A DNA stretch of 64,000 nucleotides from Candidatus Parvarchaeum sp. (GCA_049965555.1 JBMFWF010000002.1:21857-85856), one strand, 5' to 3'; shown: positions 1-64,000, numbered from the stretch's first letter. A program made the numbers and translations. The notes: generated by a model not told the origin, from the letters alone.

Positions 1-1927
1 GTATTGCCCTTATAGGCAAGAACCTAAGTATTATAAAAGCTATGGAAAGGAAAAATGCTATCTGGAATATTCTAGCCACTTTATTTAATGTATAACTTAT
101 CATCCTTTCAAATATTGACCTGCTTTCTTTTACAGCATTTACTATCGGCTCTATCCCCGGAGAAGTCAGAACTATTGTTGCTGCGCTTTTTGCTACGTCG
201 GTTGCATTAGAAACAGCTATGCCCACCTCTGCTTGTTTTAGGGCAGGCGCATCATTAACTCCGTCTCCAGTCATCCCGACGTGGTAACCTGCATCCTGTA
301 ATGCCTTTACTATTGTGTATTTGTCTTTTGGGAAAACCCCTGCGAAACCATCATGCTCTATAACCAGCTTTGAAAGTGTTTTTTCGTCCAAGCCCTCTAA
401 TGTCTTAACATCAAGTATCTTTTCTCCAATCCCAACTTCCTTAGCTATTTCCTTTGCAGTATCTATGTTATCGCCTGTTAGCATCTTTGTCTTTATTCCG
501 AGCGCTTTAAGCTCCTCTATAAGTTTTTTACTGTCCTCTCTAGGCTTATCATTCAAAGGTATTACACCAACAAATGACCATTCTTTTTTATTAGCTAATT
601 TGGCAGCCACAGCTATAGTGCGATACCCTTTTAAGGACATCTCCTTTATCTTTGCGTTAACTTTTTTAATCTCAGAAGCGTCTAAAGAGCATTTTTTCAT
701 TACAACTGCAGGAAATCCCTTAATAGCAGACATTTTTTTACCATTGAGTATAACATCTGCCTGTGACATCTTTGTAGACGGATTAAAAGGAGTGAACTTT
801 ACAAGTTTATAATTTAATTCCAATTTCTTGGTATCGTATTTTTTTAGTCCATCTATTACTGCGTTGTCTATCTCATCGTTATCCTCCCTTCTTGAAGCGA
901 TAGAACCATAAAAAAGTACTTCTTCTGCTGAGAATTTCCCATAACCAAATGGATCCGAAACCGAAAGTTGATTGCCGGTTATCGTGCCGGTCTTATCAAG
1001 ACAGACTACATTCATTGTAGATGCCTCTTCAATCGCTTCAAGCTTTGTAACCAGGATATTCTTTGAGGATAACCTTTCAGTCCCATATGCCATTGCAACT
1101 GTGAACGCAGCAGGCAGGCCTACCGGCACTGATACAAGAAGGATAAGAAGTGAGAAAGGTACGATAGTAAGCAGGTTTATATGAGATACATAAGAAGCTA
1201 TGAAAACTGCGGCTATGAGCATAACGTCAACAAATATAAGATATTTAAGTAGCTTCAAAATATCACTCTCTAAATGCATTCTTCCGCCGGCGATTCTTAC
1301 AAGATCTGCAGTTTTTCCGAATGATGTGTTATTACCTGTCTTCAAAACCATTGCTGTAGCTTCTCCTTCTCTTACTGTTGATGAAGAAAATATTATCTCC
1401 CCTTCTTTTTTATCAACCGGCAAGGATTCTCCGGTTAACATGGACTGATCAACAGAGAGGTAATCTCCTTCGATTATAAGACAGTCTGCAGGCACTATAT
1501 CTCCCAGTCTTATTCTTATTATATCTCCTGGGACTAGAAACTTGGCAGGCATCTTTTTCCACTCATTGTTTCTTTCAACATTAACGTTCACAGACAACTT
1601 GTTCTTTAAAAGTTCAAGTGTATTGTCAGCCTTGAATTCCTCAAGGAAACCGGCTATTCCATTGAATAAAAGAAGGCCGATAACTATGTATGCATCAATG
1701 TTTTTGCCGAGAAGAAATGAAATCGCTATAACAATGAAAAGCATAAAAGGTATCGGGCCCCAGAACTTCAAAATAAATTTTTTTATTGAGCTCACATTTT
1801 TGCTTTCAATCTGATTGTAGCCGTATTTTTTCAGTCTTTCTTCTGCCTCTTTTTCTGAAAGTCCGTTTTTGCTCGAAGACAATCTTCTAAATTCTTCTTC
1901 CTTGTTTAGTTTTTTGTCTTTCTCCAT
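1..1927 (-). CDS. P-type cation-transporting ATPase (plasma-membrane H+/Mg2+-type), C-terminus truncated by window edge
   Basis: Reverse-strand translation gives the DKTGTIT phosphorylation motif (nt ~977-997), TGES, and MTGDGVNDAPALK (nt ~250-290). Start ATG at 1925-1927. The listed + strand ORFs 315-1814 are antisense shadows of this gene. Confidence 0.85.
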   Translation of the reverse strand, partial: MEKDKKLNKEEEFRRLSSSKNGLSEKEAEERLKKYGYNQIESKNVSSIKKFILKFWGPIPFMLFIVIAISFLLGKNIDAYIVIGLLLFNGIAGFLEEFKADNTLELLKNKLSVNVNVERNNEWKKMPAKFLVPGDIIRIRLGDIVPADCLIIEGDYLSVDQSMLTGESLPVDKKEGEIIFSSSTVREGEATAMVLKTGNNTSFGKTADLVRIAGGRMHLESDILKLLKYLIFVDVMLIAAVFIASYVSHINLLTIVPFSLLILLVSVPVGLPAAFTVAMAYGTERLSSKNILVTKLEAIEEASTMNVVCLDKTGTITGNQLSVSDPFGYGKFSAEEVLFYGSIASRREDNDEIDNAVIDGLKKYDTKKLELNYKLVKFTPFNPSTKMSQADVILNGKKMSAIKGFPAVVMKKCSLDASEIKKVNAKIKEMSLKGYRTIAVAAKLANKKEWSFVGVIPLNDKPREDSKKLIEELKALGIKTKMLTGDNIDTAKEIAKEVGIGEKILDVKTLEGLDEKTLSKLVIEHDGFAGVFPKDKYTIVKALQDAGYHVGMTGDGVNDAPALKQAEVGIAVSNATDVAKSAATIVLTSPGIEPIVNAVKESRSIFERMISYTLNKVARIFQIAFFLSIAFIILRFLPIRAI

Positions 1928-1928
1928 A

Positions 1929-2465
1929 TCAATCGCTTATTAATCCTATGAAAAGTTTGTCATCGCCCTTGAATTTTTTCTCGCCGGGAAGCCTTAAAAA
2001 GAGGTATACCTTTCTCCCATTAAATATGAAACGCAATGGCGGGGAATAAGGATAGAATTCCTTCCTAAAAAGCTTATCATAACCAACCTTTACTTCCGAG
2101 ATTGATTTCTTTTCAACTCTCATGAGCAAAGTGTCCAGTTTTTTGTTGTAGAATTCTATGCTTTCCTGAGTTATCTCTACAAAACCCGAATGCTTGTGCA
2201 GAGGTTTTATTGAGCTTCTGCCGACTCTAGCAATGACTTTTTTATGAAGGCCTAATTCCAGCAATTCTTTTCTAAATATCCATACTGCTTCAAACAGACC
2301 AAGCCCTCTTTTTAAAGAGTCATTTATAAATTTCATCCTGGGAGTTTCTCCCCTAAAAATGTCTACTATGTTAAGTATATTCTTGTCTACTGAAACACTG
2401 GCATTCTCCTTTCCTAAATCTCTGCTGTAAAACTTAAATAAAACAGGTTCAAAGGTCGTGGACAT
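1929..2465 (-). CDS. hypothetical protein (178 aa), 1-nt gap to the ATPase start
   Basis: Intact ORF occupying the position where nusG usually follows secE. No KOW/NGN motif recognisable. Confidence 0.4.
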   Translation of the reverse strand: MSTTFEPVLFKFYSRDLGKENASVSVDKNILNIVDIFRGETPRMKFINDSLKRGLGLFEAVWIFRKELLELGLHKKVIARVGRSSIKPLHKHSGFVEITQESIEFYNKKLDTLLMRVEKKSISEVKVGYDKLFRKEFYPYSPPLRFIFNGRKVYLFLRLPGEKKFKGDDKLFIGLISD

Positions 2466-2551
2466 ATTATTATGTTGCCTTCAATTCATTTATAGTTTCT
2501 TATTACTCAGTTTACCAAAGTTAGCAAACAATTTTGCTGCTATTATAAAAT

Positions 2552-3031
2552 TCAGATAACCTGGATTATCATTTGTATTATAAAACCGAGAACCCCTATT
2601 ATAAATGTACCAATAATGACCATTATAGAAAGTTCCTTGAACTCTTGCTTTGTAGGCTTTCTTGCAAGATGGATTATCCTGCTGTACTCAAACCTGTAGT
2701 GCTCAAGCTTTGCCTTTATATTCATTGGATGGGCCTTTTTTATTGCATTTTTTATATGATATAGGTGGAACCTTCTTTTCTTTACCTGTGGTTTTTCTTC
2801 CTTACGGCTGCTGTTTACATTGTTTTGTACAGCCGTTTCTACAGGTTTCTTTTGATTTATATTCTGCGCGGTATTTTGAGCATTGTTTTGATTATTGCTA
2901 GAATTGACTGGTTGGAGAGTGTTTTGATTTTGCTGAATATTCTCCGTGGGCTTAGCTTCGCTTTTTATTGTTTCCTGCTGCTTGTTTGAATCACTCAAAT
3001 TAGCGTCTGCAAGGCTCTTATTTTCCTCCAT
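2552..3031 (-). CDS. secE: preprotein translocase SecE / Sec61-gamma with long N/Q-rich N-terminal extension
   Basis: C-terminal ...RKPTKQEFKELSIMVIIGTFIIGVLGFIIQMI matches the archaeal SecE KP-motif plus single TM. Immediately downstream of ftsZ1 as in Methanocaldococcus MJ0370-MJ0371. N-terminal ~95 aa is low-complexity Q/N-rich. Confidence 0.7.
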   Translation of the reverse strand: MEENKSLADANLSDSNKQQETIKSEAKPTENIQQNQNTLQPVNSSNNQNNAQNTAQNINQKKPVETAVQNNVNSSRKEEKPQVKKRRFHLYHIKNAIKKAHPMNIKAKLEHYRFEYSRIIHLARKPTKQEFKELSIMVIIGTFIIGVLGFIIQMIIQVI

Positions 3032-3033
3032 AA

Positions 3034-4161
3034 TCAGCTTAGAAAGGTTATACCAAGTTCATCTTCAACTTCCTGTTTCTCCTTCAACTGCTGGTCTTCT
3101 GCTATCGATTTGCCGCTTATCTGCTTCGAAGTCACACCAGTTATTATGGCCAAAACCTTTACAGTATTCTTTAAATCTGGGAATATGTGGGCACCCCAAA
3201 TTATATTTATATCCTCAGGCAATTTCTGGCCTATAAGATCGACCAATTTGTTTGCTTCCTCAAGAGTAAGCGAAGGCCCTCCGCTTACGTCTATAAGCAT
3301 TCCTCTTGCGGTCGAGACATCGACATCTATAAGTGGATTATTAAGCACTTTCTCTACAACGGTTTCAAGTTTCTTGTCTTTTGCATCGCTTTCTCCAGTG
3401 CCTATCAGCGCTACACCGCCATTAGACATTATTCTTTTCACGTCTGCGAAATCGACGTTTATTAAGCCAGGCTTTGTTATCAATTCAGTTATACCCTTAA
3501 CGGCATTTGTAAGAACGTCGTCAGCTATCTTTAATGCTATTGGCAAAGGCAGCCCAGGAGCAATCGCCATAAGCTTTTCATTAGGGACTGTTATCAAAGT
3601 ATCTACTGTATTTTTAAGTTTTTCCACGCCGTTAAGTGCAGCATTCATTCTTCTTCTGCCTTCGGCCTTAAATGGTAAAGTGACTACTGCTATAGTAAGC
3701 GCATTTATTTTCTTGGAAACTGACGCAACGACCGGCGCCGCACCAGTACCTGTTCCGCCTCCCATACCGCAGCATATGAAAACCAGATCTGCTCCTTGAA
3801 GGGCCTCCTTAAGTTCTTGCTCCTGCTCTTTTGCAGCAGCTTCACCAACTGCAGGGTCTGCACCGGCACCTAATCCATTAGTTAATTCCTTTCCTATGAG
3901 TATCTTTTTATCAGCAGGTGTGCAAAGCAGATCTGCAGCATCCGTATTGACTGCTATAAATTCCGCTCCTTTTATGCCTACTTCAAACATTCTGTTAAGA
4001 GTATTGTTTCCAGAACCGCCTACTCCAACTACTTTGATGTTCGCTCTCCTTGATGCTATCAATTCTTCTAAAGACTTATCAAATTCTTTGGTTTTGCTAG
4101 CATCGTATTTTATTCCCTTTATTCCCTGACTGAGTGAATTATTCATTTGTATATCATCCAT
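3034..4161 (-). CDS. ftsZ1: cell division GTPase FtsZ (FtsZ1-type, secE-linked)
   Basis: Tubulin signature GMGGGTGTGAAPVVA, and N-terminal KVVGVGGSGNN. Confidence 0.95.
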   Translation of the reverse strand: MDDIQMNNSLSQGIKGIKYDASKTKEFDKSLEELIASRRANIKVVGVGGSGNNTLNRMFEVGIKGAEFIAVNTDAADLLCTPADKKILIGKELTNGLGAGADPAVGEAAAKEQEQELKEALQGADLVFICCGMGGGTGTGAAPVVASVSKKINALTIAVVTLPFKAEGRRRMNAALNGVEKLKNTVDTLITVPNEKLMAIAPGLPLPIALKIADDVLTNAVKGITELITKPGLINVDFADVKRIMSNGGVALIGTGESDAKDKKLETVVEKVLNNPLIDVDVSTARGMLIDVSGGPSLTLEEANKLVDLIGQKLPEDINIIWGAHIFPDLKNTVKVLAIITGVTSKQISGKSIAEDQQLKEKQEVEDELGITFLS

Positions 4162-4208
4162 AAGTTTACCTCAATAGATTAATCATTTCGCATTATATAT
4201 AAATATCT

Positions 4209-4856
4209 CTAATCTTTTATTATCTCAGTTTTAATTTTTTTGTCAATATATTTTTCTATATCCATGGATATGCTGTCTTTTATGTAAGGTTTTACGTCCT
4301 CTTTCGTATGGATTTTCACGTTTTCGTTCTCTATTTCTATGTTTTCAGGTTTTTTACCAACATAATGCTCAAATATTGCTGAATACTTGTCTTTCTCATT
4401 CTCTATTATCGAAACTATCTCGATTTCGTATTTTAGTTCTTTTCCTGCTAATGGATGATTATAACTTACAAGCACTCTGCCGCTGTTTATTGCCAATACT
4501 GTAGCCATTTTGTCGTCCAAAAGAACCATGTCGCCTACTGCAGGATTTATATTATTGCTTCTGAAAACTGTTATTCCGTAAGTTTTTATAAGCCTTTTGT
4601 CAAACTCTCCGAATCCATCTTTTGGCTGCACTGTCAATTCATATTTGTCCCCTTGATTCTTTCCTATAACAGAATCAGAGATAACCTTCAATACATAATT
4701 TCCGCCGGGTATTACAAGCACTGGAGAAAAGTTATAATCTCCCTTAATGTTCTCTTTTTCCGCTACTTTCTTGTCGGTTAAATCAAATATCTGGCCGGTA
4801 GAAGCTATCCTTCCGACAAAATTAATCATTACAAAATCATTTTCCTTAATCATCAC
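4209..4856 (-). CDS. FKBP-type peptidyl-prolyl cis-trans isomerase (SlyD-like with IF insert)
   Basis: FKBP fold motifs and the C-terminal HPLAGKELKYEIEIV typical of archaeal FKBP. Confidence 0.75.
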   Translation of the reverse strand: MMIKENDFVMINFVGRIASTGQIFDLTDKKVAEKENIKGDYNFSPVLVIPGGNYVLKVISDSVIGKNQGDKYELTVQPKDGFGEFDKRLIKTYGITVFRSNNINPAVGDMVLLDDKMATVLAINSGRVLVSYNHPLAGKELKYEIEIVSIIENEKDKYSAIFEHYVGKKPENIEIENENVKIHTKEDVKPYIKDSISMDIEKYIDKKIKTEIIKD

Positions 4857-5125
4857 TGCCTCTTCATCTCAATTGATATAAATGAAACGTTCCTTTTCTT
4901 TCCTTCCTTATCTGTAAGCTCTTCGGTTCCTATTTCAATGCCGGAAATTTTGAGGTCTTTCATGAATTTATGCATAGTGACCTGGGATATGTCGACTGCA
5001 GTAGAAATAGATGAACCCCTTGCCTTTATTATAACCTGATTATTTCCGGAGTTCAAATGGGTAAGTATGGCCATCACATAAGACATTATAGGTTTTTTCC
5101 CTACAAAAATTATATCATTTTCCAT
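4853..5125 (-). CDS. albA: DNA/RNA-binding protein Alba
   Basis: IIFVGKKPIMSYVMAILTHL...IKARGSSISTAVDISQV...IGTEEL matches the Alba family. 4-nt overlap with the FKBP gene. Confidence 0.85.
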   Translation of the reverse strand: MENDIIFVGKKPIMSYVMAILTHLNSGNNQVIIKARGSSISTAVDISQVTMHKFMKDLKISGIEIGTEELTDKEGKKRNVSFISIEMKRQ

Positions 5126-5178
5126 AATTCTATTTTTTGAATTTATATGTATATAAGCATTTATGTTTTGCTGAAATA

Positions 5179-5538
5179 TTATCTGCTGCTTATTTTCACG
5201 GCCCTGCCGTCGAAAGATAACGTCCTTATACCAAGCTTATTTGCCCGCGATCTTAACTCCTTATCTTCCGTAAAAAGAATTTTGTTTTCATGCAAACAAA
5301 AATCCAGTAAAGTGTCGTCAGTGCTTTTGCCTTTATCAAATTCTATTGTCTTTAAGCCGTAGGAAATAAAAAAGCTCTTTACATCCTGCCTTTTAATAGT
5401 ATTTAATTCATCCATACATTTCTTGATAGTTGAAATTGAAAAGCTGCTCTGGAAAAAAGCATCAAGCAAATTTATCAGATCGAGTTTATTGTCAAAGCAA
5501 TAAACCATAACGTTTGTGTCTATGACAACCTCATTCAT
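5179..5538 (-). CDS. PIN-domain nuclease (the aIF2gamma-associated PIN protein)
   Basis: N-terminal VIDTNV acidic PIN motif. Overlaps the aIF2gamma stop. Conserved archaeal neighbourhood S6e-aIF2gamma-PIN. Confidence 0.7.
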   Translation of the reverse strand: MNEVVIDTNVMVYCFDNKLDLINLLDAFFQSSFSISTIKKCMDELNTIKRQDVKSFFISYGLKTIEFDKGKSTDDTLLDFCLHENKILFTEDKELRSRANKLGIRTLSFDGRAVKISSR

Positions 5539-6712
5539 ATATATTTCCTGATCCTGCTATTGTCCAAACATTGTTGATTTTTCTTGACAAAATGGCCCTT
5601 TCGCCGATAAAATACGGCAATGCCGAATTTCCCAAATTTACAATTAGCCCGTTATTTGAATAAGAAACAATAGTTCCAAGAACCTTTGAAGAAAGAACAT
5701 TTAAAAGAACTGTTTCGTTTTTCTGCGGAGGCTTGCTGAACTTATCTTTTATAGGCTCGTATTTCATTGCTATCCTGTTTTTAAACAATGGAACAGTATC
5801 ACTTTTTACAATTAGAGAGCCTGCCAGATTGTCTCTTCTTGCAAGCGAAGGATCTAAATCCGTTTCTAATCCTATCATTAAGCCCCTTGAAACCTCCTTT
5901 TCTGGACCGAATTCACTTTGTATGCTTAAAACCTTGGTCTTTAAAGGCTTCCACGAATTTTTAATATAGACACCTGGATAAACTACCACTGGATCATTAA
6001 TTTTTAATGAACCTGATTTTAATCCTCCTCCTAAAACCCCTCCTTTAAGTTCATTTATGTCCGTGCCTGGCTTGTTGATGTCAAAGCTCCTTACAACTAC
6101 CATCTCTGTTCTTTCTTCCTTTGGACTGTCCGGCACTTCAAACTTGCCTATTTCCTGTATAAGCTCTGTAATGTTTACGTCCTGTGCAGCGAATACCGGT
6201 ATTATTTTTGCATCGGGATAACCGTTTTTTGACATGAAATCTTTTATTTCATTATAGCTTTCCTTTGCACGATCCTTTCCAACAACATCTATTTTTGTCT
6301 GTGCTACGACTATGTTTTTAACTCCTATTATGCGCAATGCCTCTATATGCTCTTGTGTCTGAGGCTGAGGACACTTTTGATTAGCAGCTATAACAAGAAC
6401 TGCTCCGTCAACTAAAGTTGCCCCGCTTAGCATTATAGTCATCAAGGTTTTATGCCCAGGTGAGTCTATTATTGAAACTCTGTAGTAAAGGCTTGCATTT
6501 GAATTGCATACCTCACATTTTTCATGTCTGCTGAATGAACCGCATGAATCGCACTTGTATATGAGAAAATGAGCATAACCAAGCCTTATTGTTATCCCTC
6601 TCTTCTTTTCTTCGCTGTGCCTTAAAGTAGATTCGCTAGTAATTGCCCTTACTAAAGTCGTCTTACCATCGGCGAAATTACCAACTACATCTATTGTTAT
6701 ATCCTTAACCAT
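5531..6712 (-). CDS. eif2g: translation initiation factor aIF2 gamma subunit
   Basis: G1 GNFADGKTTL, zinc ribbon CDSCGS...CEVC, DSPGH, and domain II/III beta-barrels. Confidence 0.9.
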   Translation of the reverse strand: MVKDITIDVVGNFADGKTTLVRAITSESTLRHSEEKKRGITIRLGYAHFLIYKCDSCGSFSRHEKCEVCNSNASLYYRVSIIDSPGHKTLMTIMLSGATLVDGAVLVIAANQKCPQPQTQEHIEALRIIGVKNIVVAQTKIDVVGKDRAKESYNEIKDFMSKNGYPDAKIIPVFAAQDVNITELIQEIGKFEVPDSPKEERTEMVVVRSFDINKPGTDINELKGGVLGGGLKSGSLKINDPVVVYPGVYIKNSWKPLKTKVLSIQSEFGPEKEVSRGLMIGLETDLDPSLARRDNLAGSLIVKSDTVPLFKNRIAMKYEPIKDKFSKPPQKNETVLLNVLSSKVLGTIVSYSNNGLIVNLGNSALPYFIGERAILSRKINNVWTIAGSGNIYE

Positions 6713-7082
6713 TAGAAGGCGTAAATAACTGCTCCAAAGATTTTTCCCCGTACTTTGATATTTTTATGTTAATTTGAGACGTAAACTGACTTATAGTATT
6801 TCCGGCAATGCTCTTCCTCCTGCGTATGTTCTGTTTATTCCCCAGTCCCTTGCCTATGAGAACTTTTCTAAGGCCTGAGCCGTCTAAGTCCTTTGACATA
6901 GGCATTCCAGTCATATAGCTTCCGCCGGTTATTATTCCAGAGTAGCCGTCCAAACCTAAAACAGAAAGATCCAGTTCCTCGCCTATCTTTTTTCCGAATA
7001 ACTGGTCTGCTTTGTCGCTTTCCAGCGTTTTATTAAATGACCTGCCTGTTTTCGAATCGTTTATTACAATCTTCATCTCCAT
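6705..7082 (-). CDS. rps6e: 30S ribosomal protein S6e
   Basis: GGSYMTGMPM...RRRKSIAGNTIS matches the S6e core. 8-nt overlap with aIF2gamma. Confidence 0.8.
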   Translation of the reverse strand: MEMKIVINDSKTGRSFNKTLESDKADQLFGKKIGEELDLSVLGLDGYSGIITGGSYMTGMPMSKDLDGSGLRKVLIGKGLGNKQNIRRRKSIAGNTISQFTSQINIKISKYGEKSLEQLFTPSNG

Positions 7083-7158
7083 AGACTTTATTAGATATAA
7101 CTGTTATTTATAAATAGCTTTGCATTAGAATAAATAACTTATTAAATAGCAAAACTAT
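7083..7158. promoter_or_regulatory. divergent AT-rich promoter region with TATA-like elements (tttataaata)
   Basis: Intergenic between divergent rps6e and the dph2 C-fragment. TTTATAAATA at 7116-7125. Confidence 0.3.
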
Positions 7159-7857
7159 TTGGTTGAAATGGAAATGATCTTTGTTGAATCTAGATTCAAG
7201 GGAAAGCTAAGCGAGGAATTTGTAAAAAGGATTTACGATGAAATAAAACCATATAAAAAGATAAACTTGGTAGCTGCAATACAGTTCATAGACCAAATGA
7301 ATGATTTTAAGGACAGGATAAAAGACAAGGAATTTGTAGTCAAGCAGTCTCTTTACAGAGCAATGTACCCCGGGCAGATTCTGGGCTGCGATGTTTATGC
7401 TGCCGACTGCAGTGACTGCGATGCAACTTTGGCATTTGAACAGGGCATGTTTCACGTTCTTGGAATACCGCTTAAATATGGGAAAACGGTAATAACTGCG
7501 GATCCTGAAACTGAGAATATAGAAGTAATAAATGCTGAAGTAGCTGATAAATACAGGAAAAGAATAATGCAGGGCATAGGCGCAGTATTGACTGCCAAAA
7601 AAGTCATGTTTGTAGAGTCTACAAAGGCAGGGCAGACATACGGCTCAAAACTTTTAAAGGAAAAGCTAAGAAAGGACGGCAAGCAGGTTTATTCTGTAGT
7701 TGCAGATGAAATAAACTTTGAGAGATTAAATGAATTCAGGGAAATAGACGTTTTCATAAGCACTGCCTGCCAAAGAATAGCCATAGATGACATGAACAAG
7801 GTCAAAAAACCAATGATAAATGCAGAGGACCTCGAAAGTTATCTTAAAGAGAAATGA
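7159..7857 (+). CDS. dph2: diphthamide synthase Dph2, C-terminal two-thirds (domains 2-3) encoded as a separate gene
   Basis: Colinear with Pyrococcus Dph2 from the IFVP... position. Conserved GQILGCD and STACQRIAIDD Cys motifs. Lacks domain 1, which is encoded at 49941-50261. Confidence 0.7.
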   Translation: MVEMEMIFVESRFKGKLSEEFVKRIYDEIKPYKKINLVAAIQFIDQMNDFKDRIKDKEFVVKQSLYRAMYPGQILGCDVYAADCSDCDATLAFEQGMFHVLGIPLKYGKTVITADPETENIEVINAEVADKYRKRIMQGIGAVLTAKKVMFVESTKAGQTYGSKLLKEKLRKDGKQVYSVVADEINFERLNEFREIDVFISTACQRIAIDDMNKVKKPMINAEDLESYLKEK

Positions 7858-7890
7858 AATAGATTTAAATAACCAAATTCATAAATCAGT

Positions 7891-8817
7891 ATGAAGGCAA
7901 TAGTCACTGGCGGAGCTGGCTTTATAGGCTCACATATTGCTGAAAGCCTTTTAAAGGAAGGCTATTCAGTCTCTGTAATCGATTCTTTAAACACAGGCAA
8001 TAAAAACAACCTAAAAGCAATATCCAGTAAAATAAAGTTCATAAAGGGCAATTCATCGCAGATATCAAAACTTGGAAAAGCCGACATAGTATTCCATGAA
8101 GGGATTTATTCATCGACCCCTATGTACAGAAAAGACAATACTTTGATCGGAAAAGCGATCTCTGAATTTATAGCAGTCTTAAATTACTGTGTAAAAAACA
8201 AATGCAAGCTTGTTTTTGCTTCAAGTTCATCTATATACAACGGTTACCCCCCGCCCCACAAGGAAGACATGCTTCCAAAAGTTAAGGATTTTTACACTGA
8301 AGCAAGATACCCAATGGAGAGGCTTGCGGAGCTTTTCAGACAGATGTATGGATTGGAGTACTGCGGATTAAGGTATTTCAGTGTGTATGGGGATAGAGAA
8401 GAGAGTAAAAAAGAATTCGCGAATATGGTTTCCCAGATAATATGGAAGGGCTTATTAGATAAAGAATTAGTAATATATGGAGATGGCACACAGAGGAGAG
8501 ATCTTATAAACATTGCAGATGTTGTATATGCCAACCTGCTTGCTGCGAAAAGCAAGGAAAATGGGATTTTCAATGTGGGCACAGGAGTGTCATATTCATT
8601 TAATGAAATAATAGAAAAAGTAGGAAATGCTATGGGTAAAAAGATAAAGGTAAAGAACATTGAAAACCCGCTCAAAAATTATGTAGAAGTGGTTCATGCT
8701 GACACTGAAAAAAGCAGGGAAAAGCTGGGTTTCTCTGCAAAGATAAAGGCAGAAGAAGGAATAAATATGGCCTTAGATTATTATAAAAAACTCAAGAAAG
8801 TACCTGACATATTTTAA
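7891..8817 (+). CDS. NAD-dependent nucleoside-diphosphate-sugar epimerase/dehydratase
   Basis: Rossmann motif VTGGAGFIGSH and a YxxxK family fold. Confidence 0.85.
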   Translation: MKAIVTGGAGFIGSHIAESLLKEGYSVSVIDSLNTGNKNNLKAISSKIKFIKGNSSQISKLGKADIVFHEGIYSSTPMYRKDNTLIGKAISEFIAVLNYCVKNKCKLVFASSSSIYNGYPPPHKEDMLPKVKDFYTEARYPMERLAELFRQMYGLEYCGLRYFSVYGDREESKKEFANMVSQIIWKGLLDKELVIYGDGTQRRDLINIADVVYANLLAAKSKENGIFNVGTGVSYSFNEIIEKVGNAMGKKIKVKNIENPLKNYVEVVHADTEKSREKLGFSAKIKAEEGINMALDYYKKLKKVPDIF

Positions 8818-9726
8818 TTACAAAAACTTTATTTTTCCGACAACTCTGTTTCTACCGACCGATAAACTTGGATCGGCAATAAGGTAAGTCCCTTTTATTT
8901 CAGGTATCTTTCTATTAAAATGTGCATTTACTCTGCTGCCATCTCTTAAAAGATTGAGGCTTAGAGGTTCACCTAAAAAAGAACATGAAAGCTGTTTAGA
9001 GAATGGGTCTTCTTTGTAAAATGGAGAAAGAGTTAACTCTACTTCCAAAGTATCGTTCACTTTATTTATTGACGACAAAGCATAATTGTTTGAAAGGTCC
9101 TGCTCTGAAACATTATTTAACGCAAGGCCTACATGAGAACCAGTTTCTGCAAAATCATTATCAACGTCCATTATCTGTATGCTTTTTACGCTACACTGCT
9201 TTAATGAAGGCAAAAGAAATAGCTTTTCCCCTTTCCTAATCTGTTGCCCAATAACAAAACCTATTATAACAGACCCTATGCCCTTGACTATAAAATGCTT
9301 GTCTATTGAAACGTACTTGAAGTATTTCTCTTTCTGTTTTGTTTTTTCTACAGATATTTGACTTATATCAGATTTGTTGAACTTCCCCACTTTGTATTTC
9401 TCAAAAAACTTGTCAAAAGAATTAATATCAGAGTAATCATCCTTAAGTACCAGCCCATCTTCTATCCCTGAATTTTCAATACAAAGCGCAAGCTCTGCAT
9501 CTAATGCATTTATTTCGCTCCCGACAAAAAAATAAACGTAATCTGAAACCGAAAGTATATAAAGAACAGAAAGCAGCGACTTCGGAAAATCGACTGAATA
9601 AAGGATTAAATTATCGTTCTTGTCTAATGCTATCTGTACACCGTTTATAAGGTCAAGTTTCTTTGATATTATACCCTTCATCTTCTCTTCTTCAATTGGC
9701 TTTGAAGACATCAATCCAATTATCAT
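8818..9726 (-). CDS. EF-Tu/aIF2gamma-like protein with degenerate G domain (pseudo-GTPase translation-factor paralogue)
   Basis: C-terminal KGIGSVIIGFVIGQQIRKGEKLFLLPS...ETGSHVGLAL is an EF-Tu domain II beta-barrel, followed by a domain III-like region. N-terminal ~140 aa lacks GxxxxGK[ST] (GLMSSKP), and DFPK replaces DxPG. Confidence 0.5.
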   Translation of the reverse strand: MIIGLMSSKPIEEEKMKGIISKKLDLINGVQIALDKNDNLILYSVDFPKSLLSVLYILSVSDYVYFFVGSEINALDAELALCIENSGIEDGLVLKDDYSDINSFDKFFEKYKVGKFNKSDISQISVEKTKQKEKYFKYVSIDKHFIVKGIGSVIIGFVIGQQIRKGEKLFLLPSLKQCSVKSIQIMDVDNDFAETGSHVGLALNNVSEQDLSNNYALSSINKVNDTLEVELTLSPFYKEDPFSKQLSCSFLGEPLSLNLLRDGSRVNAHFNRKIPEIKGTYLIADPSLSVGRNRVVGKIKFL

Positions 9727-9772
9727 CAGTAGCTTAATTCATTCTATCTTTAAAAATTATACTTTCGCCTGC

Positions 9773-10525
9773 CTATTCTGGCTTCTTAGCGATTATTACC
9801 ATTCTAGATTTGTTAAAGTAGCCGCTCTCCGGATCATATTCAAAAACCTCCTTAAAATAATCAATATTGTCATTTAGTATCTTCTTTGCTTTTCTGCCTT
9901 CTATGCTGTTTTCACTTACCGGCGACAGCCAAGACTGAAAAGTTTCCTTTGTCTCAAAAGTCTTAAAATTATCGACTTCAAAGGCATTTTCTTTCAATAA
10001 CTTAAACCAATAATCCAGAGATTCAGAACTTATATAACTTGTATCCCTTGCCTTCTCAAATTTATTGAAGATGTCTTTTTTATCTCCTGTCGGCTTAAGT
10101 AAGTCAGTTATGCCGAATTTCCCTCCTTTTTTAAGAACTCTCCACACTTCTTCTATGAATTTTCTCTTTTCTTTTATATGATGTGCAACTCTTCTGCAGG
10201 TTACTGCATCAAAAACATTGTCTGGAAACGGCATTGACAAGGCATCTCCTCTTACAAAAATAACATTATTATAATCCTCATTTTCGGCCTTTCTAACGGC
10301 TATTTCAAGCATGTGTTCATTGATATCTAAACCTAGAGAGATGGCTACCTTCCCAGAGATTTCAAAAGCAACAAAACCTGGGCCGGTACCTACATCCAAA
10401 ACTTTATAACTTTTCTTTAAATCTAGCATTGAAATAAGTAAATCCAAATCCTTTCCATGCATGTGGCTCTCGCTACTGGCATATTCCTTTGCATGCCTAC
10501 TAAAAAATCCTTGTAGAGACTGCAT
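9773..10525 (-). CDS. class I SAM-dependent methyltransferase (UbiE/COQ5-like)
   Basis: Motif I VLDVGTGPGFVAFE. Confidence 0.8.
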   Translation of the reverse strand: MQSLQGFFSRHAKEYASSESHMHGKDLDLLISMLDLKKSYKVLDVGTGPGFVAFEISGKVAISLGLDINEHMLEIAVRKAENEDYNNVIFVRGDALSMPFPDNVFDAVTCRRVAHHIKEKRKFIEEVWRVLKKGGKFGITDLLKPTGDKKDIFNKFEKARDTSYISSESLDYWFKLLKENAFEVDNFKTFETKETFQSWLSPVSENSIEGRKAKKILNDNIDYFKEVFEYDPESGYFNKSRMVIIAKKPE

Positions 10526-10581
10526 AATATTGAATAAAAGCCAAAGGATTAATAGTTTTGTAAAATAGAATTATTCAAAAA

Positions 10582-10655
10582 TGGGCTCGACGGGATTTGA
10601 ACCCGCAACAATCCGGTTAAGAGCCGGATGCTCTACCGAGTTAAGCTACGAGCCC
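10582..10655 (-). tRNA. tRNA-Lys (anticodon CTT)
   Basis: Manual fold: acceptor GGGCTCG/CGAGCCC, D stem GCTT/GAGC, anticodon stem TCCGG/CCGGA with loop CTCTTAA, T arm GCGGG-TTCAAAT-CCCGT. CCA not encoded. Confidence 0.85.
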
Positions 10656-10704
10656 ACTGACAAATCATTTAATTGTGCAAACAATAAAAATGTTTATTTT
10701 GTGC

Positions 10705-11289
10705 TTAATGGCCAATATACTTCAAGATAGAATGGTCTACTAGGTAAAAATCAACGTTTTCCGGTTTCAAATTTTGTATTATATAGCGTATATTTTCCTC
10801 TTTATCTTCAAATAAAACTAAGTGATCGTATCTTTTACTTAGTTTTTCCGTCTCCAATTTTTTCCATTCTTCATCGCGTAATTCGTGATTCTCCGGCAGT
10901 ATTACCTGCTTATAAGTTAAGCCGTATTTATTTAATAGTTCTTCAGTCTCTTTCCTAAACTCTTCTCCGCGAGCGCTCATAATTATGAGTTCGTTTCCTT
11001 CTTTGATATTCTCTTTTAAATAATCGATAAGCGGTTGATTAGGCAAAAGCCTGCTGCTGTACGTAGTGTAGGCAAGAGTATACAAATTGTCTTTCCATTT
11101 TCTGTTGAAGTCTTTAGGGATCTTGCCTTCTCCTATTATAATCTCAAGATTATTCAAAATTCCGCAGTAATTCTCTGCTTTTTCCTTAAATGCGGTATCA
11201 TACAAATCTTTTGCCGCTGATATAATCGCATCTTTATTGAAAAAAAGAGTATCATCGAAATCGGAGACTAGTACTGATAACTTTCCCAT
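10705..11289 (-). CDS. HAD-superfamily phosphatase
   Basis: N-terminal DxDxT motif (VSDFDDTLF) and HAD-like topology. Confidence 0.55.
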   Translation of the reverse strand: MGKLSVLVSDFDDTLFFNKDAIISAAKDLYDTAFKEKAENYCGILNNLEIIIGEGKIPKDFNRKWKDNLYTLAYTTYSSRLLPNQPLIDYLKENIKEGNELIIMSARGEEFRKETEELLNKYGLTYKQVILPENHELRDEEWKKLETEKLSKRYDHLVLFEDKEENIRYIIQNLKPENVDFYLVDHSILKYIGH

Positions 11290-11343
11290 TTTATTTTAAG
11301 AAACAGAGAATTTAAATAAATGACATTACTTAAAAGTTTGTAA

Positions 11344-11419
11344 GGGCCTATGGTCTAGTGGTTATGACGTCTGCCTTACACGCAGAAGGCCGGGAGTTCG
11401 AACCTCCCTGGGCCCACCA
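11344..11419 (+). tRNA. tRNA-Val (anticodon TAC), CCA encoded
   Basis: Manual fold: acceptor GGGCCTA/TGGGCCC, anticodon stem TCTGC/GCAGA with loop CTTACAC, T arm GGGAG-TTCGAAC-CTCCC, followed by CCA. Confidence 0.85.
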
Positions 11420-11424
11420 TTAAC

Positions 11425-11700
11425 ATGGCAGAGAAGATAAGATGCGCGCATATATTGGTAGAAAAACAGTCTGTTGCATACAGCATACTTGAAAAAATAA
11501 ACAAGGGAGAAAGCTTTTCGAAGCTAGCAGAGCAGTTTTCCATTGACAGCTCTAGAAGAAGAGGCGGAGATTTAGGGTATTTTGGCAGAGGTGTTATGGT
11601 AAAGGAATTTGAAAAAGCCGCGTTTTCTCTGAATAAAGGAGAAGTTTCTCAGCCTATAAAAACGCAGTTCGGTTATCACATAATTAAGAGATTAGATTAA
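11425..11700 (+). CDS. parvulin-type peptidyl-prolyl isomerase (PpiC)
   Basis: CAHILV...GGDLGYFGRGVMVKEFEKAAF...GYHIIK are parvulin signatures. Confidence 0.8.
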   Translation: MAEKIRCAHILVEKQSVAYSILEKINKGESFSKLAEQFSIDSSRRRGGDLGYFGRGVMVKEFEKAAFSLNKGEVSQPIKTQFGYHIIKRLD

Positions 11701-12161
11701 TCGGAATAAAACTTGTTTCCAAGCAAAGTAGACAGCATCCTTTTGTATTCCTCTAAAAGGGCTAAATCAATGTAATCTGTTATAAAATCCAGATTATCCT
11801 TGCTAGTTTCAATTTCTATTTTTATTATGTTTAAGTTATCAGAAAAAAGCTTGAATTTTTCAATATCTGAGTATTTTATTACATAAAATGATAGTCTATT
11901 CAAGTAATCATAATCGATATTTTTCTGATAATTTTTATCCATCTTTTCTTTAAAATTAGACAATGATGCGGAAGGCGTGCTTGCGTCTATGACTGCGCCA
12001 CTTGCCGGCCACATCCCTATTGGAGATTCTGAAAGGATATTATCAACTTTTGAATCATTCACAAGGAATATTTCAGATGAACTAAAAAACATATAGATTA
12101 GCTCCCTGCCTTTAGATGAAAAGGAAAGATTTGGTATAACCCCTTGTATGAAAGATGCCAT
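11697..12161 (-). CDS. hypothetical protein
   Basis: ORF with coding-like composition. No recognisable motif. Confidence 0.4.
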   Translation of the reverse strand: MASFIQGVIPNLSFSSKGRELIYMFFSSSEIFLVNDSKVDNILSESPIGMWPASGAVIDASTPSASLSNFKEKMDKNYQKNIDYDYLNRLSFYVIKYSDIEKFKLFSDNLNIIKIEIETSKDNLDFITDYIDLALLEEYKRMLSTLLGNKFYSD

Positions 12162-12298
12162 TCATATATTAATCGACTATCGGTAATAAGTTTACGCCTG
12201 CGTAATAAAACGTTTCATATCTTTTCTTTTTAACACTTTTGTTTCTATAAATTTTATATGATACAAATATTAATAATGTATAAATTACTAAATTAAAC

Positions 12299-12601
12299 AT
12301 GATAAACGTAGGAATGTACTACAATGTAAAGAAAGGACATGAAAAAGAATTTGAAGACACTTTCCAGAAAGTAGTTGACTATCTAAAAAACAATGTAAAG
12401 GGATTTGAAAAGGCAAGTATATACAAGAAAGTAGGTAATGAAGATAGCACAACTGAGTATATGATATACAGCGAGTGGAAAGACGCAGATTCATTCAGAG
12501 AGTTCACAACAGCAAAGGCATTCCATGAAACAACAGAATATGGAAAAACCATAATAGAAGGAAGGCCGTATCACAAGATATTCACTGAATTAAAGGAATA
12601 G
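12299..12601 (+). CDS. ABM-domain (antibiotic-biosynthesis-monooxygenase/IsdG-like) small alpha/beta-barrel protein
   Basis: ~100 aa with the ABM-like pattern (YxxWKDADSFREF). Confidence 0.5.
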   Translation: MINVGMYYNVKKGHEKEFEDTFQKVVDYLKNNVKGFEKASIYKKVGNEDSTTEYMIYSEWKDADSFREFTTAKAFHETTEYGKTIIEGRPYHKIFTELKE

Positions 12602-12603
12602 AA

Positions 12604-13227
12604 TTAAAATGATTCTACTTTTCTTCCTACAAATACAGGACTCTCAACGATTATCCACTTTCTAGCTTCTGCTTTCCTCAGATTTCTTGCTATCTTCATC
12701 CATTTTGTAAGTGATTCGACTTCATAAAGAACAAGAAATTCATTGTCGTCAATCGCAAATGAGTAAGTTGTATATGACCTTATGTTTTCATTGTTTGGAT
12801 CATTTATAGCCATGTTTACATGCTCTTTCGTTATCCTATTCTGTTCTTTTTCCCCCAGAAGGTACCATTTCGGATCTTTTTTAACAGGGTATGCTACTAG
12901 ATACTTTAGCCTGTTATCTTCCTTCAGATAATTGGCATTTGGATGTTCATAGATTGAAAGATAACTGTATGTTTCATTCAGTTTATTGGCAAAACGCCCC
13001 ATCAATTCAGATTTAAATGAAAGCAGAGTGTCAAATGAATCCGCTATATTGAAAAGTATCAAATCGGCACTATGCTTTATAGAAAGATACTGCCTAGATA
13101 TAAAGATCCCTTTTCCAGATATTTTTGAGGCAAGTTCATTTATACTTTTTACTAACTCTTTTTTGTTTATCTTGCCTTTACTGAAATCAAGCTTGAAGCA
13201 GTGCATCGAAACGAACAATTCTTCCAT
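12604..13227 (-). CDS. chlorite dismutase/HemQ-family (Cld-like heme-binding) protein
   Basis: YLVAYPVKKDPKWYLLGEKEQNRITKEHVNMAI matches the Cld/HemQ conserved core. Confidence 0.55.
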   Translation of the reverse strand: MEELFVSMHCFKLDFSKGKINKKELVKSINELASKISGKGIFISRQYLSIKHSADLILFNIADSFDTLLSFKSELMGRFANKLNETYSYLSIYEHPNANYLKEDNRLKYLVAYPVKKDPKWYLLGEKEQNRITKEHVNMAINDPNNENIRSYTTYSFAIDDNEFLVLYEVESLTKWMKIARNLRKAEARKWIIVESPVFVGRKVESF

Positions 13228-13228
13228 C

Positions 13229-13759
13229 TTACGGTTTTAAACCTTCGATCTTTTTGCAATTGCTGTAAAAAAGCAAAGCAAGCATTGTTTTTGTGTCCTT
13301 AATTTTACCAGCATACACTTTTTTAATTGCGTCATTAAACTTTATTTTTACAGGTGTTATAACTTCGTTTTCATCCAAATTCCTTTCCTTTTTGATAAGA
13401 TCATAAGCGACATAATAGTATTCGAAATAATCCATCAATGCAGGGTTATTCCAAGTTTTAAAAAGGAACTTGATTTTATTAGGATAATACCCTGTTTCTT
13501 CAGCAAGTTCCCTTCTTACAGCATTTTCTTTGCTTTCGCCTTTGTCTATTGAACCTGCAGGTATTTCAAGTATTGTTTTGTTCACTGCAAATCGAAACTG
13601 CTTTTCCATGATTATCGTATTTTTATCAAGAAAGGGCAGTATAACAACTGCATCATTTTTAATTATTCTGAAGTCTTTTAATCTTTTCCCACGTATCTTT
13701 GAGTAGCCCTCTTCGATTCTAAGTGTATTAAATGGAGAGTTATACACTATAATTCCCAT
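13229..13759 (-). CDS. NUDIX hydrolase (ADP-ribose pyrophosphatase-like)
   Basis: Nudix box GSIDKGESKENAVRRELAEETG. Confidence 0.85.
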   Translation of the reverse strand: MGIIVYNSPFNTLRIEEGYSKIRGKRLKDFRIIKNDAVVILPFLDKNTIIMEKQFRFAVNKTILEIPAGSIDKGESKENAVRRELAEETGYYPNKIKFLFKTWNNPALMDYFEYYYVAYDLIKKERNLDENEVITPVKIKFNDAIKKVYAGKIKDTKTMLALLFYSNCKKIEGLKP

Positions 13760-13777
13760 GTATAAACTAAAAAATTC

Positions 13778-14245
13778 TTATATTATAATCTTTAAAACCG
13801 GAATGTAGGTTCCATTTACAATTTCGCTGTAACTTGACATGAAACTTTTCATCATGTGATTAAATTCCGTCTCTGCAAAATAAAATGACCGCAAGGAACT
13901 TTCTATTTTTATAGCATTCATAAAATCCTCCGCCATCCCATGATATAATCTATCCACATAATCAATCGAATTGAAATATGCTTTTTCTATGGCAATTTGA
14001 TCATGGTATTTATACTCTATTTTTATATTTGAAAGCATTTTACTGTTTTTTCTTAAGCTTAATAATCTTTCCGCAACCTTTGTAACTATTTCATAATTTT
14101 CTATACAAACACCAAGGTTTGATTCTAATACTTCTTTCTCTTTAAAAGAATCTTCATTAATTAGTTCTTCAAGTCTTTTTCTAGAAAATGAAACAAAATA
14201 ATCATAGAAACTATATAATCCCGAAGAGCTTTCTTCATTCTTCAT
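13778..14245 (-). CDS. hypothetical protein
   Basis: ORF only. Confidence 0.35.
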   Translation of the reverse strand: MKNEESSSGLYSFYDYFVSFSRKRLEELINEDSFKEKEVLESNLGVCIENYEIVTKVAERLLSLRKNSKMLSNIKIEYKYHDQIAIEKAYFNSIDYVDRLYHGMAEDFMNAIKIESSLRSFYFAETEFNHMMKSFMSSYSEIVNGTYIPVLKIII

Positions 14246-14295
14246 ATCTTAATAATCCATTAAGTATATAAAAATAATAACCTCTTAATAGAATT

Positions 14296-14589
14296 ATGAC
14301 AAAAGATGGCTGCGATATGCGGGGTATGCTTTCCTTTCAAATACTTAATATGCTTAAGAAAAATAGACTGTGCGGAGAAGAAATAGCTAGGAAAATCGAA
14401 AAATATAGGGGTAAAAAACCTGTAGCAAGTACCATTTACCCTGCGCTTAAAAGGCTGTCAAATAGCGGCTTGATATGTGGAAAAAGAATGGGAAAAAGAA
14501 AAATTTATTCTATTACCAAAAAAGGTCTTTCTGAAGAGAAGAAAGCACTTAATTACTTTGAAAAGTTATATTCAGAAATCCAAAAATAG
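14296..14589 (+). CDS. PadR-family winged-helix transcriptional regulator
   Basis: CGEEIARKIEKYRG...STIYPALKRLSNSGLI matches the PadR pattern. Confidence 0.6.
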   Translation: MTKDGCDMRGMLSFQILNMLKKNRLCGEEIARKIEKYRGKKPVASTIYPALKRLSNSGLICGKRMGKRKIYSITKKGLSEEKKALNYFEKLYSEIQK

Positions 14590-14593
14590 GGGG

Positions 14594-14672
14594 ACGGGGG
14601 CTTTTAAACCCCCGTTTGTTTTTGAGGAAATTTTGATAAATATAATAAAGTAATAATGGCCCCAAAGGGGCC
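14594..14672. terminator. convergent terminator hairpins (ACGGGGG-loop-CCCCCGT + T-tract; GGCCCC-AAA-GGGGCC) between padR-like gene and ftsZ2
   Basis: Perfect GC-rich inverted repeats at 14594-14615 followed by TTGTTTTT, and at 14658-14672. Located between the stops of convergent genes. Confidence 0.4.
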
Positions 14673-14680
14673 AAAACTAA

Positions 14681-15781
14681 TTACTTTAGAATCTCTATGC
14701 CGAGTTCCTGGTTTATTGCACCAGTAGTCTTAGATAGAGTGTTTATCTCTTCAGGCCCCAATAAATAAGGAGAGCTTACTCCCGTTATTATTGTCATGAC
14801 CCTTAATTTTCCAGACAGAGACTCATCCACCTTTGCACCCCATATAACTACTGCATCTGGGTCTAAGGACTGAGTTGCCATCTCACCTATCTGATTCACT
14901 TCTGCAAGTGTTAAATCAGGTCCTCCTGAGATGTGTATTAAAGCTCCCTTTGCGCCTTTGTAGCTCACGTCCAAAAGCGGATTGTTAAGTGCTCTTCTAA
15001 CTACTTCGGTTACCCTTGAGTCAGAAGCGTCTGTTTCGCCGATTCCTATTACGGAAACGCCGCCTTTATTCATTATTGCCTTTATGTCTGCGAAGTCAAG
15101 GTGCACTAATGCACTTGCGTCTGATATGGTTTCAACTATTCCCTTTATCATTGTTGCAACCACTTCATTTGCTACATTAAATGCCTGGTCTATCGGCAAA
15201 TTTCCAGCCATGCTCACCAGTCTGTTATTATCTATTACAATAACAGTATCGGAACTGTTTCTCAATTCCTCTAATCCTGCTTCTGCGGATTCTACCCTCT
15301 TCCTTTCAGTCTTAAAAGGCATCGTTACAGTGCTTATTACGATTGAACCCATATCCTTTGCAAGCTTTGCAATTACAGGTGCTGCACCAGTACCTGTTCC
15401 GCCGCCAAGGCCTGCGCATACGAAAACTAAGTCTGCCCCTCTCAAAGCATCTTTAAGTTCCCTTGAAGATTCCTCTGCGGCCATTTTTCCCTTTTCAGGA
15501 AAACCGCCGGCTCCTAGTCCCTTAGTCAATTCCTTTCCAATAAGAATCTTTTTATCCCCATTTCTTGCATTTAACTGTATTTGATCTGTGTTAGCTAGAA
15601 TTACTTCCGCGCCCTTGACTCCTTTTTTAAAGAGCCAATTGCCCATGTTATTTCCGCCGCCGCCGACTCCTACTACTTTTATCAAAGCCTGATTGAATAA
15701 AGGTTCGTTCATACCTTCTTCTCTGCTGGCTTTCAATGCGCTTTCAACAAGCAAATCCATTACCATTTTCCCCTCCATCAC
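14681..15781 (-). CDS. ftsZ2: cell division GTPase FtsZ paralogue (FtsZ2-type)
   Basis: VGVGGGGNNMGN and GLGGGTGTGAAPVIA. Confidence 0.95.
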   Translation of the reverse strand: MMEGKMVMDLLVESALKASREEGMNEPLFNQALIKVVGVGGGGNNMGNWLFKKGVKGAEVILANTDQIQLNARNGDKKILIGKELTKGLGAGGFPEKGKMAAEESSRELKDALRGADLVFVCAGLGGGTGTGAAPVIAKLAKDMGSIVISTVTMPFKTERKRVESAEAGLEELRNSSDTVIVIDNNRLVSMAGNLPIDQAFNVANEVVATMIKGIVETISDASALVHLDFADIKAIMNKGGVSVIGIGETDASDSRVTEVVRRALNNPLLDVSYKGAKGALIHISGGPDLTLAEVNQIGEMATQSLDPDAVVIWGAKVDESLSGKLRVMTIITGVSSPYLLGPEEINTLSKTTGAINQELGIEILK

Positions 15782-15880
15782 ATTAGAAACAAAAGCGAAA
15801 GCTTTATATTCCCAATGCGTCTATATTTTATTAAGAAAAACAAGTAAGTGACCCCAAAACTTACAATGTTGCGATTAAAA

Positions 15881-15904
15881 TTTGAATGTTCCCCAACATT
15901 CAAA
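15881..15904. promoter_or_regulatory. perfect palindrome TTTGAATGTT-CCCC-AACATTCAAA (plus extra half-site ACAATGTT at 15864-15871) in the ftsZ2/gatD divergent intergenic region
   Basis: 10-bp arms, 4-bp spacer, within the 276-bp intergenic region. Candidate transcription-factor operator. Confidence 0.35.
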
Positions 15905-16057
15905 TTTCTATTTTATTTAAATAACTATAATAATTGTTATTCATTTAAAAAGTTTATTGTCATTTAGTATACACTTTCTTTTGTGACTATTAAAACTCTA
16001 GGCTGTGCAAAAATAAGAAATGAAAAGAGTTAAAACATTATAGCGGTAATTATTGTA

Positions 16058-17356
16058 ATGAATGCAAGGAAGATAGAACCAAAAAACCTGTCATTTGGAG
16101 ATTTAATTGAGCTAAAAGTAAGCGATCAAACATTTAACGGTGAATTCATAAGGGAAGAAGAAAACCTTATAATAATCAAACTAAAATCTGGATATGATAT
16201 AGCCCTGCCAAAAGAGACTATTGACAGTATATCTACTATAGAGAAAGCGAAAAGCAAAGAAAGCGAAGAAGAGAAAGAGAATAAAACGAAAGTTGAAAAT
16301 CCGGACATAACAATGATAACAACTGGCGGAACCATATCTTCAAAGATAGACTATAAAACAGGGGGTGTTTCGCCTTCTGTAGACAGCAACTATTATTTCC
16401 AGATATCACCCGGCCTAAAAAACCAGGGAAAAATAGCAGTAGTCAACTTAATGAGAAAGCTATCTGAGAACATGTTGCCTTTAGACTGGGTCAAAATCGC
16501 AAAGGAAGCTTATGCAAGCATAAGAAACGGCAGCAAAGGCATAATAGTCACAAGCGGTACAGATACCATGCATTTTGCTTCAGCCGCCCTCTCTTTTCTA
16601 TTGAACCCGCTTTCCGTTCCTGTAGTTTTTACAGGCTCTCAAAGGAGCACTGATAGAGGATCTACAGATGCATCCACTAACTTGCTTTTGTCGGCATTTA
16701 CAGCAAAAAACTTTCCTGGCGGCGAATCGGTAATTTGCATGCATGCAAATCTAAACGATGAGTATAATTATATATTAAGAGGAAACAAGGCTAGAAAAAT
16801 GCATACTGAAAGAAGAGATGCCTTTAGGCCAATAAACATTAAACCTCTTGGAAAAGTTTATACTGATGGAAAAATAGACGAACTTTCTTCCGAGATAATA
16901 CCTAAAAAAGAAGATACAAAGTTAAACGACAAAATCGATGACAAGGTAAAATTAATATACGGATACCCCTCCATGGGCGGGGGTGTAATAGATTATTATA
17001 TCGAAAACAAAGTACATGGAATCGTAATCGCCGCAACCGGTTTTGGCAACATACCATTAGAAGACAAAACAGTTGTAAGTGCATTAAAAAAAGCGGAAAA
17101 AGAGGAGATACCTATAGTTATTACATCCCAAACAATCTACGGTTCAACTAACAAGTTCGTATACAGTACTTTGCGTAAAATTTCTGGATTTAAGAATATA
17201 ATATATGTGGGGGATATGACAACCGAAACTGCATTCGTAAAACTCATGTTCGCACTTGGAAACAGCAAAAAAATCGATGGAGTAAAAGAGATTATGTCAA
17301 GTAACTTAGCTGGTGAAATGAAGGAAAGGAGAGAGATAGACGAGTTTTTGATATGA
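16058..17356 (+). CDS. gatD: Glu-tRNA(Gln) amidotransferase subunit D (asparaginase-like)
   Basis: TGGTISS asparaginase motif and a GatD-specific N-terminal domain. Confidence 0.9.
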   Translation: MNARKIEPKNLSFGDLIELKVSDQTFNGEFIREEENLIIIKLKSGYDIALPKETIDSISTIEKAKSKESEEEKENKTKVENPDITMITTGGTISSKIDYKTGGVSPSVDSNYYFQISPGLKNQGKIAVVNLMRKLSENMLPLDWVKIAKEAYASIRNGSKGIIVTSGTDTMHFASAALSFLLNPLSVPVVFTGSQRSTDRGSTDASTNLLLSAFTAKNFPGGESVICMHANLNDEYNYILRGNKARKMHTERRDAFRPINIKPLGKVYTDGKIDELSSEIIPKKEDTKLNDKIDDKVKLIYGYPSMGGGVIDYYIENKVHGIVIAATGFGNIPLEDKTVVSALKKAEKEEIPIVITSQTIYGSTNKFVYSTLRKISGFKNIIYVGDMTTETAFVKLMFALGNSKKIDGVKEIMSSNLAGEMKERREIDEFLI

Positions 17357-19176
17357 AAATAAGATGTGGCTTTGAATGGCATATACAAATCGATTCCGGC
17401 AAGCTTTTCTGCCGCTGTAAATCGGAGATAAAGGAAAATAAAGATTACTTTGAAATAAAGAGGCTAATAAGGCCCTCTTTTGGTGAAAGCGGCAAAATAG
17501 ACATAAGTGCAGAATTTGAGGGTCAAAAAACAAAAAAGATAGTTTATAAGGTTTTTAATGATACTGACTGCTTAGTAGACATAGATGAGGAACCTCCCCA
17601 TAATATAGACAGGGATGCTCTTTCTACTGGAGTTAATCTTTCTTATGCTCTGAACGCGTATTTGTTAGACAACTTAATATTTATGAGAAAGACGATAGTT
17701 GATGGATCTAATACAACCGGCTTTCAGAGAACGGCGATTTTAGCGTTAAACGGCGAATTCCCATTCAAGGAAAAAAGGATAAAAATTGATACCATTTCCA
17801 TAGAAGAAGACTCTGCCAGAAAGGAAACAGAGAACAAAGAAGAAACCACCTATTTCCTAGACAGGATAGGAATACCTTTAATAGAAATTGCAACGGGCAT
17901 AATAGAAACTGATGAAAATGAAGCAAAGGAGATAGCAATGCAATTTGGAAAGTTTACGAGGCTGTTCAATGTTAAAAGAGGGATAGGCACAATAAGACAG
18001 GATGTAAATCTCTCTATTGAAGGGGGAAAAAGAGTAGAACTAAAAGGATTTCAGAATATAAGAGAGATGGATAAGGTTATATTAAATGAAGCAAAAAGGC
18101 AGGAAAATCTAATAAAAATAAAGAATGACTTTGGATATGTTACAAAAGAGATTGAAAACTGGCATTTTGAAGATATAAAAGGGGTATTCGAAAGCACAGA
18201 ATCAAACATTATAAAGACTGCTGTAAAAAGCGGAAAAAGCATAATAGGCATTAGGTTACAAGGACTGAAAGGGCTTCTCGGGACATACATTTGCGAAAAC
18301 AAGAGGTTTGGAAGTGAAATAAGCGATTATCTGAAGATTAAACTAGGCTACGGGATAATGCATTCTGATGAACTACCTGCATATGGCATAAGCGAAAATG
18401 AGAAAAATAAAATAGCAGAAAGATTAAATTGCGGTGAAAACGACTCATTTCTATTTTCAATATGCGACAATGGATATGAAAACCCCGCTATGGGAGCAAT
18501 AAAAGAAAGACTTTCTTCTTTGCTTGAAGATGTGCCATCAGAAGTAAGACTTGTACAGGATGATAATACAACTAGATTTTTAAGGCCGATGGGAGGAAAA
18601 GACAGGATGTATGTTGAAACTGATTTACCCATAATAAAAATAGATGAAGATATTTTAAAGGAGGGAAAAGAGTATATCGGGAGAAGCGTAGATTCATTGA
18701 AATCATCGCTTAACATATCTGATGAGTTTCTTGATCAACTGATATCATCAAGGAAACTCAGCGAAGCGATATACCTGAAAAATAAAACTGGGATCGACTT
18801 TAATGCAATAATACAAATTGCAGTAGAGGACTGGAAATATATCAGAAGAAAATTTGGAAAGGAGATAGATAAAAAGGATGTAGAAGAGATATTGAAGAAA
18901 ATAAAAGGAAATGAGATAGTAAGAGATTCCGCAAGAATCATAATGGAAGGAATTGCGTTGACAGGCAAAAGCGTTGAAGAGATAATAAAAGAAAAAGGTC
19001 TTAAAAAGAAAAGCGATGAGGAACTAAGGAATGAAATAGAAAAACTCATAAAAGATAAAAAACTGGATAAAGTCGATTCGCTCATAGTAAATCTAAAAGA
19101 CAGGATAGGCACTACTTTTGAGGCTAAAGAAGCATATAAAATAGCACTAGAACTGATAAAAGATGAAAAAGATTGA
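17353..19176 (+). CDS. gatE: Glu-tRNA(Gln) amidotransferase subunit E
   Basis: N-terminal GFEWHIQ...KLFC resembles GatB/E. 4-nt overlap with gatD. Archaea-specific. Confidence 0.9.
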   Translation: MKIRCGFEWHIQIDSGKLFCRCKSEIKENKDYFEIKRLIRPSFGESGKIDISAEFEGQKTKKIVYKVFNDTDCLVDIDEEPPHNIDRDALSTGVNLSYALNAYLLDNLIFMRKTIVDGSNTTGFQRTAILALNGEFPFKEKRIKIDTISIEEDSARKETENKEETTYFLDRIGIPLIEIATGIIETDENEAKEIAMQFGKFTRLFNVKRGIGTIRQDVNLSIEGGKRVELKGFQNIREMDKVILNEAKRQENLIKIKNDFGYVTKEIENWHFEDIKGVFESTESNIIKTAVKSGKSIIGIRLQGLKGLLGTYICENKRFGSEISDYLKIKLGYGIMHSDELPAYGISENEKNKIAERLNCGENDSFLFSICDNGYENPAMGAIKERLSSLLEDVPSEVRLVQDDNTTRFLRPMGGKDRMYVETDLPIIKIDEDILKEGKEYIGRSVDSLKSSLNISDEFLDQLISSRKLSEAIYLKNKTGIDFNAIIQIAVEDWKYIRRKFGKEIDKKDVEEILKKIKGNEIVRDSARIIMEGIALTGKSVEEIIKEKGLKKKSDEELRNEIEKLIKDKKLDKVDSLIVNLKDRIGTTFEAKEAYKIALELIKDEKD

Positions 19177-19759
19177 TTTTTACAGAGAGCTATCTAAGTT
19201 GGATAAAACAGAAAAAAACAGCCTTAAATTGGAGCAGTATTCAACGGATATAGATACTGCCTATCGGTTCATATATTTTGTTGATTACAATGTTAGCATA
19301 GCTGGAAAAACCGTAGCAGATTTGGGCTGCGGAAATGGGATACTTGGAATAGCTGCATCATTGCTTGGTGCAGCGGAAGTTGATCTTTATGATATAGATG
19401 AAAAAGCAGTTTGCTCTACTAAACAAAACATTGAAAAACTGCATATTAAGAATGCAAAACCTATTCACATGGATATATTTGATGCAGATAAAAAATACGA
19501 AATTGCAGTATCAAATCCGCCTTTTGGTTTTCAAAGCAATTTCAGTCTAAATGCATTTATAAAAAAAGCAAACTCATTAGCAGAGAACATATTCTTTATC
19601 TACAAAGATAATAAAGAGATAAGGAAAATCGCAGATATTCTTGGCTTTTCAGTATATAAGATAGAAGATATAACGCTTGAAAATACGCTGCCATTCCACA
19701 AAAAAAGCTATTATAGTTTGCCGGTTGTTATAGTTTATAAAATAACAAATAAAGTATGA
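19163..19759 (+). CDS. METTL5-like N6-adenine RNA methyltransferase (NPPF motif)
   Basis: DLGCGNGILGIAA motif I and SNPPFG motif IV. Confidence 0.7.
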   Translation: MKKIDFYRELSKLDKTEKNSLKLEQYSTDIDTAYRFIYFVDYNVSIAGKTVADLGCGNGILGIAASLLGAAEVDLYDIDEKAVCSTKQNIEKLHIKNAKPIHMDIFDADKKYEIAVSNPPFGFQSNFSLNAFIKKANSLAENIFFIYKDNKEIRKIADILGFSVYKIEDITLENTLPFHKKSYYSLPVVIVYKITNKV

Positions 19760-20199
19760 AAGGACAAGTAAACTTTGGAGCTTGGGTTCTTATAATCGCG
19801 ATAGTTGCAATTATAATACTGCTGATATTTGATTCAACTATAAGAAGTTACATACTTACAAACCTTAGTAGCCTGGTAAGCGGGATAAAATCTGCTAGCC
19901 CGGGAGCCTTATCCGAAGTTACAACAAATTTCACTGCATATAACTGCAGTTCCGCATGTTCACTCTTTCCAAGCTCAATCTATTACTGGACAATAAACTT
20001 CAACGGCCAAAATTACACTTATTACCTGAATAATAGCATAAGCGTTACCTCCTCTCCAGGTAATTATTCTTTAGAGGTATACCCAGTATTAACATCTAGC
20101 GGTGAATTATGCTCAAACGCGACTAACTCCGGCAAGCAGACGAAAATATTAAACATTCCGGCAGGCAAAAACTACAAATTATATTATTTGCCATGCTGA
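19756..20199 (+). CDS. class III signal peptide (archaeal type IV pilin-like) secreted protein, N-glycosylation sequon-rich
   Basis: MKG|QVNFGAWVLIIAIVAIIILL prepilin-like N-terminus, and many NxS/T sequons. Confidence 0.45.
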   Translation: MKGQVNFGAWVLIIAIVAIIILLIFDSTIRSYILTNLSSLVSGIKSASPGALSEVTTNFTAYNCSSACSLFPSSIYYWTINFNGQNYTYYLNNSISVTSSPGNYSLEVYPVLTSSGELCSNATNSGKQTKILNIPAGKNYKLYYLPC

Positions 20200-20215
20200 G
20201 TTCAATAAGCTAAAC

Positions 20216-20974
20216 CTATTTCTTCTTGGAAACTATTATGGATGAAGATGCTACATCTATTTTATTCTTTTTAAGATAATCAAGTATACCTGAGCTAATC
20301 TCGCTCTGAGTTTTCTTTCTTTCCCACAAGTTTGTTATGTACCTTAAATTAATTTTTATGTAGTTATCATTAAATGAAATGAAAACTGTGGGGTGTATGT
20401 CCCCTCTAGATATAAAATAAGCTTTCTTTAGCTTTTCATAGTCTCTTTGTGCACCTTCAAAGAACTTTTTCGTTTTATTATCTGCTATTTTTCTTATTTC
20501 TTTTGCTATCTTATTATAGTCTGAATCAAATAGTATAGGTATGGTTATATTGTCCCAGATATACTCAAAGCCCTTTGAGAAGTTTATAACATCTTGACTC
20601 ATTATCCTATTGTTTGGTATCTCAACTATTCTACCGGTGTAAAGATCTCCCTCTACCCAGTCATTTATCTCCATTATGGTTATGAAAAACATGTTTATGT
20701 CTATTATGTCCCCTTCCTCTGTCCCTATTTTTATCCTGTCCCCTACTTTAATCGGCCTCATAAAGAGTATTATTATCCATGCGAGGAAGCTTGTAATCGG
20801 GTCACGCAATGAAAAAGCTACCCCTGCAGAAAAAAGACCGGCAGACAAGGCTACTATGCTGCTATCATTTACAAATAAAGATATGACTATAACAAAGTCT
20901 ATAAACAGAATGACTATTGCAACTATTTTCTTCAAGTTATATCTTTGCTTGATATCGCTTATCTTAGTTATCAA
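20216..20974 (-). CDS. mechanosensitive ion channel MscS family
   Basis: TM region followed by GDRIKIG...GDIIDI...EIPN beta-domain. Confidence 0.7.
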   Translation of the reverse strand: MITKISDIKQRYNLKKIVAIVILFIDFVIVISLFVNDSSIVALSAGLFSAGVAFSLRDPITSFLAWIIILFMRPIKVGDRIKIGTEEGDIIDINMFFITIMEINDWVEGDLYTGRIVEIPNNRIMSQDVINFSKGFEYIWDNITIPILFDSDYNKIAKEIRKIADNKTKKFFEGAQRDYEKLKKAYFISRGDIHPTVFISFNDNYIKINLRYITNLWERKKTQSEISSGILDYLKKNKIDVASSSIIVSKKK

Positions 20975-21108
20975 CTTTGATAGAAAGTATAGATAGCATA
21001 TGACACTAAAGTTATCGCCAGCAATTCAAAAATTGTATATAATAGGTTTAGTGATATAATCATATGTAGTTGTAAAAGAGCTATTAATATTTATATATTA
21101 AACTAAAA

Positions 21109-21300
21109 TCAAGGTAAACTATTATTTATTGAGCTGCTATTTGGAGCAGAATGAATAAGACCTGTCAATGGCGAGAATATGCCACTCTTTAAAAGAAAAA
21201 GCAGAATTACCAACAATGCCAGAGCTATCACTATAATGATTATTATAGTTATACCCAATTCCATTCCTTTATTGTTAATGTGCATAAATTTCAATGTCAT
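21109..21300 (-). CDS. small hydrophobic membrane protein (uncertain)
   Basis: 63-aa ORF with a single TM segment. Confidence 0.2.
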   Translation of the reverse strand: MTLKFMHINNKGMELGITIIIIIVIALALLVILLFLLKSGIFSPLTGLIHSAPNSSSINNSLP

Positions 21301-21437
21301 TTAATACATTAATATTTTAATTACTTTATATAAACTCAAAAAAGTTAGTTTATTAAGGCATTTTAAAGAGTTATTTCTTACAGAATTGCAAAGTTTGTCT
21401 AAAATAGTTATTAATATACAAAAAACCAAAAAAAATA

Positions 21438-23345
21438 ATGAAAATTATATACAACGGAAAGGAAAGAGAGTTCAAGGACGGAGAAAAAGCTGCAGATATC
21501 GCAAAGGAATTAAACGCTCCTAAAGATATAATTGTGGCAGAGATAAATAACCGGCTAATAGATTTGTCTGCAGAAGTAAAAGAAGATGGCGAAATAAAAT
21601 TCTTCACTTTCAACGATGATATTGGGAAGAAGGTCTTCTGGCACTCATCCGCACATATTCTTGCAGCTGCGGTAAAAAGACTCTATCCAGAAGCAGTGCT
21701 TGGCATAGGTCCTGCAATAGATGAGGGTTTCTACTATGACATTTATAACCTTAAAGCGGGAGACAACGACCTAGAAGATATAGAGAAGGAGATGTATAAA
21801 ATAATAAAAGAAAACCAAGCTTTTGAAAGGAGAGATATATCAAAAAAAGAAGCGAAGGAACTTCTAAAGGACAACAAATTCAAACTGGAAATAATCGAAG
21901 AAGTAAACGGAAATCTAAGCATATACAAAAACGGAGAATTCTATGACCTGTGCAGAGGGCCTCATATCCCTTCTACTGGATATATAGGCGCAGTAAAACT
22001 TTTGAAAACTTCTGGAGCTTATTGGAGAGGAGACAGCAAAAGAGAGGTGATGACTAGAATATATGGTATTTCATTTCCTTCCAAGAAAGAACTTGATGAA
22101 TACATAAAATTCTTAGAAGAAAAGGATAAACATGATAATAAAAGGATAGGCAAAGAATTAGAGTTATTTGAATTCATGGACGTTTCACCAGGTTCTCCTT
22201 TTATGCTTCCAAAAGGGACCATAATTTATAATGAACTTATAAAGCTTGCTAGAGAATACGATACGAAATATGATTATAAAGAAATCATAACTCCTATGAT
22301 AGCAAAGATAGATTTATGGAAAATAAGCGGGCATTTTGATAAATACAAGCAAAATATGTTTGAAGTCAAGCCATTTGAGTCTGATGAAGAATATGCACTT
22401 AAACCAATGAGCTGCCCATTTCACGTTCTTGTATTTAAATCAAAAACTAGAAGCTATAAAGAGCTTCCTTTAAGATTTGCAGAGCATGGCTTGGTACATA
22501 GATATGAATTAGAGGGCACATTAAACGGCCTTATGCGCACGAGATTACTGCAGCAAAATGATTCTCACATTTTTGTAACAGGAGAGCAAATAGAAGATGA
22601 AATAATATTTGAACTTAAAGAACTTAAAGAAATCTATGATATATTTAATCTTTCCCCGATATTCACAGTTGCAACTAGGCCAGATGAAAGAATCGGAGAA
22701 GATGAACTTTGGGACAAAGCAGAAACTGCGTTATTTAACGCATTGAAAAAAGGAGGATATAAATATACTATAAAGCCTAAGGATGGTGCATTCTACGGCC
22801 CGAAAATAGACGTTTATGTCCTAGACTTCACTGGAAAACCGGAATCGGCTTATGCTGTCTCGACTATACAAGTCGATTTTAATTTAGCAAGAAGATTTGA
22901 TGCAACGTATGTGGGCCCAGACAATAAGGAGCATATACCAGTCGTTCTGCATAGGTCTATATTAGGTTCATTTGGTAGATTTATGGGTATAATCCTTGAG
23001 AATTCAGAGGGCAAATTGCCGGTATGGCTTTCACCTGTACAGGTTAAAGTGCTTACTATAACCGAGAGAAACAACAAATATGCAGATGAAATAATAAGAA
23101 AACTTAAAGATAACGGCATAAGAGTAGAAAGTGACACTGAAAATGGCACGCTTGATTATAGAATAAGGAAAGCTCAGCTTGAAAAAGTTCCGTTCATGAT
23201 CATTATAGGAGATAAAGAAGAAGAAAAGAAAACAATCGCAGTGAGAAATAGAAATGGGAAAACAAGATATAACGTAGACATAAATGAATTCATAAATGAC
23301 ATTTTAAATAATATAAAAAATAGAACAAAGTATGAAGAAGAATGA
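21438..23345 (+). CDS. thrS: threonyl-tRNA synthetase
   Basis: TGS and second additional domain, HxxxH, class II catalytic core and anticodon-binding domain. Confidence 0.95.
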   Translation: MKIIYNGKEREFKDGEKAADIAKELNAPKDIIVAEINNRLIDLSAEVKEDGEIKFFTFNDDIGKKVFWHSSAHILAAAVKRLYPEAVLGIGPAIDEGFYYDIYNLKAGDNDLEDIEKEMYKIIKENQAFERRDISKKEAKELLKDNKFKLEIIEEVNGNLSIYKNGEFYDLCRGPHIPSTGYIGAVKLLKTSGAYWRGDSKREVMTRIYGISFPSKKELDEYIKFLEEKDKHDNKRIGKELELFEFMDVSPGSPFMLPKGTIIYNELIKLAREYDTKYDYKEIITPMIAKIDLWKISGHFDKYKQNMFEVKPFESDEEYALKPMSCPFHVLVFKSKTRSYKELPLRFAEHGLVHRYELEGTLNGLMRTRLLQQNDSHIFVTGEQIEDEIIFELKELKEIYDIFNLSPIFTVATRPDERIGEDELWDKAETALFNALKKGGYKYTIKPKDGAFYGPKIDVYVLDFTGKPESAYAVSTIQVDFNLARRFDATYVGPDNKEHIPVVLHRSILGSFGRFMGIILENSEGKLPVWLSPVQVKVLTITERNNKYADEIIRKLKDNGIRVESDTENGTLDYRIRKAQLEKVPFMIIIGDKEEEKKTIAVRNRNGKTRYNVDINEFINDILNNIKNRTKYEEE

Positions 23346-23874
23346 GCTAAGCCACAGAGAATACAGAAAATTAAAACATAAGTTTAACAGAAACAACATC
23401 TTAATACCGCTAATTGCAACTTCTTTTGTAGTTGTGTTTCTGATTTTTGTGTTACATGAAATAAATTTTGACATAAGAGAGATAAGCGGAGCTTCTGCAC
23501 TGATATTCACTTCTTTCGCAAGCAGCGCATTTATATTGTTTCTAATGCCATATTCCAAGGCTGCAAAGAAAACAAGATTTGTCAAAAGTTACTTAATTGC
23601 AGGCTTTTTCGGCTATCTTGGCTTTCTTCTCTCTAGTTTTATAAATTTCTATATTATTGCAGGGACAGTAATCTTTATAGTGTCATTTTTACTGTTCGAA
23701 ACCGATAGCGAACACCCTCCTGCAATCGGTATAGCAGTAGCTTTTATGATATTTAGAATTCCGATATACGGGATATTAAGCCTTCTAACAGGAGTAATTA
23801 TTTTAGTTGCGGCCAAATACATAATGCAAAAAATTGGCATACTGTCCAAGGCAAGCGAGTTTAAAGTCAGGTAA
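23332..23874 (+). CDS. HPP-family membrane protein
   Basis: 4 TM segments with conserved SEHPPAIG motif. Confidence 0.55.
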   Translation: MKKNELSHREYRKLKHKFNRNNILIPLIATSFVVVFLIFVLHEINFDIREISGASALIFTSFASSAFILFLMPYSKAAKKTRFVKSYLIAGFFGYLGFLLSSFINFYIIAGTVIFIVSFLLFETDSEHPPAIGIAVAFMIFRIPIYGILSLLTGVIILVAAKYIMQKIGILSKASEFKVR

Positions 23875-23937
23875 AATAAAGCTCAACAGGATATTATTAA
23901 TTTAATAATCAAACAAAGAAAATATCCTTTAGAAAAT

Positions 23938-24168
23938 TTAATTTTTTATCAAAATAATATAAGCAGGTTTAACATCTATGTGCATCTCCAAAGAAAACCC
24001 TCTCTCTTTGGCAACAGATTTTATAGAATCCGCCAGAGACGGATCAAAATCGTTAAATAAGATTTTTACTGCTTCGCCGCTTTTCAATTCCTTAGAAAAA
24101 TTATAAGCCATTAATAAGACAAAGTAATAAGAAGAACCGACAGAAAGGACTGTTCTAATAATATTCAT
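23938..24168 (-). CDS. TusA-like small protein lacking the catalytic CPxP cysteine
   Basis: VKILFNDFDPSLADSIKSVAKERGFSL aligns to the TusA ATDPGS...TGH core. The CP position reads SY. Confidence 0.4.
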   Translation of the reverse strand: MNIIRTVLSVGSSYYFVLLMAYNFSKELKSGEAVKILFNDFDPSLADSIKSVAKERGFSLEMHIDVKPAYIILIKN

Positions 24169-24587
24169 ACAGTCAGGAAAAGATAATCTTTATCATTTTT
24201 AAGCTTATTGAATATCTCAACGCCATTGACCTTTCCATCAACTATATCTAAAAATTCAAGTTCTCCGAACTTCTTTTTAAATATTTCTACACAGGGCTGG
24301 CAAAGATACACTTTCAATTTGCCTGCTTGTTTTGCCATATTAATTACTTTTAACCAGTCAGGGAACTCGCCAGAATCCCATATATCTAATATTGCTTTAG
24401 CGTATTCATTTTCTATATCAGATTTTGGAAATTTATTGTAAAAATTTTTAGTTATAGCTAGAACAGAAGCCCCATTAAAGATAATCTCCGTATCAATATT
24501 GGTATTACTTGAACCAGTTAGTATGGCCTGCATGCTGTAAAAAGATTCAACAGAATACTTCGTTACGAAAATTATTACCTTTTCCAT
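24165..24587 (-). CDS. DsrE/DsrF-like sulfur-relay family protein
   Basis: KVIIFVTKYSVES...IFNGASV resembles the DsrE fold. 4-nt overlap with the TusA-like gene. Confidence 0.45.
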   Translation of the reverse strand: MEKVIIFVTKYSVESFYSMQAILTGSSNTNIDTEIIFNGASVLAITKNFYNKFPKSDIENEYAKAILDIWDSGEFPDWLKVINMAKQAGKLKVYLCQPCVEIFKKKFGELEFLDIVDGKVNGVEIFNKLKNDKDYLFLTV

Positions 24588-24672
24588 TTAAAGTTAAGGA
24601 TTTTTTTGTATTTAAACATAACAACAATATTAAAAGAAATCCTAACTAGAACGTTTTTGATATGTCTTTTGG

Positions 24673-24756
24673 GTCTTCTTAAAAATAAAGCGCTCAGGGA
24701 GGGATTCGGACCCTCAAGGGATTGCTCCCATAAGCTCTCCAGGCTTACGCGATGCC
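24673..24756 (-). tRNA. tRNA-Ser (anticodon GGA), type II with long variable arm
   Basis: Acceptor GCTCAGG/CCTGAGC, 3-bp D stem, anticodon stem TAAGC/GCTTA with loop CTGGAGA, variable arm GGGA-GCAA-TCCC, T arm GAGGG-TCCGAAT-CCCTC. ORF 24606-24797 is spurious. Confidence 0.8.
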
Positions 24757-24854
24757 AGGTTACGCAACCTGAGCTTAAAGCATTATATATAATTTAGAAT
24801 AACTTATAAATACCTATCACAAGATATTTAACCTCCGGAATCTAATAACAAATT

Positions 24855-25133
24855 ATGGAAGAATGGTATAAACATCAGCAAGGCAAAGTTATAAAAGAAG
24901 TAAAATTTAACGGCTATGAAGTAAAATATGTAAAGAAAGAAGAACATGAAGATTTTCAGCCAAGAAACGAAAAATTACCTGTAAACATAGACAAAGAACA
25001 ACTAAAAATAACAAAAAATGGGGAAAAGATAAAGGTAAGGAAAAAGGACAAGCTTGCGATAATAGATGCAATAAAACAAGACAACATAGACAAGGTTGAT
25101 GAGATACTTAAAACATTGAAAACCAATAATTAG
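24855..25133 (+). CDS. hypothetical lysine-rich protein
   Basis: ORF only. Confidence 0.3.
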   Translation: MEEWYKHQQGKVIKEVKFNGYEVKYVKKEEHEDFQPRNEKLPVNIDKEQLKITKNGEKIKVRKKDKLAIIDAIKQDNIDKVDEILKTLKTNN

Positions 25134-25138
25134 TTGTT

Positions 25139-25546
25139 TTATTGACTGTCCAGCATAGAAATTAACTCTTTTACCTTAGCATAGATAGTTTCAATTATTT
25201 TGGTTTTGTCCTCAACCGAAAGTCCTTCCAATGTAGGTATATACCAGTGCTCAGCCTTTTTTATATACTCATCAGGTATAAGTATACAGTCATTTGGATC
25301 ACAAACAATTATTATTTTATCAGCCATTTTTAACATTTCATTGTTGGGTGCTTTGGGAAATTGATTACTCATATCTACATCAAATTTTTCCCGCATTAAT
25401 TTTATATCTGAACTGTCTATCCCTGTACCAACAGAACTCCCTGCGGCACTTATTGCTTTATGCTTTTTCGTAAGCTTATTAAATAAAGCTTCCGCGATCT
25501 GGCTTCTGCTATTGTTATATTTACAGATAAAAAGCACAACAGACAT
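25139..25546 (-). CDS. low-molecular-weight protein-tyrosine phosphatase / ArsC-type (CX5R)
   Basis: VLFICKYNNSRSQIAE P-loop with CX5R. Confidence 0.75.
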   Translation of the reverse strand: MSVVLFICKYNNSRSQIAEALFNKLTKKHKAISAAGSSVGTGIDSSDIKLMREKFDVDMSNQFPKAPNNEMLKMADKIIIVCDPNDCILIPDEYIKKAEHWYIPTLEGLSVEDKTKIIETIYAKVKELISMLDSQ

Positions 25547-25558
25547 AAAGAGACTTAT

Positions 25559-25933
25559 TCACTGCTTCATTATGCCGGCAATTTCACTTGAAGCTTTAGA
25601 AGACTCCAAAAGAATTAAACCATAATTTGTGTTAGGATCGATCATTATTGTAAGTATTGCATCGGTTCCTGCTTGTACTGCTACAACCCTTATGTCCTTT
25701 GACTCTGCAACTACCCTTTCTAAAGTATTTTTAGCACCAAGAGACTTAATGGCCGTTTCTGCTGAACCTACCATTGAAGCCAGCATCGCAGCAAAAGTGT
25801 TCGGATCTACATCTTCAGGCATCAAAGAGACCATAGGTAAACCATTAGCAGATATAACAGCAGATGCCTTTATTCCGCCGACAGTACTTAATCTTTGTAA
25901 AACACTTTTTAATTGTTCCGATTTTGTAGCCAT
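25559..25933 (-). CDS. Roadblock/LC7 (MglB-like) domain protein
   Basis: ~120 aa alpha-beta-alpha Roadblock pattern (GIKASAVISANGLPM...AAMLASMVGSAE). Confidence 0.7.
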   Translation of the reverse strand: MATKSEQLKSVLQRLSTVGGIKASAVISANGLPMVSLMPEDVDPNTFAAMLASMVGSAETAIKSLGAKNTLERVVAESKDIRVVAVQAGTDAILTIMIDPNTNYGLILLESSKASSEIAGIMKQ

Positions 25934-25963
25934 ATTTAATTTACGATTTCTTTATTTAAATAA

Positions 25964-27208
25964 TTATGTTAACTGCTTAAACAAAGCAGATAAAGCCTCG
26001 TCTATTCCCGCCTCCTTTAATTTTGTTGGCTCGTTTGGATCTACTTTTGATAGGTCCTCAGCAACTGTCTGCACTAGTGCTATTGCAGAATCCAAGTGCA
26101 ACTTTTCTCTTATTTCTTCTTTTTTAAGTGCTCCCTGGAGATCAGCTTTATTTGCAATAACTACTACTGGCAAACCATAAGTTTCTGTCTTCCTAAGCAT
26201 TTCAACTGCTCTTGGGAACTGTTCTGGCTTGGTTGAGTCTACTACTAGGAATACACCGATTGCTTCTCCGCCTAGCATTTTAAGTAATGGATCAAATCTT
26301 TCCTGTCCAGGCGTTCCAAACAAATCTGCACGATAACCCTGAAAATCTACTGTTCCATGATCCAAAGCTATCGTTCCGCCAAGCTTATCTACACTTACAG
26401 CATTCTTAGAGGCACTGTGTATGAATGAACTTTTTCCAGCATCTGTCGGCCCAGTAACTAGAATCTTGGGGAAGTAAACCTTTATTCCTCCCGGCTTTAT
26501 TGCTTTGAACAGCACAGATGAAAATGTCTGTTGCTTTTCTTCAACCCAATCGCACTTTAATACCGCAAAATACTGCCCGAAAATCACGCGTTTTTCTATT
26601 CCCTTGACCTCTATAGTTGAATTTACATTTGAAAGCAGTTTATCTACATTTTGTTTTTCGTAGCCCCAATCTGTGAAAAGAAGCACTGCTGCAGAGTCCT
26701 TGCTTACAACCTCTTGTTTTACATCATTCATAAATGAAGTAGCAAATGAAAAATTAAAGAAATCAGCAAGCAGTGAAAATGAATCTATTACAAGCAGTCC
26801 GTACCCATTACCAATCTCTTTGAGGACTTTTGTCTTTACTTCTTCCTTATCATAAGGATTGCTTATAACCTTTATATGATCCGTTTCATCTGATTTTATG
26901 CCGGTAATCCCACTGTAAGCATCTATTATAAATAAATTGTCATTGGCTGGAAAGTCATATTCTTTCATGTCTGTAAGATAAGACTGTGGAGATGTTCTGT
27001 TAAGAAATACGAGAACTTTTACTCCAGAGGTTATATTCTTATGTATTATTTGATATCCAAACACTTCATTTCCCACGGAGGGCGAAGCAGATATCAATAC
27101 AACCTTTTTAGAAGGTATTCCCTTAAGCTGCTCATCTAACTTAGCTATTCCAAAATAAGGATCAAAATCCTTATCTGGCACACCGTCTAATCCTTTAAAC
27201 TCTACCAT
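25964..27208 (-). CDS. fusion of degenerate KaiC/RecA-like domain (N) and Ras-like small GTPase (C)
   Basis: aa 30-240: KVVLISASPSVGNEVFGYQ aligns with the KaiC P-loop region but lacks GK[ST]. aa 246-414: G1 GPTDAGKSS, G3 DLFGTPGQERF, G4 NKAD. Confidence 0.65.
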   Translation of the reverse strand: MVEFKGLDGVPDKDFDPYFGIAKLDEQLKGIPSKKVVLISASPSVGNEVFGYQIIHKNITSGVKVLVFLNRTSPQSYLTDMKEYDFPANDNLFIIDAYSGITGIKSDETDHIKVISNPYDKEEVKTKVLKEIGNGYGLLVIDSFSLLADFFNFSFATSFMNDVKQEVVSKDSAAVLLFTDWGYEKQNVDKLLSNVNSTIEVKGIEKRVIFGQYFAVLKCDWVEEKQQTFSSVLFKAIKPGGIKVYFPKILVTGPTDAGKSSFIHSASKNAVSVDKLGGTIALDHGTVDFQGYRADLFGTPGQERFDPLLKMLGGEAIGVFLVVDSTKPEQFPRAVEMLRKTETYGLPVVVIANKADLQGALKKEEIREKLHLDSAIALVQTVAEDLSKVDPNEPTKLKEAGIDEALSALFKQLT

Positions 27209-27244
27209 ATAGTAAAATTATATCAATTATCGCTTTTAAATATA

Positions 27245-27913
27245 TCATTCGAGCTCCTTAAAATCAAGTACTTCCTTGCTTGTGCCTGAAAGCCTGAAAT
27301 ACCTTTTTCCTCCATCAAGCTTTAAATCGATTATTGCGTCAGAAAGATTTTTTATGGTTTCTATAACTTCAGGAGGATGCATCGCTATGTCAATTGAAAA
27401 TATTATGGTAACTCCTGCTAATTTGGCTTTACCACAAACGAACTGTAGAAAGCGGTACACTGTTACTGGATTATTATATATCAATAGATTTGAAAGATTG
27501 TCAAAGATGTTTATTACCGGCTTTGCATCCTTTACAAAATCGCTATTCGTACTTGATAATGAAACTGATAAACCTGTCAAATCCAATGGCCCGTTTAATA
27601 TTTTTGCATAGGAATTGTCAGTAGCACTGGGTGAGTTCGTCCTGCTAAAATCATCCAATATCTTAAAATTTTCTCCAAGGTAAGGATTTATGTTTATTCC
27701 TCTGGAGTTGAATTCATTTATCAAGTCGGAGTAAGACTTGGAAGTCAGCACATAAACTATTGCATTTTTTGACGCAAGAGCGGATTGAACGACTTTATAT
27801 ATAAACAGCTCTTTTCCTGATTCTTTATTTCCAAAAATAGAGTATACCTTCCTGTAATCCAAGCCATTAGTAAGCTCATCAAAGTTCTTAAAACCAGTTT
27901 TTATTCCTTCCAT
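27245..27913 (-). CDS. KaiC/FlaH-like RecA-superfamily protein with atypical Walker A (GNKESGKE)
   Basis: GFKNFDELTNGLDYRKVYSIFGNKESGKELFIYKVVQSAL parallels KaiC GLDELLGGGLP...GxPGxGKT. Confidence 0.55.
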   Translation of the reverse strand: MEGIKTGFKNFDELTNGLDYRKVYSIFGNKESGKELFIYKVVQSALASKNAIVYVLTSKSYSDLINEFNSRGININPYLGENFKILDDFSRTNSPSATDNSYAKILNGPLDLTGLSVSLSSTNSDFVKDAKPVINIFDNLSNLLIYNNPVTVYRFLQFVCGKAKLAGVTIIFSIDIAMHPPEVIETIKNLSDAIIDLKLDGGKRYFRLSGTSKEVLDFKELE

Positions 27914-27914
27914 A

Positions 27915-28526
27915 TCAAACCAACTTTACCTTCTTTGATTTTATTCCCATAGGGGAACCATCAACCTTCATTAATATATCAACGGTCAATTGATCATCTT
28001 GCTTTAAAAAGGTTATCTCCTCAAGCAAAGACTCATTTGCCGGCATATTAACGAATGGAAAAAGATAATTTGAAAGACTTTTAAAAAGCTCTTTCTTACC
28101 GTTCTTTTTCAACATTATAGACAAATTATCACTCATATCTTCGGTTTCAACTATCTTAAAGTAATCGGTGTCAATCACTATATCTGTTATGCTGTCATGC
28201 GGCAAGCCCTTAAGATCTTCTATTACTGGGTCAATGTTTTCATCAGCGCCGAATTGTTTTGAAACGGATTTCTGCTGGTTGTTCTCTATAAAATCAATGG
28301 TTAACTTCACAGCCTTCACAAGGAAAAGCCTCAGCAGGATATTGTATATCTTATATACCTTTATGCTTAGCGGATGCTGCGCTTTTATCTTTATAACACC
28401 TTCTTTGTATTCAAGGCTTATCGATACTTTTTTGTAGGCTATCAAACCACTTATCTTTGAAAGTGGTGCGTTCTCGTCATAAAAGCTCTTTAGTTCATTT
28501 ATTGCGTCAAAAATATCGATTTCCAT
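27915..28526 (-). CDS. hypothetical protein, first gene of the KaiC-like/GTPase/Roadblock string
   Basis: ORF, 1-nt gap to the next gene. Confidence 0.4.
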   Translation of the reverse strand: MEIDIFDAINELKSFYDENAPLSKISGLIAYKKVSISLEYKEGVIKIKAQHPLSIKVYKIYNILLRLFLVKAVKLTIDFIENNQQKSVSKQFGADENIDPVIEDLKGLPHDSITDIVIDTDYFKIVETEDMSDNLSIMLKKNGKKELFKSLSNYLFPFVNMPANESLLEEITFLKQDDQLTVDILMKVDGSPMGIKSKKVKLV

Positions 28527-28564
28527 GCTATATAATATACATTAAAGAATTTAAAATTGACATT

Positions 28565-29200
28565 TTAACCTGCGCACGCCCCAGTTGGTGAACTTGCAGG
28601 GTCATAAAGTATTTTTTCATCCGGCGAAATGGTAACAGCACTTCCTGAAACCGCTTCTATAATTGCAACATACCCTGCGCAACCTGTACTTTCATTAAAC
28701 CAGAATGAAATATTTTTACCAGTTTCTAAAGCTACATAATCATGATTAAGGTCTTTTGTGTTTACCCAGTTAACGTACTGCTGATTGGTCATAACGACGA
28801 AATTAGTAACCGTAGATGCATTATATACCATGTGCACTTTGAAAGTGTCTGGTATTGTAAGAAAGGAGTAAGAATCCGGGCCTAAAACTGTTGGCTCGTT
28901 CCATATAGTTATCAATGGTTTACCGTCAAAAAAGGAGAATGGCAAAGCAGAAACATTCTGATTGTGTATAGCTAAAGTAGAATTTGGATAATATGATAGT
29001 ATAGAACGGTTTATTATTATGTTTACCCCATTATTCGGAAGGCAGAATGGCCCTGAATTATTCACTGCCAAAGTGTCATTTGAAAAATAGCATGAATTAA
29101 ATAAAACTATGTGCATTTTAAAGCCATAGAATATTGCTACAAGAATTATTATCAAAAGAATGGCCGTCAATACATTTATTGCAATAGATCTTTTCTTCAT
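28565..29200 (-). CDS. secreted/membrane-anchored glycoprotein-like protein (N-terminal signal anchor, many NxS/T sequons, C-terminal Cys motifs)
   Basis: MKKRSIAINVLTAILLIIILVAIF signal anchor. Sequons NDT, NNS, NRS, NST, NVS, NAS, NIS, NES. Confidence 0.45.
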   Translation of the reverse strand: MKKRSIAINVLTAILLIIILVAIFYGFKMHIVLFNSCYFSNDTLAVNNSGPFCLPNNGVNIIINRSILSYYPNSTLAIHNQNVSALPFSFFDGKPLITIWNEPTVLGPDSYSFLTIPDTFKVHMVYNASTVTNFVVMTNQQYVNWVNTKDLNHDYVALETGKNISFWFNESTGCAGYVAIIEAVSGSAVTISPDEKILYDPASSPTGACAG

Positions 29201-29236
29201 TTACTAAAAACAATGTTGATAAATAAAAAGCTTTGT

Positions 29237-29605
29237 TTAAGAATAACCTGCAGTTACGCAATTGCTGTAACCCATAGTAGTTCCATTTGATAAAACTACC
29301 GTAGTAGTATTAGTTCCAGGTGGAACTGCTAAATCTGAATAACAATGATAGACACCTGGACCGGAGGGATTAGCAACAGTCTGAGAGCACCATTGCTGGA
29401 AACCTAAACTTGCTGGTACGGTAGTAGAGTAAGTTGAGCATGTCGAAGAAAATGCTGATAACGTAGAACTGGATGGAGAGGCTGCACCCAAGCCCTTGAA
29501 GCCACCTAATACAAATGTGATTAATAAGACAAGTATAAGCAAGCCCACAGCAATAAGTATTATTGTATTGATGGGCAGGCCCTGTGCTCTTTTATTTGAA
29601 ATCAT
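29237..29605 (-). CDS. class III signal peptide pilin-like protein (Ser/Thr-rich)
   Basis: MISNKRAQG|LPINTIILIAVGLLILVLLITF N-terminus, S/T-rich mature part and C-terminal Cys. Confidence 0.45.
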   Translation of the reverse strand: MISNKRAQGLPINTIILIAVGLLILVLLITFVLGGFKGLGAASPSSSTLSAFSSTCSTYSTTVPASLGFQQWCSQTVANPSGPGVYHCYSDLAVPPGTNTTTVVLSNGTTMGYSNCVTAGYS

Positions 29606-29744
29606 ATTTACATACTAAAATTTATACTATTTAAATATTTCTTTTTAGGTGTAAATTTACGAATTCAATTACAAATTCAAAGTTAAACGCCTTTTCTATA
29701 AATTAAAGATTTATTAATATAAACGGACATAAAATAAGCGTTAT

Positions 29745-30017
29745 ATGTATTTGAGCAGGCTAGTTATAGATGCAGTAAAACCTATCGGTGAATATAGTAT
29801 AATCGACCTTGCAAACGATATAGCCAAACACGTAAGAAACGGAGAGGTTTTCATAAAGGTTGTAGAAGTGGATATTCATACAGAAGGCTTAAAAGTGGTC
29901 ATTGAAGGCTCAAAAATAAACTTCGAAGGCATACAAAAAGCCTTGAAGGATAGGGGTGCAGTGATAAACAGTCTAGATGAAGCCACAGTAAGTTCTAATG
30001 GAAAGAGCAAAAAGTAG
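29745..30017 (+). CDS. DUF211 (COG1888) family small archaeal protein
   Basis: RLVIDAVKP...VVEVDIHTEGLKVVIEGSKINFEGIQKAL matches the DUF211 consensus as remembered. Confidence 0.5.
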   Translation: MYLSRLVIDAVKPIGEYSIIDLANDIAKHVRNGEVFIKVVEVDIHTEGLKVVIEGSKINFEGIQKALKDRGAVINSLDEATVSSNGKSKK

Positions 30018-30549
30018 GTATGTAATACTGGGCCTAAGCGACGGATTATTCCTTGGCTTAGGCATATCACTAGGTATTTCAGTTTTCCACAGCTATCAGC
30101 TTACATTTGCATCCATCTTATTAGTAGGCGTGAGCGGTTCTCTTTCCAATTTCTTTTCCGCTTATAATGCTGAAAATTTTGTGTTGGGTCAGCAAATGAA
30201 GGAATATCGAAAAATACTTTTTGCAAAGGAATATGACCCAAAAAAGATCACAAAACTAAAAAAAGCTAAAAACCTTAAATATGCTGAAATAGGTTTTCTT
30301 TCAACATTACTTGGCAGTATTATAGTACTTTTGCCTTATTTGGTTTACTATTCATTAAATGAGAAGCAAAGCGTTACCACTAGCATCATTTCACTTATTC
30401 TAAGTTTGATAATACTTGCATTTATAGGAAGCTACTCGCAGGAAGAAAATGCGCAAAAAATAAAGGAGGGACTAAAAACGGCAGGTATAGGACTTCTTAT
30501 CGCTGTGATAAGCGCCTTTTTAGGCGTATTGATAAATTTGTTTATTTAG
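29998..30549 (+). CDS. VIT1/CCC1-like (DUF125) membrane protein
   Basis: ILGLSDGLFLGLGISLGIS motif and multiple TM segments. Overlaps the DUF211 gene. Confidence 0.5.
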   Translation: MERAKSRYVILGLSDGLFLGLGISLGISVFHSYQLTFASILLVGVSGSLSNFFSAYNAENFVLGQQMKEYRKILFAKEYDPKKITKLKKAKNLKYAEIGFLSTLLGSIIVLLPYLVYYSLNEKQSVTTSIISLILSLIILAFIGSYSQEENAQKIKEGLKTAGIGLLIAVISAFLGVLINLFI

Positions 30550-31327
30550 ATTTTGCAAGGTCTGCCATCTTTGAATTGAACTCTACTCCTTTTATGATTA
30601 TTTCCTGGGCCTTTTCGCCGCTTATTTCTATTTTTTCGCCATGAAATAATTTTTTACCCAATGAGAATATCTCATTAAAATCACTGATCTGTTTCTTGTT
30701 AACTAATCCTCTTTCTTCTAGCTTCAAAAGCATTTCAGGGATTACCTCCGGTGATGGCGGTATGTCTCCCTGCCTCATTATTGCAGCCTGCGCGGAATTC
30801 ACAACAGCCCAGTACATATCTGTGACCACAGAAGCAAGTTTAAGCTTTGCCGAATTAGTGTAGAGCTCGCTTCTTGTCAAAGAAGCGTATATTGATTCTT
30901 CCGTAGGCTTTATTTCGCCCATGTTAAGCAGTGCCTGCAAAGGCTCGAAATAACCGGTATCTATCAAAGGGACGCCGTATTTTAGAACATTAACTGAAAC
31001 AGGATCTGCAGCTATTACTCCGCGCCAGAAAGCGGTCAATGTAACGAAGTTTATGTGTAATTTGGCTTGGCTTTCCTTTACAAGCTTGTCAACGTCTGAA
31101 AATATCAACGACTGAACGTTTTCATCTAGCTTATTCAAAACGTCGTCCATTACCACCATTATATCTACATCGCTGTCCTCTGTTTCTTTGCCTTTGCTAT
31201 AAGAACCAAATAGAACGATTGTTTTCATTACTTTCGGGTATTTTTCAAATATCCCCTTTGCGAATTTATAAGCCGCATCGTATCCTTTTAATTCCAAATG
31301 CCCTTTTTCATTGTTTTCTTCCATCAT
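30542..31327 (-). CDS. minimal nucleotidyltransferase fused to HEPN-like domain
   Basis: GSYSKGKETEDSDVDIMVV (GS...DxD pol-beta NTase) and a C-terminal helical HEPN-like region. Confidence 0.6.
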   Translation of the reverse strand: MMEENNEKGHLELKGYDAAYKFAKGIFEKYPKVMKTIVLFGSYSKGKETEDSDVDIMVVMDDVLNKLDENVQSLIFSDVDKLVKESQAKLHINFVTLTAFWRGVIAADPVSVNVLKYGVPLIDTGYFEPLQALLNMGEIKPTEESIYASLTRSELYTNSAKLKLASVVTDMYWAVVNSAQAAIMRQGDIPPSPEVIPEMLLKLEERGLVNKKQISDFNEIFSLGKKLFHGEKIEISGEKAQEIIIKGVEFNSKMADLAKSK

Positions 31328-33048
31328 ACCATCGGTGTCCCCGAAAAGCTTGAATTGCCTTTATTCTCCATGTAACCTCCGCCCGCTGCCGGGAATATCC
31401 CTGAAAAACCGCCATAGGGGAACATGTCCTGCTTCAATCCAAGATTAGAATAAGAGGAATAATCTCCTACTATAGAAGAATAAGGCTGGCCAAGATAAGA
31501 AGGCAAAGATACATAAGGAGTGTTACCATACAAAGGCGCACCCATATACTGAAGAGATTGAATAGTTCCGCTTTCAAGCCCACCTAACCCTCCAAAAACC
31601 TCCATTATAGCAGGAACATCAAGCCCCTTTTCCATCATTGCATCGTAAACCTCTTTTATTGGAGCATTTCCCTGCCCTAAAGGAAGGTGGCTATCCTTAT
31701 TTCCCATATTATCATTTAAATGATATCTTTTCAAATAATCTCCGGCAGCCTTTGCCATTTCAACTATGTCCTTATCGGAATATGGCTGCCCGGTCTTTGG
31801 ATTTATGTAGGATTTAAAAACGTTTATGTGCCCGATATCGAGATTTATGCCGATAAGATCGCTGCTTATCTTTTCTGCTTCTCTAAGAGATAAATGCTGT
31901 TTTTCATGCAGCTCTTTTGCAAATTCTTCCCTAGCTATACGTACTGCCTCTGCAGTGTCCTTAGGATCGCTTAATGACATCGTTGGTGACATAGGATTTT
32001 CAACAAGTATCATTGGCTTTGATTCTGTATTTTTGTAAGAAAACATTGCCGCTTTAACTATACCTTCTGCAGCAAGTTCAGGTGCTTTTTTATCATAAGG
32101 AATAAACCTATTGGAAAGGCTTTTTTCATCTATTTCAAGCTCTGTATACTTCTGATTTAAATTTTTAACCATATCCTGTATGTTTTCAAGTTCTTTCTTT
32201 GCTTTTTCAAATTCATTTTGATTGGACTTCGACTTAGCAGCGCTCATCTTGGCCAAAATATCTGCCTCTTGATATTCTAGGTTCCTTAAGCTTATATTAA
32301 GACTTGCTCTTTCTTGATTTATCTGTTGTAATATGCCTTTTTTCTGGAATTCAACTGACCCTTCTGGGCTAAGTATTACCTTGCCATCATCAGAAACGAA
32401 ACCAAGTTTTTTATCTTTATTTTCAAATATATTTTTGTAGAAATTTTCGCCGTACATCTCCCTAAATTTCTGCATTGCCAGTCTTTTCCTTTCTTCAGGA
32501 TTGCTTACAGTATTTTTGTCGATTCCCAAGTCGATCTCCTGTTTTGTCACTTGAATTACCTTTTCGTCCTTCTGATCATAAACGGAATAAACTATACTTT
32601 TATCTGGATCTGAAAATTGATCTGCAGAAGCATGGAATATCACAGGCATGTTTTGCCTGCCCATCTTCTTGCTTATATCATCGGCAAACTCCAAAGCAGT
32701 ACCTATCTCCCTTTCAACGGAATGTTCATATATTTCCGCTTTCTTTCCTGACTGCGGATCTATACCTGAAAAGTTTATTGCCCAAGGAGCATGAACGCTT
32801 AAATCAACGTCATTTGTTTTTGCAAGATTTGCTATCGCTTCTCTTTCTGTTTTACCAATAGTATCCGCTGCATTCCCTTGTTCTCCGCCAAGGCCATATA
32901 CGCTTGCTACATCTATTTCGACCATCCTTGCACCGCTTCTAAGAACTTTGGCAAACTCCTCTAACTGATTTCTCTCCCCTATAGAAACGCCAAATTGGAC
33001 CTTATTGAACGGGTCGTTGAACTTGCTGTTTAACATGTAGTCTGTCAT
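31324..33048 (-). CDS. xylose-isomerase-like TIM-barrel (sugar phosphate isomerase/epimerase-like) protein with inserted coiled coil and G/Y/S-rich C-terminal tail
   Basis: VHAPW and HLNDN TIM-barrel motifs split by a ~100-aa heptad-rich segment. Last ~100 aa are low-complexity GG/Y/S/P. Confidence 0.55.
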   Translation of the reverse strand: MTDYMLNSKFNDPFNKVQFGVSIGERNQLEEFAKVLRSGARMVEIDVASVYGLGGEQGNAADTIGKTEREAIANLAKTNDVDLSVHAPWAINFSGIDPQSGKKAEIYEHSVEREIGTALEFADDISKKMGRQNMPVIFHASADQFSDPDKSIVYSVYDQKDEKVIQVTKQEIDLGIDKNTVSNPEERKRLAMQKFREMYGENFYKNIFENKDKKLGFVSDDGKVILSPEGSVEFQKKGILQQINQERASLNISLRNLEYQEADILAKMSAAKSKSNQNEFEKAKKELENIQDMVKNLNQKYTELEIDEKSLSNRFIPYDKKAPELAAEGIVKAAMFSYKNTESKPMILVENPMSPTMSLSDPKDTAEAVRIAREEFAKELHEKQHLSLREAEKISSDLIGINLDIGHINVFKSYINPKTGQPYSDKDIVEMAKAAGDYLKRYHLNDNMGNKDSHLPLGQGNAPIKEVYDAMMEKGLDVPAIMEVFGGLGGLESGTIQSLQYMGAPLYGNTPYVSLPSYLGQPYSSIVGDYSSYSNLGLKQDMFPYGGFSGIFPAAGGGYMENKGNSSFSGTPMV

Positions 33049-33182
33049 AGATTAGTATTGATAGTCATAAGATAAATGCTTTTTTATTCCATTAATAAAA
33101 ATCAGCTTAAATTGTAAAAAGTACTGTGCTTGTACGCCAGTCCGCAAATAAATGTAATATTTCAGTTAAAATTGCCTATTTA

Positions 33183-33656
33183 TTAATCCCCAAACAATCT
33201 AACATGTTCCTTCATCATACACCTATTAAATATCACGATTATGCCTCTTTCTTCTGCAAGTTTCTTTGCTTCATCGTTTGAAATTCCTTCCTGCATCCAT
33301 ATGACCTTTGGATTTTTATTTATTGCTGCCTGAACAACCGGCAAAACCTTGTCAGATGGCCTAAAAATATCAACTATCTCGACTGTTCCAGGCACATCTA
33401 AAATAGATGGGTAAGATTTTCTATTTAATATAGAATCGGCATTGGGGTTTACAGGAATTACATCATACCCTTTACCTATTAGATATTTTGGTATTTCATG
33501 GCTTTCTTTTCCTTCTTCCCTGGACATGCCGACAACTGCTACCTTTTTGTATTTTGAAAGGATGCCCTTTATTTCCTGGTCGCTGTGACTGTCTTTTGGC
33601 ATTTGCTGTATTTTTTCATGTTCTTCAATAGAACATTCCGGATCGTTGCTTTCCAT
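33183..33656 (-). CDS. CoA-binding domain protein (YccU-like)
   Basis: KKVAVVGMSREEGKESHEIPKYLIGKGYDVIPVNP. Confidence 0.7.
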   Translation of the reverse strand: MESNDPECSIEEHEKIQQMPKDSHSDQEIKGILSKYKKVAVVGMSREEGKESHEIPKYLIGKGYDVIPVNPNADSILNRKSYPSILDVPGTVEIVDIFRPSDKVLPVVQAAINKNPKVIWMQEGISNDEAKKLAEERGIIVIFNRCMMKEHVRLFGD

Positions 33657-33698
33657 TTAAATTCAATACTTTACAAATATAAAAAGTATTTATAGTGC

Positions 33699-34361
33699 TT
33701 GTATTCATACAAAGGAATGAAAAATGGCTACGAATATAAAAAAGCCCTTGAAGATATACACAAGCTAGAGAATATAATAGGAACTTGCTGTGAAGATGCA
33801 AAGGATTATAAATTTGTACCTTTGTCACTTTCTTGTAACCTGAATAGCTATGACGAAAAATTGATAGGTATAGATCAAAAGCTTTTATCGGAGGTTGAAA
33901 AGCTAAGTAAATATGATAAAAAGTATTTGTCAGCACTGAAAATGACGGTTTACCATGAGATAGGCCACACTAAAACCTATAAAAAAGACCAGGAATACTC
34001 ATTCAACGAAGCAATCGCAGAGCTTTATGCCCTAAGCAAGGGAAGCATTGATGATTATATTATTGAAATAGCAGTAATGTCCAACATCATGGGAAATGAG
34101 CTTTCTGAGTTCAATCAAACGCTCAGAGAACCCAAAGATGTAGTGGATTATCTTTTAAAACACGACAGTGCTGATAGATGGGAAGACAAGGAATTCGCTT
34201 CTAAATTTCATGAGTACGAATTTGCAAAAAATGCACTTGATAAAATAAAGTTGACATACGAAGAAATAGTAGACAGAGTATTAAAAGAAAGAGAGAACAT
34301 AGATAGTTTAAAAAGGAAGAACAACCTATTTATTGATAAAGATATGATATCAAGAAAATGA
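33699..34361 (+). CDS. putative HExxH zinc metallopeptidase-like protein
   Basis: VYHEIGH motif plus downstream NEAIAE. 4-nt overlap with ABCE1. Confidence 0.4.
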   Translation: MYSYKGMKNGYEYKKALEDIHKLENIIGTCCEDAKDYKFVPLSLSCNLNSYDEKLIGIDQKLLSEVEKLSKYDKKYLSALKMTVYHEIGHTKTYKKDQEYSFNEAIAELYALSKGSIDDYIIEIAVMSNIMGNELSEFNQTLREPKDVVDYLLKHDSADRWEDKEFASKFHEYEFAKNALDKIKLTYEEIVDRVLKERENIDSLKRKNNLFIDKDMISRK

Positions 34362-36076
34362 GAATTGCCGTAATAAAGGAATCTGAATGCGAAGCGCCGG
34401 ATAATTGCAATTACATCTGCACAGAAGTTTGCCCAAGAGTAAGACAAGGGGCAAAAGAAACGGTTTATGCAAGGGAAAACGGCAAAGCCGCGATAACTGA
34501 AAGCCTTTGCATATCCTGCGGCATATGTGTAAAAAGATGCCCTTTTGATGCAATAAGGATAATAAACCTGCCAGATGAAATGGCAAAGGAGATTACATTT
34601 CAATATGGTATAAACACATTTAGAACATTCAATATAGCGACGCCTATAGAAGGCAAGGTGGTAGGTTTGATAGGTAGAAATGGAATAGGAAAAACAACAA
34701 ACATAAAACTTATATCAAACGAGCTCGTCCCAAATTTTGGCAACTTTAAAAAAGAGTATTCCTATGAAGAAATAATAAAGGAATTTAGGGGAAAGGACAT
34801 ACAGCCTTACCTCACAAAGCTTTACAGCAACAACCTTAAAATAGCTAAAAAAGCACAGTCATTCACGCAAGAAGGAAAAGTTAGAGATATAGTAAAAAGA
34901 AACCGCTTTAAACTTGTAACAGAAGATATCTTGGATAGAGACGCGGAAACTTTATCAGGTGGCGAAGCACAGATTGTTGAAATAGCCAAAACATTGGATG
35001 AAGAAGCGGATGTTTACATATTTGACGAGCCTATGAATTACTTAGATATAAACGCAAGGATAAAAGTAGCTACACAGATAAAAGAAGCGCTTGAAAACAA
35101 AACTGTAGTTGTAGTTGAGCATGACTTAGTAATGCTTGATTATCTCACAGAATTCATACAAGTTTTATACGGCTCGGAATCAAACTATGGGATAGCTTCG
35201 CACATTATGCCTTCCAGAAATGGTATAAACACTTATTTAGAGGGTTATCTTCCTACTGAAAACGTCAGATTCAGAGATTACAGTATAAAAATAAAAAAGA
35301 CGCTGCCGCCTGTTACTAACGAGCCATTTATTTCGTGGCCGGAATTCATTGTTGATTTAAAGGATTTCAAGCTAGATACAAAAGGGGGAAAACTTTACAG
35401 AGGAGATATAATAGGAATAATTGGTGAAAACGGGATAGGGAAAAGTACGTTTATAAAGGCGCTTGCAGGCCTAATTGAAACTAACATAGGCAAACTTGAT
35501 TTGGGTATAAAGATATCTTATAAACCACAGATACTAAAGCCTTTTGATATGATTGTTAGCGATGCTCTGTTGAGCGTAAATCCGGAATATGAAAAGGATT
35601 TGGGTATTTTATCTGCTATTAACAAACTTGGGATAAATAAATTGATGAACAAGAATGTAAACACGCTTTCGGGCGGAGAGCTTCAAAAACTTGCAATAAT
35701 AACTACCCTTATGAAAGCTGCTGATGTTTACCTTATAGATGAACCGTCCGCAAACTTAGACATAGAAGACAGACTTGAATGCATGGGCATAATATCCTCA
35801 TTTATCTCCTCAAGAAACAAGTGTGCTATAGTAGTTGATCATGATCTTGCTTTTCTTGATTCTACCTGCCCTAAAAGCATATTATTCAGCGGTAAAAAGG
35901 GAGTAAAAGGTATGACTGATCAAATAGAAAGCACTAACAAAGCAATAAACAATTTCCTTAAAAGTATAGATGTCACTATCAGAAGGGACAAAGACAGCGG
36001 ACGACCCAGGATAAATCAAAGAGGCAGCAGGCTGGATACAGAGCAAAAGGCCGCTGGCGTTTACTTTGCTGAATAA
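34358..36076 (+). CDS. abcE1: ribosome recycling factor ABCE1 (RNase L inhibitor)
   Basis: N-terminal two [4Fe-4S] ferredoxin motifs (CNYICTEVCP; CISCGICVKRCP) and two ABC cassettes with Walker A/B and LSGGE signatures. Confidence 0.95.
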   Translation: MRIAVIKESECEAPDNCNYICTEVCPRVRQGAKETVYARENGKAAITESLCISCGICVKRCPFDAIRIINLPDEMAKEITFQYGINTFRTFNIATPIEGKVVGLIGRNGIGKTTNIKLISNELVPNFGNFKKEYSYEEIIKEFRGKDIQPYLTKLYSNNLKIAKKAQSFTQEGKVRDIVKRNRFKLVTEDILDRDAETLSGGEAQIVEIAKTLDEEADVYIFDEPMNYLDINARIKVATQIKEALENKTVVVVEHDLVMLDYLTEFIQVLYGSESNYGIASHIMPSRNGINTYLEGYLPTENVRFRDYSIKIKKTLPPVTNEPFISWPEFIVDLKDFKLDTKGGKLYRGDIIGIIGENGIGKSTFIKALAGLIETNIGKLDLGIKISYKPQILKPFDMIVSDALLSVNPEYEKDLGILSAINKLGINKLMNKNVNTLSGGELQKLAIITTLMKAADVYLIDEPSANLDIEDRLECMGIISSFISSRNKCAIVVDHDLAFLDSTCPKSILFSGKKGVKGMTDQIESTNKAINNFLKSIDVTIRRDKDSGRPRINQRGSRLDTEQKAAGVYFAE

Positions 36077-36180
36077 CCACAATGCAGTTAATAATAAAGT
36101 TATTTCAATAATATAGAAGTAATACAAAACAGCCCTTTTTATTTGGAATATTTCTAAAATAGTTATGAGGGGGGATAAAA

Positions 36181-36423
36181 ATGGAAAGGATGGAGGAAAC
36201 AGGAAGTTTATATGAAAAGTTATTACAGCAGATAACTTTGTACAACCAATACAAAAACAACATAGATTTCGAAAAAGCCCAAAAACTAAGCAGGCTTCTA
36301 ATGAATATAAACAACCTTGCCATAAAATTGGGTGTTTATAGAGGAGATGTTGAATCGGAATTAAACAGCATGGAAACAAAGCTTAGAAACGAAGAAAGAA
36401 ATAAGTCCATAATATTCATATAG
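36181..36423 (+). CDS. hypothetical small helical protein
   Basis: ORF only. Confidence 0.25.
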   Translation: MERMEETGSLYEKLLQQITLYNQYKNNIDFEKAQKLSRLLMNINNLAIKLGVYRGDVESELNSMETKLRNEERNKSIIFI

Positions 36424-36424
36424 A

Positions 36425-37141
36425 TTACTTCTGGACCTCAAATTTTAAAAGATCAATAGCAAGAATATGCAAAGTAGCTGAGCCGGTTGAAACTCCTGTT
36501 GAAGAAGAGGTTACTACATCATAACTATTCGGATCTGCATATGAAGGCACAAAAATTGTGCAGTACCCTGACGGAGTATCATTTAAGGTTGTCCACCCCG
36601 TTACTGTTCCATTTATATAAAGCACATTGCAATCCGGGGCATTTATAGTATCATTGTAAGAGGGAAAAACGCTTTTTATCGATAAAGAAGAATTGCATGA
36701 TGAGCCGCATGCGCTGCTGTAATTCGTCACAAGCAGCGGCTCATAAAAAGTAGAGTAGGAAGAAGAAGGAGAGAACCTGGAATCATATGAAAATATTAGA
36801 TCTGAGGGGGTATCATTATTAGAATAATTAGATTTTGTAAATACCTGCAAAAGAAAAGGACTGGATATTTCAGAGTTTAAAACTGATGAAATGTAAGAAT
36901 TCAAAGTCGAGGCAGAACCTCCATTCTGAAATATCAAAAGCTGATTTGTTGTGGAAGAAACAACGGAGAATGAAGACACTGCAGAGTATATCTGGGAGAG
37001 AAAATCGCTGTTGGTGGTTATTGAACTATTCAGGGTGAGGTAATAACTTGTTATTGCATATGCAGAAGCGATGACACCGAGTATTATTATACTGCCAACA
37101 ACAAGATCAATAGTAAAAACCTGTCCTTTTTTCATGACCAC
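36425..37141 (-). CDS. type IV pilin-like protein (class III signal peptide KKGQ|VFTIDL)
   Basis: MVMKKGQVFTIDLVVGSIIILGVIA N-terminus. S/T/N-rich, sequon-rich mature domain. Confidence 0.55.
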   Translation of the reverse strand: MVMKKGQVFTIDLVVGSIIILGVIASAYAITSYYLTLNSSITTNSDFLSQIYSAVSSFSVVSSTTNQLLIFQNGGSASTLNSYISSVLNSEISSPFLLQVFTKSNYSNNDTPSDLIFSYDSRFSPSSSYSTFYEPLLVTNYSSACGSSCNSSLSIKSVFPSYNDTINAPDCNVLYINGTVTGWTTLNDTPSGYCTIFVPSYADPNSYDVVTSSSTGVSTGSATLHILAIDLLKFEVQK

Positions 37142-37659
37142 TCCGTATAAGAAAGCCTAATTATTTCATTTCCAGGGTATAACACAGCAAACCTTTGTAT
37201 AGAAGCAACATAGCTAGAGGAATAATCTATTGGAAAGCCAGCGGTTACCGGTTTTCCGTTCAAAACTAATACCGAACCATTTAAATAATAAAATGTTATA
37301 TTAAATGAATCGCCGCTCTTTAAAAGAGAGGATAGACAAGAAACTGGCAATGTTGTTAGATTGTACAGCTTTATAGGGGATACTTCTAAATTATTATACA
37401 GTACCCCCAGTTGCTTTATTTGACTGCATGAAAAAGAATACCAATTAGACGGGTAACCTTGGGAACCAAGTAGGGAATTGGCTGCTTGAACTGCAAGGTT
37501 ATTGATATAACTGGAAGCTATCTGTGAATAATAAGAGGAATAAGAATTGTTTATGTCTGCATTTGAGTAAAGAAAAAGCAAAACAGTTGTAAATAAAAGC
37601 AGGAATATAAACAAGGCAATAAGCAAATCTATTGTGAATATCTGCCCTTTTTTATCCAT
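37132..37659 (-). CDS. type IV pilin-like protein (class III signal peptide KKGQ|IFTIDL)
   Basis: MDKKGQIFTIDLLIALFIFLLLF N-terminus. Overlaps the downstream pilin-like gene. Confidence 0.55.
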   Translation of the reverse strand: MDKKGQIFTIDLLIALFIFLLLFTTVLLFLYSNADINNSYSSYYSQIASSYINNLAVQAANSLLGSQGYPSNWYSFSCSQIKQLGVLYNNLEVSPIKLYNLTTLPVSCLSSLLKSGDSFNITFYYLNGSVLVLNGKPVTAGFPIDYSSSYVASIQRFAVLYPGNEIIRLSYTEWS

Positions 37660-37818
37660 AAGTTTATAAATCCGTCATGGTATTAATCCGTAATATGTCT
37701 TTATTGCCGGTTAATTGCAATAACGACACATAAACCTGTATCCTTGTTATCATACTTCTTGCTTTATTGTTAAATATTAAATTACAAGATATAAATAATA
37801 TATGGTGGACTGTTAATA

Positions 37819-38610
37819 ATGGAAGACATAAATGAGATTTATGACAAAATAATTGGTAAATTAAATGAAGGCCCCTCTCTTATACTTGAGATAGCAGAAA
37901 GGATAGAAAAGGATACATTGCAGACACAAACTATAGTCGATTATTTTGCAGCAAGGGGAGAGATAAAAAAGACATCAAGGAAATTCGGCTCTTCTCCAGT
38001 GTACTTTCTTGAGAAAGACAGGGAAAAGGCGCTTAACCTGCTAATGCAGACGTTAAACAACCAGGAGAAAGCTTTGGTAGCTAAAATACGCGATAAAAAG
38101 GTAGTTAATATGGAATCTCTTTCTTCGGCAGAGCGTTACATATCGCAGAACCTTACTGATTTCATGAAGAAAGTCTCTGCACAGGATAACCAGACGGGAC
38201 AGAAGGCAGATTACCTTTATGAGCAAGGCTTGAGCTTGGATGCTGTAAAATCGCTAATAAATTCAAAAGACGAAAAACCTAAACCAGCTCAACGCGAAGC
38301 GAATATCAAAAAAACAAAGGAACACAAAGAGCCTGTAAAACAGGAATTCAATGAAATTCTGATAAAAAATGGGTTTGAAGAGCCAAAGGAAATTGAAAAG
38401 GGGGTTTTCCTGTGTTTTTATGGGCAGCATAGGATAAAAGTAATCGTACAGATATTGAACAAAAAATCTATAGTAAAGAAGGATTTCATAAATGCAATGG
38501 GATACAGCACTGTTTATAAGACAATAGCGTTTATACTTACAAATGCTGAAAAAATAGCCGGAAACAAAAGTTTTGGCAACATGGTGAATGTTATAAAAAC
38601 AGAGATATGA
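37819..38610 (+). CDS. hypothetical protein with probable N-terminal winged-helix, translationally coupled to trmI
   Basis: ORF. 4-nt overlap with trmI. Confidence 0.35.
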   Translation: MEDINEIYDKIIGKLNEGPSLILEIAERIEKDTLQTQTIVDYFAARGEIKKTSRKFGSSPVYFLEKDREKALNLLMQTLNNQEKALVAKIRDKKVVNMESLSSAERYISQNLTDFMKKVSAQDNQTGQKADYLYEQGLSLDAVKSLINSKDEKPKPAQREANIKKTKEHKEPVKQEFNEILIKNGFEEPKEIEKGVFLCFYGQHRIKVIVQILNKKSIVKKDFINAMGYSTVYKTIAFILTNAEKIAGNKSFGNMVNVIKTEI

Positions 38611-39353
38611 AAAAAGACAAGATATTCCTTCTTAATGAAAATTATTCGATAGCGATAGATGGAGATAAAGAAAGCAATACACAATTCGGGATATTCAAAC
38701 CATCCAATATAAAAGGCAAAAAACCCGGCTCCAAGGTAAAAACCCATAATGGAAATACATTTTATGTAGTTGAACCCGGAGCTCCTGATTTAATAAAGAA
38801 GATAATAAGGCTGCCGCAGATAGTCACATTAAAAGACATTGGTAGCATGACCATGTATCTTGGAGTAAAAAATAATAGTAAGATATTCGATGCAGGAACA
38901 GGCTCTGGAGTTGTCGCATGCTCGCTTGCAAATCTTTCAAAAGATATAAAAGTCTTTTCCTATGAAATAAGAAAGGAATTCATTAAGGTGGCGAAGAAAA
39001 ACGCGGAGCTGTTTAAACTTAATAATATAAAGTTCAGCAACTTGGACGTAAAGAATGGAATAAAAGAAAGAAATTTCGACTGCGGAGTTCTTGATTTGCC
39101 GGATCCCTGGGATGTATTGCCGGTAATAGCAAAAAACTTTAAGGTAGGTGCAAGGATAGTTGCCTATTCCCCATCTATTATACAGGTAGAGAAAACCCTT
39201 AGATCGCTTCCTAAAAATATGAAAGCAGAAAGATTAATACAGAACAATGAAATAAACTGGAAAAATGAAATAGAAAGGGACATACTAAGACCGGAAAGCA
39301 ATGGAATACTGCATACTGCTTTTCTGCTTTTTATAAGAAAAGTTGCTCCTTAA
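38607..39353 (+). CDS. trmI: tRNA (adenine57/58-N1)-methyltransferase TrmI/Gcd14
   Basis: DAGTGSGVVACSLANL SAM motif and LDLPDPW motif. Confidence 0.85.
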   Translation: MKKDKIFLLNENYSIAIDGDKESNTQFGIFKPSNIKGKKPGSKVKTHNGNTFYVVEPGAPDLIKKIIRLPQIVTLKDIGSMTMYLGVKNNSKIFDAGTGSGVVACSLANLSKDIKVFSYEIRKEFIKVAKKNAELFKLNNIKFSNLDVKNGIKERNFDCGVLDLPDPWDVLPVIAKNFKVGARIVAYSPSIIQVEKTLRSLPKNMKAERLIQNNEINWKNEIERDILRPESNGILHTAFLLFIRKVAP

Positions 39354-39373
39354 AATTACGGTAAAATTAGAGC

Positions 39374-40003
39374 TTATCTGCTTGAAGCTGCCTGCCTTTC
39401 CGTATCTATTCTTTTTGAGATAGGGAATGCAATATCTTGATTATTCGCTGCCTGTGTAAGTATCTCATACAATGCTCTGTCTGCCTTTTTGCCTGTTGCA
39501 GATAACTGATAGGTTCCTTCTGCGATCCACCTCAAAGCTAAATCGACTCTTCTTATTGGAGCAGTATCAACCTGCTTTGCGAGCCTCTGCCCGCCTATCA
39601 AAAGAGTCATTACCTCCTCTTTTGGTGCCGAGTTCTCTATTGCCTTTACAAGAACCTGCAGAGGATTTAATCCATCCTTGCTTATCATGTCAAAAGCGCT
39701 TTCAACTAAATTAGAAGCGGTATTGAACCTGCCCGACATTAACTTACTAGTCCTTAAATGCTTTTTGCCTCTATGTCCAGGCACCATAAGATGGCTTATA
39801 AGGCGCTCAACAATGCTCATCCTTTCTCTTGCAAGCCTCTGCTGGGAAAGTCTACCGGAAGTCTTGGGCACTATAACGGGTTTTAAAGAGATTACATTTT
39901 TAAGGCCTAAATCATTTACAGTTACTCCTTCGAAACTGTACTTTCCAAAGAGTTTTATCTCGTTCTCTTTTTTGACGTTTTCCAATGATTTTTCTTCTTC
40001 CAT
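39374..40003 (-). CDS. rps7: 30S ribosomal protein S7 (S5e)
   Basis: Conserved S7 core. Last gene of the RNAP operon. Confidence 0.9.
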   Translation of the reverse strand: MEEEKSLENVKKENEIKLFGKYSFEGVTVNDLGLKNVISLKPVIVPKTSGRLSQQRLARERMSIVERLISHLMVPGHRGKKHLRTSKLMSGRFNTASNLVESAFDMISKDGLNPLQVLVKAIENSAPKEEVMTLLIGGQRLAKQVDTAPIRRVDLALRWIAEGTYQLSATGKKADRALYEILTQAANNQDIAFPISKRIDTERQAASSR

Positions 40004-40004
40004 T

Positions 40005-40442
40005 TTATCTTACAGGTTTCTGCTTTCTTCCTTTAACTAATTCCTTCAATGATATACCGTTGACTTTTGTTATCTTAAACTTTACTCCAGGAAGGTCTCC
40101 GCGTGCTCCTTTCTGTGCACCGCCTATTCTTTCAATTATTACATCATTGTGTTCATCTACAAATGAAACGCCTTTGCTCCAAGGGATATATGCTGTTATA
40201 ATCTTACCATTTTTAGTAAGCTGAACCTTACATGATTTTCTTTTTCCGGATGATGGCTTCTTTGGCGTTATTTCTACTTTCTCTAAGACTATCCCTCTTG
40301 CCTGAGGTGCGCCTGCTAGAGGGTCATTCTTTCTCCAGCTTCCGCTGAAGTAGGACTTGCTTTTGTTCTTGCTGAACCTTACTTTCTCCTTTCTTCTCAG
40401 CAACATTTTCCCGTTAAATAATCCGCGTGTCTTGTTTCCCAT
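40005..40442 (-). CDS. rps12: 30S ribosomal protein S12 (S23e)
   Basis: KKPSSGKRKSCKVQL...TAYIP core. Confidence 0.9.
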   Translation of the reverse strand: MGNKTRGLFNGKMLLRRKEKVRFSKNKSKSYFSGSWRKNDPLAGAPQARGIVLEKVEITPKKPSSGKRKSCKVQLTKNGKIITAYIPWSKGVSFVDEHNDVIIERIGGAQKGARGDLPGVKFKITKVNGISLKELVKGRKQKPVR

Positions 40443-40448
40443 AATTTT

Positions 40449-40859
40449 TTACTTAATATTTATACTAACTATATTAAAATACCTTTGCATTAGCATTTTA
40501 ATAAGTTTTATTTTGTTACTGCTTATCTTACCGTCAACTGAAGCTTCTACTTTCTTGGATTCATCTTCTTTCCCATTAACGGTTATGTATCCAGATATAA
40601 GTTTGTTTGGCCTTATAACGTTTTCAAAAAGCTTTACAGGGTCATCGGAATACTCTATTACAACAACTTCCTTCTTCAGCATTTCCTGCAGCATCTTTAT
40701 CTTGATTCCATTTTTCCCTATTGCTAAGCCGGCCTGGCCTTGATTTACTACAAAAATTATCTTATCTTCGAAGTTTATGCAGTCTCTAGGCATGACGCTT
40801 GTAACATCAGAGAATAGATTCATTGATAAGATAATGTCGCTGTCGAATTTTATGTTCAT
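40449..40859 (-). CDS. nusA: archaeal NusA-like KH-domain transcription factor
   Basis: KH motif LAIGKNGIKIKMLQEML. Canonical position between L30e and S12. Confidence 0.8.
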   Translation of the reverse strand: MNIKFDSDIILSMNLFSDVTSVMPRDCINFEDKIIFVVNQGQAGLAIGKNGIKIKMLQEMLKKEVVVIEYSDDPVKLFENVIRPNKLISGYITVNGKEDESKKVEASVDGKISSNKIKLIKMLMQRYFNIVSINIK

Positions 40860-40863
40860 ATCT

Positions 40864-41121
40864 TTACTTCTTAATCCCCAAAACAGTTATGCCAAATGAT
40901 TTACCGCATGCGATTGAAAGCGCGTCGCTGTCTCCATCATACTTGTATTTTTCGGTTTCAACCTCGTTTAGCTTTTCAAGGATTTTTTCGCTGGCATTGC
41001 TAGCGTATACTATAAAAGAAAGCTCTCCGTTTTTATAGGCCCTCAATGTAGAATTTAAGCCTATAAACACTTTATTGCTCTTTATCTTTTCCTGAAGTTT
41101 CTTCGCTATTTCCTTTTCCAT
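40864..41121 (-). CDS. rpl30e: 50S ribosomal protein L30e
   Basis: VFIGLNSTLRAYKNGE..FIVYASNA matches L30e. Start overlaps the rpoA'' 3' end by 50 nt. Confidence 0.8.
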   Translation of the reverse strand: MEKEIAKKLQEKIKSNKVFIGLNSTLRAYKNGELSFIVYASNASEKILEKLNEVETEKYKYDGDSDALSIACGKSFGITVLGIKK

Positions 41122-42202
41122 TTTCCTTCACCACTAATTCAACCCCTCCTGTTCCTACGGGTATTACTTGATTTGAAAGTATATTGTTTGCAACGTATTT
41201 AAATGGATCTGATTCATGATAAAGTCCTGCTTCTATAAGGTGTTTTAATGGCACCTCGAATGATGCTCTTGCCAGGACTGAATCAGCTTCTCCACTGAGA
41301 CCGTATCTTCCTATGCCTCTTACTGTACCATCAAGGCACATTGCATCAGCTATTAAGAATATGTGCCTTAGATCAACCGTTAACCCTACATTTTGAAGAG
41401 TTGAATTTACTTCCTCTACTATCAGGTTCCTTGCTGCCTCTATTCCCAATACCTTTGAAACTTCTATTATATCATTTGATATTGTGTTCCTTTGATCGAC
41501 TTCCTCCATTTTAAGCACTTCTGAAAGATTTGTGCCTATGGTTTTAATCCAGTAATTTCCATTTGAATCCTGGTTCAGTATGGCCCTTGAAACGCCAGGC
41601 AAACCTGAAAGGTTTATATCCACTATTTTATTCCTTAACCTTATCAGCTTTTTAACGCTATCTGCCGATTTGTCAACAACTGAAAGATTATCACCTTCCA
41701 ATGCTGTTGATACCTTTAAATTTGAAAGCTTTGCTGCAACATCTTTTGTTGTAAATCCATATTCCTTCAAAAGCTCTTTATCAAGTACGAATTCTATGGA
41801 TTTTTTCCTAGGAGATACTGTATAAGAAGAGGTTATGTCTCCTATCTTTATCTCAATCATTCTGTTAGCTATTTCACTTGCCTTTTGCTTGGATTTTGCA
41901 TATTCCTCTTTCAAGTAAATATCCATAAAGGGGGTAGAAATGTCTTTTTTGGAGTCGAATATCTCAACAAGTCTTGGCAAACCCGTTGTAGTATTAATCA
42001 CTGAAAGACCCGCCGCGTGCTTTGTCCTAAGCGTAAGCTGCGTACTTGCTTCACCTATGCTTTGCGCAGCTATAACCCCAACTGCCTCTCCGGGCGTAAC
42101 CAAAGACCTTGTATATATTTTTTCAAGTTCTGATAAGTCTGCATTTTCTCCGTATTTTTCCTTAAATGCTAATATGTATTTTTCAGGTATTTCTACTTTC
42201 AT
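41072..42202 (-). CDS. rpoA2: RNA polymerase subunit A'' (Rpo1C)
   Basis: Homology to the C-terminal third of the largest RNAP subunit. Confidence 0.9.
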   Translation of the reverse strand: MKVEIPEKYILAFKEKYGENADLSELEKIYTRSLVTPGEAVGVIAAQSIGEASTQLTLRTKHAAGLSVINTTTGLPRLVEIFDSKKDISTPFMDIYLKEEYAKSKQKASEIANRMIEIKIGDITSSYTVSPRKKSIEFVLDKELLKEYGFTTKDVAAKLSNLKVSTALEGDNLSVVDKSADSVKKLIRLRNKIVDINLSGLPGVSRAILNQDSNGNYWIKTIGTNLSEVLKMEEVDQRNTISNDIIEVSKVLGIEAARNLIVEEVNSTLQNVGLTVDLRHIFLIADAMCLDGTVRGIGRYGLSGEADSVLARASFEVPLKHLIEAGLYHESDPFKYVANNILSNQVIPVGTGGVELVVKENGKGNSEETSGKDKEQ

Positions 42203-44721
42203 AACTTAAGATCCCCCTTGTCGCTTGCTGACACATCAAGCCCGTCCTCTCCGTATTTAAACTGTACTATTGAACTACCTAATCTTACGGATAGATCATC
42301 TGCTACTTTAAGGTCGCTCAATGCTGATGACAGCCTTCTCTGCATGTAACCAGAGATAGGAGTACGTATAACATTGTCCATTAGCCCTTCCCTGCTACTT
42401 GCAGCGTGAAGGAAGTATTCGACAGGATTTAATCCTTTTCTGTAGTTTGAGACTATAAATCCACGCGCGATTAAGCCATTGTCTCCTTTTTTAAAGTGAG
42501 ATGTAAGTCTATCCGAGAATCCATTGCTGATCCTCACATCTCTAAGCATCTGCTGGCCAACAAGCCCAATGGTCGGTATAAGGTTAGTTATGCTTCCCTT
42601 TGCACCAGTTGTTATCATTGCTTCTACGTTGTTGTTCTTTTTGTCTATGTATGCATCTATTATGTTTCTTACCTTTATTCTTATTCTATTGGCTATGCTA
42701 AGTATCTTTGCTTCAGCTATATCATCATAATCCTTTAAAAGCTCTGCTACGCTATTTTCTCCCTCCTTAACTGCCTTTTCTATCTCAGTGTATGCTGCTT
42801 TTGGAATGTCAAAATCCCTTATGTTAACGCTCATACCCAGATTGAATATTGTCATAAGCCCAAGTTTGTTGGCCTGGTCTATGAATTTTGCTGTAACTTC
42901 AGAGCCGTACCTTACAAACAGGAACTGAAGCAAACTTCCGCTTTCCCTTCCAATTGTTGCCGCATCTATGACTCCTGAAATTAGTTTACCATTTTTAATC
43001 CTTACGATTGAATCGTCATCCTTGGTTATCTTGTATGTACTGCTTTGACTTTCGAAATTAAGGTCTTCTGGCAAAATCATGCTGAACAGTTCCCTTCCAG
43101 TGTATTTCTTTTTCTTTAAATCCATAACTATGCCTATGTTGGAAAGAAGAAACTCGGCGCTTTCTTTTTCAAATTCTGTATCTTTTGAAGTCAACAAAGC
43201 GCATCCTGAAACGTAATCCTGTGCAGCTCCGATTAATGGCAGACCATGCCTTGGAGAAACAATGTTGTTCTTTATGTTTATTATCATGTCAGCCTCTGCA
43301 AGTGCTTCTTCATTCTGCAGGACGTGTATGTTCATTTCATCTCCGTCGAAATCAGCATTATATGGAAGGGTAGAGGCTGGATTTATGCCTAAAGTTTTGT
43401 AAGGCAAAACTTTTACCCTGTGCCCCATTATTGAAAGCCTGTGTAATGAAGGCTGCCTATTGAAAAGGATTATGTCACCGTCTTTTATGTGTCTTTCTAC
43501 TATGTACCCTGGTTTAAGTTCATCTATAATGTTGTCAACTGTCATTTCGGTTATTTTTCTTTTAATATTGTCAGGGGTTATAATGTAATTCGCTCCTGGA
43601 TACGAATTAAAGTTTTTAATCGTGGCCTTTAACCTGTCAATGTTTAATTCTGTAACATATTCAGGGTATGTTACTTCCTTGGCTATTTTTATTGGAACTC
43701 CTACCTCATCAAATCTTAAAAAGGAATCTGGAGAGATAACTGACCTAGCGCTGTAATTCACACGTTTGGCAAGTGCTGACCCTCTAAACCTGCCTTCTTT
43801 TCCTTTTATCCTGTCCTCAAGGCTTTTCAGCTTCTTGTTGGATTTCTGCCTTGCAACAGGCACCTGTGCCGACCCATTTGATATGAAAGTTGTTATATGG
43901 TACTGAAGCAGATCCCAGAGTTCGTCTATTATTATTTCCGGTGCTCCTGACCTTATGTTCTCGGCGAGCCTCTGATTAGTCCTTACTATATCGGTAAGCT
44001 TATGTGTAAGATCATCTTCACTTCTCTGTCCATTCTCTAGTGTAATAGAAGGCCTTATGGTTATAGGAGGTACTGCGAGTATAGAAACCATCATCCATTC
44101 TGGCCTTGAATAATCAGGATCTAAACCAAAAAACTGCAAGTCAGAATCCTTTATCTTTTCAAGCCTGTTCAACACATCTATTGGAGTAAGTTTCTGGTCT
44201 CCGTCTATAAACGTATATGGTTTCTCAAGCTTCACTTTTCTCTGTTTAGTCTTACAGAACGGACACACTGTTACATTCTTTGCATGCTTTATTAGCGCTT
44301 TGATAAGCTTTATTTTCTTCTTTTGTCCTTCATTTATTTCTGCGGATATGATGTCTTCACTTAGCTTTTTTAGGTGCTCGTCTGATATTAGTATCCTGCC
44401 GCAAGAATTACATGTTGAATTTATAAGATTATAAACATAAGGAACAGTTTTTACATTGAATACTGGTCTGGCGAGTTCCAGGTGACCGAAGTGTCCCGGG
44501 CAGTCTCTTATTGTGTTCCCGCAGGTTTTACAAGTCAATCCCGGATCAATAACGCCCATTCTCAGATCAGAAAGTCCGCCGTCTACTGGAAAACCGTCAA
44601 TATCATAAAGTTCAGAGGAGGTTATAGCAACTGCGCTCATCTTTTGTATCATTTTAGGGGACATTATCCCAAATTCCAAGGCATCTATCTTACTAAAAAC
44701 AAAGTTCGAATCCAATTTCAT
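42199..44721 (-). CDS. rpoA1: RNA polymerase subunit A' (Rpo1N)
   Basis: Zinc motifs CKTCG...CPGHFGH, and catalytic NADFDGDEMN. Confidence 0.95.
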   Translation of the reverse strand: MKLDSNFVFSKIDALEFGIMSPKMIQKMSAVAITSSELYDIDGFPVDGGLSDLRMGVIDPGLTCKTCGNTIRDCPGHFGHLELARPVFNVKTVPYVYNLINSTCNSCGRILISDEHLKKLSEDIISAEINEGQKKKIKLIKALIKHAKNVTVCPFCKTKQRKVKLEKPYTFIDGDQKLTPIDVLNRLEKIKDSDLQFFGLDPDYSRPEWMMVSILAVPPITIRPSITLENGQRSEDDLTHKLTDIVRTNQRLAENIRSGAPEIIIDELWDLLQYHITTFISNGSAQVPVARQKSNKKLKSLEDRIKGKEGRFRGSALAKRVNYSARSVISPDSFLRFDEVGVPIKIAKEVTYPEYVTELNIDRLKATIKNFNSYPGANYIITPDNIKRKITEMTVDNIIDELKPGYIVERHIKDGDIILFNRQPSLHRLSIMGHRVKVLPYKTLGINPASTLPYNADFDGDEMNIHVLQNEEALAEADMIINIKNNIVSPRHGLPLIGAAQDYVSGCALLTSKDTEFEKESAEFLLSNIGIVMDLKKKKYTGRELFSMILPEDLNFESQSSTYKITKDDDSIVRIKNGKLISGVIDAATIGRESGSLLQFLFVRYGSEVTAKFIDQANKLGLMTIFNLGMSVNIRDFDIPKAAYTEIEKAVKEGENSVAELLKDYDDIAEAKILSIANRIRIKVRNIIDAYIDKKNNNVEAMITTGAKGSITNLIPTIGLVGQQMLRDVRISNGFSDRLTSHFKKGDNGLIARGFIVSNYRKGLNPVEYFLHAASSREGLMDNVIRTPISGYMQRRLSSALSDLKVADDLSVRLGSSIVQFKYGEDGLDVSASDKGDLKL

Positions 44722-46520
44722 ACTTTACTCCCCAAAACCATCTTTGGATATATTCCTACTGATTTTAACTCATCAAGAAGTATCTTGAACGAAACTGATA
44801 CTTCTATTAGCTTTATCTGTGCATCCTCCCCGTCTATAGGACAATATCCTGTCTTCTTTTTTACATTGTAAACTGCGACCATACCGCACTTTGAGCATAC
44901 CGGTATTGTAACTTTATCTGAATCGAACCTCTCCTTTAGTGCCAAAGCAGTTCCATATGCTACGAAGCAGTCCTTCTCCATCTCTCCTAACCTAAGTCCA
45001 CCGCGCTTTGACTTTCCTTCAGTAGGCTGCCTATTAAGCAATTGTATTGGACCCCTGGCCCTCCACTGTATTTTGTATTCGACTAAGTGCTTCAATCTTA
45101 TATAAGTCATATCTCCAACAAATATCCTTACTTTCATCTCTTCACCGGTTATACCGTTGTACATTGTCTCTACTCCATTCTCTCTAAACCCGTATTCCAT
45201 TAATTCTTTTCTTAGATCCTCTTCCGTTTCACCTGTGAATGGAGTTCCATCAATGTATCTGCCGCCAAGTGCTCCAACCTTTCCGCCTATTAATTCAAGT
45301 AAGTAAGACATCGACATCCTCGAAGGTATAGAGTAAGGAGAAAATATTAAATCAGGGATTATTCCTGAGTAAGTGAAAGGCATGTCTTCCTGATTTAGAA
45401 GCATCCCTACGACTCCTTTCTGTCCACTTCTTGGCCCAAATTTGTCTCCTATTTCAACGGGCCTATCCTCTCTTATTTTTAAAGATACATACTTATTTCC
45501 TTCTGCTGTCGACGTCACAAATACGTTGTCGACTACTCCGCTTTCCCCGGTTCTACATTCAATTGAAGACTCAACTTGCTTCTGTACACCTAATCTAAAC
45601 TTATCTATTGACGAAACGAACCTGGGAGGCGAAATCCTGCCTATAAGAACATCTCCGCCATTGACATGTGAATTTATTGCGGCAATCCCGTCTTCATCAA
45701 GGTATTTATATGAATCCTCTGATCTGTAACCTGCTACATCTTTATCTGGAACTGTTATAACATCACTTTGTCCCCCAACATACTTTATTTCCTCTACTTT
45801 GTAAGGCCTGAAAAACATCGCTCTGAAAAGCCCTCTTTCTACAGAAGACTTGTTTATTATTATTGCGTCGTCCATATTGTAACCAAGATAAGAAAGTACG
45901 GCAACGACTATATTCTGTCCTGAAAGATGGGACTTAAAGTTCTCATTCTCATACATCTCTGTCTTAACTATAGGCATCTGCTGATCAATCGCTATCATTG
46001 AGTCGTTATCGTGCCTTATAAGATAATTTGTAGTGTACAAACCTACGCCCTGCTGGACGCTTTTAACTGCAGTAACGTTTCTGTGTGCATTACTGTGATT
46101 TATAAAAGGAAGCAATGAAGCTTGGGTACCGAAAACAGAGAGAGGAGTTATCTCCAGGTGGGTATGAGCAGGAGTCAATTCCTCTTCATTTAACGCAGTA
46201 TATGCGAGCTCTTCTTCGTCTGCATCAAGGTATTCTATCTTTCCTTTATCAACTAAATCCTGCCATGTTATATGGCCCTCAGAAAGCAGTTCTACGTCTT
46301 CCTTCGTAACCATTGGCTTTCCATTTTTAACCACTATAAGCGCCCTGCGCAGCCTTCCACTGTCAGAATTTATCATTACGCTGTCAGTGTCTTTTCTGTA
46401 CCTTACATTTATCTCTTTTGGTATCTTGCTTTGCCTTCTGTCCTCTATTATTTCTTTAACAAGCTTGTCTGGATCATCAGTAACTCCTGAAAGCACACCA
46501 TTTACAAATACAAAACTCAT
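44718..46520 (-). CDS. rpoB1: RNA polymerase subunit B' (Rpo2C, C-terminal part of split B)
   Basis: Conserved B C-terminal regions and zinc motif CSKCG...CPIDG. Confidence 0.95.
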   Translation of the reverse strand: MSFVFVNGVLSGVTDDPDKLVKEIIEDRRQSKIPKEINVRYRKDTDSVMINSDSGRLRRALIVVKNGKPMVTKEDVELLSEGHITWQDLVDKGKIEYLDADEEELAYTALNEEELTPAHTHLEITPLSVFGTQASLLPFINHSNAHRNVTAVKSVQQGVGLYTTNYLIRHDNDSMIAIDQQMPIVKTEMYENENFKSHLSGQNIVVAVLSYLGYNMDDAIIINKSSVERGLFRAMFFRPYKVEEIKYVGGQSDVITVPDKDVAGYRSEDSYKYLDEDGIAAINSHVNGGDVLIGRISPPRFVSSIDKFRLGVQKQVESSIECRTGESGVVDNVFVTSTAEGNKYVSLKIREDRPVEIGDKFGPRSGQKGVVGMLLNQEDMPFTYSGIIPDLIFSPYSIPSRMSMSYLLELIGGKVGALGGRYIDGTPFTGETEEDLRKELMEYGFRENGVETMYNGITGEEMKVRIFVGDMTYIRLKHLVEYKIQWRARGPIQLLNRQPTEGKSKRGGLRLGEMEKDCFVAYGTALALKERFDSDKVTIPVCSKCGMVAVYNVKKKTGYCPIDGEDAQIKLIEVSVSFKILLDELKSVGIYPKMVLGSKV

Positions 46521-47995
46521 ATCTTTTTCACCCCGTAGTTCTTCAGCATATCTTTAACTGTTTCTGTGTCTATGCCCTCCTTTGACATCATGGATAAAAC
46601 AGCAAGATTCTTTGTGAGACCTATCTTTGGACCTTCTGGAGTTTCTACTGCACAGAATCTGCCGAACTGAGTCCCATGAAGGTCTCTTGCTCTATAATTC
46701 TCTCTATTCGAAGTAAGCAATGACTCTACCTTTCTTAAATGCGATATAGTTGATGGAAAGCTTCTTCTGTCCAGGTGCTGAGTTATACCGACTCTGCCGC
46801 CGACCCACTGGCCTGTTGCAAGCGCTGATCTTAATCTGGCAGTCAATTGATCAGAGGTAAATATGTATTTAGGGTCTGGTACTCTGTCTTTTCGTATCCC
46901 TCTTTCAAAATTATATTTAGCATCGTTTAGTATCTGCTTAAATATAAACCTGAAAAGCATGTCTAAGTTGTAGCTTTCAGCATGCAATCTTTTATTTGAG
47001 TAATGGTCTTTGTCAACCTCCTTTCCTTCTAATGCACTTTTTATCAAAAGGTTTGAAACATACATAAGGTACTCTGCCTTTATCTTTCTAGAGCTCTTAT
47101 CCCTTCCTAAAAATGGGAACAAGAGTGAGTCTATGTTCAACTCTGCAGTTTCTTTGGTATGAATCGAATGAAGCATTTTTCCTATAGTGTCTAGCGCATC
47201 ATTTTCTGATTCTATGTTAAAAGCAATAAGGTTCATGTCTACGGTGTTTATTATATCTTCATCGTCTTTTCCTATTTTTTTGATTATTTCATTTTCATTT
47301 GTAACTCCCAATGCTTTTATTAACGTAATGATTGGAACCCTTTTTAACTTACCAAAAGTTATATAGAGAAGATTACTACCAGAAATCTGAAGAGTATGCG
47401 GAACTTTTATTGCGTCTGCGTCTGCAAATATCTTTGCGCTAAATTTGAATCCCTCCTGGTTATCTTTAGAAATCAATATATTATTTGGAGCAAGGTCCTC
47501 TGTCGTTATTATTATCCTTTCAGTGCCGTTTATTATGAAATATCCCCCTGGGTCTGTCGGATCTTCTTTTGCTTCAGTCAATTCGCTTGCTGATAGCCCG
47601 TAAAGATTACAGTATTTCGATTTTACTACAATTGGCATACGGCCTATAAAAACTTCCTCATTTACAATTTCCCTGCCATCCGCTAGATATGAGACAGAAA
47701 GCATTAAAGGTGCATCATAAGTAAGGTCTCTGATCCTTGCTTCCATTGGATTAATCAATCTTACTATACTGTCTGCCTCTATTATGTCCGGCTTCCCAAT
47801 GGTTATCTTATTTATCTTTATCTTAAAATCTTCAACTCCTGCTGGCTTTATAACTGGCTCTATTAAACCCTCTGTTTCTATTATCTTGTTAAGGCCTTTC
47901 TCTATGAAATATTCAAATGAGGATATATGGTGTGCAGCTAAAGCAGTTGAACCTAACGCAGCTCTAAGCAATGCTTGATATGTATTTTTTTCCAT
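46517..47995 (-). CDS. rpoB2: RNA polymerase subunit B'' (Rpo2N, N-terminal part of split B)
   Basis: N-terminal B homology. 4-nt overlap with B'. Confidence 0.95.
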   Translation of the reverse strand: MEKNTYQALLRAALGSTALAAHHISSFEYFIEKGLNKIIETEGLIEPVIKPAGVEDFKIKINKITIGKPDIIEADSIVRLINPMEARIRDLTYDAPLMLSVSYLADGREIVNEEVFIGRMPIVVKSKYCNLYGLSASELTEAKEDPTDPGGYFIINGTERIIITTEDLAPNNILISKDNQEGFKFSAKIFADADAIKVPHTLQISGSNLLYITFGKLKRVPIITLIKALGVTNENEIIKKIGKDDEDIINTVDMNLIAFNIESENDALDTIGKMLHSIHTKETAELNIDSLLFPFLGRDKSSRKIKAEYLMYVSNLLIKSALEGKEVDKDHYSNKRLHAESYNLDMLFRFIFKQILNDAKYNFERGIRKDRVPDPKYIFTSDQLTARLRSALATGQWVGGRVGITQHLDRRSFPSTISHLRKVESLLTSNRENYRARDLHGTQFGRFCAVETPEGPKIGLTKNLAVLSMMSKEGIDTETVKDMLKNYGVKKI

Positions 47996-47996
47996 T

Positions 47997-48230
47997 TTAT
48001 TTCACCACCAATCTATAATAATTGTACTGGCCAGCAGTCTTGCTGTTGCGCTTTATTTCCAGAACATCTCCTTCCTTTGCATTCAAAAGCTTAACTGCAG
48101 GATCATTTGATTTTATCTTTGGCAAGTCCTTTATGACAATGTTGTATTTGCTCAGCAGTTTGTCAAGTTCCTCTTTGAGCATAATTCTATATTGCGGCGA
48201 TAAACGGCTATTAAATACATCGATATCCAA
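47997..48230 (-). CDS. rpoH: RNA polymerase subunit H (Rpo5)
   Basis: LPKIKSNDPAVKLLNAKEGDVLEIKRNSKTAGQYNYYRLV matches the RpoH consensus. Confidence 0.85.
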   Translation of the reverse strand: MDIDVFNSRLSPQYRIMLKEELDKLLSKYNIVIKDLPKIKSNDPAVKLLNAKEGDVLEIKRNSKTAGQYNYYRLVVK

Positions 48231-48244
48231 GGGGGGAACCTCTT

Positions 48245-48270
48245 AAGTATAATTTATAATTCTATTCTAT
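48245..48270 (-). promoter_or_regulatory. putative TATA/BRE promoter of the rpoH-rps7 operon
   Basis: AT-rich TATA-like element (ttataaatta on minus strand) ~25-35 nt upstream of the rpoH start. Confidence 0.3.
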
Positions 48271-48359
48271 AATACTTCTAGTATTTAAGCTTTTCTATTA
48301 CTAAATTATATGCTATCAATTCACATTCACTACTTTAAAAATATGAATATAGACAGAAA

Positions 48360-49124
48360 TTAACTGTTATTTAATGCACTTTTCATATTTTTATATATTG
48401 ATGACCTTTCTTTAAGATCATTAACATTTTTGTCTGCTATATTAAAAGCAGTATTGCTATAGCTTATAAGCCAGTATGAAAGCAAGATCGAATAAAATAA
48501 TGCGGAGTACAGCTCTGGAAGGTGAGCACTGCTAACTATATAAATGAAAGCAAAGAGCAGGACAAGGTATACAACAAATACAAATAATGATTCAAAACGA
48601 ATTTCCTTTGCTAGTCTTCTGCTGTTGAGCATTGCAGAGTGCAAAGTTGAGTTTCTGTATGTTGAGAAAAAATTGAAAAACATTAGTGAACTTCCATAGT
48701 ATATTCCAGGTATAACTAATGCGATCAAGCCTATAATGGATACAGCTGCTTGGATGAAAGTCGCTATTAAGAACTTTGGAAAAACATGTAATGAACTTTT
48801 AATAAAGGAGATTAATCTTAAATTGCTCGAAAATATATAGTACAGCTTGTAATAAAACAAAGCAGTCAAAGAAAAAACAATAAACAGGAATGAAAATACG
48901 AAAGTTGTCTCGCCTGCAATTATAGTAGTAGTTGGTGGAGTAAAAATAAAGCCTCCATTCAAAAATGCCCCTAACCCCAGATACTTAAAAATTACAAAAA
49001 ATCCCAAAAAAAAGATAACAAATGTTATCGAAAGAAATGCAAAAAATGAGCTAAGCTCTGACAATGATTTAAGGCCATAAACTAAACTTGACAAAGATGA
49101 ACTAAATCTACTTTGCTCTTTCAT
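48360..49124 (-). CDS. polytopic membrane protein, hypothetical
   Basis: ORF with ~6 hydrophobic segments. Confidence 0.4.
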   Translation of the reverse strand: MKEQSRFSSSLSSLVYGLKSLSELSSFFAFLSITFVIFFLGFFVIFKYLGLGAFLNGGFIFTPPTTTIIAGETTFVFSFLFIVFSLTALFYYKLYYIFSSNLRLISFIKSSLHVFPKFLIATFIQAAVSIIGLIALVIPGIYYGSSLMFFNFFSTYRNSTLHSAMLNSRRLAKEIRFESLFVFVVYLVLLFAFIYIVSSAHLPELYSALFYSILLSYWLISYSNTAFNIADKNVNDLKERSSIYKNMKSALNNS

Positions 49125-49133
49125 TATTATTAG

Positions 49134-49814
49134 TTATACAGCATAATTAATATCCTTATCCTGCGGCATTTTAAGCATTCTTTCTGCGTATTTTGATTTT
49201 AGCTTAAAACCACAATATTTGTAGACGGGGCATATGCCACACTTTGGAGAAACGGGCCTGCAAATCTCCCGTCCAAACTTTACAAAAGAATAATTTGTTG
49301 AAATTCTAAGATTTGCATCAAGAATGCTTTCAAGTACTTCTTCCGTTTTTGATGGTTTTGTGCCAACAGGAACTATGCCCAATCGCTGTGATATCCTGTT
49401 TACATGGGTATCCACAGCTATATAGGGCAGGTTAAAACCCCACTCTAATACAAGGCTTGCAACCTTTTCTCCAACACCCGGTATCTTCATCAGGTCCTTT
49501 TTATTAGAAGGAACATTTGAATTGAATTCTGTTATAAGAACCTTGCATGCTCTCTTCAAAAGTTTAGCTTTAACTCGGAAGAAACCAACGGGATAGATTA
49601 AATGTTCTATCTTTTTTGTCGGTAATTTTGCTATTTTTTCAGGGGTATCTGCGATAGCGAGTAGCCTTTTCTGCGCGGGAAAGGTAGTGGTGTCCTTTGT
49701 CCTAGTAGAAAGTATCCCGTGCACAAGTATCTCAAATGGGCTTGCTTTTCTTTCCTTTGTATAGTACTTTTGGCTTATTATTCTTACTGCCTTTACAAAA
49801 TTTTCTTTTTCCAC
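49134..49814 (-). CDS. nth: endonuclease III (HhH-GPD DNA glycosylase with 4Fe-4S cluster)
   Basis: HhH-GPD region and C-terminal CRPVSPKCGICPVYKYC cluster loop. Confidence 0.9.
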   Translation of the reverse strand: MEKENFVKAVRIISQKYYTKERKASPFEILVHGILSTRTKDTTTFPAQKRLLAIADTPEKIAKLPTKKIEHLIYPVGFFRVKAKLLKRACKVLITEFNSNVPSNKKDLMKIPGVGEKVASLVLEWGFNLPYIAVDTHVNRISQRLGIVPVGTKPSKTEEVLESILDANLRISTNYSFVKFGREICRPVSPKCGICPVYKYCGFKLKSKYAERMLKMPQDKDINYAV

Positions 49815-49940
49815 AAATTAAAGGGATGGCCTTGCAAATCCCAATATAATTAATCTGCAATTAACACCATAGACTTCCTTCCTACCCTTATCTAAACTTA
49901 CAATAATAAATAATTTAAGCACAAAAAGGATAGGGATTAA

Positions 49941-50261
49941 ATGAAATATCAAATAAAAAATGACGGCTTAAAGTATCTTACTGAGAAATATGACATTGAT
50001 TTTGACAGTATTATAGATAACATACGTGAAAAAAAATACGATAAAATAGCAATACAAATACCCGATGGCTTTAAATTGCATGCACTAGACATAGCAGACA
50101 TAATAAGCGAAAATTCAGGGGCAGAAGTATACATCTGGGGGGGAAGCGCCTATGGCGCATGCGACATCCCGATAGGCCTTGGAAAATTCGGAATAAAAGC
50201 AATTATACAATTTGGACATGCAAGATTCAGAGCTGATGAACTCAGAAGAAGCAGTGATTAA
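49941..50261 (+). CDS. dph2: diphthamide synthase Dph2, N-terminal domain 1 encoded as a separate gene
   Basis: KIAIQIPDGFKLHALDIADIISENSGAEVYIWGGSAYGACDI...IQFGHARF aligns to residues ~20-95 of Pyrococcus Dph2 (first conserved Cys in YGAC). Stop overlaps the rnhB start. Confidence 0.7.
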   Translation: MKYQIKNDGLKYLTEKYDIDFDSIIDNIREKKYDKIAIQIPDGFKLHALDIADIISENSGAEVYIWGGSAYGACDIPIGLGKFGIKAIIQFGHARFRADELRRSSD

Positions 50262-50918
50262 ATGATAACTATTGGTATAGATGAAGCCGGGAGAGGTCCT
50301 TTAATAGGCCCAATGATAATAGCCGGAATAGGCTTTAATGATGAAGTTGCCAAAAAATTCAAACTCATGGGTGTAAAGGACTCAAAGATGCTAAGCATTA
50401 AAAGGATATACCTTTTAGAAAGAGAGATAATTAAAACATCCAATAATTTTAAAGTGATTAAACTATCTGCCGAACAAATAGACAATAGATTTGCTGACGG
50501 AAAGAACTTAAATTATTTAGAACTTGATAACATGGCAGAAATAGCAAACTCGCTTGAAGGACAAACTGTCATAGTTGATTCCCCGAGCAGAAATACGACT
50601 AAAATAAGAGAGTATCTGATGAAAAAAATAAAGGATAAGAAGGTAATAGCAGAAAACTATGCAGACAAAAATCACGTTGAGGTGTCTGCTGCGTCTATAA
50701 TAGCGAAGGCAAATCGAGAGAGGGAAGTAGAAAAAATAAAAAAGGGGCTTGGTTATGATTTTGGAAGCGGCTATCCCTCAGATCCAAAGACAATGCAATT
50801 CATAAAGATTATAACCGAAAATGGCAGGATAACACAAGAGCCTTACAAAAGATTCATAAGGAAGACTTGGAGTACTGTCAAATACACAAATTTTAACACG
50901 CTAAACCTTTTTAGCTAA
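50262..50918 (+). CDS. rnhB: ribonuclease HII
   Basis: IGIDEAGRGPLIGPM motif and DSK motif. Confidence 0.9.
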   Translation: MITIGIDEAGRGPLIGPMIIAGIGFNDEVAKKFKLMGVKDSKMLSIKRIYLLEREIIKTSNNFKVIKLSAEQIDNRFADGKNLNYLELDNMAEIANSLEGQTVIVDSPSRNTTKIREYLMKKIKDKKVIAENYADKNHVEVSAASIIAKANREREVEKIKKGLGYDFGSGYPSDPKTMQFIKIITENGRITQEPYKRFIRKTWSTVKYTNFNTLNLFS

Positions 50919-51302
50919 ACTATCAATAAAGGCCTGAGGCAATTCCGCGGATTTCCAGAGGTTTTTGTCTATGCATATATGTAAAATATATCCCTCACAT
51001 ATCTGTTCTTCATTGCGCATTATACTAAAATCAAATCTCAATATCTTTTTTGACACTAAACTGACTTTAAGCAGCGTATTAAGTTTGTCGCCAAGCCTTG
51101 CAGACTTAAGATATTTAGCATTTGATTCCAACACGACCATCCACCTATTTTCATCTATAATTGGAAAACTATACCCTTTAGAATTTACGAATTCCTGCAT
51201 TGCATCGGTAAAAAACCGGTAGTAACCTGCGTAATGTACAACGCCCTGCGCGTCTGTATCATAGATCTTTACATCTTCATTAAAAGAATAGTCATACTCC
51301 AT
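50901..51302 (-). CDS. 4HBT/YbgC-like hot-dog acyl-CoA thioesterase
   Basis: YDTDAQGVVHYAGYYRFF. Confidence 0.75.
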   Translation of the reverse strand: MEYDYSFNEDVKIYDTDAQGVVHYAGYYRFFTDAMQEFVNSKGYSFPIIDENRWMVVLESNAKYLKSARLGDKLNTLLKVSLVSKKILRFDFSIMRNEEQICEGYILHICIDKNLWKSAELPQAFIDSLAKKV

Positions 51303-51304
51303 AT

Positions 51305-52330
51305 TTAGTATGGCATAAAGCTTTCTCCAAGACTTTGAAGAAGATCTGTTTGTCTTTCAAAGTAATCTCTAGCATTTTTGAATCTTTCAATTAAATTCCT
51401 TGCGACTGCATTTTTTAGATCGAGCGGATGTATTTTCTTTTCTGTGTATAACTTTATCATTTGTTCTGTAGATTCTATTGTTATGTCTCCTCCAAATTTC
51501 TTCTCCCTCTCTATTTTGAACTTACCATCATTCGGAATTATGAAAAAGTTAACTATCTGCACAATGAAATTATCTTCAATCACTCCTTCTGGACAGTAGC
51601 CATTCATTATTTTCCTCTTTATTGATTCTTCTGAATCGTATATCTTGATATTGCTTTCAGGTACAGATGAAGACATTTTTGTTCCTGGCCCGCGTATTGA
51701 TGCTATAAGAGGAGTAAGAACTTCCACTCTTTTTCTGTAGCCCAATTTCTCCAGGTATTCCCTGGCGTATGCAAAGATATGCCTTTGGTCCATCCCGCCA
51801 AGCTGTATATCTACATCCAGATATTCCTCATCTAAAGTCTGCATAAGCGGATAAATAATCTCGCTTACCTTTGGATTTTTCATCCTTGTAACTTCAGAAG
51901 CTGCATGCATTCCTTTCTCAACAGTAGTAAGCGTGGAAAGTTTTAACAGGTCTGAAACATACGGCTGGCTCAATTCAAAATCCGAGCCCCTTACAAATTC
52001 TGGCATTCTTTCCCAGTCAAATGCAAGCTCTATGCACTTCTTTGTGTAATCAACTCTTTTATCTAACTCTTCCCATTTTGATTTAAGATCATCCAATGCT
52101 GCATGTAAATCCGCTATTAATATTTTTGGATGTACGCCTGCTTTTTCAAAATCAAAAAGTTTGCCCAATGCAACCAGGTGGCCAAGATGTATCGATCCAG
52201 TAGGAGCCCGGCCTATGTAGACAGAAAGAGGTTTACCATCATCTAATAGATTTTTCAGTTCCTCAACAGTAATTATCTCAAGAGTATTCCTTTTTATTAA
52301 ATTCAGGCGCTCTTCAGTGTCCATAAACAT
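51305..52330 (-). CDS. tyrS: tyrosyl-tRNA synthetase (archaeal/eukaryal type)
   Basis: HIGH-type GSIHLGH and KMSKS-type KMSSS. Confidence 0.9.
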   Translation of the reverse strand: MFMDTEERLNLIKRNTLEIITVEELKNLLDDGKPLSVYIGRAPTGSIHLGHLVALGKLFDFEKAGVHPKILIADLHAALDDLKSKWEELDKRVDYTKKCIELAFDWERMPEFVRGSDFELSQPYVSDLLKLSTLTTVEKGMHAASEVTRMKNPKVSEIIYPLMQTLDEEYLDVDIQLGGMDQRHIFAYAREYLEKLGYRKRVEVLTPLIASIRGPGTKMSSSVPESNIKIYDSEESIKRKIMNGYCPEGVIEDNFIVQIVNFFIIPNDGKFKIEREKKFGGDITIESTEQMIKLYTEKKIHPLDLKNAVARNLIERFKNARDYFERQTDLLQSLGESFMPY

Positions 52331-52419
52331 ATATAATCAAATTAGGATATATATACATTATCAATAAAGTAATTGGTAATTGAGGTAAACTTTAATTTCC
52401 CGTAACAACAATAATAAAA

Positions 52420-53598
52420 ATGAAATTCATACATGTTGGAGATACGCATATAGGGCAAGTATACAAGAATGATACAAGAAATAACGACATAAAAGAAGCA
52501 TTCACACAGATGATTGATTATGCTGTATCTGAAAAAATAGATTTTATTGTACATTCAGGAGACCTTTTCGACTCTGGCAGCCCCCCTTTAGATTCGCTTT
52601 TGTTTGTAACTGATGAATTAAACCGGTTAAAAAACGCGGGCATACCTATGTTTATAATTCCAGGATCGCACGATGTTGGGATAGGGGAAGAAGAAAGCAT
52701 CATAGAACTTTTCCATAGAAACAAACTTCTTACAAATCTAAATTCTAAAAAGTACATCGAATTTGGAGAAAAGGTAGATCTTAAGGGAGAAACATATAAA
52801 GGAGCGTTTATATGCGGGGTAAAAGGAAAAAGAAGCAAAGTAGAAGATGAAATATTCAAAAAATTAGAAATAGAAATGGACAATTCTGCCATAATAAAGA
52901 TTTTCGCTTTCCACCACACCATCTCTTACCTTGGAGAAAAGTTTAAGGACCTTGAAACGGAAAGTCTGCCAAAAGGATTTGACTATTATGCTGCAGGTCA
53001 CTGGCATGGGCACAGGGAGGATATAAAATATGATAAAGGGATAATACAATACCCAGGTTCTCTCGAATATTGTGATGAAAAGGAAATTGTAGACAATCCG
53101 AATAGAGGCTTTTTTGTAGTATCATATGAAAAGGAGGGCATAAGCTCCATAGAATACAAAATAATAAAAACAAGAGCTAAACAAATTTTGAATTTAAATG
53201 CCGATGATAAAAAAGCTTCTGAATTAGAGAGTGAAGTAATTAACCAGCTAAGAAAAAACGATGGAGAAATATTGGTTATAAAACTAGAAGGAAAACTAGC
53301 CGATAAAGCATCCGAAGTTAATATTATAAAAATTAAAAAAATAGCGTATGAACTTGGATATTCTTATGTAAGCGTAAATAAATCGAAGCTAAATGACAAA
53401 GACACTGATATACAAGAAAACGAGATAAAAGCAAAGGAGCTATCCACAGTAGAATATGAATTTCTCAAGAAGAAGGGATATAATGAAAAAGAAATAAAGA
53501 TTGCAAGGTATTTAATAGATTCGCTCGGAGAAAATGCTGATAACATAAAAAAGGAGGTTGAAAATTTATTTTATTCATATGATAATCTCGAAAATTAA
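52420..53598 (+). CDS. mre11: DNA double-strand break repair nuclease Mre11
   Basis: HVGDTHIG, GDLFD and GSHD phosphoesterase motifs. Confidence 0.85.
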   Translation: MKFIHVGDTHIGQVYKNDTRNNDIKEAFTQMIDYAVSEKIDFIVHSGDLFDSGSPPLDSLLFVTDELNRLKNAGIPMFIIPGSHDVGIGEEESIIELFHRNKLLTNLNSKKYIEFGEKVDLKGETYKGAFICGVKGKRSKVEDEIFKKLEIEMDNSAIIKIFAFHHTISYLGEKFKDLETESLPKGFDYYAAGHWHGHREDIKYDKGIIQYPGSLEYCDEKEIVDNPNRGFFVVSYEKEGISSIEYKIIKTRAKQILNLNADDKKASELESEVINQLRKNDGEILVIKLEGKLADKASEVNIIKIKKIAYELGYSYVSVNKSKLNDKDTDIQENEIKAKELSTVEYEFLKKKGYNEKEIKIARYLIDSLGENADNIKKEVENLFYSYDNLEN

Positions 53599-55969
53599 GC
53601 TTGAAAACATCAGAAGTCATCAAAATACGGAGATATCATTTTCAGAGGGAATAAATGTAATAACTGGTAACACAGGCAGTGGCAAATCTTCAATATTAAT
53701 GTCAATAGAATATGCACTTTTTGGAAAGATAGGAGAAGGAAAAGAAGAAGGAAAAATGCTACTGAGAAGAAACTCTTCTGAGGGAGAAATCAGTATAACA
53801 ATAAAGAATGGCAGCGATGAATACGAGATAAGCAGAGGCTTAAAGAGGGTTAACGATTCCGTAAGAAACGACGATTCAAAAAACTATATAAACAAAAACA
53901 ATCGGCGTGTAGACCTCCAAAACAGGGCTTCTGACTTAAACTACTATGTAAACAAATTATTGAAGATTGAATCAGAAAACCCTCTTGAAACTTTTGAAAC
54001 TATAACATACATAAAACAAGATGAATTAAAAACACTGATATTTGAAACGGGCCAGTACAAACAAGAGTATATAGATGGTCTTTTGCAACTTAACAAGTAT
54101 CTAGATGTTTACGATAGCACAAAAGAGGTTATAAACAAAATAAAAAATGAGATAGAAATAGACAAAAAGGAACTAGAATTGAGCGTTGACCAAAATGAAA
54201 TAATAAAGGTAGAAAACAGGATAAATGAAAACCAAAACCGGATAAAGAGTCTAGAAGAAGAAGCAATAAACAACCAAATACTTCTAGATAACAAAAAGAT
54301 AGAAAAAACCCAGAAAGAAAGCGAACTGGAATTTGAAAGAGACAAGAAAATAAAATTTGAAAAAACTTTAACAGAAATAAAAATAAAGGAAAATGAAAAA
54401 TCCAAACTTGAACTTGAAAAAACGAGAATAGACGAGAAAATAAATGAAACCCGAAAAAACCTGAAGCAGATAGACAGATTAAAAAAAGATGAAATTGAGA
54501 AAATGATTAAAGATCTCGAAGAAAGCAAAAAAATACAGGATGAAAACGTTAAAAAACTGTATGAAAACTTCTTTCAAATAGAATATTCTTATAAAAAAGC
54601 ACAAGATGAGATTGATGAACTTAAAAAAGAAATAGAAAGCGAGAATAAAAATTTATATAAACTAAATCAAGAGCAAGAGGAATTTGAAAAGCAAATTAAA
54701 AACATAACTGAAATAGAAAACAAAGAAGAGCTTAATGGGAGAGTTCATGAATTAAACAACCTAATAAAAGACCTAGAAAAAGAATTGGCACAATCTATTG
54801 AATTAGGTATTTGCATTGTGTGCGGCAGTAAAATAAGTGATCAGACCCATATAAAAAAAGAATACTCAAGTAAGATAGACAGATACAAAAATGAGATAGA
54901 AAGATTAAAAGACATAGCAAGAAGCATAAAATATTCAAAAAGCGATCTTGAAAAAAATATCGGATTAAATAGAATGAAGATTGAAACTACAAGAAACAAC
55001 CTACTAAAACTTGAATCAAAACTGGAAGAGAATAAAAAAAGTGAAAAGGAAAAGGAATACTTGGATATAAAGGAAACTTACCAAAAAGAAAAACAAAAAC
55101 TAGAGAACATATCAATAGAACTTAATAAAGCAAGGGAAAGCCTTAAGCTATTACAAGAAGAAGAGAAAAAACTATTTGAAATTGAAAGCTATACAAACAG
55201 GATAGATGAAATAGATAAAGCAATAAACAATTATAAACAAGAGATAATACAATTGAATGCTAATTTATCCGAAATAAAATTCGATGATAAAAAATTAGAC
55301 GAAACTGAAAGTGAATTCAAGCTTATTTCTGAAGAATTAAACAAACTAAATTATAAGATTAGTGAGATAAAAAAGGAAGCGGAGCTAAGAAAAGCACAGT
55401 TTATAGCCGATAAAAATGAAAGAGAAGAACTGGAAAGAAAGGTCAAGAGAAAGGAAGAACTTTCAAAGATGCTCAGTAAAAAGGAAAGCCTCTTAAAAAC
55501 CATATCGAATTTAAGAGAAGATATTCGAGGGATAAGGGAATATGTCCGACTTCGTTTTATAAACGATTTCAGGTCTATTTTCAAAACGCGCTTTGAGGAA
55601 CTTAGAAATGAAGTGGATTACGACATAGACATAGACAACAATTATAATGTTATAATTGCTGCTGGAAACGAAAAGATGGATGCAAGGTCTTTATCAGGTG
55701 GAGAAAAAACTTCGGTAGCGATAGCATACAGACTAGCATTATCATCTCTGGCGTCTGTCCTTGGTGGCGTAGGAAAAAATGAGATTATAATAATGGATGA
55801 ACCGACATCTGGATTAGATAAAGAGGATATAAACGCGCTTACAAATGCAATAACTAAGATAACAGACTTAAAGCAAATAATAATAGTAACCCATGAAGAC
55901 AATATGAAAAACATTGCAGATAACGTGATAAAATTGAAAAAGGAATCGGGAGTGTCTTCTGTTTATTAA
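53558..55969 (+). CDS. rad50: DNA double-strand break repair ATPase Rad50
   Basis: Walker A GNTGSGKSS, long K/E coiled coil with CxxC zinc hook (CIVCG), signature LSGGEK, Walker B IIMDEP. Confidence 0.9.
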   Translation: MKIYFIHMIISKIKLENIRSHQNTEISFSEGINVITGNTGSGKSSILMSIEYALFGKIGEGKEEGKMLLRRNSSEGEISITIKNGSDEYEISRGLKRVNDSVRNDDSKNYINKNNRRVDLQNRASDLNYYVNKLLKIESENPLETFETITYIKQDELKTLIFETGQYKQEYIDGLLQLNKYLDVYDSTKEVINKIKNEIEIDKKELELSVDQNEIIKVENRINENQNRIKSLEEEAINNQILLDNKKIEKTQKESELEFERDKKIKFEKTLTEIKIKENEKSKLELEKTRIDEKINETRKNLKQIDRLKKDEIEKMIKDLEESKKIQDENVKKLYENFFQIEYSYKKAQDEIDELKKEIESENKNLYKLNQEQEEFEKQIKNITEIENKEELNGRVHELNNLIKDLEKELAQSIELGICIVCGSKISDQTHIKKEYSSKIDRYKNEIERLKDIARSIKYSKSDLEKNIGLNRMKIETTRNNLLKLESKLEENKKSEKEKEYLDIKETYQKEKQKLENISIELNKARESLKLLQEEEKKLFEIESYTNRIDEIDKAINNYKQEIIQLNANLSEIKFDDKKLDETESEFKLISEELNKLNYKISEIKKEAELRKAQFIADKNEREELERKVKRKEELSKMLSKKESLLKTISNLREDIRGIREYVRLRFINDFRSIFKTRFEELRNEVDYDIDIDNNYNVIIAAGNEKMDARSLSGGEKTSVAIAYRLALSSLASVLGGVGKNEIIIMDEPTSGLDKEDINALTNAITKITDLKQIIIVTHEDNMKNIADNVIKLKKESGVSSVY

Positions 55970-57582
55970 AATAAGGTATCATTAACTGAATCCACATTTG
56001 CTTTAGGAACTCTAGAATAATCGGTATTTGTTGTCATCCTACCTGAATTGCCCAAGAAGAGTTTTAAATCCTTCAGTATATGTGGGTACCGGTACTTTAA
56101 CTGGTCATACAAAGCAAATGCAATTTTCTTGTATTCTGGATGTGCTTCATCTGTACTTCTATTCTCTGCAATAAAAATAGCCTCTGCTAGGCTCATAGAC
56201 ATCTTTAAGTTTACTCTTGTTGCGAAAGGTACCAAAAGTTCAAGCTCGGAATTAAACCCTTTTTGATATAACTTATTAGAATAGTTATTTATTTCACCTA
56301 AAACTTCTTTTGAAGCATGCAAAGCTTCATTGTTTTTATACACCACTGCAGGGAGTATATAATCATTTAGGTGTATTACCAAATTTCTATTCGAAAGCCT
56401 ATGCCTCCACAAATCTCTTGCGGTGCCTAAAGAGCAGGTTATATCAACTTGAAGAAATGATGACCTTATAACGCTGTCATTAAGATCATCGAACTTACCT
56501 TTTCTGCTAGAAGATAAATTTTTAAGGTATTCTGTTACTACTTCTTTTTGCTTATCTTTATCATTATGGGGTAGCTGAGAGTATATTGATTTTAACAGCT
56601 GCTTCTCGCTTTGAGAACCGTCGGTTAAATTTACAATTACAGACTCCAATGAAGAGAGGCGCATTTCATTTGAAAGATTTGAATAATCAAAACTAACCCT
56701 CTCATTGTAAACCGCTTTATTAAACTCATCAGGAATCATATGCGTAGACAGAGAAGGAACATTATCCAAAACAGTAGAATAGAAGAGTTTGCCTGCCTGC
56801 TGGTTATAAGTATTTTTACTTGAGAGTAATTTTCTACCTATGTTCTCTGCTGTCCTAGCACTTAAAAGCATGACAAGAGAAGTCCTTGCTCCCAACGGCA
56901 AAAAACTTCTTATGGAATCACGTATAGTTGGAGTTATTATTGTCTTTATTTGCTCATCGTTCGGTGGATTACCGTTCGCTTTTATAAAATCCTGTTTGTA
57001 TAATTCCATTAAACTATCAAATAAAGAATTATATAAGCCAGACAATTCTTTATAGCCTTTTGATAAAAATCCCGCTGCTTCTTTATTTGTGCTTTCCGAA
57101 ATGTGAGTCTCATCAAACTTAACATAACGTGTAGACCTTTCCTGAGACGAAATGAACACTTCATCTTGTATAGTCAATGCAGTTATCTCAGGTACAACCA
57201 TTGACATCATAAAATTAGATTGTTCGCCTATGTTTCTATGCCCGAGTACAGATTGAATATTATAGAGAGTTTTTCTGATGGAGTCGTCAAGCGATGAATA
57301 AACCTTGTTGAAAAAATTGTTAACAGCAGCAGGGTCCGATAAATCAAGCTTTTCATCGAATATTCTAGAATACTTATTTGTAATCGAAGCAGACTTTGAA
57401 ACTAGCTTTTCAAGTAGGCTTTCTCCACTCTTTGTGCTCAATCGACTTGATAGTGAAAGATCCTCCAGGGCCAGCATCTCTGTTGTTGGGAAAGCCCTAT
57501 AAAAAAGTGCGCCCATCCCATCTAAATAATAAAAACGTATGAAACCATTATCGTTTCTTTTGATTTCTTGCATAAAAATCAA
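55966..57582 (-). CDS. ThyX-like (flavin-dependent thymidylate synthase-like) double-length protein, tentative
   Basis: C-terminal half resembles ThyX (RDLWRHRLS..., NLKMSMSLAEAIFIAENRSTDEAHPEYKKIAFALYDQL). N-terminal half has weaker ThyX-like similarity (SLVMLLSARTAENIGRKL). 538 aa, against ~250 for canonical ThyX. Confidence 0.4.
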   Translation of the reverse strand: MIFMQEIKRNDNGFIRFYYLDGMGALFYRAFPTTEMLALEDLSLSSRLSTKSGESLLEKLVSKSASITNKYSRIFDEKLDLSDPAAVNNFFNKVYSSLDDSIRKTLYNIQSVLGHRNIGEQSNFMMSMVVPEITALTIQDEVFISSQERSTRYVKFDETHISESTNKEAAGFLSKGYKELSGLYNSLFDSLMELYKQDFIKANGNPPNDEQIKTIITPTIRDSIRSFLPLGARTSLVMLLSARTAENIGRKLLSSKNTYNQQAGKLFYSTVLDNVPSLSTHMIPDEFNKAVYNERVSFDYSNLSNEMRLSSLESVIVNLTDGSQSEKQLLKSIYSQLPHNDKDKQKEVVTEYLKNLSSSRKGKFDDLNDSVIRSSFLQVDITCSLGTARDLWRHRLSNRNLVIHLNDYILPAVVYKNNEALHASKEVLGEINNYSNKLYQKGFNSELELLVPFATRVNLKMSMSLAEAIFIAENRSTDEAHPEYKKIAFALYDQLKYRYPHILKDLKLFLGNSGRMTTNTDYSRVPKANVDSVNDTLF

Positions 57583-57623
57583 ATAAAGAATGATTTACAG
57601 TACTTAAATACTTATAAAATAAA

Positions 57624-57726
57624 TGCAGGGGAAGGGATTTGAACCCTTGAACTCACAAAGAGAGCAGATAGCTCAAACGCGCACTTCTTGAGTCTGCCGC
57701 GTTTGGCCAGGCTTCGCTACCCCTGC
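57624..57726 (-). tRNA. tRNA-Leu (anticodon CAA) with ~17-nt anticodon-loop intron
   Basis: Acceptor GCAGGGG/CCCCTGC, D arm GCG..CGC, anticodon stem GCAGA/TCTGC interrupted after loop CTCAAG by an insert (plus-strand nt ~57670-57686), long variable arm, T arm AAGGG-TTCAAAT-CCCTT. Confidence 0.75.
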
Positions 57727-58085
57727 AAAACCATCCGAAACCTAATATATCCCGGTATTCAAAATATTAATAACAATTAAGCTTAAATAAGTTTATTTAG
57801 ATTTCAGCTATTCATTGACTTTTGTTTTCAACATTGGATTTGTTTAGGTCATTAAATATATTTTCAAAAGATTCATGTATACTTTTTAAATCAGAAGAAA
57901 GATTAGAAATTAAATTCTCATATTTGTCAGCATCCATTTTGAACTTATTGAAAGAATCAGAAGCACGATCGATTAACTTTTTAAGTTCTTCATACTGTAG
58001 TTTAGCAGAGTATGAAACGCCAACAAACACATCCTCTTCATTTACCATTATAATAATAACAGAATAAAGAATTTAAGCGTTTAAA

Positions 58086-58783
<698 letters not shown>

Positions 58784-58817
58784 AAAAATTAAAGAATATA
58801 TAACAATATAAATAAAT

Positions 58818-59327
58818 ATGATAAAATATTACATTTCAAAAAACCCTGCTATTTTATTCGTCGGAATAAATCCGCATTTTGGCTCTTATCATAGAGGTGT
58901 GCCTTTCTCAAACAACAAAATGTTCTGGTATCTGCTTTCGGAAGCAGGGATAATAAAAGAAACTAGAGAATTTCTAAGAGATGATGCTAAACTGAAAAAT
59001 CTTTACACCACGATTTCAAAAAAATACAAGATCAATTTTATAAATATAATAGACAAACCAACAAAAAATGTATCACAGTTGAAAAAAGGGGAAGAAAATA
59101 AAGGAGTAAAAAGACTTGCTAAAATAATAGAAAATAAAAAGCCAAAGGTGGTGTGCTTTATTGGAAAGGTTACATTCAGCAATTTCAAAGGAAACAATAA
59201 AATCAGATTTGGATTGCAAGGGAAAATATTCGATTCAATAGTATATGTTATGCATTTCCCGATACGTGGCTATGCAAGCGTAAGAGTAAAAGAGCTGAAG
59301 ACAGTTAAAAAACTAGCTGGACTTTGA
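58818..59327 (+). CDS. Mug/TDG-family uracil/mismatch DNA glycosylase
   Basis: ILFVGINPHFGSYHRGVPFSNNKMFW resembles the Mug GINPG...F..NRFW active-site region. Confidence 0.65.
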   Translation: MIKYYISKNPAILFVGINPHFGSYHRGVPFSNNKMFWYLLSEAGIIKETREFLRDDAKLKNLYTTISKKYKINFINIIDKPTKNVSQLKKGEENKGVKRLAKIIENKKPKVVCFIGKVTFSNFKGNNKIRFGLQGKIFDSIVYVMHFPIRGYASVRVKELKTVKKLAGL

Positions 59328-59615
59328 TTTTAGCAAATCCTTCTTGTATCTAGACCAGAAAAATATTATCAAATAAACCGAGGAAAAAACTGCTATAAAA
59401 TCTATAAATATTAATAAAATCACAGGCCCACTGTAAAATATAACAGATATTATAGAAAAGGCTATGATTATTGTTAGAAGTATAAAAAGCAAAGATATCG
59501 CAGTAAATAAAACATGCAAGTCCTTTAATATGCGATAATTGGCATTTTTATCCTGCAAATATTCTTTAAAGCTTTTCTTTACTGTCTTTCCATTTTTGTA
59601 TTCGTATATTTTCAT
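59313..59615 (-). CDS. small membrane protein, hypothetical
   Basis: ORF with two hydrophobic segments. Confidence 0.3.
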   Translation of the reverse strand: MKIYEYKNGKTVKKSFKEYLQDKNANYRILKDLHVLFTAISLLFILLTIIIAFSIISVIFYSGPVILLIFIDFIAVFSSVYLIIFFWSRYKKDLLKSKSS

Positions 59616-59630
59616 ATAATTGCAGAGGGA

Positions 59631-59742
59631 GGGATTTGAACCCTCGAGGGCGCTAAGCCACAGGATATCTTATTCTTTGTAAACACAAAGACAGATAAGG
59701 ACCTTAAGTCCTGCACGTTGGGCCAAACTTCGCTACCTCTGC
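59631..59742 (-). tRNA. tRNA-Leu (anticodon TAA) with ~36-nt anticodon-loop intron
   Basis: Acceptor GCAGAGG/CCTCTGC, anticodon stem CAGGA/TCCTG interrupted after loop CTTAAG by an insert (plus nt ~59667-59702), long variable arm, T arm GAGGG-TTCAAAT-CCCTC. Confidence 0.7.
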
Positions 59743-59775
59743 TTTCAATAGATAAGCCCGACTGATTATTTATAA

Positions 59776-59892
59776 CTAAGCACTCTTTTCACGCAGAAGC
59801 CTTCTCTTTCGTTTTCTGTCCAACATCTTCTTCTTTCTAGTTTTCCACCTGTCTTTATGGTACTTTTTCCAATTTTTTGAACTTCTTTTCAT
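59776..59892 (-). CDS. possible 38-aa highly basic small protein (below ORF-track cutoff)
   Basis: ATG...TAG ORF encoding MKRSSKNWKKYHKDRWKTRKKKMLDRKRKRRLLREKSA, located directly upstream of dcd. Composition resembles small ribosomal/RNA-binding proteins. Confidence 0.2.
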   Translation of the reverse strand: MKRSSKNWKKYHKDRWKTRKKKMLDRKRKRRLLREKSA

Positions 59893-59916
59893 ATACTAAT
59901 TACATTTTCACCCCAT

Positions 59917-60438
59917 TTATATCTTGGCACCGGTAACACCAGAACTTTGATGATAGTTTCCGGAATATGGCTTTTGTACTTCGCTTAAAGTAGTGCTTAG
60001 CACCAGATGTAGAAATCTAGTGCCTTTTGATATCCTTACAGGCACATTCCCGCCTATCATCATTATTGTAAGATTCCCTTCATAGCCTGCATCTACTATT
60101 GTTGGAGGTATTGCAAGCCCTAACCTGGCAAATGTTGAACGCACATTGCACATGCCTATTAGATTGTTTGGCATTTTTATCTTTTCATCTATCTTTATCA
60201 AAACTCTTTCTTGAGGAAATATGACGAAGTCCTTCTCTATCTTTTCTTTAGTATAAACTTTTTCAAGTGCAGACTTATCATTTATATCAACGGGTTCTTT
60301 ATTATAAATAAAACGCAATAATTCATCTCCTACTCTAAGATCTACTCCATTCTCTCGTATTGTATCATTTGAAAGAGGTTCTATAGAGAACAGTTTCTTA
60401 TCCAGGTACTCTCTTATGTCTTTATCGCTTAATATCAT
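59917..60438 (-). CDS. dcd: dCTP deaminase (dUTPase fold)
   Basis: MILSDKDIREYL...VDLRVGDE N-terminus and trimeric dUTPase-like motifs. Confidence 0.85.
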   Translation of the reverse strand: MILSDKDIREYLDKKLFSIEPLSNDTIRENGVDLRVGDELLRFIYNKEPVDINDKSALEKVYTKEKIEKDFVIFPQERVLIKIDEKIKMPNNLIGMCNVRSTFARLGLAIPPTIVDAGYEGNLTIMMIGGNVPVRISKGTRFLHLVLSTTLSEVQKPYSGNYHQSSGVTGAKI

Positions 60439-60522
60439 GTAATGATTAAATTATTACAGTATAAAAATTTATTGTTTTGTGAAAACAAAATAATATTTAT
60501 CTTAAAAACTTAATAAATTGGT

Positions 60523-61185
60523 ATGATATTTCAAGATGTAGATATAGAATGGCTGCACCATGCATGCTTTAGAGTAAAAGGGAAAAACAAGATAATATAT
60601 ACAGATCCGTATAAAGTCAAAAACAATTACAATGATGCAGATTTGATACTTGTAACGCATGACCATTATGATCACCTTGATATAGAAAGCATAAGGAAGC
60701 TAATAAACGAAAGAACGGCAATAGTTGCACCAAAAGACTGCGAAAGCCTACTAAAAGAATTCAAAAACTACAAAGTTTTTGTTTCCCCTAATGAAGTAAA
60801 GATAGTAAAGGAAATAACGATAAAAACAGTTCCATCATATAATACAAATAAATTTAATGACAAAGGAATTGCATTTCATCCGAAAGAGAAAGGGAATGTA
60901 GGTTATATCTTTATAATAGATAATAATAGAATTTACCTTGCAGGAGATACCGACAACATACCTGAAATGCAGAACTTCAAAGCAGACATTGCGCTTTTGC
61001 CGGTTAGCGGGATATACGTTATGACGCCAAAGGAAGCCGCAGAAGCAGCTTTAAGAATAAATCCAAAAATAGCTATACCTATGCATTACGGTTCGGGCAT
61101 TGGAACCGAAAAAGAAGCACAGGAATTTAAGAGATTACTGTCAAATAAATTAGATGTAGAGATATTAACCTCTATCGATAAGTAA
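60523..61185 (+). CDS. metallo-beta-lactamase-fold metal-dependent hydrolase (UPF0173-like)
   Basis: LVTHDHYDHLD HxHxDH motif. Confidence 0.8.
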   Translation: MIFQDVDIEWLHHACFRVKGKNKIIYTDPYKVKNNYNDADLILVTHDHYDHLDIESIRKLINERTAIVAPKDCESLLKEFKNYKVFVSPNEVKIVKEITIKTVPSYNTNKFNDKGIAFHPKEKGNVGYIFIIDNNRIYLAGDTDNIPEMQNFKADIALLPVSGIYVMTPKEAAEAALRINPKIAIPMHYGSGIGTEKEAQEFKRLLSNKLDVEILTSIDK

Positions 61186-61227
61186 ATTAAAAAGATTTAA
61201 ATATAACATATTTTATAAGATAACAAT

Positions 61228-61608
61228 ATGTCTAAAAGCACAGCACCGACTCTTAAGAAAAAAGGAGGAGGATTTAAAGGGAAGAGGAGAGATAAGAGAA
61301 GGAGCGAGTCAAAGAATATATCAGTTCCTTTACAAGTAGGCGAGAGAAAGATAAAAACCTCCAGAACAGTTGGAGGAAACACAAAAATAATACCACTAAA
61401 AATAGATCAGGGCAATCTTTTTGATCCAAAAAGCAAAAAAACATCAAAAGTAAAAATAGTAAGAGTCTTAGAAAACAAGGCAAACAGGTCTTACGCAAGG
61501 CGTAATATAATCACAAAAGGGGCAATAGTAGAAACTGACCAGGGTGAAGCAATTGTAACAAATAGGCCCGGTCAAGATGGGCAAGTAACCTTAAAAAAGC
61601 TGGATTGA
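61228..61608 (+). CDS. rps8e: 30S ribosomal protein S8e
   Basis: GGGFKGKRRDKRRSE N-terminus and C-terminal ...ITKGAIVETDQGEAIVTNRPGQDG. Confidence 0.85.
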   Translation: MSKSTAPTLKKKGGGFKGKRRDKRRSESKNISVPLQVGERKIKTSRTVGGNTKIIPLKIDQGNLFDPKSKKTSKVKIVRVLENKANRSYARRNIITKGAIVETDQGEAIVTNRPGQDGQVTLKKLD

Positions 61609-61620
61609 TCGTAAGGATCA

Positions 61621-63915
61621 TTGATGGAAATTAACCTAAATAAATTCAGTGATATTATAGATAAACACCATAAAAAGATAATTATTATATGGATAGCCAT
61701 TTTTCTTATCTCCATACCTATAGCAGTTCACCTCTTTAGTGTAGTTTCATATAATGTAACTGGAAATTCCTCTAACAATAATGCAAGCAATGGTCGAAAC
61801 CTGCAATTGATCGTAAGTGTAAGCAATAACTCCTACTCAAACAGCACAAAAGAATTTTTTGAAAATATCTCAAACGACTTTGCTTACAAGAATATAACGT
61901 CTTTGTATTCAATTGAATATGGGCTTTTGAATTCAACATATTATAGTATACAGAAAAATGCGGAACTTGCGCTAGATTCTGTATATATGAAGTATAACCT
62001 TTCTTCTAAAACCGTACCTAAAAGCTTAAACAACACGATAATAGCAAATGTTGCGGAAAATATAAAAAATCAGCTTAACAATTCAGAAATAATTGAAAGA
62101 AATTCAGCATATAACTTTATAGTGGGAATTATAAAGGGATATTACAACTCCTCTCCTTTATACATAATAAATAATTACAATTTTACCAATTACCCTATAG
62201 TACCAAACGCGAATGAAACTGTAACCCTTATAAATTACAACCACACTACAATGCTTTCAACAGTAAACAATTCTAACTATTCTTTTGTAAATTCATATAT
62301 CGGCAAAATCTCAAAAAATTACGGCGTTACGGCATACGTAACTGGTTCCAGCGGGTTAAGCAGCAACATAGAAAGCGAAACTAACTTTGGCACTTTTCTT
62401 GCAATTGCAATTGGGATCCTAATGGTTATAATAGTAACTGGATTGATATTTCGTTCGCCTATAGCTGCATTTGTGCCGCTTATGGTGTATGGAGTAGACC
62501 TTACAATTGCATTTTCAGTGTTTTATATTATATACCACATAATTCTAAAAAGCACTGTTTCATTTTTTGATCCGGCACTTGCAGCAATACTTATGCTTGG
62601 GATCTCAACTGATTACTTAGTATACATGCTATACAGATTCAAACAGGAACTAAGAAAAGACCATAGAAAAAGTGTAAAAATCAGCATTGGAGGAGCAGGT
62701 GCAGCAATACTTGTAAGCGGCACTACTGTAGTATTAGCATACAGTATACTGTCGGGATTTAACCTAGCATTTCTTGGATCCACTGGAATCCTAGATTCAG
62801 TTGGAGTGTTTATAGTTCTTTTGTCAGCACTTACGTTTATGCCTTCTATTTTAATATCTATGGGAAAGAAAGTATTCTACCCAAATTTTAAACCGGGTTT
62901 CTCATTCGAGAATTCATTCACCAGATTAGCGCATTTTAACTACAAAAACAGATATTTTATAATATCAATTTTTATTGTAATAATTGCGATTGCTGCCTAT
63001 TTCTTTGTAGTATACCATCCGGGATTAAATTTTCTAGGGTTACTTCCAAACTCGGAATCAAAAACCGCATTTTACATAGCTACAAACAACTTTAAATTCG
63101 ACCCGATAGACCCTCTTATAATAACAATAAACAATACACCAAACATAAACGAAACGGGAATTTACAACTCAATAAAAGCAATGAAAGGAGTAAGCTACAC
63201 TCAATTAACAAAAGGAAACAATTCCATGAAGATATTAACATACTTAAAACCACTTGGATTCACTACTCCGGCATTAAACGATTACAACAACATAAACAAT
63301 TACCTAGAAAAAAGCAATGTAAACTACAGCATTAATGGGTTACAAGTATTCCTAGGCAGTGCAGTCAAAACTATGAATGGTGATGTTCCATTACTGATAC
63401 TCTCCTTGGGAGCCATGGTTTTCGTAGTATTGTTTATCATCCTTTTCTCGATATATACTCCCTTGCGCTTAGTTTTACTCATAATAGCTAATGTTATAGC
63501 TGCAAATGGAGTTACGCTTTTAATATTCCATTATATATTGTCCCTGCCTTTCATTTCAATTGCCCAGGTATTCCTTATAACGAGCATAATGGGGGTGGGC
63601 GTAGACTACGACATATTTTTAGTCATGAGGATAAGAGAGTATGTAAAAGAAGGCAAAAACAACTTCGAAGCTATAAAAATGGGACTTGTGAAAAGCGGGC
63701 CAATAGTTGCTAGCATAGGTATAATCTTTTCAATAGTGTTTCTGTCTCTTTTATCAAGCGGTGTTCCAATAATAGAAGAGGTCGGATTTATAGTAGCGGT
63801 AGGGATTCTGATTGATTCTGTTTTATCAGTATTATTTATAGTTCCTTCTATAATGTTTTTGCTGCAAAGGTATAATTGGTGGCCGGGCCTTAAGGAATAT
63901 GAACATAATAAATAA
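61621..63915 (+). CDS. MMPL/RND-superfamily membrane exporter with sequon-rich extracytoplasmic loops
   Basis: Two 6-TM bundles separated by large soluble loops, and an SSD-like region. Many NxS/T sequons. Confidence 0.65.
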   Translation: MMEINLNKFSDIIDKHHKKIIIIWIAIFLISIPIAVHLFSVVSYNVTGNSSNNNASNGRNLQLIVSVSNNSYSNSTKEFFENISNDFAYKNITSLYSIEYGLLNSTYYSIQKNAELALDSVYMKYNLSSKTVPKSLNNTIIANVAENIKNQLNNSEIIERNSAYNFIVGIIKGYYNSSPLYIINNYNFTNYPIVPNANETVTLINYNHTTMLSTVNNSNYSFVNSYIGKISKNYGVTAYVTGSSGLSSNIESETNFGTFLAIAIGILMVIIVTGLIFRSPIAAFVPLMVYGVDLTIAFSVFYIIYHIILKSTVSFFDPALAAILMLGISTDYLVYMLYRFKQELRKDHRKSVKISIGGAGAAILVSGTTVVLAYSILSGFNLAFLGSTGILDSVGVFIVLLSALTFMPSILISMGKKVFYPNFKPGFSFENSFTRLAHFNYKNRYFIISIFIVIIAIAAYFFVVYHPGLNFLGLLPNSESKTAFYIATNNFKFDPIDPLIITINNTPNINETGIYNSIKAMKGVSYTQLTKGNNSMKILTYLKPLGFTTPALNDYNNINNYLEKSNVNYSINGLQVFLGSAVKTMNGDVPLLILSLGAMVFVVLFIILFSIYTPLRLVLLIIANVIAANGVTLLIFHYILSLPFISIAQVFLITSIMGVGVDYDIFLVMRIREYVKEGKNNFEAIKMGLVKSGPIVASIGIIFSIVFLSLLSSGVPIIEEVGFIVAVGILIDSVLSVLFIVPSIMFLLQRYNWWPGLKEYEHNK

Positions 63916-63916
63916 G

Positions 63917-64000
63917 ATGATCGAAAAAATAAAGAGAGAAAGAATAATAAAAACAGAGAAAGATGATAAAAAAACCTTAACATTAACAAGAGGCCCTGAA
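63917..64000 (+). CDS. 5' end of an ORF running off the window (unknown product)
   Basis: ATG at 63917 with an open frame to the window end. Confidence 0.15.
   Translation, partial: MIEKIKRERIIKTEKDDKKTLTLTRGPE

Follow-up and report, generated by a model that had tools for sequence, protein, structure and literature searches.

An archaeal Dph2 encoded as two complementary genes 42 kb apart

Canonical and split Dph2 in archaea

Dph2, the 2-(3-amino-3-carboxypropyl)histidine synthase, catalyzes the first step in the formation of diphthamide on EF-2, and each of its domains has a four-stranded sheet. The canonical archaeal enzyme is one chain of about 310–340 aa, and the homodimers that we used for comparison are those from P. 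horikoshii (3LZD), Ca. Methanoperedens (6BXM/6BXN) and M. smithii (6Q2D). The established ligands of the [4Fe-4S] cluster in PhDph2 are C59, C163 and C287, one per domain (PMC11048331). The SAM-pocket residues of CmnDph2 are G158, H180, Q237, V265, R285, D289 and D290 (PMC10669111). Eukaryotic Dph1-Dph2 performs the same reaction and, like the enzyme predicted here, combines two distinct polypeptides (PMC10669111, PMC11048331). In the eukaryotic heterodimer both subunits are full-length paralogues with all three domains each, whereas the two polypeptides of the present study are parts of one protomer.

Split forms of the archaeal enzyme have been described before. Podar 2013 found DPH2 to be split in the Yellowstone nanoarchaeote Nst1, where it is represented by the genes Nst 222 and Nst 440 (PMC3655853). 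A split Dph1/2 in "several DPANN" is reported by Narrowe 2018 (Genome Biol Evol), which also warns against Dph2 as a completeness marker (PMC6143161). The review by Dombrowski 2019 lists the split for Parvarchaeota, Pacearchaeota, Woesearchaeota and Altiarchaeota (PMC6349945).

We analyzed a stretch of 64 kb of archaeal DNA, called the window in the following, in which an initial annotation had seen one Dph2 divided over two ORFs. This is the same phenomenon as the split Dph1/2 of DPANN, with the N- and C-terminal parts in separate genes. Both genes of the window have their own start and stop, and Parvarchaeota are among the lineages named for the split. Compared to Narrowe 2018, nothing essential differs. 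Nst1 likewise has a reduced DPANN genome, in which the two gene numbers of DPH2 are not adjacent, and it belongs to a lineage different from that of the window. The view of the initial annotation that a naturally fragmented Dph2 is unusual is the weak point of its reading, as the split was already published for DPANN including Parvarchaeota (PMC3655853, PMC6143161, PMC6349945). Our finding is therefore a correct rediscovery and adds little as a discovery. Added here are the exact break point, the separate synteny of the halves, measures of selection, the complementation of the equivalog score, an intermediate with adjacent genes and an extra pair of Cys residues.

The nearest homologues of both halves belonged to Candidatus Parvarchaeota, Parvarchaeum acidiphilum ARMAN-4, ARMAN-5 and MAGs named 'Nanoarchaeota archaeon'. 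Since the top matches were 90–97% identical, the window can be assigned to a close relative of ARMAN-4. Judged from the sequence, the source is a small acid-mine archaeon of the Parvarchaeota/ARMAN-4/5 group, a DPANN lineage with a reported split. The G+C content of the window is 35%, and these 64 kb are the part of the genome that was covered. The search for the diphthamide-loop motif of EF-2 did not reveal EF-2 in the 64-kb window, and the Pfam scan of ten ORFs of the window did not reveal EF-2, dph5 or dph6.

The list of split proteins in Podar 2013 also contains reverse gyrase, alanyl-tRNA synthetase and RNA polymerase subunit B, the last of which is flagged as split in other archaea too (PMC3655853). 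These are different proteins, but the split genes of Nanoarchaeota likewise have essential functions in information processing, occur in tiny DPANN genomes and have dispersed halves. In the window, RNA polymerase subunit B is encoded on the minus strand (44718-47995) by two neighbouring genes that overlap and have products of 492 aa and 600 aa; their domain content was taken from orthologues in relatives.

Some further features of the window were recorded. The regions 57624-57726 (103 nt) and 59621-59742 (122 nt), both on the minus strand, matched Rfam tRNA models with 44.7 and 46.5 bits, respectively. ARAGORN did not detect tRNAs at 57624-57726 and 59621-59742, and the two are presumably intron-containing archaeal tRNAs. 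The ORF at 55966-57582 on the minus strand encodes 538 aa and contains two stretches that match PF02511, the family of the flavin-dependent thymidylate synthase ThyX. This is about twice the usual length of ThyX, and the ORF may represent a tandem-duplicated or fused ThyX. For an ORF of 574 aa (31324-33048, minus strand) the Pfam match was confined to residues 369-500 (AP_endonuc_2 / xylose-isomerase-like TIM barrel), and about 370 residues at the N-terminus had no assignment.

Complementarity of the two gene products

The gene for the N-terminal piece of Dph2, dph2-N, is located at 49941..50261 on the plus strand and encodes 106 aa from an ATG start. The product matched PF01866 with E=1.3e-11 and 45 bits (cut-off 33.2) over profile positions 2-58 of 302, and the TIGR00322 domain model with E=2e-20 and 73.4 bits (cut-off 35). 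It was aligned with residues 3-85 of 6bxm_A, the Dph2 of Ca. Methanoperedens. The codon for C74 in the motif YGACD is found at 50160..50162 on the plus strand, and this residue is equivalent to Cys59 of PhDph2, the first [4Fe-4S] ligand.

The gene for the C-terminal piece, dph2-C, lies at a distance of 42,083 bp from dph2-N, at 7159..7857 and also on the plus strand. When translation from TTG 7159 is assumed, the product has 232 aa. The start is probably ATG 7168 instead, giving 229 aa, because the proteins of relatives begin with MEM/MEV-IF. The match to PF01866 had E=8.2e-38 and 131 bits (cut-off 33.2) and extended over profile positions 63-293 of 302; the score for the TIGR00322 domain model was 124.4 bits (cut-off 35), and residues 93-314 of 6bxm_A were aligned. 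This piece has the codon for C77 in GQILGCD (7387..7389, plus strand), equivalent to Cys163 of PhDph2, and the codon for C204 in TACQRIAIDD (7768..7770, plus strand), equivalent to Cys287.

Since the halves covered the profile and the structure without overlap, we concluded that the pieces are complementary, and the assignment of the two ORFs to Dph2 that had been made from sequence alone was confirmed. The motifs YGAC, LGCD and TACQRIAIDD were also found as quoted, and they align with C59, C163 and C287 of PhDph2.

We fused the two products in silico to a protein of 338 aa. The fusion was aligned with 6bxm in one stretch, residues 12-337 against 3-314, with E=1e-38, and uninterrupted alignments were obtained with 6bxm, 6q2d and 3lzc (E=1e-38 to 3e-28). 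The fused halves were 25–31% identical to the canonical chains and had the same three Cys ligands and SAM-pocket residues. The Dph2 equivalog TIGR03682 has a cut-off of 202.8 bits, which was exceeded by the fusion (222.5 bits) and not reached by the N-half alone (53.7) or the C-half alone (161.6). When counted on the structure alignment, C74 of the N-half and C77 and C204 of the C-half fall on C59, C163 and C287 of PhDph2.

To compare single positions, we aligned the fused window sequence with 22 unsplit Dph2 proteins and rank-paired fusions of relatives (41 sequences, alignment A2); in a further alignment (A3), only the short tails of the N-halves were misplaced. Invariant in A2 were the three ligand Cys residues, Q39/P41/G43, G92/H93, G182, Q265 and R312, while D316/D317 were conserved at >=90%. 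Six of the seven SAM-pocket residues of CmnDph2, all except V265, correspond to G182, H205, Q265, R312, D316 and D317 of the fusion. All six are located in the C-half, and in A2 they are invariant or conserved at >=90%.

AF2 modelling of the artificial fusion, not of a complex, resulted in pLDDT 90.1 and pTM 0.86 with an MSA of 69 rows; the single-sequence run reached pLDDT 37.6 and was unusable. All 15 significant matches of the AF2 fusion model in a Foldseek search of the PDB were Dph2 structures (TM 0.71-0.84), and the next hit had E=0.015. According to this model, the fused halves take the predicted three-domain fold of Dph2. The window does differ from other archaeal Dph2 in chain number: instead of a single polypeptide of about 310–340 aa, it encodes one of 106 aa and one of about 229–232 aa.

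The C-half has an extra pair of Cys residues, C84/C87 in the motif DCSDC (7408..7419, plus strand), 7 and 10 residues past the ligand C77. The pattern C-x6-C-x2-C was present in 52 of 54 C-halves from Parvarchaeota. In 33 diverse full-length, unsplit Dph2 proteins, the corresponding stretch had two Cys residues in two cases and one Cys in seven. C84 and C87 could serve as additional ligands of a metal or cluster, or form a redox pair. In a two-piece enzyme, this CxxC, which is specific for Parvarchaeota and located next to the second ligand, might compensate for the split by providing a fourth ligand or a stabilising site.

Conservation of the halves and assembly of a predicted enzyme

The two genes have different surroundings. 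The gene for RNase HII (50262..50918, plus strand; PF01351, E=3.4e-41) abuts dph2-N, and the junction sequence shows the TAA stop of dph2-N followed directly by the ATG of the RNase HII gene. This pair is kept in relatives at 83%, 73% and 57% identity, and in those at 83% and 73% the gene for endonuclease III is found upstream of the N-half. Among the loci compared (L001, L005 and L006), the more distant relatives have an overlap of 20-38 nt between the two genes, which abut in the window. It is probable that dph2-N is co-transcribed with the functionally unrelated RNase HII gene. Upstream of dph2-C, an AT-rich spacer of 76 bp separates it from the divergently oriented S6e gene. The C-half is found beside S6e/eIF2-gamma in relatives at 85% and 70% identity and has another context at 53%. 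The separate synteny of each half recurs in independent assemblies from ENA, NCBI, JGI and Logan.

The search for homologues of the N-half resulted in 32 clusters with proteins of 90–117 aa and 54–90% identity, which were from Parvarchaeota wherever the source is named. For the C-half about 55 clusters were found, with 226–242 aa and 51–95% identity; unsplit proteins appeared in this search only at <=40% identity and from other lineages, e.g., Micrarchaeaceae. No Parvarchaeota Dph2 of about 330 aa was among the homologue matches. The initial annotation had proposed to look for the same split in related genomes, and the architecture is indeed kept in about 30 (N-half) and 55 (C-half) Parvarchaeota clusters. 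In a scan with one genome per species, five MAGs had both halves on different contigs, the C-half was recovered from ARMAN-4 and ARMAN-5, and no locus spanning both halves was found in the related genomes scanned. The tblastn search of the 64-kb window with three unsplit Dph2 proteins yielded nothing similar to Dph2 beyond the two known pieces, and remnants of the missing part were not present beside either half. Thus, a full-length dph2 that would turn the two ORFs into decayed paralogues was seen neither within the window nor in related genomes.

Differences between orthologues were mostly synonymous. For the N-half, pN was 0.094 and pS 0.844 in the comparison to the L001 orthologue, and for the C-half the values were 0.080 and 0.773 (comparison to L011); the closest pairs had pN 0.08-0.10 and pS 0.77-0.84. 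These values are given instead of corrected dN/dS because synonymous sites were saturated in nearly all pairs. As far as orthologous sequences tell, both halves are under purifying selection, and the split is fixed and not a recent disruption. The complementarity of the pieces, their conservation and the own synteny of each half support the division of one Dph2 between two genes about 42 kb apart.

We consider it highly probable that this is a true, evolutionarily fixed fission of archaeal Dph2, the halves of which most likely rejoin non-covalently to the predicted enzyme. Fission of the dph2 gene would have led to two separately transcribed genes and two polypeptides. The N-half would supply the larger part of domain 1, with C74 as one of the [4Fe-4S] ligands, and the C-half would supply the ligands C77 and C204 together with the mapped SAM-contacting residues. 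Most likely the halves associate non-covalently into one three-domain Dph2 protomer, and the three-Cys cluster site would be complete only with both halves together. The rebuilt protomer would then dimerise as in ordinary archaeal Dph2. Since both halves together would make up a single protomer, a complex of the form (N+C)2 is expected, in contrast to a dimer of two full-length paralogous subunits. We infer assembly, cluster binding and activity, as well as an interface by strand complementation. In the searched literature, we found no biochemical test of a two-piece Dph2 that addressed mutual binding, the cluster or EF-2 modification.

Several observations would also fit with a divergence of functions, in which the C-half would work as the enzyme on its own and the N-half would have another role or act only as a regulator. 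Every mapped SAM-pocket residue is in the C-half, the Parvarchaeota C-halves have gained the conserved Cys pair by ligand C77, and the positions of the genes, one before RNase HII and the other by S6e/eIF2-gamma, do not indicate co-regulation. The N-half nevertheless retains the invariant ligand Cys and the Q-x-P-x-G and GH motifs, is under strong purifying selection, and was present in every related MAG in which the search recovered both halves. This pattern of conservation is what is expected from a continued role in the same active site, and we regard diverged functions as improbable.

It is very unlikely that the ORFs are remnants of a decaying dph2, with diphthamide synthesis being lost or performed by an unsplit copy elsewhere. 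It is true that the genome is known here from the 64-kb window, and that some archaea have lost all dph genes, as stated by Narrowe 2018 (PMC6143161). Against decay, both ORFs are intact in dozens of clusters at 51–95% identity, pN is about ten-fold lower than pS and the three ligand Cys residues are invariant, and neither remnants beside the halves nor an unsplit copy in the Parvarchaeota hits or related MAGs came to light.

The position of the break was determined by comparison to unsplit proteins. The chain is cut just past the strand with the motif IIQFGHA and ahead of the strand MIFVE, and the break is in a loop between two beta-strands. At this point, unsplit Dph2 has a connector of a few residues, whereas the split forms are longer by about 8–19 residues, to which the N-half contributes its variable C-terminal tail and the C-half its first residues. 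In the AF2 fusion model, confidence was low only at this junction (residues 96-110). Besides the extra CxxC after the second ligand, these junction residues distinguish the window Dph2 from the canonical chain.

The position bears on the composition of domain 1. Three beta-strands of domain 1 are predicted for the N-half and four each for domains 2 and 3, and the C-half begins with a predicted strand (residues 111-115). Because the N-half shows three strands and the other domains four, we suspect that the C-half strand MIFVE completes the sheet of domain 1. This first strand would probably form an interface between the halves. The C-half had been described as beginning exactly where domain 1 ends. 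This is approximately right, but "exactly" goes too far, as the predicted secondary structure suggests that domain 1 may take its fourth strand from the beginning of the C-half.

The junction was also considered with regard to covalent joining after expression, by a split intein or by RNA trans-splicing, which would result in a single chain. There is a precedent in related tiny archaea, as the split DNA polymerase of Nanoarchaeum equitans is known to be ligated by a split intein. Compared to unsplit Dph2, the window proteins have about 10 extra residues at the C-terminus of the N-half and about 3-5 at the N-terminus of the C-half. Relatives differ in both the length and the sequence of these tails, and PF01866 was the sole Pfam family matching either ORF. 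Split-intein ligation is unlikely because the tails are far too short and variable, and for covalent joining as a whole we see very little chance.

Occurrence and origin of the break point

With the N-half as query, a HMMER scan of 1.84 billion representative proteins resulted in 556 hits at E<=0.001, the best 150 of which were examined. These 150 comprised 68 proteins of <=135 aa, 39 full-length proteins and 27 long repetitive proteins. Most of the 68 short proteins start with Met and end 3-15 residues past FGH[AST], which corresponds to the same break point; their identity to the window N-half was 27–55%, mostly 34–49%. Among the best 150 of the 556 hits, the first 25 non-repetitive ones were all short N-halves and preceded any full-length Dph2, and short hits ranked above full-length hits (Mann-Whitney p=2e-5). 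The distant stand-alone C-half P0093 (30% identity) starts with MKKIFLE at the same point. The split site of Dph2 is thus common to many divergent lineages. Micrarchaeota, the other ARMAN group, have an unsplit Dph2 of about 310 aa.

The 27 long repetitive proteins were rejected as relatives of Dph2. They match 'WGxxxYGxCDIP' only, in many repeats, and we regard them as spurious hits to RCC1-like repeats. Residues 61-88 of the N-half (about 50121-50204), 'AEVYIWGGSAYGACDIP', are similar to the repeat unit 'WGNNDYGACDIP' of long repetitive proteins. Spurious matches of the WGxxxYGxCDIP type call for caution in the automated annotation of short Dph2 N-halves.

For four distant N-halves (L039-L042) the genomic context was compared. 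In L039 (GCA_964397665.1, CAYNJW010000006.1, 3001-4012), an N-half of 89 aa and a C-half of 246 aa are encoded by adjacent genes. The sequence at this junction is ...W TAA, one nucleotide, ATG E I L F I..., and the division of the protein is at the position known from the window. No C-half was found near the N-half in L040-L042. The fission probably arose in place, with a later dispersal of the halves, and the adjacent pair in L039 would represent the in-place stage. Taken alone, L039, with halves in different frames and a 1-nt spacer, could pass for a frameshift error, but an assembly, frameshift or chimera artefact that broke a contiguous dph2 is hardly conceivable for the window. There, 42 kb separate the two genes, both of which have a start, a stop and an intergenic region upstream of their own, and their conserved neighbours differ and recur in assemblies from four sources. 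Even L039 has a clean TAA and then ATG at the junction used elsewhere.

A fixed fission remains our preferred reading for the Dph2 of the window. A single ancient fission in a large DPANN clade excluding Micrarchaeota, usable as a phylogenetic character and with the CxxC of Parvarchaeota as a compensating feature, would fit, because the break point is common, short N-halves rank first and L039 has an adjacent pair. We put this forward tentatively and rate it as rather doubtful. If it is true, the split could serve as a rare genomic character in work on the phylogeny of DPANN, which is disputed.

The split also has consequences for work on genomes and on the enzyme. Dph2 (arCOG04112) is a single-copy marker for the completeness of archaeal genomes, and a split copy is scored as missing, fragmented or duplicated. 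As small proteins, the split halves are a natural system for studying how the cluster site of Dph2 is assembled. The split suggests that a non-canonical radical-SAM active site to which each domain contributes one Cys can be distributed over two polypeptides.
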